Positions 1 through 64,000 of a DNA stretch of 64,000 bases are shown here, one piece after another; position 1 is the first letter of the stretch; every line of letters starts with the position of its first letter. The stretch is from NCBI GenBank assembly GCA_964016885.1, contig OZ024743.1, positions 21,142,001 to 21,206,000 on the forward strand, given 5' to 3'. The position numbers and the translations under genes were made by a program. The DNA comes from Eledone cirrhosa. Its lineage: Eukaryota. The notes under the pieces were generated by a model. That model did not search any database. It saw only the letters and a list, made by a program, of their open reading frames with translations, and was not told the DNA's origin.

Positions 1-339
1 ACTTGATATAGTTGGAAAAGAGACTTAATATTTTTTTCGCTAATCATCTGAAGATAGAGTGAGAGAGATAGAATAAAATGGAAGATAGATGAGTGTAAAA
101 AAAAAAAAAAAACCAGGATTAAGTGTTGCTAGAAGAGAAAGTCTATATGTTTGTTAGTCAACTTCAGTTTAATAGGTTTCAGCCAGTATTAGCTTAGGTA
201 ATTTTTAACATTTCTAATGAGCAAGGAGTTGTTGGTAGAAACATATTAGGGTGTAGGTGTTTTATCTGAATTTCTTGTAGAAATTTGTCCAGGAACCATT
301 TGAATGTTTTAGCAACTATTTACCTAACATGTTTCAGTA

Positions 340-497
340 TCATCATCATCATCATCATTTTACGTCCGCTTTTCCCTGCTTGCAAGGGTGAGACGATAAC
401 TGATTCTGGCTTGATTTCTACAGCTGGATGCCCTTCCTAACACCAACCTCATTTACAGTGAGTGCTGGGTGCTTTTCGGCCGTGGCACCTCCACGAC
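340..497 (-). mobile_element. 3' tail fragment of the RTE LINE family with (GAT)n tail
   Basis: (CAT)n followed by ggatgcccttcctaacaccaacc, matching the RTE 3' ends at 23076-23250 and 55440-55590. Confidence 0.7.
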
Positions 498-539
498 CAC
501 TTTGCAGTGGAATGATAGGGACCCCAGTCCCTTTCATCT

Positions 540-680
540 CATTTCTACAGCTGAGTAAACTGGAGCAATGTGAAATAAAGTGTCTTGCTCAAGGAAACAA
601 CACATCACCCGGTCTGAGAATTGAACTCACAACCTTTTGATTGCAAGCCCAATGCTCTAACCACTAAGCCATGTGCCTCC
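540..680 (-). mobile_element. tRNA-derived SINE with CORE-like segment (family A)
   Basis: Minus strand has A box TGGCTTAGTGG, B box GAGTTCAATTC, then tccttgagcaagacacttt; related copies at 2667-2930, 27612 and 31860. Confidence 0.8.
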
Positions 681-1039
681 ATATGATATTAATTTTCAAA
701 TGTTACAATATACCAGACAAACCAACTGTGGTCAGTATATACACTGTGTAGGTGGTACTGTATACAGCAGAATATACAGTTATATCGAATGAATAGAAGT
801 AAACACACACACGTACACCAGGTCTGAATACAGAGGAGCCGACTCCCACTACCATCGCCTCCATCTCTCACTATATTGATATAACTTTGCGAACTTTGAT
901 AGGTCTTGGCCAGTATTGGTCCAGGCTATATCTAACTTAATAGCACCACCTGGCGAAATAAACGAAATATAGAGGAAGAATGACTCCAGTACTGGACAGG
1001 TACTTTTTTTATCTACCTCGAAAGGTCAAACAAAGACAA

Positions 1040-1830
1040 AGGGAGCGCTTGGAAACTAGAATGTCTTCAAGCACTCACAGCCCACAGCAGTGCGCTCGAT
1101 AGAAACTCCACCTTGACAATCTACAGAGCGGGTAAAAACGATGACGTTCTTGGGGAGACACTGGGGTGTCAACGAAAATCAACTAGCCACTCTTTTCTAG
1201 AGGACTTTCAGTCCAGGCCCCATGGATAACTTCCAGGAATCCCTGACCTGGCAGGGTCACTGAGTAGCTTTGCCAGTTCGAGATATATTCTACAGGCATG
1301 GAAGGGCCGGCCGAGCCTGTCCAAGATACGCACAGGGTATGAAACCGTCTTGCACGCACTCATCGAGTGTCTGAGTATTGCTGACTTGTGGGTTTACGTC
1401 GAACACCACCACCCGTCACCTGTGGGATGAATCCGATTACCAACTGAGTTTATTGTGAAGATCACCTCACCAACTTCCTTTAGAGTGGAAGGACAGGCAG
1501 TTTTTATCTGCCTGGTGGTCATGGCAAAAAAAGGTAATGTGGTGGACGTGTTTGAAAGAGTTGCAGACAAGCCCTTTCCTCTTCGGCAAAGCCCGGATTA
1601 ACTTTTTAAGGTTTCAACTGAAGAGAAAAATCAGGGTGGAGAGGAAATGCTGCCTTCCAACCAGTTTGTTGGGAGGTGGGTGAGAGTGGTGAGTGGGGTC
1701 CGAGTGAATGGGCTGGCTCTGAGTATGCGCTTGTAAGTTGGAGGAGGATAAATGAGATAGGGCACTTGCCCTAGTGGTCAAGGTTTCCGTGATTTTCTGT
1801 GAGCTTTCTCAATGAGTGACCCTCTAAAGT
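1040..1830 (+). pseudogene. Degraded L1/Tx1-like ORF2 C-terminal remnant (zf-RVT region)
   Basis: Manual translation PMDNFQESLTWQGH*VALPVRD...ACPRYAQG/ETVLHALIECLSIADLW resembles the CxxC..ET..H...C finger; contains stops and a frameshift. Confidence 0.65.
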
Positions 1831-1964
1831 ATATCCACTTTTGTGGAATTGGTTATGTTTGACTTTTTAAATATTTATGTTTTTAGACTTTATTATAAAC
1901 CTTTCTGTTACACAAAAAAGCCCACACTGCACCTCCCTGTCCTCCTCACTGAAGCATTTTACTT

Positions 1965-2110
1965 TCTACATTCAAATCCCGTGGGGGTTCAATTTTCCTT
2001 TCATTCTTACGGGCTTGATAAAAAAAAACACCAGCAACGTATTGGGTCGATTTAATCGACTTTTTCCTTCCCCAAAAGTGTTGGCCTTGTGCCTAAATTA
2101 GAAATCCTTA
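1965..2110 (+). mobile_element. tRNA-derived SINE family B fragment
   Basis: ttcaaatcc...cctttcattcttacggg...ggccttgtgcctaaattagaaa, shared with about 20 copies in the window. Confidence 0.7.
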
Positions 2111-2239
2111 TTAAATATTCCTTTAAATACAGAAAAAAATCCCAATTGTTGGTTAATAAAAATTTAAGGGACATAACTCTAGTTTTGTAAAAGAAATTAT
2201 TTCCCTTACGTATTTGTAATTATTGTAGTATTAATATAA

Positions 2240-2450
2240 GGTTTCTTTCTTTAGCTTCCGTTCAGCTTTGATTGAACAGAACTTTGACTGAAGTTTTTTC
2301 AATTGTAATTTACTAGTCTTTTTATGTGACTTTAGAACTACATTATCTAATGGTGATGTGTGTCTGTTGTTTACTTTCTTATTTAATAAGACAGGGTGGG
2401 ATTTGTTGGAGATTTGTAGCAGGTCGGAATACCGTGTAGATCCTTCTGAT
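2240..2450. repeat. Unclassified ~200 bp interspersed repeat
   Basis: Motif gtgtgatttgagggagatttggctgctatttctagcagg recurs near 8010, 22380-22560, 37690, 37980, 41180-41400, 53180, 58780 and 60840. Confidence 0.6.
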
Positions 2451-2666
2451 GTACATTATAAATAACGATAACTCTAAGTGTCTAAGCAACAACATCAATC
2501 ACTACTACTACAGCTACTACTTCTGCTGCTGTTGCGGCTACTACTACAACCATCACCACCAAGAATTATTTGTGGGGCTCTTCGCTGGAAACAAGAAATA
2601 AAGAGAAATAGTAATGGGTGGCTGAAAGATTGGAATATCAACGAGGTATTGTTATGAAAGTCTGTC

Positions 2667-2930
2667 TTAAGCCAAAAGGCTCATTTGGCCGTTGCATATC
2701 TCGGTTTCATGGCGTGAAGCAACAGAGTACAAGACTCCTCCATGGACAGGACGCCAGTCCATCGCAGGGTTAAACCCCCAGCTATTGCTGGAACTCATTT
2801 TCAGCTGAGTATACTGGAGCATCGTGAAATGAAGTGTTTTGATCAAGAATACAATACGTAACCCAGGAATCGAACCCACGACATTATGATCGTAAGTCCA
2901 ACACCTCTACCACTAGGTCACGTGCCTCCA
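2667..2930 (-). mobile_element. tRNA-derived SINE family A, near full length
   Basis: Minus strand starts ggaggcacgtgacctagtggtagagg, has B box gggttcgattcc and the CORE-like segment. Confidence 0.8.
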
Positions 2931-2944
2931 TTGCAATGAAGATA

Positions 2945-3110
2945 GACGGCTAATTGGCAGTCATTAGAATGTCAGGTAGAATGCTTTACGGTATCCATTT
3001 CTGTCCTCTACGCTCTGATTTCAAAACCCATCGAGGTCAACGTTATCTTTTGTTCTTTCGAGGTAGATAAAAACAAGTTTCAGTTCAATACTGGAGTCAT
3101 TCTTTCTCTC
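2945..3110 (+). mobile_element. SINE family B, diverged
   Basis: ttggcagtc...gatttcaaaacccatcgaggtcaac...cgaggtagataaaaa. Confidence 0.65.
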
Positions 3111-3352
3111 TTTCTCTTTCCCTCTATAAAATCGGTTGTGTTCAGAAATAAAGAGGGGTGGGCTCATTCAGGTTTCAAATGTCCAAAATACGCTGCATGC
3201 CACTACTATACTCCTACGACTCCACCAAGAGCTACAAGTCCGTCCGTCTGACCATACATACAAAACTACCTACCTACCTACATACATACATCCATGATGT
3301 GGTGGCTGTCCCCCTCGTTATCGAGTATGGCCATTGCACGATAAAAAAAAAT

Positions 3353-3424
<72 letters not shown>

Positions 3425-3629
3425 ATAATTAACAGTGCTGCGACCGAATCTGGATTTTTAGCCCAGTCAATGATCTAAAATGTCTTGCACAGAGTTGGCA
3501 ACCATGATAAAAACATTCATTGGCAAAGGCCCGGTGTGATTGGTCGTCATGTATTTTTGCATGTCGTTAGAGCCCTCCTGCTAATCTACATATATGCATA
3601 CATACATACATACATACATACACACATAC

Positions 3630-5110
3630 AGTGGCCTACAATGCGTTTGCTATAACAGTACTAATACCAACATTTTGACTACTTGACTGGACGCTAGATA
3701 AGATCCAAGCAATTGATGTTAAAACCCGAAAGGTTCTAACGAGCACCGGAAATACCGGAAATTTCCATATCAACAGTGACATAGTCTACGTCCACTTAAA
3801 ACGTGAACAAGGAGGCAGAGGCTTAACATCAATGCAAACAGCATTTGAATGTCGCACCATATCCCTTCGACAACATCTACTAACCATCAAACGTAGAATC
3901 CCATCCATAGACGAAGTCTGTCTACAAAACATTAGTTCGCATCATGAGAGTTGGGAAGGAGTTTCTTGGATAGTACTCCTTGAATAATGATTTCTACTCA
4001 GACCGCGAAGGGCCGTAACTCTCTGCTGCAAAGAATAGTGTCCGTCGCTCTACCGATTCTGCCAATCCACCTTACTCCTTGAATAATGATTTTTACTATA
4101 GGCACAATGGCAGTAATTGGGGGGGGGGATCAATTACATCGACCCAAGTGCATTACCGGTGCTTTATTTTATCGACCTCGGGATTTGAACTCAGACCGTA
4201 AAGGGCCGTAACTCTATGTTGCAAAGCATGGTGTCCGACGTTCTACCGATTCTGCCAATCCACCGTACTCCCTGAATAATGGCCAGAAAGAAACACACAG
4301 CCAGGTATGTTGTACAGCACTACCACAATGAATCAACGGGTGAAAAGCTGTGTGCTTATCAAGAGGAAATCATGCATGGCTATGTTGTGAGAAAGTTTCA
4401 AAATGAGAGAAATATAGATAAGCAAAGTAGTCTTAGTTCAACAAACGATATATTAGCTCTCACTTTGAAGGATATGCTTTTGCAATCCAAGAACAGGTAA
4501 TAACGAAATATCTGATACACAAAAAGAGATGCAGGACCCCGCCACCTCCAGATATGACAAAACATGTATACTAAGTGGAATAAATATCGAGGTTGTCACC
4601 CATGTCATAAGCAGCTGTTTAAAGATATCATCACGATGTTATCTAGCCATGAGGCATGATGTTGTGGCTAAAACACAACACAATGCAATATGTAGAAAAG
4701 GTAGTCGTGAGAATAAAAATATTATAAGTTACAGCTATATGGAGGGTATACGCATAAATAAAATGAAAGATTACTGGTGGAATGTTCTGGTCAAAACCCC
4801 AATAAAAAGCAAACAGACCAGACATAATGAAATGGAACAGAAAAGAAGGCATGCACATTAGTCGAAATCAGCTGCACAGCTGATGTTAATATAATGATAA
4901 AGATTAGCGAAAAGGAGAATATTTATGCTGAGCTAATGAAGAATTTGCAGATAATCAACTCGACTACTTTAAATTTGTATATTTTATCATTGCTGCACTT
5001 AGATATGTTAGTGCCTCAGTACAAACCTTAAGCTAAGGCTTCAAAGAACCAGAAAGAGCACGGCTAGTTAGGAAGTTGCAAGTACAGTTCATTAATGTAA
5101 CTGTAAAAAT
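3630..5110 (+). mobile_element. Degraded R4/Dong-clade non-LTR retrotransposon (post-RT region and RLE)
   Basis: Translations IDVKTRKVL, REQGGRGL, HVISSC...YLAMRHDVVAK, DYWWN...RPDI; many stops; interrupted by two SINEs. Confidence 0.75.
3990..4265 (-). mobile_element. Two tandem SINE B copies bounded by three copies of a 16-bp TSD
   Basis: tactcc(t/c)tgaataatg at 3974, 4073 and 4266 brackets two SINE pieces. Confidence 0.8.
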
Positions 5111-5439
5111 ATGTAAAACATTTCAGGAATTTATCATGTTATAACTACATATACACACGTAACTCAAAATATACAGATCCACACATGCAATAACATCCAT
5201 CATGCACATCCGCACACAGACATATTTAGCTGGTTGATGTTGACTAAATTCCAATGAAAGAGTTTGTTTCTATGTTAGAGACCGGTTCTCTCTCTATTCG
5301 AGAAAATGTATAAAATAATAAAACCGGAGCATACATAAATACAGTTAATGAAGTATAATGGTATAAAGGTTAGAAAGGAAACAGTAATTTGTTTTTCAAT
5401 TTCTTCATTACAAGAGACAACTGTAGGCCTCATAACACC

Positions 5440-5835
5440 TTTCAGGGTCACCGACACTGCTGGTGGTAGAGGGAGAAATAAGTTAGTTTCAGACAGAAGA
5501 CCTGGCTCAAATACTTGCAGTAAGAGTGGAATGAACCTCCGTCGGTTTCGATGATGAGTGTTCCAGTTGTTTTGAACATCCTGATTATGAAATTCATATA
5601 TGGTTAAGTATTCCACAGACACGTGTACTCTTAATGGAATTCTCATGAGATTCAACATGGACAGTTTGAGACAAGGTTGGCCCTTTGAATAACAGTTCAG
5701 TCCATTCGACGGGTTTTCAAACAGTTTCCATCTACTCAATTTCACTCACATGGCATAGGTAGAGCCGAGACTATAGTAAATGACGGTAGACCTAATGGTT
5801 GTGAAGCGAACTTTTTAACAATTCAGCCAAGCTGG
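5440..5835 (-). mobile_element. SINE-like repeat (family C)
   Basis: tRNA-like head (aaaagttcgcttcacaacc) and body (gagtgaaattgagtagatggaaactg); related copy near 57930-58150. Confidence 0.55.
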
Positions 5836-6489
5836 ATCCCCAATAGTAAACTCTTCTAAAGGTTCTGAAGAGTCAGGTGGTAGAATTATATCAGATAATG
5901 GATTAAGTCACCAACCAAGAACCGGAACAATCCCAAACGATGGGCTGTCACTGCTTCATTCTACTGAATTTGTCTCAAAGTGAAATAAACTGTATATTCT
6001 TAATTATCCCAGACTGTAAATCATAGTCAATTCTAAGCTGATTATAAATTTCCACCAAGCATGAAATAAAACGATGACACATTTCCTCTCCTTCCACAAG
6101 ATCTAATACTGTATGACTAATTTATATTATATGAATAGTATATAAATTTAAATCTTCAAAGCTACATTCAATTACAAGTTACAACAGAAAAAACATCCTA
6201 AGGGTCGTTTTCTGCTAGCATGTGTAGTGTGTATATTGATATTATACGCAGGTAGATATATGTAGATATGATACATCAAATAAAATCGTAATTGACAATA
6301 TACACAGAAATTGAACGAAACTGTGTTACACTGTCTTATGTAATCAGTAACGTAATCCATGATACATTAAAAATGACGATATTATATATAAACTGCATTA
6401 GGAGAAAATTAGTGACAGAAAATTAGTATGTTTATTTAAGCGATCGCCACCGGAAGAAGAGTTAATAAATAAATAAAACGTTATACTTG

Positions 6490-6728
6490 TTTTACCCTCC
6501 CATTTCCAATTAAATCGAACGCTATCATGACTGTATCTGTGTAAATGTATGAATGTATGTTTGTGTAAATGTATATGTGTGAATGTATGTATGTTTGTGT
6601 GAAAGTATATGTGTGAATGTATGTATATGTGTGAAAGTATACCCTCCCATCTCCAATTAAACCGAACGCTATCATAATGTATATGTGTGAATGTATGTAT
6701 GTTTGTGTGAAAGTATATGTGTGAATCA
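6490..6728. repeat. Local tandem duplication with TG-rich minisatellite
   Basis: taccctcccat(t/c)tccaattaaa(t/c)cgaacgctatcat occurs twice; gtgtgaatgtatgtatgtttgtgtgaaagtat units repeat. Confidence 0.8.
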
Positions 6729-8194
6729 TGTCCGTGAGAGTGGTTTTTTTTTATAAGTTTGTGTTTGTGCGATTATAGTTATATACTCATACATATAAAT
6801 GTATGTATGTGCACAATCATACGCGTCAGGGGTAGAAAATCATAATCTCTCTATCTCTCTCATCACACACTCTCTCTTTCTATATATGTGGTAGTTGAAG
6901 TGGTGGTGATGGCAACGATATACCGAAAGTGCAACTTTGAAAAGAAGTCAATTTTAAATTATTTATTTTTATGAAATTATTTTTGTTTACGAAATTGAGT
7001 AGATAAATTATGTAATATTCATTCATTATTTATTCAAAGTAATCCAACTTATTTTACAAACGGGATAAAAAAAAATAAACCGTACGCAATCCCGCAGACC
7101 TTCCTTTATTATAGTTTAGATTCTGCGGTAAAACTTAACGTCACCTCCGTAAAATTTAAACCGTTTTTGTTTCAAACTATTTACAATTAATAAGAAAATA
7201 AACCGTGTTCAGTAACGAAATCAGTCTTCAATATTACATTTAAATTGTAGTATACATATATTTATTTCGACATTCGGTACTCCTCGCGACGCTGCTGTCT
7301 ATTGCAGCATTAAAGGAATATGTCCTTCTGAAAGAATCGCGAACAATTTATAATGTCATTTAAGCATTTGTAATGTTATTTATGTATATATTTAAAACAT
7401 AGTTGCTATATAGAACATAATAATTCGTTGTTTCAGTGTGAAATTATAAAACATTTAGCCTCTTTTTTTCTTTTTTAGCGCATTATACAATTTTAATATA
7501 TGTTTTAAGGATTACGATCCTAACAAACGCGTGGGCTCCATTCGCTTATAATAGTGGGAAGGTGAGAGCGAGAGAGATAGGGACAGTTAATATAAAATCT
7601 ATGACATTATCCTATGTGTATATTTTAGCAACCATTATGGGTAGCTTGCTGAACATGTACTTAACAGAGAAAAATCGCAGTACTACACATTTACCAAGTT
7701 ACCACGACATTACATAAAACTCAATATGGGCATTTTTTACAGTTCATATACGAAATGCCACTTTCCGATAAAACTGTCAAAAAAAGAAAAAAGTCTCTTA
7801 CCCACTTCGTTGAGGGGGGCTAACTCTATATTAGCATATAAATTTCAGTGACTAACTTCTGCGTCTCCCAGCTATTACTACTATTGTTATAGTTGAGCTC
7901 CAAGTCAGCCTTGATTGAGCAGACTTAGCCGTCTCTTTTCTTCTCTGTATCGTGATATATTATATTATTATCTAATGTTTCACGATACGGGAATAAGAGA
8001 TGGTCGAACGAAAATTTGGCTGCTATTTTGTGTAACCATGTAGAGGCTAATTTGTCGACGTTATCATACTACAATAGATTTAAATGGTTGCGAGTAGGGC
8101 ATTCCAGAAGGTTTCATTTTTTCTCACTTTAATGCATAAATTTAAATTATAAACTGAAATGTGAATGCTTCTACATAATCTGATATTTCTTTTA

Positions 8195-8945
8195 GCTCCG
8201 CCTTCCATCTCCACACCGGCGCCTGGTTGAACACCATACCCTCGTATTCAACTGGTACCTAGTAGAACAGCGATTATCTATGTATCAGTGTTTCCCTCAG
8301 GCTTGGTTCCCGAATGTGTGAGCAACACAAATGCCGTTGCGGCTCCTTGGTAAACGCTTTCAAATTTCAACTGGTGTCATGCCACTTCCCGTTATACGCC
8401 ACTCTCGATGCATTCGTTAAATATAGTTTGGATGCAGCTAGAATTGGCTGAGTTAGACCAAGCAGCAGTAATAAGCTGGACGGCAGCACAGTCTCCCCGT
8501 TCCGATTCTTTCTCTATCAGCAACCTGTTGAATTTGAACCACCTCGCTACTTACTGCGATAGCAACAGTGATGACCATCCGCAAGAATGAGCCCAGGGAT
8601 TTGGACTGGCTCTTCCAACCAGAGACGTAACTAGGGTGTGGCAAGCATGGCTCATGCCATGGGCGACACTTGAAGCGGTGTGCCACTTGGACTAGGAGCA
8701 CTTTCTATTCAAGTCAGATAAACTATCGTCGGAGATTGAGATGTATGATTTGTCTTTGATTATCATGGGTGAGACGCACGATGGTGGCTGGGTCACTAAA
8801 CTATTTTTAGGAATTATTAAGTCCATAGTTAAAAATATAATGCTGGGCAGGGACTCAATTTCACTGTCTGCCACAGGTGCTATTTTCCCCAGTTACGCCT
8901 CTGCTTCCAGCCCATACCACACGCTATTCTCCGAGTTATGTCTGC
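8195..8945 (+). pseudogene. CRE-clade non-LTR retrotransposon C-terminal remnant
   Basis: HTGAWLNTIPS...SLRLG...HKCRCGSLV; removing the MITE restores WLFQPIPHAILR, similar to the CRE terminal FQRIS.AI.RGN motif. Confidence 0.6.
8620..8903. mobile_element. hAT-like MITE
   Basis: TIRs cagagacgtaactaggg / ccccagttacgcctctg; 8-bp TSD cttccaac/cttccagc. Confidence 0.8.
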
Positions 8946-8977
8946 TGGGATTATGAGGCAATATATACCTGATATTT

Positions 8978-9235
8978 GTTTCTACTTTTTGGCACAAGGC
9001 CAGCAATTACTCCAGTGTATTACTGGTACTTTATTTTATCGACCCCGTAAGGATGAAAGGCAAAGTTAACCTCGGCGGGATTTGAACTTAGACCATAAAG
9101 AGTTACAGCCCTTTATGGTCTGAGTTCAAATCCCGCCGAGGTTAATTTTGCCTTTCCATCCTTACGGGGTCGATAAAATAAAGTGCCAGTAATACACTGG
9201 GGTAATTGCTGGCCTTGTGCCAAAAAGTAGAAACA
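8978..9235. mobile_element. Fold-back (palindromic) SINE B dimer with 18-bp TSD
   Basis: Two inverted SINE 3' halves; TSD aatatatacctgatattt at 8960-8977 and 9236-9253. Confidence 0.9.
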
Positions 9236-9291
9236 AATATATACCTGATATTTTTACAACGGACATAAAATGATTGTACAGAAATGTGTGA

Positions 9292-9447
9292 GGCATATGT
9301 CAAAACGGCCGGTCGCAAAAGTGAAACTAATTTTTGACAGTTACGTACGTCATTATTTTCAATTTGGATTGTGAAATTGTTTGTTTTTTTACAATATATA
9401 TATGCCATATATATATATATATGCCATATATATATATATATATATAT

Positions 9448-9486
<39 letters not shown>

Positions 9487-9523
9487 GAAAGTATAGAAAT
9501 AATTGTGACCGTGAAGCCAACAG

Positions 9524-9590
<67 letters not shown>

Positions 9591-9814
9591 TATATGTCTG
9601 TATATACATACATATATATTGTGTGTGTGTATATACATATATATGTGTGTATGTATATATATACGCATATGTATATATATATGTATGTATGTATGCATAT
9701 ATATATATATAGGCATGAAAAACAAACAATTTCACAATCCAAATTTAAAATAATGACGTACGTAACTTTCAAAAATTAGTTTCACTTTTACGATCGGCCG
9801 TTTTGACGTATGCC
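9292..9814. mobile_element. Mutator-like MITE with (TA)n-expanded interior
   Basis: ~100 bp TIRs (ggcatatgtcaaaacggccg.../...cggccgttttgacgtatgcc); 9-bp TSD aatgtgtga at 9283 and 9815. Confidence 0.85.
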
Positions 9815-10324
9815 AATGTGTGATATTTTATTTTTATTGATTAATTAAATATGTTTAATTTTACACTGATCTCATTTCTCTATTTCTAATAAATATAAGA
9901 CTTTGTTTACCATAGAAATTAATACGAAACCAAGAGGTCATGTTCGCTTGAAAATTGTTACTACCCGTATTTACAATATTTAATGGGAGTTACAAATAGA
10001 CTTCCTAATGACTTCATAACTCCACCGCCACAAATGAGTTGTTTGTGTATATTATTGTTTGCGTACATAATAAAGTGGACTGTCTCATAACATAAATAAA
10101 ACCATCGAATAAATTGCTTGTTTAAAACAATAAACTTAAAACTAACATAAAGCTGACCTAGTTTGTCACAAATACATTTCATTAACTGTATCACAACATG
10201 TTAGGCAACCTGCGGAAAAGGGAAGTGGAGGGAATATTTAGTGTCACCTTGAAGTGATATATTGTATTAATCTGCGTCTTAAAGACAAACCTGTTTTGAC
10301 TTTCATGTTTTCGGTGTCACCGTA

Positions 10325-10600
10325 GTCTTCTTCTTCTTCCACCACCTTTGGGTCTCCTGCCAGGTGACTTTGCCTGTAAAATCTGTTTTGTGATTCGTTC
10401 CTTAGACATTCTAACCGTGTGTCCGTAGAACCGGAGCTGTGATCTCTTGATGTAGAGAAGAAGCGGCTCTATCTGACGCGACTTCCTGATCTTCGAATAA
10501 TGTTAATCAAGGACCCTTCAGAGAACCCCATTTCGGCCATTTGTATTCACGATCATATTCTTTCAGTCATTACACAAGATTTTTTTTTTACCAGAGTCAA
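10325..10600 (-). mobile_element. RTE-like LINE 3' remnant (second family)
   Basis: Reverse-complement similarity to 35870-36150 (gagccgctacttctc...agatcacagc). Confidence 0.6.
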
Positions 10601-10658
10601 TAAAATATTTTAATCACAGTTCTCTTCCTTACAAGCTGTGGCCTTTGCTAATCTATGG

Positions 10659-10785
10659 CAGACATACGTGAGTATGTAGCGAAATCTGTCCACGCCTTGA
10701 ACCCTGGGTGACACCTAAAAGTCAAATTCTAGGTCACCATCCTTTTCGGTGTGGACAGGTTTCGCTACATACTCACGTATGTCTG
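10659..10785. repeat. 127-bp hairpin / mini inverted-repeat element
   Basis: cagacatacgtgagtatgtagcgaaatctgtccac pairs with gtggacaggtttcgctacatactcacgtatgtctg (1 mismatch), plus an inner ggtgac/gtcacc stem. Confidence 0.85.
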
Positions 10786-11051
10786 GGCGATCCCTCAAAG
10801 TGGGAGACAGAAAGCGACAGGTATATAAAGCCTATATTTTCCCACGTTACAGACAGAGAGATCGGAGCCGTACTCTATAAACAAACTATGTAAAGATTCA
10901 CCTGCTACCTACAGGCCGCTTATACCCATACAAGCCTTCTTATACCCATACAAACTCCTTGCATAAATTCTCATACATAAACCACATACTACAGGCGCCA
11001 CTTGCAGTTGAGTATGACTTTATAGTATGTATCATGCTTAAGGGTTTTAGT

Positions 11052-11207
11052 CAGAGTGGGATTTACGTATAAGTTAAACAAGCTATAGCTTAGGGCCCCC
11101 ACACAAAAAACAGCGACAATTTGTCGCTGACATAGGACATCTGGACATATAAAGAGCCCCATTATCTTAAATAGCTTAGGGCCTCATCAAATCTAAATCC
11201 GGCCCTG
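11052..11207. mobile_element. hAT-like MITE
   Basis: Imperfect TIRs cagagtgggattta / taaatccggccctg; 8-bp TSD gttttagt on both sides. Confidence 0.8.
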
Positions 11208-14200
11208 GTTTTAGTTGTCCACGAAGTCGGCAGCAGACGCAGACACACTCTCGATCCTAGCTCACTTAATCCATCGGGACATCCAGGATGTCAACTTCGG
11301 AAGAAGAGAGGGCTGCACCAACACTGAGCTGGTACTTATTTTTATCGACTCCGAAAGGACGAAAAGCAAAGTGGACTTCAACGGAATTTGAACATAGAAC
11401 GTAGAGACCCTGAACAACTAACCAACGCTGGTAACTCGACCAATTTACTCCAAATGAATATATATATATATATCGGCGACGGGTTGGTAGAACCACTGTG
11501 TTCAGCGTTCTATATAATGACATTCACTTCTTTTGAATATATCTATGATATTCACTAGTACACGGCGGCATGGAAGCGACACTTGGGGTCTTGCTGTATA
11601 TATTTGGAGTATGTGGTGGACTGGGGATACGATGTCAATGGCTTCCTTGAGCAACACACTTGCTACGCCACTGATATTCCAGTAGCGTAGTTAAAACGGG
11701 TGAGGGTGGTGAGCGCTCCACCCCACGCGACACTTTTATAGAAGAAGCACTTATGAATCTATTGTAAATATTTAATTATGTGGCGAGGAAACTCAAGGAG
11801 TGCTCCGCTATTAATTCCCGCGTTTTTTTTTTTATATATAAAACATGAAACTTTTGTGTGTCATTATCTTGATATTGAAAATTTCACTTTGCCTTTCATC
11901 CTTACGAGGTCGATAACATAAAGTACCAGTAATGCACTGGGATAATTGCTGTCCTTGTGCCAAAAGTAGAAACCATTATTACTATTTTCTATCATTGAAA
12001 AGTATCGCCAGGAGGCGATTCGTTGTGATATTGTTGAATTCAGGATCACTTGGGATGGTAGAACATCATCACTATAAGCTTATAGAACGCTCGTAAGCTT
12101 TTCCTTATTCATATGTACATTGGCCATAATACTTACCTAAAAACATATATATCACGATTCATACAGGAAACATTTATCACACTAATGTAGGTTTTTGAGA
12201 GAGGCGCGGAATGTAAAAGTAAGACTCAAAATGCATATGCAGACGTACAGGGAAAAAACAAAATATCTGCTTTCAGTTGCGGCAATATCTCCGTCGAAGT
12301 GTTGCTTTCCATCTCAGTTTTCGTATATTTTCCATTTTATCGGTGTTAATCGATATATGTATATTTTTTTTGCGTAGTTTATCGCTTACAAGTCCCTCAT
12401 TTTGTATCTTCACCCGATAAAAAGATAAAGATCGTCAGTTTTAAGAGTTTTGCTTCTACAGCCTATAGGTGCATTCCATGCCTATGCTTTGAAACCTAAA
12501 CTGGCGTGATAAATGTTTCGTATATGAATCAAAATAAATTAGCTCTCTGTCATTATATAGAATGCTCTTTTCCTTCCTACGTACCTTCTCGATTCATACA
12601 TATACACATAGGCCATAGTACCTAACTCTAAATACAAGGCGTGACAATGTTCAGTGAAGTGTTCAGTGCCAGATTATACTATGTACTCTGCACTAAATGC
12701 TTTATTTCTATAATACCACAATACACCTAGCATTTACGAACTTACTTAAGGTAGCATAAGTGGAGAGTATGGGTGCAGTCCGTTTCTCCCCAGAATGTTG
12801 TGTCTGTTGTATATATTTGAGTGTGTGGACAGATTAGAAGGTTGCATTGGGCGGTACACACATTCAATGCCATTTAAATTCTTTCAAACTATCAAATTAC
12901 ATTTAAGATTTTGAACGTGTTTTCTTCTCTATTGAAATAATATAATACCTTACAAGTATACTAAACCCAATATGAATAATATTTCCTGCCATAAGCAAAT
13001 TGCGTTCTATTTCTACCTGAATATTGAAATTAATGCAATAAAAAGTTATTGGTGCAGAACAAAACATAAACCTCGCATGGAGATCCACTCATGAAAAAGA
13101 AAACGAGGGTGATTGCTTGGACGCACGCACCTTCACACAGACAGACAGAATCACTACATTGAGAGACGCCCAAACAAATTATACTCAAATATCTTATATA
13201 GGCCACAATCTAAATAATTCTAGAAGCTTTCTTTTTATGATAAAATGATATAAAGCACCACGATATTTGCCAAGTAGAGTTAACCATGTCTCTGAAATCA
13301 CAATGCAGTGACTGCCAGGGGTGGATTAAGCTTGCACAGGACCCTTGTTTGTTGCTTATACTTTCTTATGTGCGTTCACACTTCACTCGATCAAACACTA
13401 CGTTTTCGTATAAATTCGTTGGAGATTCACTAACTGTGACTGATTTTGTTTATAATAATCTTGTTCTTGCAATATCGTGATGTATCTGGCTGTAATTTGT
13501 TTGCAAAACTAATAATTATTTCTAACATTGGCACAAGGCTATCAATTTAGGGGGAAGGGAAAGGCGATTATACCAATCTGAGTACTTTACTGGTACTTTA
13601 TTTTATCGACTGCGAACAGATGAAAAGGCTAAGTTGATCTCGGCGAGATTTAAAATCAGAATGTAGAGATCAGTAAGGAAATACTGCAATGAATTTCAGC
13701 CGACGCTTGAACTATTCAGAAGCAAAAAGTAAGTTAGACTGAAGATACTGAAGTTTATATGTTTAAGCTTTAGTAATACTTGTGTTAGACATTTATTCAG
13801 AGTAGTAACACATAGTATACTATTAAAATAAGTACCAAACTCATCACGTGTTGTCTTTCAATTGTATTTGGTATTTTATCATTGGGCATCTTTCAGTTTT
13901 GTAGTTTACATCATGGCATCAACTGTGTGTAATAGTCTAAAGAAGTTTGAGTCTATTGTTTAATCGAAATCTAGAATTTACAAGGAATTTACTGTTCTTT
14001 CAGTTGTGTTGTTATGTTAAGAAGCACCGGTGTTTGACGTATTAAGAATAAACTCACGGCATATAAATTCTAAAACATCCTCTATGATAAATTCATTGAT
14101 GTCATAGAAATCAACAGAAATCTATGTCCAACAATATTATCAACATTTTAGAGACTAAGCCAACTCATTATCAGTTAAACATGAACACATTATGAGTTAA

Positions 14201-14886
14201 TCACTTACCTTTAATAAATGTTACTGAATCTAATCCATTCGTGATTATTGATCTTGTTGTTTCTTGTCCACATAGTTTTAGAATTTATTGTTTTCTTCCT
14301 TCGTGTTACAAGGTCGGCTGGCACATTACAATAAATGCAGTGAGTTATTGAAGCATATTTTGTTCGCTTTCAAATTTGACTGGTCGTGTTTCGTTTTGTA
14401 TAGAGAAGGCTAGAAGCCCCTCATATTTGCAGGTTTCAAATATGTCTTGAATTTGTGATCAGGTGATGATTGTTTGCTGTATCTCAACAATTCATTTTGA
14501 TGTTAAACTTTGTGTAGGGAAAAAGAATATCATGAAGGCAGGGTTTGGCAAGCACCAACAGAGAATTATATGGAATGGCTTAGAATGGAATCCATCATTG
14601 GTAGAGTGTATTGTTTTGAAACATTTGTCTTTGAGGCCACTGTTTTAAGGCAAACAAAATTGTTGCGACGGTTAATATGTCTAAATTAATCGCTTTCCAC
14701 ACTTTATATGCTTGAATAAAGAGAGAGCATCGTCGATACCAAATCATCTTTCCCCAATAAAAAAAAAGAGAGAAAAAGAATGAATTGCTGCAAGGAGTTT
14801 TGGAATGTTTGTCAGAACAAAAGGAAATATGTTATTTATTATATTGTAACTAGAGATGAAACCGTTCTTGTATTATGTCCCTCTAT
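11116..14886. repeat. Tandem segmental duplication, copy 1 (carries a 1117-bp deletion)
   Basis: Identical ORF translations recur at offsets 3771 and then 4888; junction ...ccctctat|acaatttgtcgc at 14886/14887. Confidence 0.95.
13515..13720 (-). mobile_element. SINE family B (duplicate at ~18403-18608)
   Basis: ggcacaaggc...ctggtactttattttatcgac...ctcggcgagattt. Confidence 0.75.
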
Positions 14887-17800
14887 ACAATTTGTCGCTG
14901 ACATAGGACATCTGGACATATAAAGAGCCCCATTATCTTAAATAGCTTAGGGCCTCATCAAATCTAAATCCGGCCCTGGTTTTAGTTGTCCACGAAGTCG
15001 GCAGCAGACGCAGACACACTCTCGATCCTAGCTCACTTAATCCATCGGGACATCCAGGATGTCAACTTCGGAAGAAGAGAGGGCTGCACCAACACTGAGC
15101 TGGTACTTATTTTTATCGACTCCGAAAGGACGAAAAGCAAAGTGGACTTCAACGGAATTTGAACATAGAACGTAGAGACCCTGAACAACTAACCAACGCT
15201 GGTAACTCGACCAATTTACTCCAAATGAATATATATATATATATCGGCGACGGGTTGGTAGAACCACTGTGTTCAGCGTTCTATATAATGACATTCACTT
15301 CTTTTGAATATATCTATGATATTCACTAGTACACGGCGGCATGGAAGCGACACTTGGGGTCTTGCTGTATATATTTGGAGTATGTGGTGGACTGGGGATA
15401 CGATGTCAATGGCTTCCTTGAGCAACACACTTGCTACGCCACTGATATTCCAGTAGCGTAGTTAAAACGGGTGAGGGTGGTGAGCGCTCCACCCCACGCG
15501 ACACTTTTATAGAAGAAGCACTTATGAATCTATTGTAAATATTTAATTATGTGGCGAGGAAACTCAAGGAGTGCTCCGCTATTAATTCCCGCGTTTTTTT
15601 TTTTATATATAAAACATGAAACTTTTGTGTGTCATTATCTTGATATTGAAAATTTCACTTCATATCATGTGCACATTTTATTGTGACCGTTTATAGCTTG
15701 TCACATCATCACCGATCTATTGATCAGCAAAGAATGTGAATAACACCATCGTAACTGATATCGAAATTATTTTTAATTTTCGTTCCAATTTACAGTTCTC
15801 TACAATCTCAAAACGAATAACACTTTAGACGTATCTATTTTTTGTGTTTAAATATATTACACTAAGCCAAGTCACTTAAAAAAAAACACATAAATAATGA
15901 AAACAAAATCTAAACAGCTTAAAAGAGAAACAGAGTTTTCTAAATACATTTATTGGGGTGGTGGAGGGTTAGGCAGAGATATCTCAACATAATATATTTT
16001 ATTTTATTGAAGTGCTTGAAACATTTCCTTTATGGGGCTATTAAAACAATACTCATAGGTACAGGGATCCTTTAAAAGTAAGTTAACCACCACTAATAGA
16101 ATTGTACTGGAAAGGGAAGTTACGTGGACTTATTTTTATCACCTATAAATCATATGCTTATCTAAGAAATTATTATATATTACAATTTTGTAGAATAGCA
16201 TATTTGTTATAGTTATTATTACTATTTCCTAGGTGGATTGGTAGAATCAGTAGAGCGTCGGGGACAAATGCAAACTTTTATGTTCTGAGTTCAAATCCTA
16301 CCGAAGTCAACTTTGCATTTGATCCTCACGAGGTCGATAAAATAAAGTACCAGTTACGTACTAGGGCTGATGTAATCGACTTTTCCCTTAGTTTCCATAT
16401 TGCTGGCCTTGTATCACTGTTAGAAATAATTATTACTATTTCCTATAGGGGGGTGCTTTGACGGAATCGTTATATTGACAGAATCGTTATAATGTCGGAC
16501 AAAATGTTTTGCGGTATTTAGTTTCGGTCCTTTATGTTCTGTTTTCAAATCCCGCCGAGGTCAACTTTGTCTTTAAAGGTCTATAAAATAAAGTACCAGT
16601 TACATACTGGGGGCTGATGTTATCGACTTGCCCCTCCCCACACATTGCTCGCTTTGTGTCTAAATTAGAAACTAGGAGGGTGGATTGGCAGTATCGGTAG
16701 AGGGTCTGACGCCATGCTTTGCAGAATAGAGTTACGGCCCTTTATGATCTGTGTTCAAATCCCGCCGAGGCTAATTTTGCCTTTCATCCTTACGAGGTCG
16801 ATAAAATAAAGTACCAGTAATGCACTGGGATAATTGCTGTCCTTGTGCCAAAAGTAGAAACCATTATTACTATTTTCTATCATTGAAAAGTATCGCCAGG
16901 AGGCGATTCGTTGTGATATTGTTGAATTCAGGATCACTTGGGATGGTAGAACATCATCACTATAAGCTTATAGAACGCTCGTAAGCTTTTCCTTATTCAT
17001 ATGTACATTGGCCATAATACTTACCTAAAAACATATATATCACGATTCATACAGGAAACATTTATCACACTAATGTAGGTTTTTGAGAGAGGCGCGGAAT
17101 GTAAAAGTAAGACTCAAAATGCATATGCAGACGTACAGGGAAAAAACAAAATATCTGCTTTCAGTTGCGGCAATATCTCCGTCGAAGTGTTGCTTTCCAT
17201 CTCAGTTTTCGTATATTTTCCATTTTATCGGTGTTAATCGATATATGTATATTTTTTTTGCGTAGTTTATCGCTTACAAGTCCCTCATTTTGTATCTTCA
17301 CCCGATAAAAAGATAAAGATCGTCAGTTTTAAGAGTTTTGCTTCTACAGCCTATAGGTGCATTCCATGCCTATGCTTTGAAACCTAAACTGGCGTGATAA
17401 ATGTTTCGTATATGAATCAAAATAAATTAGCTCTCTGTCATTATATAGAATGCTCTTTTCCTTCCTACGTACCTTCTCGATTCATACATATACACATAGG
17501 CCATAGTACCTAACTCTAAATACAAGGCGTGACAATGTTCAGTGAAGTGTTCAGTGCCAGATTATACTATGTACTCTGCACTAAATGCTTTATTTCTATA
17601 ATACCACAATACACCTAGCATTTACGAACTTACTTAAGGTAGCATAGGTGGAGAGTATGGGTGCAGTCCGTTTCTCCCCAGAATGTTGTGTCTGTTGTAT
17701 ATATTTGAGTGTGTGGACAGATTAGAAGGTTGCATTGGGCGGTACACACATTCAATGCCATTTAAATTCTTTCAAACTATCAAATTACATTTAAGATTTT

Positions 17801-19774
17801 GAACGTGTTTTCTTCTCTATTGAAATAATATAATACCTTACAAGTATACTAAACCCAATATGAATAATATTTCCTGCCATAAGCAAATTGCGTTCTATTT
17901 CTACCTGAATATTGAAATTAATGCAATAAAAAGTTATTGGTGCAGAACAAAACATAAACCTCGCATGGAGATCCACTCATGAAAAAGAAAACGAGGGTGA
18001 TTGCTTGGACGCACGCACCTTCACACAGACAGACAGAATCACTACATTGAGAGACGCCCAAACAAATTATACTCAAATATCTTATATAGGCCACAATCTA
18101 AATAATTCTAGAAGCTTTCTTTTTATGATAAAATGATATAAAGCACCACGATATTTGCCAAGTAGAGTTAACCATGTCTCTGAAATCACAATGCAGTGAC
18201 TGCCAGGGGTGGATTAAGCTTGCACAGGACCCTTGTTTGTTGCTTATACTTTCTTATGTGCGTTCACACTTCACTCGATCAAACACTACGTTTTCGTATA
18301 AATTCGTTGGAGATTCACTAACTGTGACTGATTTTGTTTATAATAATCTTGTTCTTGCAATATCGTGATGTATCTGGCTGTAATTTGTTTGCAAAACTAA
18401 TAATTATTTCTAACATTGGCACAAGGCTATCAATTTAGGGGGAAGGGAAAGGCGATTATACCAATCTGAGTACTTTACTGGTACTTTATTTTATCGACTG
18501 CGAACAGATGAAAAGGCTAAGTTGATCTCGGCGAGATTTAAAATCAGAATGTAGAGATCAGTAAGGAAATACTGCAATGAATTTCAGCCGACGCTTGAAC
18601 TATTCAGAAGCAAAAAGTAAGTTAGACTGAAGATACTGAAGTTTATATGTTTAAGCTTTAGTAATACTTGTGTTAGACATTTATTCAGAGTAGTAACACA
18701 TAGTATACTATTAAAATAAGTACCAAACTCATCACGTGTTGTCTTTCAATTGTATTTGGTATTTTATCATTGGGCATCTTTCAGTTTTGTAGTTTACATC
18801 ATGGCATCAACTGTGTGTAATAGTCTAAAGAAGTTTGAGTCTATTGTTTAATCGAAATCTAGAATTTACAAGGAATTTACTGTTCTTTCAGTTGTGTTGT
18901 TATGTTAAGAAGCACCGGTGTTTGACGTATTAAGAATAAACTCACGGCATATAAATTCTAAAACATCCTCTATGATAAATTCATTGATGTCATAGAAATC
19001 AACAGAAATCTATGTCCAACAATATTATCAACATTTTAGAGACTAAGCCAACTCATTATCAGTTAAACATGAACACATTATGAGTTAATCACTTACCTTT
19101 AATAAATGTTACTGAATCTAATCCATTCGTGATTATTGATCTTGTTGTTTCTTGTCCACATAGTTTTAGAATTTATTGTTTTCTTCCTTCGTGTTACAAG
19201 GTCGGCTGGCACATTACAATAAATGCAGTGAGTTATTGAAGCATATTTTGTTCGCTTTCAAATTTGACTGGTCGTGTTTCGTTTTGTATAGAGAAGGCTA
19301 GAAGCCCCTCATATTTGCAGGTTTCAAATATGTCTTGAATTTGTGATCAGGTGATGATTGTTTGCTGTATCTCAACAATTCATTTTGATGTTAAACTTTG
19401 TGTAGGGAAAAAGAATATCATGAAGGCAGGGTTTGGCAAGCACCAACAGAGAATTATATGGAATGGCTTAGAATGGAATCCATCATTGGTAGAGTGTATT
19501 GTTTTGAAACATTTGTCTTTGAGGCCACTGTTTTAAGGCAAACAAAATTGTTGCGACGGTTAATATGTCTAAATTAATCGCTTTCCACACTTTATATGCT
19601 TGAATAAAGAGAGAGCATCGTCGATACCAAATCATCTTTCCCCAATAAAAAAAAAGAGAGAAAAAGAATGAATTGCTGCAAGGAGTTTTGGAATGTTTGT
19701 CAGAACAAAAGGAAATATGTTATTTATTATATTGTAACTAGAGATGAAACCGTTCTTGTATTATGTCCCTCTAT
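14887..19774. repeat. Tandem segmental duplication, copy 2 (complete)
   Basis: Near-identical to copy 1; the extra ~15661-16777 segment contains the intact SINE head missing from copy 1. Confidence 0.95.
16232..16862 (+). mobile_element. Array of three head-to-tail SINE B copies
   Basis: Heads near 16232, 16447 and 16676; attattactatt(t)cta recurs at 16215, 16429 and 16863. Confidence 0.85.
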
Positions 19775-20529
19775 ATGAAAGAGAATCCCTTCTTAGAAAA
19801 GCCAATCTCTCAACAGCGACCAAAAACGTTATGGCAACTATTTGGGGCGAAATAGGCAATTTTGGAATGCGGCTTCACAAAATCAGACACTCTTCCTCCG
19901 TGAAACCCCAATTTAGTCCCCATTTGACATTTTCTATTTTCAAAATTCAAATCTGAACTGAGAGGGAAAAATTTTCAAATGATGATAAAATGAAAGCTGC
20001 TGTTTTTTTAGCATTTTCAGTCGAAAAACAATGTCTACATATAATAGAGATTTCAAGTGCTAATTCAATGATGTCATAAATGTATTCAGATAGAAATTCT
20101 TTTTCAGTTCTTTTATTTTTCTAATTAAACCAAGGACTATTACACCATTCCCTTCGTTGCACATTTTACTATGCCTTTTGTATTAATTCGGCCTTAAGTT
20201 TATTGTATACTTATTTCTAGTACTATAGTTATATATTTATCTATTTTTTGTTGAAAGACACAAATTTTCCTGTCTATTTTTTGCTATGATATCGTCTTAC
20301 AAGCATCTTTACCAATAGTGTGGTTTTCCAATTTGTTTTGTAACCTGGTATTATTAGTAGAATGCCAGTTTAATGTGTAAAATTACACGCCAGCAGGTGA
20401 CAAACGCGGTAATTACCCCTTCCTCTTATGTGACTGTTTTTCTATGTGTATATATAATAGACGGCAGAACCGCCCTATTGGTAGGATGCGGTGACAATGT
20501 TATAAAAGCTCGTCTAACAACACTAGTGG

Positions 20530-20750
20530 TCAAAGCACCGATGCTATCGGTAGAACGTCGAACAACATGCTTCGCGGCATAGAGTTACGGCCCTTTATAT
20601 TCTGAGGTCAAATCCCGCCGAGGTTAGCTTTACTTTTCATCGTTACGGGGTCAATAAAATAAAGCACCAGTAATGCACTGGGTTGATTTAATCGACGTTC
20701 CCCTTTCCTTCAAATTGTTGGCCTTGTGCCAAATATAGAAACAATTATTA
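20530..20750 (+). mobile_element. SINE family B
   Basis: atcggtaga...gagttacggccctttat...ggccttgtgccaaatatagaaacaattatta. Confidence 0.8.
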
Positions 20751-21414
20751 GCTGTTTCTACTATTTATTCCACTTATGTTTCCTCTTCTCTTAATTCTTC
20801 TTTTCCTCCTCCTTACCCATTAGTACTACTACTACTACTATTTCATCATCATCATCATCGTCTCCCTTTTCTTTCTGTTCTCCTTACCCTTTACCCCTCT
20901 CTCCACTTTTCTCAATACCCCAAAAACGAAATCTATTCATATCGAACCTGACCAAGTTGATCTGAAAACCCTGATGATTTCACATGAATGAAACAGTTCT
21001 AGCCACACAGACATTTCTATACACAATAAATATGTATCTTATCTACTAATATATTGAGTACCTAACATAACTGCGGGTTCCTTCAGAAAACCATCCTTCA
21101 TAACATTCCTTTTAATGCGTTATTTACCGGACAAACACACTGAAGGTCCGAATGCCAATTCCGGGTTGTTGTGCAACTGACTGTTGGAATATGTACTTAT
21201 TTACGCAACTGATACTAACAGTTTGGTGTCGGTGAAACCGGCGGTGGTTTGGGTATATATCAATATTTTTTATATTCGTTTTTTTAATTTTATTGATAAC
21301 CCAATTGATTTTGTTCGATTAGTCCTGTAGAAACCATTTCTATATTAAATATTTATACTCTTCTATGTATTGAGTACCTTACTTACTGTGGTTACCCCCG
21401 ATTGAACCCGGGAT

Positions 21415-21539
<125 letters not shown>

Positions 21540-21642
21540 TATACACACACATACAAGGTGGTTTGTACCTCGGATCAATTACCAGTAAGTAATACTTATT
21601 GCAAAAATGCGACGAACTCGTTTTGGACTATAACGATTTTTC

Positions 21643-21745
21643 TCTTTCTGGAGAAATGCAATAATTTATTACGCAATGCATACTAGCATGGGATTTTGCA
21701 GTCAGCGCATGTAAACCGTTATTGTACAGAAACATATGTTAAAGA
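21643..21745 (+). ncRNA. Degenerate type I hammerhead ribozyme-like motif (A6G core)
   Basis: Stem I tcttt/aaaga, core CTGGAGA, long stem II tgcaataa/ttattgta, GAAA, palindromic stem III catatg, GTT site. Confidence 0.5.
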
Positions 21746-21821
21746 ATGAACTCCTTCTGACCAATTCTTCCTGTCTAGTTATTCCCGTTTTATTTTCTGG
21801 TACCATACTTATTAAACACAC

Positions 21822-21909
<88 letters not shown>

Positions 21910-21916
21910 TATATAT

Positions 21917-21980
21917 ATAGGAAAAGAGTCAGGACCCCGACGGCAGAGCTCAGCCGTCGGGGTGCTGACTCTTTTCCTAT
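21917..21980. repeat. Near-perfect fold-back hairpin at a (TA)n boundary
   Basis: ataggaaaagagtcaggaccccgacggc / gccgtcggggtgctgactcttttcctat. Confidence 0.85.
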
Positions 21981-22063
21981 TACCCACTTTACTACCCTAA
22001 GTATCGAGTGCTCTGGTGCGTTATGGTCCACCTGCTTTATTACCACTCTTTCTTTATATATAT

Positions 22064-23071
22064 ACTAGCATTAAAGCCCGGCGTTGCTCGGGGTCAGTAA
22101 GTTACCAAAGTTAGGTTGCACCACCCGTTTTATGGCAGCACTTTTTTGTCTGCCAGGCATTGTCTGCCAGGCATTGTCTGCCAGAATTGCAGACCTGGAC
22201 TGCCGAAGCAGGAGCTGCGCCAGCAGTGACAACTGTAGTTTTGCCTATGGATATTATCTCTGTGCAAAGAAGTGTTGAAATTTATTGTTTCACAGTACTT
22301 GCGCAACACGCGCGTAGACGATGCCAGCCGAACAACAGAGCTGCGATGGAGTTGTTCTGCATGGTTGTCTAATGTGTGTTTTCTAAATTTAAGACAGTAG
22401 GGAGGGGTGTGATATGGGGGAGAGTTAGCTGCTGTTTCTAGCAGGTTTAGTGACCTCATAGAGGATATGTTTTCTAAATTTAAGACAGTAGGGAGTGGTG
22501 TGATATGGGAGAGAGTTAGCTGCTGTTTCTAGTAGGTTTAGTGACCACATAGAGGATATTATTGTGTATAGTAAATGAACTGATACTTCTTTCTTCCACG
22601 TTCATTGATAGATGTTTTAAAAAAGATTTATCGCTATTTTTTTGTTGTTGAATAAATTTATCTGTTGCTTTTGAATAAGTGTTGTTTCGTATGAAATGTA
22701 ATAAGTTCTCTTTGTCATTGAAGTAAATAAATGTTTGACCGTTCCACACTCAAAAACAAACGTTCTCGCTCTCTCTCTCCCTCTCACTCTCTCTCTCTCT
22801 CTCTCTCTCTCTTAAAGTTTAAGGGGAGTAGAAAGAGATAATCTGATTGTATTAGAGGGGTAAAGCGTCATGTATTTAGTTTTATCGATTATTTCCATAA
22901 TTGTGGGGAATGTGAATGAAATAAATAGTCGTTGACCTGAATTAGACCATTTACAACATTCTTACAGACATTGAGTCGAATCGGTTTGAAATTGTGCAAA
23001 TGTAAAAACATGGAACATGCACACACACACACAACAACAACAACAACAATCTGCCTTTTATAGATAATGAT
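22064..23071 (+). mobile_element. Non-autonomous Helitron/Helentron (HINE/DINE-like) element
   Basis: 5' actagcattaaagcccggcgttgctcggg hairpin; 3' gaatcggtttg...(CA)n...cttttatagataatgat; internal captured repeats. Confidence 0.55.
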
Positions 23072-23075
23072 ATAT

Positions 23076-25635
23076 ATCATCATCATCATCATCATCATCG
23101 TTTAACGTCTATCTTCCACGCTAGTATGGGTTTAGTTGGGAATTGTCCCACGTGAGGCAAGATTGGTTGTCTTGCTCGTATAGGACTGTCTGGCGGGTTT
23201 TCTACGGCTGGATGCCCTTCCTAACACCAACCACGTTTACAGTGTGGACTGGGAGGTTTTTACCGTGTTGCCTACATGGCCGCATTACAGCGTGGACTGT
23301 GAGTTTTTTTGTTGTGAAACCTACACGACCTCATTTATTTAGGACCGGATGTTGTGGCACCAACTTAACTTTACATCGAAGGCTGGGGGTAGGGGTAGTG
23401 GATTGGGGGTGTATATTTGGTTCAGAGGTGCCTACTGACTGTAGGTTTCGCTTTGTACTTAGGCAAGGCGGGTCTTTTGTATTACTGCGTAGCGCCAAAG
23501 ATCTTGGTTCAGGGACATTGTCTTGGAGAGGTGTAAGTGTGTAAGGTCGGAATTTATCAAATCGTCCCAGGTTTTTCTGGGTCTGCCTACTCCGTAGCTT
23601 TCATCTATTTTGATCACCTTGCACTTTTTTTATACAGCTGTCGTCTTTCATGCGCATCACGTGACCATACCAACGTAGTCTTCTCTCGAGTATACAGCAT
23701 CTGATCCCTCTTATTCCTAATTTCTCACTTAGTTCATTTATGCTTTGCCGTTCATGTATATTACTATTACACATTCAACGGAGCATGCATGCTTCGTTCC
23801 TCTCCAGTCTGCGCAGATCCTCTGCACACAATGCCCATGTCTTACTGCCATGTAACATTGGTGTTTGTATGCAAGCATCATACAGTCTGCCTTTCATTCT
23901 TAGGGAGAAACCTTTAGCGGCCAATAGTGGTATAAGCTCTCTGAACTTTTTCCATCCCGTTCTGACTCTAGCTACTGTATTTTCAGAGCACCCTCCACCA
24001 CTACTGATTTTGTCACCCAGGTAACAGAAGGTGTCCACTATTTCTATAGAACCATCTGGGCAATGGAAGGAGCTAGTATCCTGTGGGCACTTGCTATTAC
24101 TTATTGCACCTGAGCACCGGCCACATATAAAATCTGTATTCTTAGTTAGTTTACCTGTGATCCCACTACATCTTTTATGCACCCATACTTTGCATTTGGG
24201 ACATAAAATGGAGTTTCTGCCTACTCCTTTCCTACACACTGAGCATGGCCATTTCCCAGGGGGGACCTGTGCCCTATTTTCCTTCCTACATACTAGAAAT
24301 TTAGTCTTAGGCAAGTTAACTTTAAGGCCTTTTGATTCTAGGCCATGCTTCCAAGTTTGGAATTTCTTCTCTAGTTCAGCCATTGATTCAGCTATGAGCG
24401 TTAGATCATCTGCGTATAGAAGTTCCCATAGGCAGCCGGTCTTGAACTCCTCTGTTATAGCCCGAAGGGCAACAATAAATAGGAGGGGGCTAAAGACAGA
24501 GCCCTGATGAACACCGACTTTTACGCTAAATTCTTCACTATATTCATTGTTAATTCTAACCTTGCTGATTGTTTCTTTATACATGGCTTGTATAGCTCTC
24601 ACGAGTCATTCATCAACACCTAGTTTTCTAAGAGCCCACCAGATAATGGAGCGGGGCACTCTGTCAAAGGCTTTCTCTAAGTCAACAAAAGCTAAATATA
24701 GGGGTTTACTTTTAGCTAGGTACTTCTCCTGTGGTTGTCGTACAAGGAAAAGAGCATCTGTGGTACTTTTACCTGACACAAACCCAAACTGCATTTCATC
24801 TAGATAAATTCTCTCTCTGATTAGTTGCGCTATAACTTTTTCTGCGACCTTCATGACCTGGTCAATTAATTTAATGCCTCTATAGTTTCCCCTATCTAGG
24901 ACATCTCCTTTACCCTTGTAGCAGTTAATGATGATGCTGCTACGCCAGTCATTTGGTATGACCCCATTCTGTATGACTTGGTTTACTATCCGGGAGACCA
25001 TAGTGTGTCCCACCGATCCAGAGGCTTTCAGCATTTCAGCAACAATCTCCGAAGGCCCAGCTGCTTTGCCTGTCTTCATAGGTTTGATTGCCTTACTTAT
25101 TATACTACCTTCAACTTGCACTGCTGGTCCCTCTATTGGATCGATTTGGGGCAGACTTTTCTTTTTCTCACTTATTCTCCTCATTTAGTAGCCTCTCGTA
25201 GTGACACTTCCAAGCTACCTTCTTATCAGTATCAGTGATGGCAAGTACACCATCATCATTACGGACACACGGCAATATCACGGTTTTCCTTGACGCATTG
25301 TCTAGCAATCCTGAACACATCACGTTTTTGGTCCTCGTGTTGTAGAACATGCTTGAACTTTCTTTCCTCTGCTTCCCTTCTTGCAAGGTACACTTGTCTC
25401 CTAGCTTCCCTCCTGGCCACTTGATAGTGTTCTCTACTTCTCCCATCCCACCATATTTTCCAAGCTTGCTTTTTGGCCTTGATTGACTCCTCCACCTTAC
25501 TGTTCCACCACCATGTTACTCTTCTCCTGCCTATAAGTCTGCTCCAGCCACAGATTTCATCTGTCGCCTTCAGTAGGTTAACTTTCAAGAATTCCCACTG
25601 TTTCTCTATACTGTATGTCTCTAATTGCTCTTCCT
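23076..25635 (-). mobile_element. 5'-truncated RTE LINE; RT with internal PHD-like finger; disabled
   Basis: FVDLEKAFD, GVHQGSVFSP, YADD and FCYLG motifs in ORFs 24606-25184 and 23775-24602; (GAT)n tail; stops and frameshifts. Confidence 0.92.
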
Positions 25636-25699
25636 TATATATATATATATATAAAATTAGGGAACAACGGATCAGTATTGCATCATATACTTATTTAAT

Positions 25700-25794
25700 A
25701 ACATATTACATATGTTTCATTCCCGATCAGCTCAAGGAATGATCGATTATGTTCATTCCCGACTCTGGAATCGAAGGCTCCTCAGATATATGTT
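25700..25794 (-). ncRNA. Type I hammerhead ribozyme candidate
   Basis: Minus strand: atatat CTGAGGA...attcc/ggaat GAAA catatg TA atatgt; stem I pairs, stem III palindromic, GUA site. Confidence 0.6.
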
Positions 25795-26144
25795 CTCACA
25801 TGTAGACTCACGCCCAAATATATATGAGAATAATTCATTAAAATGAATTTAATTTAAGAAAATTAAGATACTGACATGTATTAATCATGGTAATCAAGAT
25901 GTAATATGGAAAACTTAGGAGTAGAAAAAGGTGTTAGAGGAAGGGATTTAGTTGACTAGTGAAATTAAAAATAACTTTCTTAATCCAAATTTACATACCT
26001 ATAAACTCAAACTATTCACATTTTCTATTAAACTGCAACAACACAATAGATACAAGCATAACAACTACAGAATTCACAGTCTGATGTAGCTGCTCACAAA
26101 ATGTAAATCGTGGCAATCAGTCAATCCCAGTGTTATAAAATGAA

Positions 26145-27220
26145 CACATGCTCAGGTGCAATAGTTAGCAAGTGTCCACAGGATACTAGCCCCTTCTATT
26201 GCCCAGATGGTTCTATAGAAATAGTAGACACTTTCCGTTACCTGGGTGACGAAATCAGCAGTGGTGGAGGGTGTTCTGAAAGTACAGTAGCCAGAGTCAG
26301 AACGGGATGGAAAAAGTTCAGAGAGCTTATACCGATGTTGGCCACAAAAGGTTTCTCTCTAAAAATGAAAGGCAGATTTATGATGCTTGTATACGAACAG
26401 CAATGCTACATGACAGTGAGACATGGGCATTGCGTACAGAGGACCTGCGTAGACTGGAAAAGAACGAAGCATGCATGCTCCGTTGGATGTGTAATAGTAA
26501 TATACGTGAACGGCAAAGCATAAATGAACTAAGTGAGAAATTAGGAATAAGAGGAACAGATGCTGTTTACTCGAGAGAAGACTAATTTGGTATGGCCACG
26601 TGATGCGCATGAAAGACGACAGATATATAAAAAAGTGCAGGGCGATCAAAATTGATGGAAGTTACGGAGTAGGTAGACCCAGAAAAACCTGGGACGATCT
26701 GATAAATTCCGACCTTACACACTTACACCTCTCTAAGACAATGTCACTGGACCGAGATCTTTGGCGCTACGCAGTAATACAGAAGACCCGCCTTGCCTAA
26801 GTACAAAGCGAAACCTACTACAGTCACCTCTTAACCAAATATACACCCCAATCCACTACTGCTACCCTATCCTCCCACTCCCACCAACACCACCTTCTCT
26901 CTATAAAGTTGGTACCACAACATCCAGTCCAAATAAATGAGATAAATGAGATCGAGTTCGAGATCGTGTAGGTGTCACGAGAAAAAAACACACAGTCCAC
27001 GCTGTAATGTCGTCGTGTAGGTAACACGGTAAAAAGTTCCCAGTTCCACACTGTAAATGTGGTTGGTGTTAGGAAGGGCATCCAGCCGTAGAAAACCTGC
27101 CAGATAGTCCTATATGAGCGAGACATGGTCACCCGACCAACCTTGCCTCAAGTGGGACAACTCCCATCTAACCCATGCTAGCGTGGAAAATGGACGTTAA
27201 ACGAAGATGATGATGATGAC
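26145..27220 (+). mobile_element. RTE LINE 3' fragment, same family as 23076
   Basis: FRYLGDEISSGGGC...GRPRKTWDD and (GAT)n tail. Confidence 0.9.
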
Positions 27221-27230
27221 ACATATAAAT

Positions 27231-27400
27231 AATTGTTTCTACTTTTGGCATAAGGCCAGCAATTACCCAGTACATTACTGGTACTTTATTTTATCGACCC
27301 CGTAAGGTTGAAAGGCAAAGTGAACCTCGGCGGGATTTGAACTCAGACCGTAAAGGGACGTAACTATGCTGGAAAGCATGGCATCCGACTCTCTACCGAT
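27231..27400 (-). mobile_element. SINE family B with TSD
   Basis: Flanked by atataaataat on both sides. Confidence 0.85.
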
Positions 27401-27611
27401 ATATAAATAATAAACGACAAATAGCATATTTATCCAGTCTGGCCTTCTGTGGTTATTTATCAAATACTTTACTCTGCTCCTGCACCAACCACTGGATTCC
27501 ACATCTATGATGGATGACCTGCATAACGTTGAGTGCTTTGTTTGGTTTGTTACATCATGATTTGCTGACCAAAACCACCAGTTCTGCCCATTGGTAATCA
27601 AAATAACTTAA

Positions 27612-27800
27612 ATGGCTGAGTGGTTAGAGAATTGGATTTGCAATCGTGAGGTTGTGAGTTTGATTCCCGGACCGGCCAATGTGTTATGTCCTTGAGCAAG
27701 ACACTTTATTTCACGTTGCTCCTTCTACCTGGAGTTGCGACCAATAGAGAGTATTAGCAATTAGAAAGACCAATAGAAACATTGTTTCCTCGTTCTGATT
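27612..27800 (+). mobile_element. SINE with family A head and a distinct 3' tail
   Basis: tRNA head, CORE-like segment, then tail accaatagaaacattgtttcctcg; same composite inverted at 31860-32060. Confidence 0.7.
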
Positions 27801-28660
27801 TGACGAAAGTCAATCGACTGTCGATATATATAATTCTAATTCTAACCTAATTTTAATTCTAGCATTAACTCTCACACAGTCATCTAACTACGGCTCTAGT
27901 TCACCTAAACTAACAATAAAACAAAATGTAAACCGTTTTTAAACAAGTTTTATCTAGTTTATTTTATTTCATTATATTCTAGCTTCTCCCCCTTAGCTCC
28001 CTATAGCTTCCTCTTACTTTTTCCTGAATTACATGCACTACAAAAAAAAAAAAAAGAAAGAAAAACTTCACATCCCGCTATGTATATATATACATATATA
28101 TATATGCGTGGACATGTGAGTCTAATGGATCTTCTCATTGATTTTGATGTATGAGGCTGCAACAGTCAAGTTCTGTTTTAGTTTTGATGTTTATGTTTCT
28201 TATGTGTCTTTAATCCAGTCAATGATTTCTAGATTAGACCACAGATTAGACATGAGAAAGGACTGTTATACAAAGCTTTTAACATGATAGATTGAATCTT
28301 CGCCTTTGCTCTCTAGGTTTTAAGATGGTTCAGAACTGCTTGTTTCATATTTTTTCATGACTTTAGAGCAAGTTAACTCCAATTCTTTGCAATTCAGTGC
28401 ATTTTTTTCAAATGTTTCTGGAAGAAAATTTGTCATTTCTAGCTTAGCTTTAATCTTGTCCTTCTCCCTCACTCAGGGTCTTCCTTCGTTTAAAGTTTCA
28501 TTGTAGGACATTTAGAATTCTTGTAGGACATTTAGAATTCTGTTGTCGTTCATTCTAACATGACAAATCCATTTTAATAAGGATTGCAAAAAAAAAAAAA
28601 GAAAAGATTCAATGCCAGCAATTTTACATTTAGATAATAGGTAAATATTTGATTTTATAT

Positions 28661-29611
28661 ATGGAAAAAATGAAATTTCATTTCTCACTCATAGTACGGC
28701 TGATACTTAAATATAAGTATGTATACGTACATACATATATGTATACAGACGTACAGTAGTATGTATATACATACATACATGCACACACATATATATGTAC
28801 GTATGGGTTTACCAAACATTTATTATAATGTTCGGTTTGTTTGTAAACAAACAGCCTGAATTAAGCCGTACAGTGTTCGGCAACCATCGTTGCTCTTTTG
28901 TTCAACACTGACAAAGGAACGATGAACGAGTTTCTAGCTTATTAGCTGTCATCAGCACCGTATACCTTCCTGTCAGTCGATTGAACGTTTGAAAGTATAT
29001 ACTTTCCTCATGCATATTAACGGCTGAGCAGCCTAATTTGCATATCGAGTGAGTTAGTCGGCCGGGCGTACCGAAAACGAAAAATGGAAAAAATGAAATT
29101 TCATTTCTCACTCATAGTACGGCTGATACTTAAATATAAGTATGTATACGTACATACATATATGTATACAGACGTACAGTACTATGTATATACATACATG
29201 CACACATATATATATGTACGTATGGGTTTACCAAACATTTATTATAATGTTCGGTTTGTATGTAAACAAACAGCCCGAATTAAGCCGTACAGTGTTCGAC
29301 AACCATCGTTGCCCTTTTGTTCAACACTGATGAAGGAACGACGAACTAGTTTCTAGCTTATGACAGCTAATAAGCTAGAAACTAGTTCATCGTTCCCGTG
29401 TCAGTGTTGAACAAAAGGGCAACGATGGTTGCCGAACACTGTACGGCTTAATTCGGGCTGTTTGTTTACAAACAAACCGAACATTATAATAAATGTTTGG
29501 TAAACCCATACGTACATATATATATATATGTGTTCATGTATGTATGTATGTATATACATAGTACTGTACGTCTGTATACATATATATATATGTACATATA
29601 CATACTTATAT
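28661..29611 (-). mobile_element. Non-coding hammerhead-bearing element: ~423-bp tandem unit plus inverted end (retrozyme/PLE-like)
   Basis: Unit 28661-29083 is partly repeated at 29084-29360, then inverted at 29360-29611, abutting (TA)n. Confidence 0.8.
28920..28960 (-). ncRNA. Minimal type I hammerhead ribozyme
   Basis: Minus strand: cggtg CTGATGA cagct-aata-agcta GAAA ctcg (ctag in sister copies) TT catcg. Confidence 0.75.
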
Positions 29612-29612
29612 G

Positions 29613-29669
<57 letters not shown>

Positions 29670-31859
29670 GTCCATTTCCCATAGTGGCATGTGTTCAACG
29701 CCTTTGAGATATTGCAAAGTTTCAATTTTCATTTCCCTGTGTTGTTTATCAACCAAGTAGCAAAGTTGTTTCAGCTTTGATCTCACCACGTTTTTTTTTC
29801 TCTCATCTTCCTCTACTTTGAATAAATTTTATTGTCAACATATATATACTGTTTTCCATGCACCAGTTTTTGTTTATTGTCTATACTGATACAGCAGCTT
29901 CTTTTGATGTATTAGCTAATATTTATAATTTCCAATTACTTTATCAACTATAAAGCGATGTTCATATTCAACTCGTCTTTCTTAATCATACAAAGCCTTC
30001 ACAGAACAGAGGAGTAAAGTCAGGAATGCTTTTGATTATAAGCTTTCTCAACCAGAGAGGGTATTCTATCTGATTTTATAGCTACATATTTCGTTATTTT
30101 GATTCCAACATTTCAAACTTCAAATCATTCAAGTGCGTCATAAAATCATAAAATTTTAACAAACATTTCATATTAATAGTTGCAGCTTAGTTTATTTTAA
30201 TAATTTTAAATAACTTTCATTAGATTTAGAGTGTAGAATTATAAAAAGTAGAACAAATTAATTGAAACCTAACTTGTCACCCATGCTCAGTCTTGCTTTC
30301 TTTCCCTCCATATCTTTTAGTGAGAGGCTTTCTATCATTGAACAACAATGGTAGAGGTTATTCGTAACCAACACATTCTATACAATATATTGAAAATATT
30401 TCATACGTCTTGTTCTGAAATAACTATTGGTTTTCTCTTCCTGTCACAATGTCTGTATATCTTGAGAAAACCAATTAGGTTCGTTCTGTAACTACTCTCC
30501 TCTCTATTTTATATTACTTCATCTGTCTTTAATTAGCCATTTGTCTGGGGATTTCAATGAATCGATTGAAATAAAATAACTACAGTAGTTTTATCACCAG
30601 AAACATTATCAGGTAGCATTTATAGCCAGTACATCAAATATATGCAGTCGGTGAAACGTACTACTACTACTACTACTACTACTACCACTACTACTACTAC
30701 TACTACAACCACCATCACCACCGCCATCACTGCCTTAGACATCTTTTCAGCAAAAGAAGTATTTTAACATGTGCAACCCTCACATGCCAATCCTTCATCT
30801 AAAACAAGACATTAATATTTATCCACAATCACCCCTGAGAGTTTCAGTTTTATAATTATTTCTTAATTCTTATTCCTAGCATGTTTGAAATTTTTACAAA
30901 TGTAATAGAAAATTGAATCTTATATGAATGTTTATTTCTGTGTATACTAAAGCCATTAGTTTGTCCTGTGTATTGATAAAATAAATCAGGCTAGATCTAT
31001 TTTCAAGTTAGCAACTGTACATATTGCCATATTTACGTGTCTACTTGATTTCTGACTATCTGGAAACACTATTTTTGTTATTAAACATTCTACTAAATTT
31101 TATTTTCTTATAGCAATAATTACAATGTCGATATCCAGTTAAAGAAAATTTATTTGCAGCAATTTTCTTATTCTTATATTCTTATGCTGGTTACAGTCCT
31201 TGAGACATAGCCAAATTGTGATGAGATAATTGTTTTGCAGCAATAAAATAAATTTCCTCTCCTTATATAGTATAACATAGTCTATGCTATCCTGGTAGGG
31301 TTACAATAAGACTATAACATGTCCTTAGTTGTCTCCCATATATGCCGAAGTAGCTAATACTAGCAGAACCCATAGATATTCCAAATCTTATATTTTTTTT
31401 AAATTGCTATTTTGATGAATAAACATATAGCTCTTCATAACATTGTTAGATTATATTAGAGATTTTGATTATGTTTTCAATTTTGTTCCATAGTTAATTT
31501 TGCTTAAAATGTAACTTTCATGGTTGTCTCAATAAGTTCAAGATTTGAATTATGTCCCCACTTTCATTCCATGATTAAGCATGTTCAAAACGTAAAATGC
31601 AAAAGTATTTTATTACATGAAAGGTTTCAATTATGTCTTCAATTTTATTCCCAAGGTAAACTTGTTTAAATCATAACACTAAAACTTGTTTCATTATATT
31701 AAGATATCAAATGTGTTTTTGAATATTCCATTGTTAGAAGTTATTGAAGCAGAACTTAGGAATGACACTGAAGATATTATAGATAAAATTAGTCATTGAC
31801 TAATATGTAATAACAGTCAATCAACAAGATCCCAGACCTCATTCGCTTAACAAGTGAGG

Positions 31860-32060
31860 TGAAGCTTGTCAAATTGGACCGAGGAAACAATGTTTCTATT
31901 GGTAATTCCAATTGCTAATACTATCTACCAGTTACCAATCCAGGCAGAAGGAGCAATGTGAAATAAAGTGCCTTGCTCAAGACATAATGCATCACCCAGT
32001 CCAGGAATTCAACTCACAACCTCATGATTGTGAAGCCAATTCTCTTACCACTCAACCTAA
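31860..32060 (-). mobile_element. SINE, same composite as 27612
   Basis: Reverse complement of the 27612-27800 head and tail. Confidence 0.7.
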
Positions 32061-33185
32061 ACTATTATTTTTTTACAAGCATGAATGTAATAACCTCACA
32101 GAAAAAAAGAGTAATTAATTTTCAGTTAGTATATGATGATGATGATGATGATGATATGCTATAAGGATTTACCTAAAAATACAGAAATGAATAACATTTT
32201 TAAAGACTAATTAGACCTTAAATATTAATTAAAACAATATAACTACGGTTGCAAATAAATTTAGCAAAATAGATTTATTGCGAAAAAAGTAATAAAAAAC
32301 AAAACAAAAACAATTGAAGAATTTGGAAACAATTTTTAAACAATCTTAATAAATAGATGAAAATGAATACTTAGATCTGTCCATCCATCAACACATATAC
32401 ATAAACTCACGCACATACCCCACCCATATAAATATGTGTGTGTGATTGTGAATATATATATATATGGTTTTATGAATTCAATAATATGCTGTTGTATTTT
32501 TATTTTTTCGTCTGTGACTTTGTCACAAAAACTTTGGAGGGTGAGAGTAAGGGAGCAAAACAAAGAAAGAGGATGAAATTGGTAGGTAAATAGCTTGAAT
32601 GGTAGTGAGATGTATGTAAGGAGAAAGAAAGTAATTCACCAATACACACAGATAATTACTTAAATATATGTACAGACACACAAGATCGTTGTACAAAATC
32701 TTCTGATGAAATGAAATTATCATTGTGTAAATTCCTTAAGACACACTAGATAGAAACATAGAGAGAGAAACAAAGAAGGAGAGAATGAGGTAACAAAAGA
32801 TGCAGTGATGTCATAAACTTTGCTAAGTATTTTTACTCTTCACTCTCTCTCTATTTTTTTTAGGTGTGTCATAAAAATATTTTTAAAACAAGCTGTAATA
32901 TTTTTTACATCAAATGGCTATGAGCTTTTATATTGTTGTCATCCATTATTTTCAGCATGTAGCATGTGCTATCACATTTATGAATTATTGGCAACATTTT
33001 TTACTTTTAAATACAAAGCAGAAGGTTTTTAAATAAGAAACTCATCACTGGTTTCACCTATCATTCTAAACAGATGTACCATTTGCTATAAATAATAAGA
33101 CTGATGTCATCTCATTTTTGTCAACAAGGGTACCTAATTGTAAATGCTTGAGTTTTGAATTAAATATGCTTTAGATCATGGGATG

Positions 33186-33216
<31 letters not shown>

Positions 33217-33271
33217 TTACTACTACTACTACTACTACTATTACTACTACTACTACTACTACTCATAATAA

Positions 33272-33457
33272 TTGTGTCTACTTTTGGCACAAGGCCAGTA
33301 ATTATCCAGTACATTACTGGTACTTTATTTTATCGACCCCGTATGGATGAAAGGCAAAGTTAACCTCGGTGGGATTTGAACTCAGATCGTAAAGGGACGT
33401 AACTATGCTGGAAAACATGTCCGACCCTCTACCGACACTGCCAATTCACCGCCCCCA
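33272..33457 (-). mobile_element. SINE family B, full length, with TSD
   Basis: TSD ctactactcataataat flanks both ends. Confidence 0.85.
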
Positions 33458-33689
33458 CCTACTACTCATAATAATATTTTCTGACATAGGAACAAGGCTC
33501 CAAATCTTGAAAGGTGAAGATTTATTTGATGAGACTGACACCACTAATTGAATAACTGGGCATTTATTTTAACAATCCTGAGAAATAAAAGGCACAGAGA
33601 GTCTCAGTAATTTTGGAGGAGGGGAAAGCCAATTGATTCCAGTGCATGACGGCTACTTTATTTTAGGTAAAATATAGATTATTGTTGTT

Positions 33690-34200
33690 ATTTGACTATT
33701 TATCACAACTGACTATGATGTTGCTTTGAGTCGGTTATTTTAGGGAATACAGGACTACAACTAATGGCCTAGGATAACTCCAATATTTTCGCATCTTTCC
33801 TTATCATTTCACTATTGCTGGCAGTCCAGAACCTTTCTTAAAATTTGAGCTATTTCCTGTAGGAATGTCTTCTGGAGTGGTTCGATCCCTGGTGCAAAGT
33901 CTATTTGGCAGGTAGTTTTCAAGGTTCTTTGTCACCATGTTAAGAGCACCAATCACCACTGGGACAATAGTGACTGTCTTCACTTCATTACTCCAGCATT
34001 TCAAAATTTCATATTTTAGGTCAGTATAAACACCCTATTTACTCCTATTTTCATTCAATTCTGGTGTCAAAAGGACACACTACATGTATGACATCTGGTT
34101 TGTTGTGCCCAATCTTTGCCTCAGTTTGAATTGGGAAATCCCATAAGAGCTTTATCACATCATTCTCTCGCACTCTCATCTCATTTATTACACCATTTTT
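33690..34200 (-). mobile_element. R4/Dong-like 3' RLE remnant
   Basis: VKTVTIVPVVIGALNMVTKNLENYL, with upstream KLLWDFPIQT and KPDV-like motifs. Confidence 0.7.
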
Positions 34201-35739
34201 CATAGCTGTTTTCTACAAGAGGTTAATTTAAATGATTTGTTATTTTCCAAGTAAAGGTTATATTGATATTTAGATTACTCTGTAAAATGTCGCCAATCTG
34301 TAGCTTGAAAGTTAAACCCTTTGAGATCAACTTGTCCCAGATTATCCCTGGTTCCTATGATATAAAACCTATCATTCTAACCCTTCTGATACCAAGTTGC
34401 CTGAAACTTGTCCTTTGTGTCAAAGTGTTTATATTTATCTAAAATAATCCTTCCAACCTAAATGTTATGTAAATACTTTTGTTAATCTATGTTCCTAACA
34501 CCATCTTAATAATGAGAAAGTTATCTATATTACTAAATCCCAACAAATTCTTAGTATTTTAAAATCATAGTCATAGAAATATGATAACGAAAGGGGTAAA
34601 ATGTTCATATATAAATTAAAACCTTCAATCATGATTTTATATGAGAAACTTTTCATAATAATAAAAAAGTTATCTATTTTTCTAAATCTGTTCATATTTT
34701 TGGTTATTTTCAAAATTAATTAAAAACATACAAGTTAGTTCTTTCATAATAAATAAGGCAAAAAAGGTTTAACTGCGATTAGTAGTTGTATATAATTATC
34801 TGTTAATTATGGGTAGTTAAGATAAGACTTGGTCAAGAAAGTGCTGACTTTTACTTAAGGAAGTATGTCAGCAACTTTGTTGAATGAATTTACTATGATT
34901 GAAGTATTTTTCTATATATTAACAATGGATATATCAACCCAGTCATCTTTGAAAACAAATTGAGATACATCTTATATCACACATAAACACACATTTACAT
35001 TTACACAAACATAAACATACATGCAACCATAAGTTCATACATTTGCATTCATACATAAACATAAACTCACACACGTACACACGCATGTGCAAATATAAAC
35101 ACCCATTTACATTCACACACATGCACATACAAACATACATACACACACTCACATACATACTCGCACACAAACATATACTTCTTGCTTATGGTTGTCCATT
35201 GAATCTAATGGTGATTACTTTTACTCATATGCATTCATTCACTCAGAAACATAAACTTATTCACACATATACTCATACAAACATATACAAGCACACACAC
35301 CTATACATAGTCATATACATATACACATGCAGTACATAGTTATATCATCTATTCCTATTCACTTATGGTAAAAATCAATGCAATTCAATTCATTTAGGAG
35401 ATTTAAATTGAATTGAATTTTATATATTTAAGTAACTGATTAAATATTAATACCCACCACAATTTGGTAGAATACCACATGACACACAATTACATTAGTT
35501 TTAGGAATGTATTAGCAAAATATTCTCTAAACTATACTTTATATATTGAAGCTAATTAACCCTTTTGTTGCCATATTTCTAATGAAATACACTAGATTTC
35601 AATGAAGAATTTTGGGGGTATTATTAAAATTATTAATTATTTCATTACTAAGACAGCAATTTAACATATGATTCTTATGAAAAAATTATTTGGTAGATTT
35701 TAATTTAAATAAGAATCCTTAGGTAGAGAGCCATGTTCA

Positions 35740-36320
35740 TGAGTGATGGAAGGCAGAAGGCTGAATTAAGTGCAAGAATTGCAGGAGATGGCAACAGCTT
35801 CAGCATTCAGTAATCAGAAGAAGGGGTATAGGTGTAAAAGCCAAACTCACTATCATCAATTCGATATTCATGCCTACTCTTACCTATCGTCATGAATCTT
35901 GGACAGTGACCAAAAGAATACGATCACAAATACAAGTGGCCAGAATGGGGTTCTTCCAAAGGGTCTTTAGAGTAACATTACTTGATAGAGTGCATAACTC
36001 AACGATCAGAGAATCACTCCAAGTAGAGCCGCTACTTCTCCGAATCGAGAGATCACAGCCCCGATAATATGGGCATGTGGTTAGAATGTCACGGGAAAGA
36101 ATCGCTGGACAGATTTTACGGGCAAAACCAATTAGCAGGAGACCCAGAGGCAGACCCCCGAGCAAGATATTTGGATAAAATCCATTAGCTTGGGTAGTCT
36201 TGCTTGAGGATCTAGCCAGACCAGTTGAAGATGGTTGCTTCTGACAGGACCCACTGAAAGGAGTGTCTGAGGACTCTACCCCCATGACCCTCGCAGGAAT
36301 AAGTGGATGAAGAAGGAGAT
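35740..36320 (+). mobile_element. RTE-like LINE 3' fragment
   Basis: PTLTYRHESW...IRESLQVEPLLLRIERSQ..YGHVVRM...RRPRGRP. Confidence 0.8.
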
Positions 36321-36651
36321 CCTTTAAAATGAGCTGTTTTGTTTCATGAGACCAGAGCTAGTTTTGATAAACTAGGACCAGAGGGAGATAATGAGGATCT
36401 TTCCTTGTCATAGATATTAAATTCTTGGTGGAGTTTTAGGGACGTTATTGTGACATATAGCATGACTTGGACATTAAAATTTTGCATAATAAAGCCCTCT
36501 CCAATCAGAGGATAGGGTAGAAGAAGAAGAAGAAGAAGAAGAAGGATAAAAGGTGACTTTGGTAGGATAAAATTTGACCTTGGTGGGATTTGAAAATAGT
36601 GCAGGTAACTGACAATTTGCTTCCTACTTTGTCAAAAATACAGATAATAAT

Positions 36652-36838
36652 TGTTTCTACTTTTGGCACAAGGCCAGCAATTATCCAGTACATTGCTGGT
36701 ACTTTATTTTATCGACCCCGTAAGGATGAAAGGCAAAGTTAACCTCTGCGAGATTTGAACTCAGATCGTAAAGGGACATAACTCTTTGCATCAAAGCATG
36801 GCGTCCGACCCTCTACTGATACTGCCAATCCACCGCCC
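36652..36838 (-). mobile_element. SINE family B with 15-bp TSD
   Basis: TSD aatacagataataat at both ends. Confidence 0.85.
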
Positions 36839-37154
36839 TTATATAATACAGATAATAATATTTATAAAATAAGATATGTGAAGTTTGTATGCCAGGATAA
36901 GCAGCAGGATCTAACATTATTTGCTACAGTTTGCCAGTCTAATAAAAACAAAGTAGATGCAGTGATAAATAACATATGCACCTAGTAGTAACAGTAAGCA
37001 AAGAAATAATAGCTACTCCATTTATGTCTAGCTTTACAGCAACTGCCTGCTATAAAATAAGAATTAAGATTTATAAGCAGCAGTGTACCTGCATTAGTGT
37101 TTTAATGGATAAAAGGTTTATATATAACTTCAGATGAATTCTTCCAAAAAATAA

Positions 37155-37370
37155 TGAATTTTACTTTAGGCACAAGGCCAGCAATTTGGGGAAGGTGAAA
37201 GTTGATTAATATGACCTCAGTGCATTACTGGTACTTTATTTGATTGACCCCAAAAGGATGAAAGGCAAAGCTAACCTCGGCAGGATTTGAACTCAGATTG
37301 TAATGGGCCATGACTCTATGCCATAAAGCATGTTGTTCGAAGCTCCACTGATACTGCCAATCCACCACCC
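37155..37370 (-). mobile_element. SINE family B
   Basis: Full family B consensus on the minus strand; a diverged plus-strand copy follows at ~37410-37585. Confidence 0.8.
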
Positions 37371-38039
37371 ATAACCAATTCAAAATAATAATCCTGCATT
37401 AAAATTATTTATAGCAGAATCAGTAGAGGACCAGGTAAATGCTTTTCCAGCTTTTACATTAAGATTAATTCCCTTTCATTTATCTAGGGTAGTAAACAAA
37501 GTATCAGCTAACTACTATGGTCAATATAATTAATTGTTCCCATCTTCCCAAATTGTTGGCCTTCTACTAAGGTTACAAATAATTATCTTTATTATTAGAA
37601 TGTTTCAGATTGCATTCAGTTTGAATTTAGATTAGTACTATGTACTCATACAGATATGAGTAACTTGTGAAAGTTGTGGTTGTAGTAATGTGTGATTTGA
37701 GGGAGATCTTTAGAAGATTGAGTAAATGAACAAAAGCTCCTTCATTACTCTGTTAGCCCTGAGTAGACATAATCAGACATTCCAGCTGTGATCAACCCAT
37801 CTATTTTCCAAGTATCCTATATAAACTTCATTTTTAAGGTGGTAAATTCTTAAAAATAAATATATTAAACAAAGCTATGTAGACTGGATAAGTTGGTACA
37901 TCAAACAGTTTTTTTTTCTATGAACAGAGATGGAATCTGATATCATATTATTCAATGTTCTCTATTCTAAGATGATGGGAGTATGATATGATTTGGGGGA
38001 TTTGGCTGCTATTTATAGCGAGTTGAACAACTGCATACA

Positions 38040-39180
38040 GTTTACTTTGTTGGCTTTGTGGGATAACAGGTAGTCTAACAGGAAGGGAAGACTTTGTATG
38101 TAGAAGATGCACAAGAGTAATCGATGGAGTGAACATCAAGGATATAAAACTTTTTCAATTGCAGGAAGGAACCATAGAAGTAGTTAATAGCTTCTGCTAT
38201 CTAGGGGTCCTAACAGAGGTGGATGCTCTGAGAGCATAATAGCTAGAATAAGGACAGGATGGAAGAAGTTTAGAGAACTACTACTGCCACTGTTGACAAC
38301 AAAAGTTTACTCCTTATATACAAAGGATGACTGTATGACGTCTGTGTGTGAGGTGTAATGTTGGTGGATGTTCTGAAAGTACAGAAACCAGGGTAAGAAC
38401 GGGATGGAAGAAGTTCAGTGAACTACTACGACTGTTAGCTGCAAAAAGCTTTTCCCTCAAAATGAAAGGCAGACTGTATGATGCATGCATACAAACAGCA
38501 ATGTTGCATGGTAGTGAGATCTGGGCGTTGTGTGCAGAAGACTTGCATAGATAGAAAGAAATGAAGCTTGCATACTCCGATGGATGTGTAATAGTAATAT
38601 TACACATGAACAGCAAAGCATAAACGAATTGAGAGAGAGACTAAGCATAAAAGGAATCAAATGCTGTGTGCAGGAGAGGAGATTATGTTGGTGTGGACAT
38701 GTGATGTGTATGAGGATGACAGCTGCATAAAAAGGTGCAGAGCGCTAAAAGTTGATGGAAGCCTTCGCGTGGCGAGACATAAGAAGATTTGGGATGAGTG
38801 ATAAAAGCTGAAGCTGAAGCATATAGACAAGATGCCCCCACCCCTCTCCCACTGTAAAGTGGCCATATAGGCGCCACAGCAAAAAAAGGACCCAGTCCAC
38901 ACTGTAGAGTGGTTGTGTAGGTGCCATGGTAAAAAGCATCTAGTACTCACTGTAAATGAGGTTGGTGTTAGGAAATGCATTCAGCTGTAGAAATCAAGTC
39001 AAAATCAATTTTGTGTGAGCAAAACATGGTTACCTGGCCTGGCATTGCCCACAACAGGTAACTTGTTAGCATGGAGGAATGGATATAAAATGGTGATGAT
39101 GATGTATCCTCTTCACCATTTATATATATAACCCATGCTAACGTGGAAAATGGACGTTAAACGAAGATGATGATGATGAT
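38040..39180 (+). mobile_element. Two adjacent diverged RTE fragments plus tail pieces
   Basis: The GGCSES..RxRTGWKKF motif occurs twice (~38220 and ~38365); (GAT)n tails near 39095 and 39170. Confidence 0.75.
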
Positions 39181-39300
39181 ACTGGTAGTAGTAAACATCA
39201 TTGTCTGGTTGGTAAATATGTCGTAACAGTATCTTTTTTTGTTTTGTTTAACTTAAATGATGTAACTTCTGACAAGTCAATAAGTAATTCTTTACGTACG

Positions 39301-39375
39301 CACACTGATTAACAAAAATACTCACACACTGATTAACAAAAATACTCACACACTGATTAACAAAAATACTCACAT
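39301..39375. repeat. 24-26 bp minisatellite x3
   Basis: cacactgattaacaaaaatactca repeated three times. Confidence 0.9.
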
Positions 39376-39415
39376 ACATACAGTGTAAGACACACACAAT
39401 ACATGTATATGAATC

Positions 39416-39449
<34 letters not shown>

Positions 39450-42097
39450 GGCCCCCATATAAACATGTAATATATATGAATTTATATATATATTATACAC
39501 ACACACATGCAAGCACAAACACATATGCTCAAATAGATTTATACATGCATGTTTGCACACACACAAACAAACAACTCATAAATTTGTCACCTGAGTCATA
39601 AGCTTTGAAGGAATATAAAAATATTTGTATAATGTCTTTCCCTTTTGTACATTGAAATGTATGTGTGTATGCATTTGTGTGTGAGAGAATGTGATGTGCA
39701 ATTATTTCAATGACAAAGTTTGAGCAATTAGAAAGATTACAGTAAAAACTATGTGAAAAGTAACATGAACATCATGTTATAAATACTTAGATGATGCTTA
39801 AAGATTTAAAGCCTCAAAACTGATGGCTAGACAGCCATTAGTTGCCTATTGACTGTAGAATATTCAGTTTTTATACCACAGTGGTTTCCAACAACTCAGC
39901 TATATCTTTGACAAAGGCTGAGTACTAGACTGATATCCAAAGACCAGAGTTGAACCTAGGCACAACAAGTTAATAAAACATTGATATTACAGTGTTACAT
40001 TGTTTAGAATCTGAAGTTGTAACTACCCTATGGCATCTATCTTTAGTTATATGGACTGAGCCATCTGGTAGATCTCACTGGTTATTGATCTGACTTAGCA
40101 TCATCTTTCAGCTGCTATGCAGGTAACTATGTAGCTTCTAATAAACCACTTACTATTTATTTATTTATTCAATTTAAACGTCCGTATAGAGCTAGTAAGC
40201 CATGACAAACTAGGGGAAGTATCAATTACTCCTTACAGTTGGTAATCAAAAAGAGCAGGTGTGGCAAGTAATAAAATAAAAGAATATAATTTTTCAAAAA
40301 AGGGGAAAATAAAATAAAACAAAAATAAAAATTTCAAATACTGAAAGCCAATTATGCTGATTATGCATAAGAAAAGAAAAATAAGAAAAAAGGAACAAGG
40401 TAAGTTGTAAAACAGCTGAAATAATGAGAAACCCCTATAGATAATTTAGTCTTAGATAACCAAGCACTAATTTTGATCATATGGTTGCTATCCAATCAGA
40501 GTTAACCTGAGGTTAAACAACAACAACTGGATCAATTAATACGTTAAATTAGCACTTGGAGTTTATGGAGGTATATGGATCTTTAGACACTGGTATCAGA
40601 CATTAAATAAATAAAACAGAATATGATTAGACATTTTTAGACTATTAACTCCATTTTTAGAAATGAAAGATGTTTCAATATTTAACTTTTAGTATTTACA
40701 TTAGTCTATATTTACTATTGTATTTTCATAGTAAACACTTTATCTCACATAACTACCTCATATAATATCGAATCTACGAGATTTTGATATTATTTTCAGA
40801 GCAATACCTTAACATAAGTATGAGCAGCTGGTTATGGCCAGTTTGAACAGAAACAGGTGAAAGAATTCTGACCAGATATAGCCAGTTTAAATGCTAAAGG
40901 GTTAAATCTAATGAAGATGTAAATAAGCCAACAAGAAAGACTATTTGTTGGTGTACAATATTTACACATAAATACATTTTTTATTGTCTTATTTTTAATG
41001 AAACAACTTTGTTTTTTTTTTGGTTTTTTTTTAGAGTTTTGAAAAACGTACTATTTATAATTTTACTATATACGATTAATGAGTAGACAGATACAATTAA
41101 AACTATATTTCCTATCAGTAACTGCCAGAAAGATGTGTGTGTGTGGATAGAGAGAAAAGGTGGGTGGAGAATCGACACCTATGTCGGATTAAATAGCAAC
41201 CAAATCTTCCTCAAATTATAATCTCATCCTGTTGAAAATGAGTATGGTGACATTGGATTATGTAATTCTGGATACCCGTAAAAAGACAGAATAGTATTGG
41301 CTGAAACACCTTTGATCATAGGTCTGCTCAGTCAGGGCTGACCTAGGGCTAAACAACTACAGCAATCATATGAGATCAAGCTGCTGGAAATGACAGCCAC
41401 ATTTTCTTAAAATAATACACTACTCTCTTTAAAAATGAAAGATGCATGGGATGTTAGATAATGAAGTACAAGCTACACTATGCTTGAAAATTAAAAGATG
41501 GGATCATCATAACAGGAATGTTTTTACATGTAGATCTATTTGAAGCAGAGATGATTTGGGGTTTACAGAAAAAAAAATTAGTGCAAATATATTTACATCT
41601 ACAAATATTGAGGATTCTTTCATTTCTAAAGATCTGGTTTATATTCTGAATTATTGTAATATTATTAACAACTCAATTTACAGATTTTGATATTTGATAA
41701 AACATAAACTTTTAAAAAATGTGTAAAAATATCATTTTATGAATTTTACAGGAAAATGCTGATGTAAAAATGTTTGGAGACACAAATATGTGTGACTGGA
41801 TATTACACTTGTAAATTTCATGTATAAGAAAAAAAAAATCCTTTTATCGGAACATAATTATATTCAAATACACACACAGATACAAACATACATGCATATT
41901 TTTATATGTATGTAAACATATATCTATCTGTGTGTGTTTTTATATACATATATATACTTACATATGTGTATATATATATAAATCATAATATATATATATA
42001 TATATACACACACACAGACTTATGTATATATAGATACACACAGAGACATATATATATATATATATATAAAGAAGGCTGAACTCATGTGTGAAGATGC

Positions 42098-42201
42098 TAT
42101 AAAATAGGGTGAAGACACCCTTAATAATGGAAAAAGAAGTTGCCCTCAGCAACTATGGCAGCTTCATTTTCCATCTTTAAGGGCCTTCACCCTATTTTAT
42201 A
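42098..42201. repeat. Imperfect fold-back inverted repeat between (TA)n tracts
   Basis: tataaaatagggtgaag...ccc / ggg...cttcaccctattttata, with inner atggaaaa/ttttccat. Confidence 0.75.
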
Positions 42202-42321
42202 AGCTATTTTAGAGCATCTCCATGCATGACATCAATATTCTTTATGTTAACTTTATCCCCTCAGCGCTTTATAAAATTTCGAGAGATTGGCAATATATAC
42301 ACAATGTTTGTTGATATATAC

Positions 42322-42386
<65 letters not shown>

Positions 42387-42914
42387 CATGAGTATTTCAA
42401 GCCCAATGAAGGTACTAGCTGGAAGCAGGCAAAGCAAGCTTTACAACTAATACATATATACACACACATACACATCTACATACATAAATGCATACACATA
42501 TAATATACATTATTATTATTATTATTTTCTTCCATTCTTCCCATTCCCTCTAGCCCAGCCCATCTTATCCCTTACCTCTTCCCTCCTCTCCTACCCCCCC
42601 CCTCTAATCCACTACTTGACATCTGCTCCTTAAAATAGTGCCCCCACCACCACTACCATCCCCAACCATTAGAAAACTATAAGTATCAATGACCCAACAT
42701 TCCTGATGATTTCATAGGAATGAAAATGTTTTACCCCTGTAGAAGCCATTTCTATATTAAATAATGGTGCTTCCCCTCTACTTATGTTTTAAGTACCATT
42801 TTAACTGTGGTTACCCCTGATTTCACCCAGGATCTATATATATATATATCTGCATACGTCTGCTGGACACACGAGCAAAAGGACGTGTTTTGTTTCCTGC
42901 CAGCGGCATATCAA

Positions 42915-43011
42915 ATAAATCGGGTATCATCTGAGGATACCGTTCTCATAACAACAAATGCACAATTGCATGGAGAACCATGGAAATAATTATAATGATT
43001 AAACGATTTAT
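42915..43011 (+). ncRNA. Type I hammerhead ribozyme with extended stem I
   Basis: ataaatcg..atcat CTGAGGA ..gttctc/gagaac.. GAAA taatta TA atgat..cgatttat; lies in a ~190-bp island between (TA)n tracts. Confidence 0.75.
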
Positions 43012-43033
43012 GTAACCTCAGCATCTTATTTTG

Positions 43034-43087
<54 letters not shown>

Positions 43088-43653
43088 ATGTGTGGTTGGT
43101 CACTGTTCAGTCTTACTGGTAACATATAACCCAGTTCAACCTGTGCATCGTCAGGTCGTCAGCAACTAAACCAGCAACTCCACCAAGCTTGCTTGGTGAG
43201 GAGGAGGATTTTGGACACCCTGCAGGATGAAAATCAAAACCTGTCAAAAGGCAGAAGAACTCAAGAGAGTCAACAGCATCCAATAAAGATTTGTTTTGGT
43301 TTTTTTTTGTCTGTGGAGTGAGAGACTCCTAGTCTTCATTAAGACATCTCTCTAGGAGAAGGTCACTCTGATATAAAACCTGCGACTTTGTTTGTATCTG
43401 ATGATGTAGACCAGTTCTACTTTTTGGGTAAATGCATTCGATGTTCAGAGAATGGGATTGGCCTTGTACAAAGCCTTTCCTCACATAAAAAAGCTTCAAG
43501 CACAGGCATCGCTTGATATGTGACATTATTTGCAATGCATGGCATTGCTGGCAACTCCTTAACATGACTAAAAAGCCATGTCTGTGATGCTCATGCCTAA
43601 ATATCATGCGATGGCATTACTCGAAATCAAGTTGTAGCCATCATTATCATCAT

Positions 43654-43721
<68 letters not shown>

Positions 43722-44372
43722 ATACATATATGCATGCATATATATCTATCTTTCTCATTTTATATATATAGGTCTGAACAGAGCTGATTTCTTCCAGAGC
43801 AGAAGGGAGAAAGTGATAGAGAGGAAATGAGAAATAAAGAATAGAAGATGAATCGACCCCCAGTACTCAATTGGTTCTTATTATCAACCTTGCAAAGTTG
43901 ATCTTGGTATGTTTTAAACTCAGTGTGCAGGAAGTCGGAATGAATACTGTAAAGTATTTTATCTGTCATTTATTGGCTCTGCCTATTCGCCACTTTATAT
44001 ATGGTAGATATAAAAACACACTCACACAGATGCACACAAACACACACATTCACTCATGTGCACACACACACACAGAAAATTACATCAATCTCATCCGTCT
44101 TAGAGAGCAGTGCTAAAGCCTTGTGCACAATCCCTTCTTTCAGACCAAACATAAAAATATATATGGCAATAACAAAGAATAAATATCAGGCAGAGGCATG
44201 CTTAATGAATATAAATGATAATATAAAAAATAATTGGAATATCATCGCGTGAATGATAAAATCAAATATTTTTATCCTACTGACTCATAAACAACATACA
44301 GACATACATAGATACACACATATGTGACAACAAGCATACAATTACGTAGCAATAGGTCCAATATCCTAAATA

Positions 44373-44618
44373 TCAAACAGATGATTCATATGATATCTTG
44401 GAAGATATTGTTCTAATTGAGATATCGTCAGAAAATGAAGTTGTCTTGATGCTGTCTTTGCCAGAGTCCACTGAACTGATAGAATGTGATGAAGTCTTCA
44501 AAATACCAGGACGAGTATTTGCTGGCTTTGGATAGGGACCAAACTGATTGTGGCTGACATGTCTACCTGATATTGTTTGAACCTGGCATTGATCTTCGTT
44601 TGCATGAGAATTGCTAAA
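44373..44618 (-). CDS. Probable terminal coding exon of the SLC5-family transporter (cytoplasmic tail ending ESSV*)
   Basis: Acceptor ttttttccttgatatag; 81 open codons FSNSHANED...PGILKTSS...ISYESSV then TGA; phase 0 matches the upstream exon donor. Confidence 0.65.
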   Translation of the reverse strand, partial: FSNSHANEDQCQVQTISGRHVSHNQFGPYPKPANTRPGILKTSSHSISSVDSGKDSIKTTSFSDDISIRTISSKISYESSV

Positions 44619-45289
44619 CTATATCAAGGAAAAAAATATATATTTATATTCAAAACAATGTAGATTAAAAATAACTATTAATTAGTATTGTTATATTTTA
44701 GTTCTTCAAATTAATTGTTGATTTTGTTGATGGAATAATGTATAGTATCAAAATGAAAATAAAACCAAGAGGAAATAGGGTAAAAAAAAAGAAACAAAGA
44801 AACAAACGAAAATATATTTTTGAAATAAGCAATAAAACTTAGTAGAAAATAAAATTCTATTTATATTTGCATAAATATTAGTTTAATTAATTTATATAAT
44901 AAATAAATAAAATAAATAAATAAATACGGATGTCAGTTATGTAGCATTCTTTCAAGACTATTAATATTTTGAAATTTTCAATCACCGAGAGCCATATTTA
45001 CTTTGAAAGAATTTCAATAAATATAAATATATTTAATATTTATAGCACTAAGAACATACTTGAAAATATATTTTTTACAGTGAAAGCTAAACAAATCAAA
45101 ACAAAAAATATACAAATAACTAAAAATACAATGAATAACAAAGAAAAATAAATAAAAAAAGAAGCCTATTAACAATGAAATAACCCCAATATTTAAAAAA
45201 ATTTGATTGATGCGCCTATCAAAATAATTATTATTCAATTAGCTTTTATTTTTGGCAATAGGCAAAACTACCTGTGACGTTCGGTGATT

Positions 45290-46020
45290 TCAGCCTCTGC
45301 TCAACCACTATCCTTTCATTGCCAGCTCATCTGCTCTCCATCATCTATTAAATTCTATACCTAATGTGGACAAGGACCTCCAGTTATCACTGGTAGTCTG
45401 GGTTAATGATGGCTTCAATGTACTCTACTATGCAGGTTACCAACATGACTGCAGTGACATCAAATACAACTTAATATGCACAATGTTTGCGTCTTCACTT
45501 GAGCTACAATACCCCATTTGCTTTTGGTCAGACTTACAACTAGACAGAAAAGCATGGCTCAAATTGGGGCTCAATTCATCAACCAGTATTATTCTTGATG
45601 ACGAGCATGCTTGCATTGGAATTGTCCTGTACCTTGGTCATTGACTGTGGAAACTACATAAAAAGATGCTGTAAAGTCACTGTCTCTCTTGTCACCAAAG
45701 TGTAGGGTGGTTTTTTTTTGCCATGCTACTGTCATTAGGAGAAGCCTCAGTGTGGATAGCTTCCCATAACAATGGGAGCCTGCTGGCTTTGGCCATAGCA
45801 ATGATAAACACCTTGACAAGATAACCATTTTTCCATTTGTATGGGATAGGTCACTGATCTAGGACACACAATTCTGTGATTCTTTGTCTGGTGTCAACCT
45901 CATCACTTTGCTCACAAACCTGGGTGCTTCCACCAATGCAGAACAGTAGAAGTTGACTAAATATTGACTAACAGATTTATTTTTGTGTCAGTCACCATCA
46001 AAACCACTGGTGTGCTTCAT
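45290..46020 (-). mobile_element. Heavily degraded RTE-like LINE remnant
   Basis: Patchy minus-strand similarity to RTE C-terminal motifs; many stops. Confidence 0.35.
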
Positions 46021-46439
46021 CCCTACTGCTGTGTTTTTCTTTGTCTCTCCACTATATTTTGATTTTGTGTTAGTTACTCCATCTTTTCTACAGATGGAGT
46101 AACTTGAATAAAAAGAAAACAAAGAGGAAACAGAGGGACAAAATCGTCATTTAGAAGGTCGCAGAATGTATAACAAAAGAGCTTTAACAATTAAATAACC
46201 ATCCTGTTACTAAACCAAACAATGAGTGGATTAATTACCTGACTAATAATCAAAGCTAAGTGAAACTCAATTAGTGTGTATTTTCTTATTGGCTGAATAA
46301 CCCTCCGAAACTATAACAGTATAACAGTATCTGTTTCAACACAAAATTTCCCAGCAATAATCTTGCAAAACAAATACAAAAATGGAATAGACACATACTC
46401 ACACACACTGACATATGTATATACATATCTAAAACATAT

Positions 46440-47690
46440 ATGCACAAATCAGCATATCGTTTCCAATTGCATATGCTGCTTAATGAAATTATAGGCCCTC
46501 AAGGCTTAGATGAACTTGTTAAAGTGAATGGCACTGTTCGTTACCCTTATCAAGGGACCTATATGCCTAGAGGTCTGTTATAACATGACAGTCAATGGGA
46601 TGCAACACTTGCAGAGGCGTCTATATCTCAGACCACCAAAAGTATTCAAAATTCGTTTGCAATTATATAAAAAAAATTGTGACATAGCAAATCCATCAGT
46701 GCTTTAGCTAAAGTATATGGTCGACATATCCAAGGACACAAAACACCAAACGGAATTGAGAACCCTGGCATAGAAGTAACTTTTTCAGATGAACTTTATA
46801 ACATAGCTTTGATTGAGATTGTAGACAAACTGGCAGAAACAAATGGACCTGCTCTGTATTTATTAGGCCTTCCTTGCACCTATAGAACTAATTCTTATGG
46901 CCTAAGGAGTGAAACTGAGTGAGAAACTTTGTACAACTTAGAATACCTCATATCCTATGATAACGAAAATGGGCCAAACTACTAGATGATCAAAAAACAC
47001 TATATAACATTATACTTGAATCAATTACATAACAGAATGGTGGCCTAGTTTTTATTGACGCTTGGGTGAACTGGTAAAACATTCTTCATAAACCTATTGT
47101 TGTCTAAAGTTCAACAAGACCAAAATATAGCTTTAGTAGTTGCTTCATTTAGAATTGCCACTACACTTTTACCTGGTGGTCAGACAGCTCATTCCCCTTT
47201 CAATTTGGACTTGGACATCAGTTTGAATGAAATGTCCATGTGTCATATAAAGAAGAACTCAGGAGTTGCTCAAGTATTGCAAAGATGTGTGGCAATTTGG
47301 GGGAATGAATGCACAATGCCACATAGACACACTTTGGAGGACTTGGACAGCACAACAATCATGGGAGGAATCACTGCCATTTTATCAGGGGTTTTTTGGC
47401 AAACTTTACTATTGATATCAAAGGGGACTCATGTCGATCAAGTTTGAGCTTGCCTAAAATTGTCAACTATACAGCCACTTCAAATCAATTTAAGAACTAA
47501 TATGTGGGCACAACTACATCATGACAGCATTTTTGCAGAGTTTGCTTAAAAGTTTCTGAAATTTGGTGAAGGAAAAAATACCCCTAGATAGTGAAGGATG
47601 TTTTGATCATTCATCAATGTGTAATGTTGTGGAAAGTTCTGATAGCTTAATTAAACAAGTGTTCCCCAATTTCGAAATCCACCACTCCAT
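46440..47690 (+). pseudogene. Helitron RepHel PIF1 helicase remnant
   Basis: FIDA..TGKTFFINLLLSKV...IATTLLPGGQTAHS, NECTMPHR, LSGVFWQTL and L.TNM PIF1 motifs; upstream GLL..DSQWD.TL.EA; many frameshifts. Confidence 0.85.
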
Positions 47691-47724
47691 CGAGGGTTCC
47701 TGGCAATGTCGTTTGCCTCTGCTA

Positions 47725-47772
<48 letters not shown>

Positions 47773-47806
47773 TAAACCCATGCTAGCGTGGAAGATAGAC
47801 ATTAAA

Positions 47807-47855
<49 letters not shown>

Positions 47856-48120
47856 GAAACACACAGATACATGCGGACACACACATATATACATGAATGC
47901 ATCCGCACCCAACTGTGAGTTAAGGGTGCCAACTTCACCGATGTTGCTCAATGAATGACTGGGACAGACCAATTCAGTTTGAACCAGACTGAACCAGTAT
48001 CAGAGTTAAAAATACATTATGTTTCTCGACCGTTATATCGCGTGACTATCTCCCCCTCCGCCTTTTGGGATTCTTTCTCACGTCGTGTAGACGCGTTCTT
48101 GAGACTAGTAAAATGAGGTA

Positions 48121-48209
48121 TCCTCTTGATAAGTCGGCAGACCTCGCAAGGACTCTATATCTTTGATATATTGTTTTTTGTTTATGCCACGAAACTACGT
48201 AGTCGAGGA
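48121..48209 (+). ncRNA. Type I hammerhead ribozyme, U3-A8 core variant (copy 1)
   Basis: tcctc TTGATAA gtcggca...tgccac GAAA ctacgtag TC gagga. Confidence 0.75.
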
Positions 48210-48712
48210 ATTTAGGAGCAGTTTAGGTATGATACATTTTATTACTAATTATATCTAAATGTTTCTTCTCTCTCCATAATGTATTTTTAACTCTGATACT
48301 GGTTCAGTCTGGTTCAAACTGAATTGGTCTGTCCCAGTCATTCATTGAGCAACATCGGTGAAGTTGGCACCCTTAACTCACAGTTGGGTGCGGATGCATT
48401 CATGTATATATGTGTGTGTCCGCATGTATCTGTGTGTTTCTAAATATATTAATAACTCCCTCTGGTCGAGCAATCTTTGAAGTGTGGGGACAACTGGAAA
48501 GCTTCCATTACTCATACTTCTCGCCTTCTTCACTACCTCTTCTACGGCCTCGATATGAATACCCCCTCCGCCTCCGTGGTATTTTCTTCGTGGTTATAAG
48601 AGGCTTAGCTCTGTTTCTCGACCGTTATATCGCGTGACTATCTCCCCCTCCGCCTTTTGGGATTCTTTCTCACGTCGTGTAGACGCGTTCTTGAGACTAG
48701 TAAAATGAGGTA

Positions 48713-48800
48713 TCCTCTTGATAAGTCGGCAGACCTCGCAAGGACTCTATATCTTTGATATATTGTTTTTGTTTATGCCACGAAACTACGTAGTCGAGGA
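48713..48800 (+). ncRNA. Type I hammerhead ribozyme, U3-A8 core variant (copy 2)
   Basis: Same motif; predicted cut after 48795, 591 nt from the cut in copy 1. Confidence 0.75.
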
Positions 48801-48872
48801 ATTTAGGAGCAGTTTAGGTATGATACATTTTATTACTAATTATATCTAAATGTTTCTTCTCTCTCCATAATG

Positions 48873-48991
<119 letters not shown>

Positions 48992-49007
48992 TATTTATTA
49001 AAATAAT

Positions 49008-49079
49008 AGATTAAAGTTTAAGCAAAGAATCGCTGCTTTCACCCTTAACGGGATCTTCTGAAACTAACAAAGTCAATCT
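49008..49079 (-). ncRNA. Hammerhead-like motif in the inverted PLE end (U4A variant)
   Basis: Near-exact reverse complement of 50845-50916. Confidence 0.55.
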
Positions 49080-49426
49080 GTAAACGCAGAAGTGGATATT
49101 ACAAAAAATGTTGCAACCGGAGGAAGACAGGAAGACGATACTTTGGTTCGTGGAAACGTTCCCTATGCAAATAAGTAATGGTATAAACAAAACATATACG
49201 TAGCTACCACATCAAGACGTAAAATATCCACGTATAGATCGTACTATCCGTTAGGGTATAACGTGTAATACAGGAAAGTTTTGTGCAATTTATGTTTACA
49301 AGCCGAAATTGCCTCAGATTTTTTGTTTAAGATGTGGCCTGTGGTGTAGAGTATTTCCAGGGCCTCAGCGGCGCAGAGGTCACATGGTCTTTTATTTCCG
49401 TTATACGATCTAGCCCTAGCTAGTCG

Positions 49427-50679
49427 GTGATTAATTTCGACGACTCTATTTGGATTAAACAATCCAATAGTACCCCATTCGACGTAAGTATGGGCGCCAG
49501 CGATTCTGCGGAGGTTACTGATCTTATCGGCCTTTTCCTTCTTTTCTCTATCAAGGACGAATTCCCCAACGCGGGCGGTGGTTTGTACCGTGATGATGGT
49601 CTTTTGACCATGACTAATGCGGACCTCGTGCTTGCGACAGGTTCAGAAAAGAACTCACAGCCTTCTTTAAAGGCTTCAACCTCTCTATACAGGTTGAGGT
49701 CAATCTCTCGGTCGTTAATTACCTCGACGTTACCCTCAATTTATCGAATGGGTTGTATTACCCGTATAGAAAGCCGAATGATACGCTTAATTACATAAGT
49801 AAGCTTTCCAACCATCCTGCCAGCATAACCAAGAACCTGGTAAGAAACGTTTCGTTGAGGCTTTCCCGTCTATCTACTAACGAGCATATTTTCAACGACC
49901 ATTCCACTTATTACAATGAAGCTCTTGCTCGGAGTGGATTTGTCGATAAGGTAGCATATACAGAGTACGAAAATAGACCTAGAAGAAATAGATCCCGTCG
50001 CATCTGTTGGTATAACCCACCATATAATATGGAGGTGGCCACACTATTAGCTAAGATCTTTCTCTCCCTTATTACGAAGCATTTTCCCCCTACGCATAAA
50101 TATAGTAACATTTTTAATAGAAATACTATTAAAATTTCTTATTCTACGACTCCTAACCTTGCACATAACATCACAGCTTCAAATTTAGCTAAACTACCTA
50201 GCCGTAGGAACACGTGCAACCCTGTAGTTAGTACTAACTGTAATTGTAGGAATCGGGCTGATTGCCCCCTATCCGGGAAATGCCTCTCTAGTAACATTGT
50301 CTACAAATGTAAGGTTGAAACACCCACGTCCCGTAGGGCCTACATAAGGTTAACCGCCAATATATTCAAGCAGCGTCTTTACATGCATATCCATTCTTTT
50401 CGTTACCCTCTAAGAAGGAATATGACGTCACTTTCAGCTTATATCTGGAGTCTAAAAGACAACCACACCCAATATAAGTTACACTGGGAGATCCTAGCTA
50501 GGGCTAGATCGTATAACGGAAATAAAAGACCATGTGACCTCTGCGCCGCTGAGGCCCTGGAAATACTCTACGCCACAGACCACATCTTAAACAAAAAATC
50601 TGATGCAATTTCCGCTTGTAAACATAAATTGCACAAAACTTTCCTGTATTACAGCCCCACATTATACTCTAACGGGTAG
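49427..50679 (+). pseudogene. PLE RT plus GIY-YIG endonuclease ORF, frameshifted near 49620
   Basis: ...YRDDGLLTMTNA / GPRACDRFRKEL...VNYLDVTLNL...IVYKC...AYIRLT (YIG changed to YIR)...CDLCAAE. Confidence 0.85.
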
Positions 50680-50844
50680 TACGATCTATACGTGGATATT
50701 TTACGTCTTGATGTGGTAGCTACGTATATGTTTTGTTTATACCATTACTTATTTGCATAGGGAACGTTTCCACGAACCAAAGTATCGTCTTCCTGTCTTC
50801 CTCTGGTTGCAACGTTTTTTTGTAATATCCACATCTGCGTTTAC

Positions 50845-50916
50845 AGATTGACTTTGTTAGTTTCAGAAGATCCCTTTAAGGGTGAAAGCAGCGATTCTTT
50901 GCTTAAACTTTAATCT
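50845..50916 (+). ncRNA. Hammerhead-like motif in the PLE 3' pseudo-LTR (U4A variant)
   Basis: agattga..agttt CAGAAGA tccc-tttaa-gggt GAAA gcag..ttgc TT aaact ttaatct. Confidence 0.6.
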
Positions 50917-51004
50917 ATTATTTTAATAAATATTTGCTCTACGGTTTTTATATATTTGATATATATTTATCCTTATCGAGCCCTCTTTGGATTTTAGTCT
51001 TCAA

Positions 51005-51541
<537 letters not shown>

Positions 51542-53910
51542 AAAGAATAGAGGTGTAACACACAAGTTATTATATATTGGTGAACGGAATAGAAAATGCT
51601 GACAAATTGTTCACAGTTGAAAAATGGTTTAATTAGGAATAAAAGAGTATTAGTGATTGTATGGGTTAGTATTCAGTTGTGGTTTTAAGTTTTTAAGTTT
51701 TTACCGGTTGCGCATTTCTAAATGCTTTTCAAAAATAATTTTGAGATAGAGTGTCCGTGCTGTTTGCTCTGATCTGTATCATATATATATATATATATAT
51801 CTCTATCATATATATATATATATATATATATATGATAGACTCCTTTCTTCAATTTCGACACATTATGACTCAACCATTATTTAAAGCTTGTCTGTACAAT
51901 GAGACATCACACCAGTTTTATATATACAAACAAACCTATAATCGTCACAAATCATAGCACAATTGTATCTAAACTGATCCATACACCCCCATACCCATAC
52001 ATTTATACATACATACTTACATAAAAATTGAAAAGGCAATTCATATGTCATGTTAAGAACACCAAGCTTTTATATTACTCTATTATGTTTGAGCAATATT
52101 GTATTTTATAGTTAAAAGTGTCATGAAGTATAGAGTAAGCTGCAGGTAAACTGAGGTCGATAACCCAGTTCCCATAGCTTACATTACATCATTTAATGTC
52201 ATTTACACAACAATCTAATTTATATAGAATAACCCTCATTATTTGACACAGTAATACACTGGGTAATTGCTGGTCTTGTGCCAAAAGTAGAAACAATTAT
52301 TTGACACATTAACTAACATTTACTTTTACTGAAAATCTTACAGAATTGTTTGTTATGTAAATTTCTTTTATTGTAATTAATTCCTAAATAAAATAAACAA
52401 ACAAATACAAATACCTATCTCAAAACATTTAATTAATTCATATTCATGTATGTTTTGTATATTGTAAATCATGTTTTTCGTTTTGTTTTGTTTTAGTGAT
52501 TTACAAACCTCACCTTCTGCCCAATGACGAACAATGAAAAAATAACAAAAGCATACGTGGGTTTTGTGTATACTTATGGCATGACTTTCCATGCTAAATA
52601 TCTAATAACCGCATTTTTCAGTTTAGGTGTTTCAAATTTGATAGGTGAAAACCATGTAAAAGCTCATCAAAGCGGCTTTTTCTTTTTGTGCATAGTAGAA
52701 TGAATCTTTGACCTGACACCCACACCTAGACCTTGGGTGCTATCTGTTGTAAGCTTTCATACCAGATCTCATGTCTGATATTAACTTTCTTCAACCCATC
52801 TCTGAAGCCCTTAAAAACTACCCTTCCTCCTCTGTGTAAGGCATATGCACACTCACCAAAAAATATCAATTCGATCTACATTTTTTCAGGTTCTAAATTT
52901 GACATGTTCATGTGTTTTGGATGAGATTTAACTCATGAAGCCTTATTTATTTATTACATTTTACACAGGTGACGAACTAAAATTGAATCCCATTCACAAA
53001 GTAAATATAGATAACACCATTTGTTACATAATGTTTTATACACATAAATGATGAGTTGAATGGTTTGGGAACTTGAGATAAATAATTGATTATTTATCTC
53101 AATGTTATTGTTGTTGTTTGCTCCATATCAACTACAATTGAGCAGATTAAAGACCATCCTGTATTTTCTAAGATGGTATAATGTGATTTGAGGGAGATTT
53201 GGTTACTATATTTAGCAAGTTGCGTGATCACATACAGCCTTTCTTTTGACTTGAGAATAAGAGTATCTCTAGTAGTGGAAACCCAATGACTCATTAGGGG
53301 TTGTAATATTTTGCTGTTTTAAATTTCAAATTTTCTGAGAGATTAGAGAAAATGAGGGCTGTGATGTTTATACTTCTTGAAGCAAACAACCAAATGAAAA
53401 TAAAATGAAACTAGTTACAACTGGGATTAAAAACAACTGATTTCTTTATGTATGTTATGAGTTATATGTGCTCATATACATATGTTTCTATATCCATTCA
53501 TGCATTTGCATGCTAAATTTTCTATATCCATGCTAAATTTCCGGATTATTGCATGCTAAATTTCCGGATTGTTTTACATATTTTTACAGTTTCATTAATG
53601 AACTGTACTTACAACATATAGGTAAATTAATGGTTAATAAATATTGATTAAGTTTAGTAATGTCTGTTAGTACAGAAATTAAACATTGAAAAAAAGACAA
53701 ACCTTGGTTTGTAAGTAAGGTATATTCTCTTAACATAAATAGGTACCTCCATTTTTTTCCATCAGTATGTCATGTGTTTATGATTATTTATACATATATT
53801 TAGTATGCAGGCATATGATTGCTTGTATGTGTATGTATGTGTGTGTATGTACATATTTACATATTTCTAGTGGGTTGTTTATATACTTATATATATATAT
53901 ATATATATAT

Positions 53911-55590
53911 AAAAGTACCACAGACGCTCTTTTCATTGTACGACAACTACAGGAGAAGTACCTAGCTAAAAGTAAACCCCTCTACTTAGCCTTTGTAGAC
54001 CTGGAGAAAGCCTTTGACAGAGTCCCCTGCTCCATTATCTGGTGGGCTCTTAGAAAACTAGTTGTAGATTAATGGCTTGTGAGAGCTATACAAGCCATGT
54101 ATAAAGAAACAGTCAGCAAGGTTAGAATTAACAACAAATATAGTAAAGAGAGTTTAGCGTAAAAGTTGGTGTTCATCAGGGCTCCATCCTTAGCCCCCTC
54201 CTATTTATTATCGCCCTCCAAGCTATAATGGAGGAGTTCAAGACCGGCTGCCCATGAGAACTCCTATACGCAGATGATCTAACGTTCATAGCTGAATCAA
54301 TGGCCGAGCTAGAGAAGAAATTCCAAACATCGAAGCATGGCCTAGAATCAAAAGGCCTTAAAGTTAACTTGTCTAAGACTAAAGTCCTAATATCTAGGAA
54401 GGAGAATAGGGTACTGGTCCCATCTGGGAAATGGCCATGCTCAGTGTGTAGGAAAGGAGGAGGCAGAAACTCCATTTTATGTCCCAAATGCAAAGTATGG
54501 GTGCATAAAAGATGTAGTGGGATCACAGGTAAGCTAACTAAGAATATAGATTTTATATGTGGCCGGTGCTCTGGCAATAAGTAGCAGCAATTGCCCACAG
54601 AATACTAGCTCATTCCATTGCCCAGATGGTTCTATAGAAATAGTGGACACCTTCCGTTACCTGGGTGACAAAATCAGCAGTGGTGGAGGGTGCTCCGAAA
54701 ATACTGTAGCTAGAGTCCGAACGGGATGGAAAAAGTTCAGAGAGCTTATACCACTATTGGCCGCTAAAGGTTTCTCTCTAAAAATAAAAGGCAGGCTGTA
54801 CGATGCCTGCATACGAACAGCGATGTTACATGGCAGTGAGACATGGGCCTTTTGTGCAGACTGATCTAAGCAGACTGGAGAGGAACAAAGCTTGCATGTT
54901 CCGTTGGATGTGTAATAGTAATATATGCGAACAGCAAGGCATAAATGAACTAAGTGAGAAATTAGGTATAAGAGGGATCAGATGCTATTTACTCGAGAGA
55001 TGACTATGTTGGTATGGTCACGTGATGCGCATGAAAGATGACAGCTGTATAAAAAAGTGCAGAGCGATCAAAATAGATGGTAGCTATGGAGTAGGCAGAC
55101 CCAGAAAAACCTGGGATGACTTGATAAAATCTGACCTCACACACTTACACCTCTCCAAGACAATGTCACTGGACCGAGATCTTTGGCGCCACGTAGTAAT
55201 ACAGAAGACCCGCTTTGCCTAAGTACAAAGCAAAACCTACAGTCAGTAGGCACCTCTTAACCAAAATACACCCTGTCCCACTAACCCTATCCCCACCGCC
55301 ATCTACACCACCCCTTTCGATGTAAAGCTATGTTGGTACCACAACATCCAGTCCTAAATAAATGAGGTCGTGTAGGTGTCATGACCAAAAAACACACAGT
55401 CCACGCTGTAATGTGGCCATGTAGGTAACACAGTAAAAACCTCCCAGTCCACACTGTAAACGTGGTTGGTGTTAGGAAGGGCATCTAGTCCTGAGCAAGA
55501 CAACCAATCTTGCCTCAAGTGGGACAATTCCTGTCCAAACCTATGCTAGCATGGAAAATGGACGTTAAACGATGATGATGATGATGATGA
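53911..55590 (+). mobile_element. 5'-truncated RTE LINE, same family as 23076
   Basis: KSTTDALF...FVDLEKAFD, YADD, PHD-like finger and (GAT)n tail; starts in (TA)n. Confidence 0.92.
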
Positions 55591-55988
55591 TATATATAAA
55601 TAATGTGTATGTTTGTGAGTGCCTGTGTGTGTGCATCTATCTATATATGTATGTCCAACCAATATTAGCATGAGAAGCAAATGTAAAATAATGATGATGA
55701 TGATATGTGCACATTAATTTGAAATATATATTTTATAGTTATTCAACTAACAATACAACAAACTATGTAGAGAATGTATGACAGATGAAGGTAAAAAAAC
55801 AATTTGTCTGGCAGGCGATGTCAACCATTGCACTAAAGAATTCTAAGTTCTTTTGCATAAAAGTTTCTTTTTTAAATAAACATATGAAATAAAAGATTAA
55901 AAGTTAATAACACAATATGATTTCACAGAAAGTATGGTTAGTTTTCACTGAGTTGATAAAAAATAGTTGAAATTATTATTATACTCAC

Positions 55989-56107
55989 ATCCTTATGAAT
56001 CACTCCAAATCTCAATGGTTTTAATATTTTTTCCGGCAGACAAGGGAAAAGGACATCAAATATTGGAACAATAAGTCTTGGATCAATTTCCTTTGGATTT
56101 GTAGCAC
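55989..56107 (-). CDS. SLC5 (SMCT/SMVT-like) exon: (G)ATNPKEIDPRLIVPIFDVLFPCLPEKILKPLRFGVIHKD
   Basis: cttag acceptor and gtgagt donor; phase 1 to 0 fits neighbours; resembles the segment after the last TM helix in SLC5A6/8/12-like proteins. Confidence 0.85.
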
Positions 56108-57694
56108 CTAAGATTATAGGATTTGGTGATATATTTAGTATAGCTTTTATTCATACCATTCATGTCATTGACCAAAGCTGTTGGGAGTTATGCGAAATAA
56201 ATACTAACCATCAATATTTTTTAGAAAATGATTATATTTCCTTTGAGTAGCCCATCTTAATATCTAATTGAAATAATGTCAGTGAGCTAAAGAGAGATAC
56301 TACATAATCACTCAACAGACTAGAAATAGTAGTGAAATCTCAAAATTACTCTTTAATGTTTTAAATATAGAAAAGAGATCAAATAGTGCAGTCCTGTTAA
56401 CCCCTATAAGAAGAACTTATCATATCTGCAATGTTTTTGATCATAGGTCTACTTAATCAGACCTTAATTACCCTGAGGCTAAAGAAAATTTGGTAATTAT
56501 TTAGTCAAGGAATGAATCATAAGATGAACAAATTATCTCTCCCTGTTGTACATATTGAATATGTTTCTAATAATAGAAATTCCATTAAAAGCATCATGTA
56601 TTACATATTTTTTGTATTGGAGAAGAATTTCATTCTTTGGAAAAACAAATTTGTTGTAGTTCTTTTTTAATTTTATTGTCAATAAGATTTTCCTTCCATC
56701 TCAGAAATCAATTTAGATGTACAATGAATAAAATAATCGATTAAAAAATATTGTGAGTTCAAGAACAGTGTGAGCTTTTTAAGCCGGTTACAGTGGAGAG
56801 TTGCATTTGTGACTGATATGATACTTGGTCAAGCCTTCTTATTACTTACTGTTAATACATGTAATTTTACCCATGAGTGCTACTTGTAACACGTAACCCA
56901 GTACAACCTGTTATATGGTCAGGTTGTGAGGAGGGTGACAATTTTGATACCCTGCAGGATAAAAGACAAAACCTGACAAAGGGTGGAGCAACACATGAGA
57001 GTCAACAGCTATCCAATAGTGTGTACATAGGTGTATATTGTGTATGTAAATATGTATTTATTAATTTAATAGTGTACAGAGCTGTAGTAGATTTCACTGG
57101 TTGGAATGATGATGCACAATATATGCTCATTCAAGCTGAACACCTAGCATCACTCAGTTGAAAGATTGACTTACATCGGTAAGAGCCACATCCTACATGA
57201 GGTGCCTCCAATATGGCTATCAGGGGATAGTCTAGCAGAATAGATTTGATCTAGAGGAGTAAGCCTCTATAAAAATTTTACTTGTCTCATCGTAAGAAGC
57301 AGCCTATGCGATGATCATCAGTTTAATTGATGACCTCAGTGTCATGAACACCAGTGTCTTCACAGATTATTGACTATTAATTCTGCAATGGGTTGGCACA
57401 AATGATCGAGTTAGTGGAAAATTCTATGAGTATGCAGGTATGGCAAGCCACATATATTCTAGCTGTTAGAAAAAGCAAAATACTTGACCTTTGATAGAGA
57501 GATAACCCCAGAAGAAGAAGAAGAAATTACAGCCTTGTAAGAGAGATATTTCACTCAGCTGGCTCTTCTGATGTTACAGGTTGATGTCTTATTTCAACAA
57601 CCTTATGGCCCTTTAATGGTTACACATCTTTTAAATTTCATGTTGAAAAATACCATTTTACTATCAAGAAATGTAAAAAGTTTACTGTAACTAC

Positions 57695-57795
57695 CTGTAA
57701 TAAAACTGATGATAAGACCAATGCCAACTGATATAAGAACAGCTTCAGCACTAAACCAAAGGTAAGACAATCTGTACAAATCTATAAGTGGACTC
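57695..57795 (-). CDS. SLC5 exon encoding the last TM helix: SPLIDLYRLSYLWFSAEAVLISVGIGLIISFITG
   Basis: ttattttgcag acceptor and gtagtt donor; LY.LSY.W.S...GL..S..TG is the SLC5A5/6/8/12 signature. Confidence 0.88.
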
Positions 57796-58399
57796 CTGCA
57801 AAATAAGAAGAAATATAGTTATATTTTGAAATATTGATACATAAATATTTTAATTTTACTATCATATACAAATACACAAATACCTGCCTCAAATGTTTGA
57901 AACAAGGTGAACACAGTAAAGGTACACAAGAGTTGGGTGGAGGTGTTAAATCACGCAATGGTTTATGTCTGTATCCAAGAAGAGAAATGGTCATTTTGAA
58001 TAGCTTTCAGGCAGTCGTTATCCCCAAATTTCACTCATATGGATTCAGTCAACCTGAAACTATGGTAGAGACACTTGTCCAGGGTTCCATTCTGTGGGAT
58101 TAAACCTGAATCCATGTAGTTGTGAAGCAAACTTCTTAATTACTCAGCTATGTTTGCATCAATGCTATTAAGCATTGTATAGTACTAGAAAGTTGCTACT
58201 GATATTATGGATGGCTTAATCACCAAAGTGTGATGCTATTGTAATTCTGCTAACATGACAATACTTCTGTGAAGAATTTCAATTAAATTATATGACGTTT
58301 GCAATAAAGATAATAAATAAAATGAAAGCAAAGGAAAGGAGGAGGGACTGGTAGATTCTACACACCAATCAGTGCCATATATCTTAGCTGAACCCTGCA

Positions 58400-58585
58400 T
58401 ACAAAATGGTGAAAGCATTGCCATGGAGAACAGATAGTGACACCTACTGTATCAGCCACTCCACAGAGTTCCTTCCTCAGTTGGGATACTCTTCTCCCAA
58501 TTTTGTGGAGTAAAATGGCAGTTGGGAGAACAAGGACACCAGCGGTCTTGACAGCAACTGGTACAAAAAAAAATTGGTCAGTCAA
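58400..58585 (-). pseudogene. CRE-like RLE C-terminal remnant
   Basis: FFFVPVAVKTAGVL...HKIGRR resembles F.P.AVET.G...L..IG.R. Confidence 0.45.
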
Positions 58586-59029
58586 CTCCTAGTATTTAGA
58601 GATTTGTGAATAATAGCACTGTAGCAGTTAACCAAGATATCTTGTTTAATGTTTCAATTCTAACAAGTAGAAAATCAAACTCATATATTGAACCAAACCT
58701 CTTGTCACCATTATACACTTGGCCATTTTACACGAGCTATTGAAGAAGCATCTACATGATCACTTGACTGGCTTAAAAAAAGCTGCCAAATCTCCCTCAA
58801 ATTGCATAGTTCTACATACATATAAAAACATCTATCACAACAACATCAATGAGGCCATTTTCTAGTAATTTAGCATGTTTGCTTGTATATTTGTGTGATT
58901 TTATAAACCTAATGTAAGCGTACACAGGTGTCTGTTGTATTTTTTAATGAGTATCATACTAAATCAATTTTATAGGGTGAACTGGGCATGCTTTGTCATG
59001 TCACTTGTTGACTGGGTGTTTTTTCTCAT

Positions 59030-60250
59030 GTCACTAGCATGACAACCTTACAGGATGGACTGGGTGCTTTTGTTGTTGTGGCACTGGATCAGCATATAGG
59101 GTGAACTTTATATTTTTTTTGTCATGGTAATGGCATTGTGGGAGATCAGATGTTAAGCATGTTAAGCATGAGTTAAGGCAAAGATGATGTATCAGGGCTG
59201 AGGGAGAAGCATGGTGAGCAAGTCTGACATCAATTAGGTGAAATGGTATATTTAGCAGGTGAGAGTAGGGTATTAAAGCAAGGAAGAGTGGATGGGTGTG
59301 GAGAGGGGATTGCTGTAGACTAGTGTGCCCTCTACATGTTTGCTTCATTTCATTTTGTACACATGTGAGGGCAGGTCTTCTGCAGTACAGCATGACACCA
59401 GAGATTGTGATCCTGTGTCATCTCCTTTGTGAGGTTTAATTTTTCAAGGTTAGCTTTTAACATTTCATCATAAGCTTCCCTAGTTCTTCCTGTTCCATAG
59501 TTAACATCGACTTTGAGTGCCCTGAACCTTTTTATACAGGTGTCATCCTCCATACACATCCCGTCCAAACCACCTTAATCTCCTCTCCTGTACACTGAAT
59601 CTGAAAACGTTTTGTAGCTAGCAGTGGTAGTAACTCCCTGAACTTTTTCCATCCTATTCTCACTTTGGTTAATATACTTTCAGAGTACATACCTCCACTG
59701 CTAATTTGTCCCCTAGGTAATAGAAACTATTGACTACTTCTATAAAGGATTATGGGCATTTAAAGGGGCTTGTTTCCTGTGAGCTCTTGCTACATACTTC
59801 TGTGCATCAACTGCATACAAAGCCTACATTCTTTACTAGCCTACCTGAGATCCCATTACATCTCTTGTATACCCATAGTTTGCATTTGGAACATAGGATG
59901 GAATTTCTACCTACTCATTCCCTCACACTGATCAAGGCCATTTTCCTGAAAGGAGCAGAGCCTTGATTTCCTTTCTACTTAATAGAACCTTAGTCTTTGC
60001 CAAGTTGACTTTAAGACCTTTTAATTCTAGGCCATGCTTCCAGGTTTGGAATTTCTCATCTAATTCTGCCATAGATTCAGCTACATAAGTTAAACTATCT
60101 GAATACAGGCATTCCCTTGGGAAGCCAGGTTTAAACACCTCTGTTATATACTGCAGCATGATAATAAACAGCAGAGGGCTAAGAAGGAGGCCCTGATGGA
60201 CTCCTACTTGCATGCTAAATTCTTCGCTATAGTCATTGTTAATCCTAACT
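59030..60250 (-). mobile_element. Diverged RTE LINE fragment
   Basis: VGVHQGLLLSPLLF...GLKVNLAKTK...GKWP, with internal deletions. Confidence 0.8.
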
Positions 60251-61864
60251 GCACCTCTATATATGGTTTGGTTGTCAGGTTTTTAAAAATTTGTGTTACA
60301 TATAGGTCAGAGTTGTTCAGGTGTCAGATAGAATATTTGGAAAAATTCATTCCAGTACTCTGCAACCTGAGTTCAAATCCTGCAGAAACCAACTTTGCCT
60401 TTGATAAATGAAATATCAATCAAGTACTAGACTCAATTTTTCATCTCTCCCACTCTCATAATCAGCTATATGATAGGGCCAATAATTGACTATGTGATTG
60501 GGCCAAGAAAGAAATGTTTACCTCACATTCCTAACAACCCTGATTGTGGTCACAAATAGAAAGAAAGTTTAACTATATTTGTTCTCTTTCTAAATGTTGT
60601 CAAGGTGAATACATTATCATTTGACTTCTACAAGTAGCAGTAAATTTTACTAAAATCAAGACATTCTATCATAGAAAAGGAATAGCATATTGTATATTGT
60701 AATGTATTCCTGGGTACACTGTGGGATGGTTACAGGTAGAAGGCTTTTCAATATAAATTTTCTCAATGAGAGCTGATCTGAGAATAAACAGCAGTATTTG
60801 GAACCAACAAGAGAACATCTATCATGTTGCTCTGCCTTCTAGAAATAGCAGCTAAATCCCCTCAAATCAGATCCTACTGTCTTAAAAATGGAAAGAAACA
60901 ACGTAAAATGTAATCTATACAAAAAAATGCTGGACATGTTTGAAAAGCCATTGGTCATGTTTGCTTGTTCAGAACTAAACTGGGGCTAAACGATAAAAAT
61001 AACTGCACACCTTCCTTCAAAATACCTATTATGTTATGTAAAAATATGTTGAAACTGCTTAAGTAAACAATCATTTACAAATTGCAGAAGTAAAACAAAA
61101 AATAGAAAGATCACATGGCAATAAAAAAAGTATTATAAAATATTATGACAGAGTTTCTTATTACAGACTTTTATGAATATACATGCTATAAAAGAATGTG
61201 AGAAAATCTGTCTCATCAAATACTTTGATCATAGGCCTGCTTGATTAAGGCTGACTCAGGTTAAATACTACCATTAATGATACCACAATGTATATATGTA
61301 TGTGTGTGTATATATGTATGTATGTTTGTATGTATGTATGTGTGTGTATGTATGTGTGTATGTATGTATGTGTCTATGTATGTGTATGTATGTGTGTGTA
61401 TGTATGTAGATGTATGTATGTATATATGTGTGTGTGTGTGCATATGCATGTATGTATGCATATATGTATGTATATATGTATGTATATACACATCTAACCG
61501 CGCGGTTAAACCACTGTGAGCAAGGACCCCTAGCCTTTGTCAGGGCATTCTTCTAGGAGAAAGCAACTCAGGAAACTGGGATAACTCAAACATAAAACCT
61601 GCGGCTATTACCGATGATGTTGATCTTTTCTTCTTTTCGGGTTATAGCTACGGTCGCTCAGAGAGTGGGATTGGCTCAGTGCACAGTCTTTCGTCACTTT
61701 AAAAAATATCTTCACGCACAGGCATTGCACGATAGAATTAATTAATAATTATTAATAATAGTATATCGTGCAATGGCCATACTCGATAACGAGGGGGCAG
61801 CCATCATGTATAAATGTATGGATGTATATATGTATGTATGTATGTATGGATGGATGGATGGATG

Positions 61865-61895
<31 letters not shown>

Positions 61896-62009
61896 ATATG
61901 TATATATATATATGTATATATGTATGTAGGAGAGATGAAAAATTGAGTCTAGTGCTTGATTGGTATTTCATTTATCAACCCTAAAAGGATGAAAGGCAAA
62001 GTTGGTTTC

Positions 62010-62860
62010 TGCATTGGGGCTTACAGTCAGCTTTAAAAAACCAAAGTAATGTTTACCCTGTTCCTGGAGAACCATATACTGAACCCCATATCATGGTTGA
62101 TGGAATTAGGTTGGGAGTAGTAGATAAATTTGTCTACTTGGGTAGCCCACTCTCAAATGATGGCTCTTTTGATACTGAAATACATCTGCGCATCCAGAAG
62201 GCTTTCGGAAAATTGTAAAAGAGAGTTTGGGCAAATCACAACATTACCAACAATACCAATGTGTGTGTGTAGATCATGTGGTCTGTCTGCTCTTTAATAC
62301 TCCACCGAAACCTGGACGCTATTCCGCAAACACACCAAATTGCTTTTGAGTTTTCAGCAGAAATGTTTAAGGCACATATTCAACATCAAGCAGCAAGGCA
62401 GAACTCCTGACATCCATGTCCTTATCAAAGCAAAATGTCCAAACATTGAGTCCCAAGTAACATCTTCTCAAATGCACTGGGCAGGACATATCATCTGCAT
62501 GAAAGAAAGCAGGATCCTGAAGCAAATGTTTTACAGTGAGTTTCATCTTGGAAAAAGGCCTCAACACAAACCGAAAATTAGGTTCAAGGACAGCATCAAG
62601 AACAATCTCAAAGAGCTGGCATTTGATATAGGCAACTGGGAGGAGATAGCTCTAAATAGAGCTGAGTGGAGAAAGCACATAAAGGACAGTTGCAAAACTT
62701 TTGAGGAATGTTGTCTAGAACATAAACAACTGAAGCAGCAGCTCCAGAATGGCTGTGATCACAGTCTTGATGAAGTCATCTGTAGTTAGACAGGTAATTT
62801 CTGTCGGCATGTACTCCTCTCAAAGGCCAGTTATGTTAATCACCTGAAGTCACACGAAAA
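62010..62860 (+). mobile_element. RTE (BovB-like) LINE 3' fragment
   Basis: VVDKFVYLGS...IHLRIQKA...ETWTL...FQQKCLRHI...HWAGHIICM...RFKDSIK. Confidence 0.8.
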
Positions 62861-62899
62861 GATAACCTCCTGCAATGATTTATTTAATTGTTATAAATT

Positions 62900-64000
62900 G
62901 GCCAAAAAAAAAAAATCCCTCCATTGGGTATATGAACAGAATGAAGCTATACTGAGACGAAATTCACCCAGAGCTAAATAACCCCACAACCAAACAATTA
63001 CGCCAACAAGCATCGCTTCTTGAATGTAAAAGTAAAATAAACATTATTAATTGTAAGTCCCGCAGAACAAACATGCAATCAACACCATGTTGCTATGCTA
63101 CTAGACTTTCTAGCAGCCAGGATAAACAGTCCCTTGAAACAAATATGCCGGGAGGAAATTTATCCACATGTACCATCTGAGTCTGCCTCAACTGTTGTGG
63201 AAAACACTATTGATAATAATAATCAAAAGTATAAACAATTGAAATTTTCTTTCAACGAAATCTTCCAGAGAGAAATTAATTCATGTACAAATATTTCTCT
63301 TGCTGAACGTAATAAAAAAGCAATACTAAATAAAATAAAACCAAATAATGAAATCTCACATGCTATTGACGAATTAGGGGATGAATATTTATGATGAATT
63401 AACCACCCCATATTTAGCAAATCAATGCCTGTTTATATGCCCTAGCAACAACAGTGAAGCATTATCTTGGTAATAACAGAGATATTAACAAAAACAAAAC
63501 ACCATCATATATAACTAGAATAGAAAAAAAGATTGCTGACCATATGTGACAATGCTCCTTATTTGCAAACAAACAAAGACAAAAAACTTCATTTTTCATC
63601 AACAAAGAGTGAAAAATAAAATAAAAACGATGTTTGGTGCTAGTACAACTGGACCTCTTCCATATAAGCTGATCCTGCTCAAACAAGAATTTAGAACTGT
63701 AAGTGAGGAAGAGGGTAGATAAAAGAATAGTACTTAATAAAAGATTCAGATGAAACCAAACATCAGTCTATAGAGATATGAAGGGCAAAGTAATAAATGC
63801 CACTGAGGCCCTATCCCAGAAAGACACAGATTCCTTCTGGACAAAAATAAGGGGTGAAAAGAAGAATTTCAACCAACATGCAGTATGGCTAAAAGAAATC
63901 CAAAAGAACTATTGCTCCTACACTACAACAAAAACATACAAAATAAATGAGGATACCCTTGAGACTGTGATAGGAAAACTCCAAGATAAGAAAACACCAG
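62900..64000 (+). mobile_element. Degraded R4/Dong-like ORF, region N-terminal to RT, running off the window
   Basis: End translates SVYRDMKG...SFWTKI..FNQHAVWL...VIGKLQDKKTP, typical of the pre-RT region of R4/Dong. Confidence 0.6.

What the first reader, a model, noticed from the sequence alone, without database searches (positions are those of the whole stretch)
28661..29611. 423-bp hammerhead tandem repeat whose inversion breakpoint lies inside the ribozyme
Seen: a canonical CTGATGA/GAAA hammerhead on the minus strand at 28920-28960. The unit repeats at 29084 and flips at ~29360, exactly at the stem II hairpin (tttctagctta|tgacagctaataagctagaaa). The unit has further hairpins (cagtgtt..aacactg, gtttgttt..aaacaaac, gtacggct..agccgtac). 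Inference: a highly structured retrozyme monomer in which the ribozyme hairpin nucleated the fold-back or template switch during reverse transcription.
Basis: partly seen in the sequence, partly recalled or inferred. Interest (0 to 1): 0.75.

Follow-up and report, generated by a model that had tools for sequence, protein, structure and literature searches.

The report
Two-armed hammerhead retrozyme, chance junction
This is one incomplete copy of a very common short mobile repeat that carries a predicted self-cutting RNA motif; its mirror-image join lies inside that motif no more often than chance gives, because the joins of about a hundred other copies are scattered along the repeat, and the copies were likely made by a Penelope-type jumping-gene enzyme copying the RNA from both ends of a DNA break.

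Summary
The features are real. A 423-bp unit with a type I hammerhead on the minus strand is followed by a 5'-truncated tandem copy and an inverted 5'-truncated copy, all inside a 12-13-bp target duplication. The unit is one subfamily of a clan with at least 26,639 hammerhead motifs in this 3-Gb animal genome. This layout, with a ~50-nt tail at one end and (TA)n targets, is the published footprint of Penelope-like elements. The idea that the ribozyme hairpin nucleated the inversion fails. In 102 other junctions 15 of 204 arm ends fall in the core (15.0 expected). The arms truncate independently, and 22 of 50 long/short pairs cannot be fold-back copies. This junction is a 2-nt microhomology join, off the hairpin axis. 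Best reading: two target-primed cDNAs start at two fixed sites (50 of 59 insertions use one of each), read through the cleavage site, and are end-joined. Cleavage, a circular RNA and the driver element are not shown. The scan reported the same two-armed anatomy before on other DNA of this genome, probably sister subfamilies.

The parts
28650..28662 (+). Left target-site duplication (13 nt; its last 2 nt also fit the element end)
   Evidence: Longest common string of the two flanks
28661..29083 (-). One complete 423-nt unit (37% GC, no credible ORF), 3' part of the long arm; the minus strand is the ribozyme (RNA) strand; unit position p = 29084 - window coordinate
28661..28707 (-). ~50-nt 'tail' (unit 377-423) between the short and long end sites, present at this end of the insertion only
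   Evidence: Two preferred 3' ends at about 373-376 and 423-427 in 293 of 397 arms
28907..28977 (-). Type I hammerhead with extended stem I: core CUGAUGA 28955-28949, stem II 28948-28935 (C.A at 10.1/11.1), GAAA 28934-28931, palindromic stem III (A>C at 28928 in this copy), GUU with predicted cut between 28925 and 28924
   Evidence: Sequence, family alignments, pair table; activity untested
29084..29361 (-). 5'-truncated tandem copy (unit 142-423), 95% identical to the whole unit; forms one 701-bp arm with it
29360..29361 (.). Head-to-head junction: 2-nt AT microhomology between unit positions 142-143 (left arm) and 132-133 (right arm)
29360..29611 (+). Inverted 5'-truncated arm (unit 132-373) ending at the short site; lacks the first three core bases and the 5' strand of stem I
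29611..29623 (+). Right target-site duplication, followed by a (TA)n run

Best explanation
This is a single insertion of a non-coding hammerhead repeat (a non-LTR retrozyme) whose two opposed arms were likely copied by a Penelope-like reverse transcriptase/endonuclease from both ends of a DNA cut and then likely end-joined, so the junction lies in the ribozyme by chance. Shown by sequence: target duplication, (TA)n targets, two fixed outer ends used one per arm, independent 5' truncations, microhomology at joins, read-through of the cleavage site, and both arms from one sequence lineage. Inferred: a trans-acting Penelope protein (probably a dimer) nicks both strands 12-13 bp apart; each 3' end primes cDNA at the long (423-427) or short (373-376) site of a circular or uncleaved multimeric RNA; both cDNAs stop at unrelated points; host microhomology-mediated repair joins them. 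The hammerhead would cut multimers into monomers as a dimer and does not set the junction. This copy has one core with a damaged stem III palindrome and is likely dead.
For: No ribozyme enrichment: core 15 of 204 ends (15.0 expected), stem II 5 (6.8); exposure-corrected core 15 against 12.2, p 0.25; in 3'-anchored loci alone 6 of 82 against 6.0. Arms independent: near-symmetric pairs 10 of 102 against 9.0 by permutation; containment 23/22/5 against 21.5/23.6/4.8. One long plus one short end in 50 of 59 junctions with both ends at a fixed site (29.3 expected, p 2e-8). Microhomology of 2 nt or more in 20 of 31 insertion-free junctions against 22%. 8 of 297 passes stop at the cleavage site, within the 1-7% background. 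Opposed arms share rare variants 7 times more often than arms of different loci (0.0033 against 0.00045 per site), like tandem units in one arm (0.0044). The genome holds RT + C-terminal GIY-YIG frames up to 938 aa. Published match: partial tandem, adjacent inverted 5'-truncated copy and one-sided tail (PMC8557442); a purified Penelope-like protein cuts and extends both strands from two internal start sites and is predicted to dimerise (PMC11167929).
Against: No autonomous element with homology to the unit was found among 50 GIY-YIG loci or as a shared flank among 470 arm flanks. In this locus alone the inverted arm is contained in the whole unit of the long arm, so a long-loop fold-back is not excluded by geometry here. 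Junction ends are not uniform: 27 of 204 fall in unit 219-241 (scan p 0.003), next to another hairpin, so structure may bias truncation somewhere. Shared variants also fit bursts from one source locus or later gene conversion. 42 of 101 junctions had an end at neither fixed site. The TSD count over many loci was uninformative (43 of 58 against 64% in shuffles) because flanks are (TA)n.
Confidence: 0.8

Rival explanations
1. First reader's model, close to the self-priming model proposed for Penelope inverted repeats: the cDNA folds back at the ribozyme's stem II hairpin and copies itself.
For: This junction lies in the ribozyme. Self-priming at palindromes was proposed from rotifer Penelope junctions (PMC3846280, passages). 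Seven genome matches have the exact stem II snap-back geometry.
Against: A snap-back at stem II would give a symmetric join around the loop; this join is offset by 10 nt and uses an AT outside the stem. No enrichment in the core. 22 of 50 long/short pairs have neither arm inside the other. Of the 7 snap-back-like sites, 1 is an unrelated junction, 4 have a second arm longer than the supposed template, and 2 are compatible. The 4-nt AGCT palindrome is itself a microhomology.
Confidence: 0.05
2. One cDNA is primed at the target, and the enzyme then jumps to the opposite strand of a second template or of its own product at short homologies during reverse transcription; the second outer end is made by endonuclease resolution, not by priming.
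For: Microhomology at joins fits template jumping as well as repair. The tail was attributed to endonuclease resolution (PMC8557442). Arms share variants.
Against: The second arm is often longer than, or not contained in, the first, so it would need an antisense multimer template. The two ends equal two start sites measured in vitro for a Penelope-like protein (PMC11167929).
Confidence: 0.1
3. The inversion arose later at the DNA level (palindrome repair or recombination between separate insertions), or is an assembly artefact.
For: Nested insertions in (TA)n are common in these loci; the arms differ by 5-8%.
Against: One target duplication encloses both arms. Head-to-head joins number 103 against 18 tail-to-tail. 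Ends pair long with short. The arms are not identical, unlike a fold-back read chimera, and opposite-arm joints also appear in contigs of run X3.
Confidence: 0.05

Closest known systems
Metazoan non-LTR retrozymes (Cervera and de la Pena 2020, PMC7229834, passages and section 14 read; Li, Clavereau and Pollet 2026, 10.64898/2026.07.22.740005, part 1 of 5 and passages read)
   Same: Non-coding 150-450-bp repeat with a type I hammerhead, GC under 50%, target duplication longer than 4 bp, thousands of copies, highly self-paired monomer, Penelope-like elements in the same genome.
   Different: The passages read describe tandem arrays only ('inverted' 0 hits in PMC7229834, 1 in the preprint); here close to half of the insertion clusters have opposed arms. 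No G10.1-C11.1 pair. Cleavage and circular RNA not shown. This locus fails the preprint's 'two consecutive complete hammerheads' criterion.
EN+ Penelope-like element insertions (Craig et al. 2021, PMC8557442, passages; Arkhipova et al. 2013, PMC3846280, passages)
   Same: Whole unit preceded by a 5'-truncated tandem copy, adjacent inverted 5'-truncated copy, tail at one end only, microsatellite targets, target duplication of similar length (8-10 bp there, 12-13 here).
   Different: No ORF; the tail is ~50 nt rather than 30-40; the junction data argue against the self-priming reading of the 2013 paper, at least for this family.
Poseidon element of Anolis in vitro (Frangione et al. 2024, PMC11167929, passages and second half of the main text)
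   Same: Two internal start sites bracketing the tail, AT-rich target, both strands extended, hammerhead cleavage site not used as an end.
   Different: That element encodes its protein and its inverted products were not addressed in the text read; no sequence link to this unit was tested.
Minimal dimeric hammerheads of Penelope repeats (Cervera and de la Pena 2014, PMC4209133, parts 1-2 of 4) and U10.1-U11.1 variants (Perreault et al. 2011, PMC3088659, passages)
   Same: Type I, palindromic helix III needing a dimer; opposite-strand pairs 100-700 bp apart were already noted; U.U at 10.1/11.1 is a reported natural variant.
   Different: The window's subfamily has C.A at 10.1/11.1 with GUU; I found no report of that combination, and its activity is unknown.

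Membership tests
Type I hammerhead ribozyme | Core C3 U4 G5 A6 N7 G8 A9, G12 A13 A14 A15.1, U16.1, H17 | tested here: met
   Window 28955-28925; between subfamilies the core changes only at N7 (C/U) and H17 (A/U)
Type I hammerhead ribozyme | Stems I, II and III around the core | tested here: met
   Stem I 5 bp plus extensions, with G.U/U.G and A-U exchange at 126:162; stem II 4 bp; stem III 2 bp with a palindromic loop. This copy breaks the palindrome (A>C at 28928)
Type I hammerhead ribozyme | Watson-Crick (usually G-C) pair at 10.1-11.1 | tested here: not met
   C.A here; U.U 76 and C.A 22 of 110 copies; U.U in 97 of the first 100 of 26,639 listed motifs. U.U is a known tolerated variant
Type I hammerhead ribozyme | Self-cleavage | not testable with these tools
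   No assay; the monomer's lowest-energy fold pairs the core with the stem I 3' strand (-22.8 against -16.4 kcal/mol for the drawn active fold)
Non-LTR retrozyme | Short tandem unit with a type I hammerhead, GC under 50%, no coding frame | tested here: met
   423 nt, 37% GC, only short microsatellite-like frames; sister units of 420-502 nt in arrays
Non-LTR retrozyme | Dispersed high-copy family with target duplications over 4 bp | tested here: met
   967 exact cores of this subfamily, 26,639 of the clan; 12-13-bp duplication here and 12 bp at L225
Non-LTR retrozyme | Two consecutive complete hammerheads (criterion for an active locus) | tested here: not met
   One complete core at this locus; 25 of 405 sampled arms hold two or more
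Non-LTR retrozyme | Expressed as a circular RNA | not testable with these tools
   No RNA holder listed; contigs only
Penelope-like element footprint | Partial tandem plus adjacent inverted 5'-truncated copy, head to head | tested here: met
   103 head-to-head against 18 tail-to-tail joins
Penelope-like element footprint | Tail at one end only; microsatellite targets | tested here: met
   50 of 59 long+short; (TA)n after most ends
Autonomous Penelope-like element | ORF with RT and GIY-YIG endonuclease | tested here: not met
   No ORF in the unit; tblastn of four genomic Penelope-like proteins gave no hit in the window
Non-autonomous derivative of a specific Penelope family | Homology to the terminal repeat of an autonomous element in the genome | tested here: inconclusive
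   None in 50 of 150 listed GIY-YIG loci (10,597 candidates) apart from inserted copies

The most novel reading that the evidence does not exclude
A Penelope protein dimer copies one and the same circular retrozyme RNA from two start sites ~50 nt apart, one per target strand, runs through the ribozyme ligation site, and leaves the two cDNAs to host end joining. The head-to-head repeats of Penelope-like elements would then be two-ended target-primed products rather than self-primed hairpins, and this clan of over 26,000 hammerheads with a fixed 10.1/11.1 mismatch (U.U switching to C.A) would give a genome-scale test set for that step.
Probability: 0.45. Interest if true: 0.65.

Novelty: new member of a known kind. 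Interest (0 to 1): 0.35.

Why it matters
The locus itself is an ordinary, probably dead copy. The family data matter more. How Penelope-like elements form their tandem and inverted repeats is stated as open (PMC8557442), and self-priming at palindromes has been proposed (PMC3846280). About a hundred mapped junctions here argue against hairpin self-priming and for priming at both target ends followed by end joining, which the existing in vitro system (PMC11167929) could test directly. The C.A/GUU hammerhead that still spread to about a thousand sites also asks how weak a ribozyme a retrozyme can live with.

Tried and rejected
Rfam scan of the window: no hammerhead family at E<=1; the microRNA matches are microsatellite noise. 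RNA evidence: no RNA holder listed; laying X1 and X2 gave 0 and 1 contigs, X3 8,688 contigs of a run of unrecorded kind; nothing can be said on expression. Templated insertions at junctions: 28 of 41 against 16.6 expected, but the exact mapper turns later mutations into false insertions, so not counted as evidence. TSD counting over many loci: swamped by (TA)n. Driver search: 50 GIY-YIG loci and 470 arm flanks gave no homologue. A pile of 5' ends at the cleavage site, expected for a cut linear monomer template: not seen. The peak of 5' ends at unit 285 is an alignment artefact of the microsatellite, and short arms wholly inside 272-385 were filtered out before all counts. A lower substitution rate in the core (13/670 against 757/14,232 in the U.U subfamily) fits constraint but is confounded by subfamily differences. 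Paper searches for natural 10.1/11.1 mismatches returned 0 and 80 papers; only PMC3088659 was opened. Supplements of the cited papers were not seen and may hold junction data or hammerhead variants.

Full report
1. The observation. The region holds one insertion from 28661 to 29611. Read on the ribozyme (minus) strand, a whole 423-nt unit (29083 to 28661) is preceded by a 5'-truncated copy (29361 to 29084, unit positions 142-423, 95% identical). Joined head to head with it is an inverted 5'-truncated copy on the plus strand (29360-29611, positions 132-373, 92%). The arms overlap by a 2-nt AT microhomology. A 13-nt string flanks both ends (28650-28662 and 29611-29623; 12-13 bp after allowing for overlap with the element), followed on the right by (TA)n. 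The insertion is therefore one event.

2. The ribozyme. It is a type I hammerhead: stem I, CUGAUGA, a 4-bp stem II, GAAA, a palindromic stem III that can only pair in a dimer, and GUU before the predicted cut at unit 159/160. This copy has A>C in the palindrome; all other rows of the 30-row alignment keep A. Position 10.1/11.1 is C.A. Among 110 copies from loci sampled by a 3' anchor, 76 have U.U and 22 C.A. U10.1-U11.1 is a reported natural variant and the best tolerated mispair (PMC3088659, passages); C.A is untested as far as two searches showed. Between subfamilies the core changes only at the free positions N7 and H17, and stem I keeps pairing, which fits selection for function. Activity is not shown, and the monomer's lowest-energy fold hides the core. 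The unit folds far better than shuffles (z -8.7; other strand -6.1), with a few compensatory changes among eight units from about four lineages.

3. The family. The genome is 3.0 Gb; I did not determine the species. The window's core occurs exactly 967 times. A degenerate form occurs 26,639 times with 0 in the reversed control. Sister units are 420-502 nt and 83-91% identical. RT + C-terminal GIY-YIG frames of Penelope type are present, but none of the 50 loci examined is homologous to the unit.

4. From 210 loci (30 best BLAST hits plus places listed for a ribozyme anchor and a 3' anchor, mostly on contig C1) I mapped 405 arms and 103 head-to-head junctions. Leaving out the window's own, 15 of 204 arm ends fall in the core (129-159; 15.0 expected), 5 in stem II (6.8), 35 in the whole ribozyme (34.7). 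Correcting for exposure and anchor bias gives 15 against 12.2 (p 0.25); the 41 junctions from 3'-anchored loci give 6 against 6.0. Exact mapping gives 14 and 7. The two ends of a junction are independent: 10 pairs within 15 nt against 9.0 by permutation. A fold-back can only copy what the first arm holds, yet among 50 long/short pairs the short arm lies in the long in 23, the long in the short in 5, and neither in 22, as under permutation (21.5, 4.8, 23.6). Genome-wide, junctions with both ends just upstream of the stem II anchor number 15 per 32,761 anchors, against 9 per 4,296 for an anchor 35 nt downstream; the control covers fewer subfamilies, so it shows no excess rather than a true deficit. 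The exact snap-back geometry matches 7 places. One is an unrelated junction, four have a second arm longer than the supposed template, and two are compatible. The window's junction is not among them.

5. What the copies do show. Of 397 arms not cut by a locus edge, 138 end at 368-384 and 155 at 412-431, sharply at about 373-376 and 423-427 and mostly into (TA)n. Where both ends lie at a fixed site, 50 of 59 junctions pair one long with one short end (29.3 expected, p 2e-8); 42 of 101 junctions had an end elsewhere. Insertion-free joins carry 2 nt or more of microhomology in 20 of 31 cases against 22% by chance; the other 72 of 103 showed inserted or mutated bases. Copying does not stop at the cleavage site (8 of 297 passes) and arms reach 1,692 nt, so the template was a circle or an uncut multimer, not a cut linear monomer. 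Opposed arms share rare variants 7 times more often than arms of different loci, about as often as tandem units in one arm. None of 34 pairs covering the ribozyme plainly mixes the C.A and U.U subfamilies, though two carry more than one change. Against a purely random picture, 27 of 204 ends cluster at 219-241 (p 0.003), outside the ribozyme.

6. Mechanism. Shown: the anatomy and statistics above. Inferred: a Penelope-like protein acting in trans cuts an AT-rich target on both strands, each end primes cDNA at one of two start sites, both cDNAs truncate independently, and microhomology-mediated repair joins them (a role for polymerase theta is recalled knowledge, not tested). This matches the purified Anolis Poseidon protein, which extends both strands from two internal sites bracketing the tail, is predicted to dimerise, and does not need ribozyme cleavage in vitro (PMC11167929). 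Whether both arms come from one RNA molecule, and whether it is circular, is open.

7. Comparison with what is known. A whole unit preceded by a truncated copy, an adjacent inverted truncated copy and a one-sided tail is the described Penelope layout (PMC8557442, passages; PMC3846280, passages). Opposite-strand minimal hammerheads 100-700 bp apart were noted in 2014 (PMC4209133, parts 1-2 of 4). Non-LTR retrozymes and their link to Penelope elements are described (PMC7229834, passages and section 14; preprint 10.64898/2026.07.22.740005, part 1 of 5 and passages). The 2013 paper reads palindromic junctions as self-priming; this family does not follow that. I found no paper that maps such junctions at scale, from four searches of the held library, without supplements or most subscription journals. 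The scan's own notes report the same two-armed anatomy for 310-, 422- and 467-nt families in this genome; I had reached my reading before that look-up, took the RNA-editing test from it, and found no clear editing signal here. A look-up by sequence and one near this place returned nothing.

8. Verdict. A new member of a known kind; this copy is likely dead. The family-level evidence for two-ended priming is useful and testable but extends known biology. Interest 0.35.

Noticed in passing
Unit positions 219-241 (window 28843-28865 in the whole unit): Junction ends cluster here (27 of 204, scan p 0.003), in all three sampling sets, at the 5' side of the hairpin at 232-249. None pairs as a snap-back. 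Possibly a pause or resection stop; filtering of short arms may add to it.
   Followed up: partly
Unit 136/149 across the clan: The 10.1/11.1 position stays a mismatch through a double change, U.U to C.A, together with GUA to GUU.
   Followed up: partly
L181:652-5632 (G000:C1:145870300-145877300), also L182, L186, L187, L192: A Penelope-like family with a 938-aa RT + GIY-YIG frame, ~1060-bp terminal repeats 4,979 bp apart and a U3/A8 variant hammerhead; a second family (L151, L152, L175 and others) has a similar U3/A8 motif. Neither is homologous to the unit.
   Followed up: partly
L196:1760-5025 and L186:1189-4937: Penelope-like coding sequence arranged as 3.3-3.7-kb near-perfect palindromes (99.7% and 97.2%), the same two-armed layout in autonomous elements.
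   Followed up: no
L261-L270: Sister subfamilies with 420-502-nt units, 83-91% identical to the window unit, in longer arrays, with compensatory pairs at 216:387, 220:383 and 32:399 and the same two end sites. Unit sizes match the 422- and 467-nt families of earlier notes, whose sequences I could not see.
   Followed up: partly
window 27228-27380 and 33267-33419; 27614-27804 and 31868-32057; 614-671: Other dispersed repeats: a 153-bp direct pair (93%), an inverted pair of about 190 bp with a tRNA-like start (SINE-like by eye), and a tRNA-like Rfam hit (31.6 bits).
   Followed up: no
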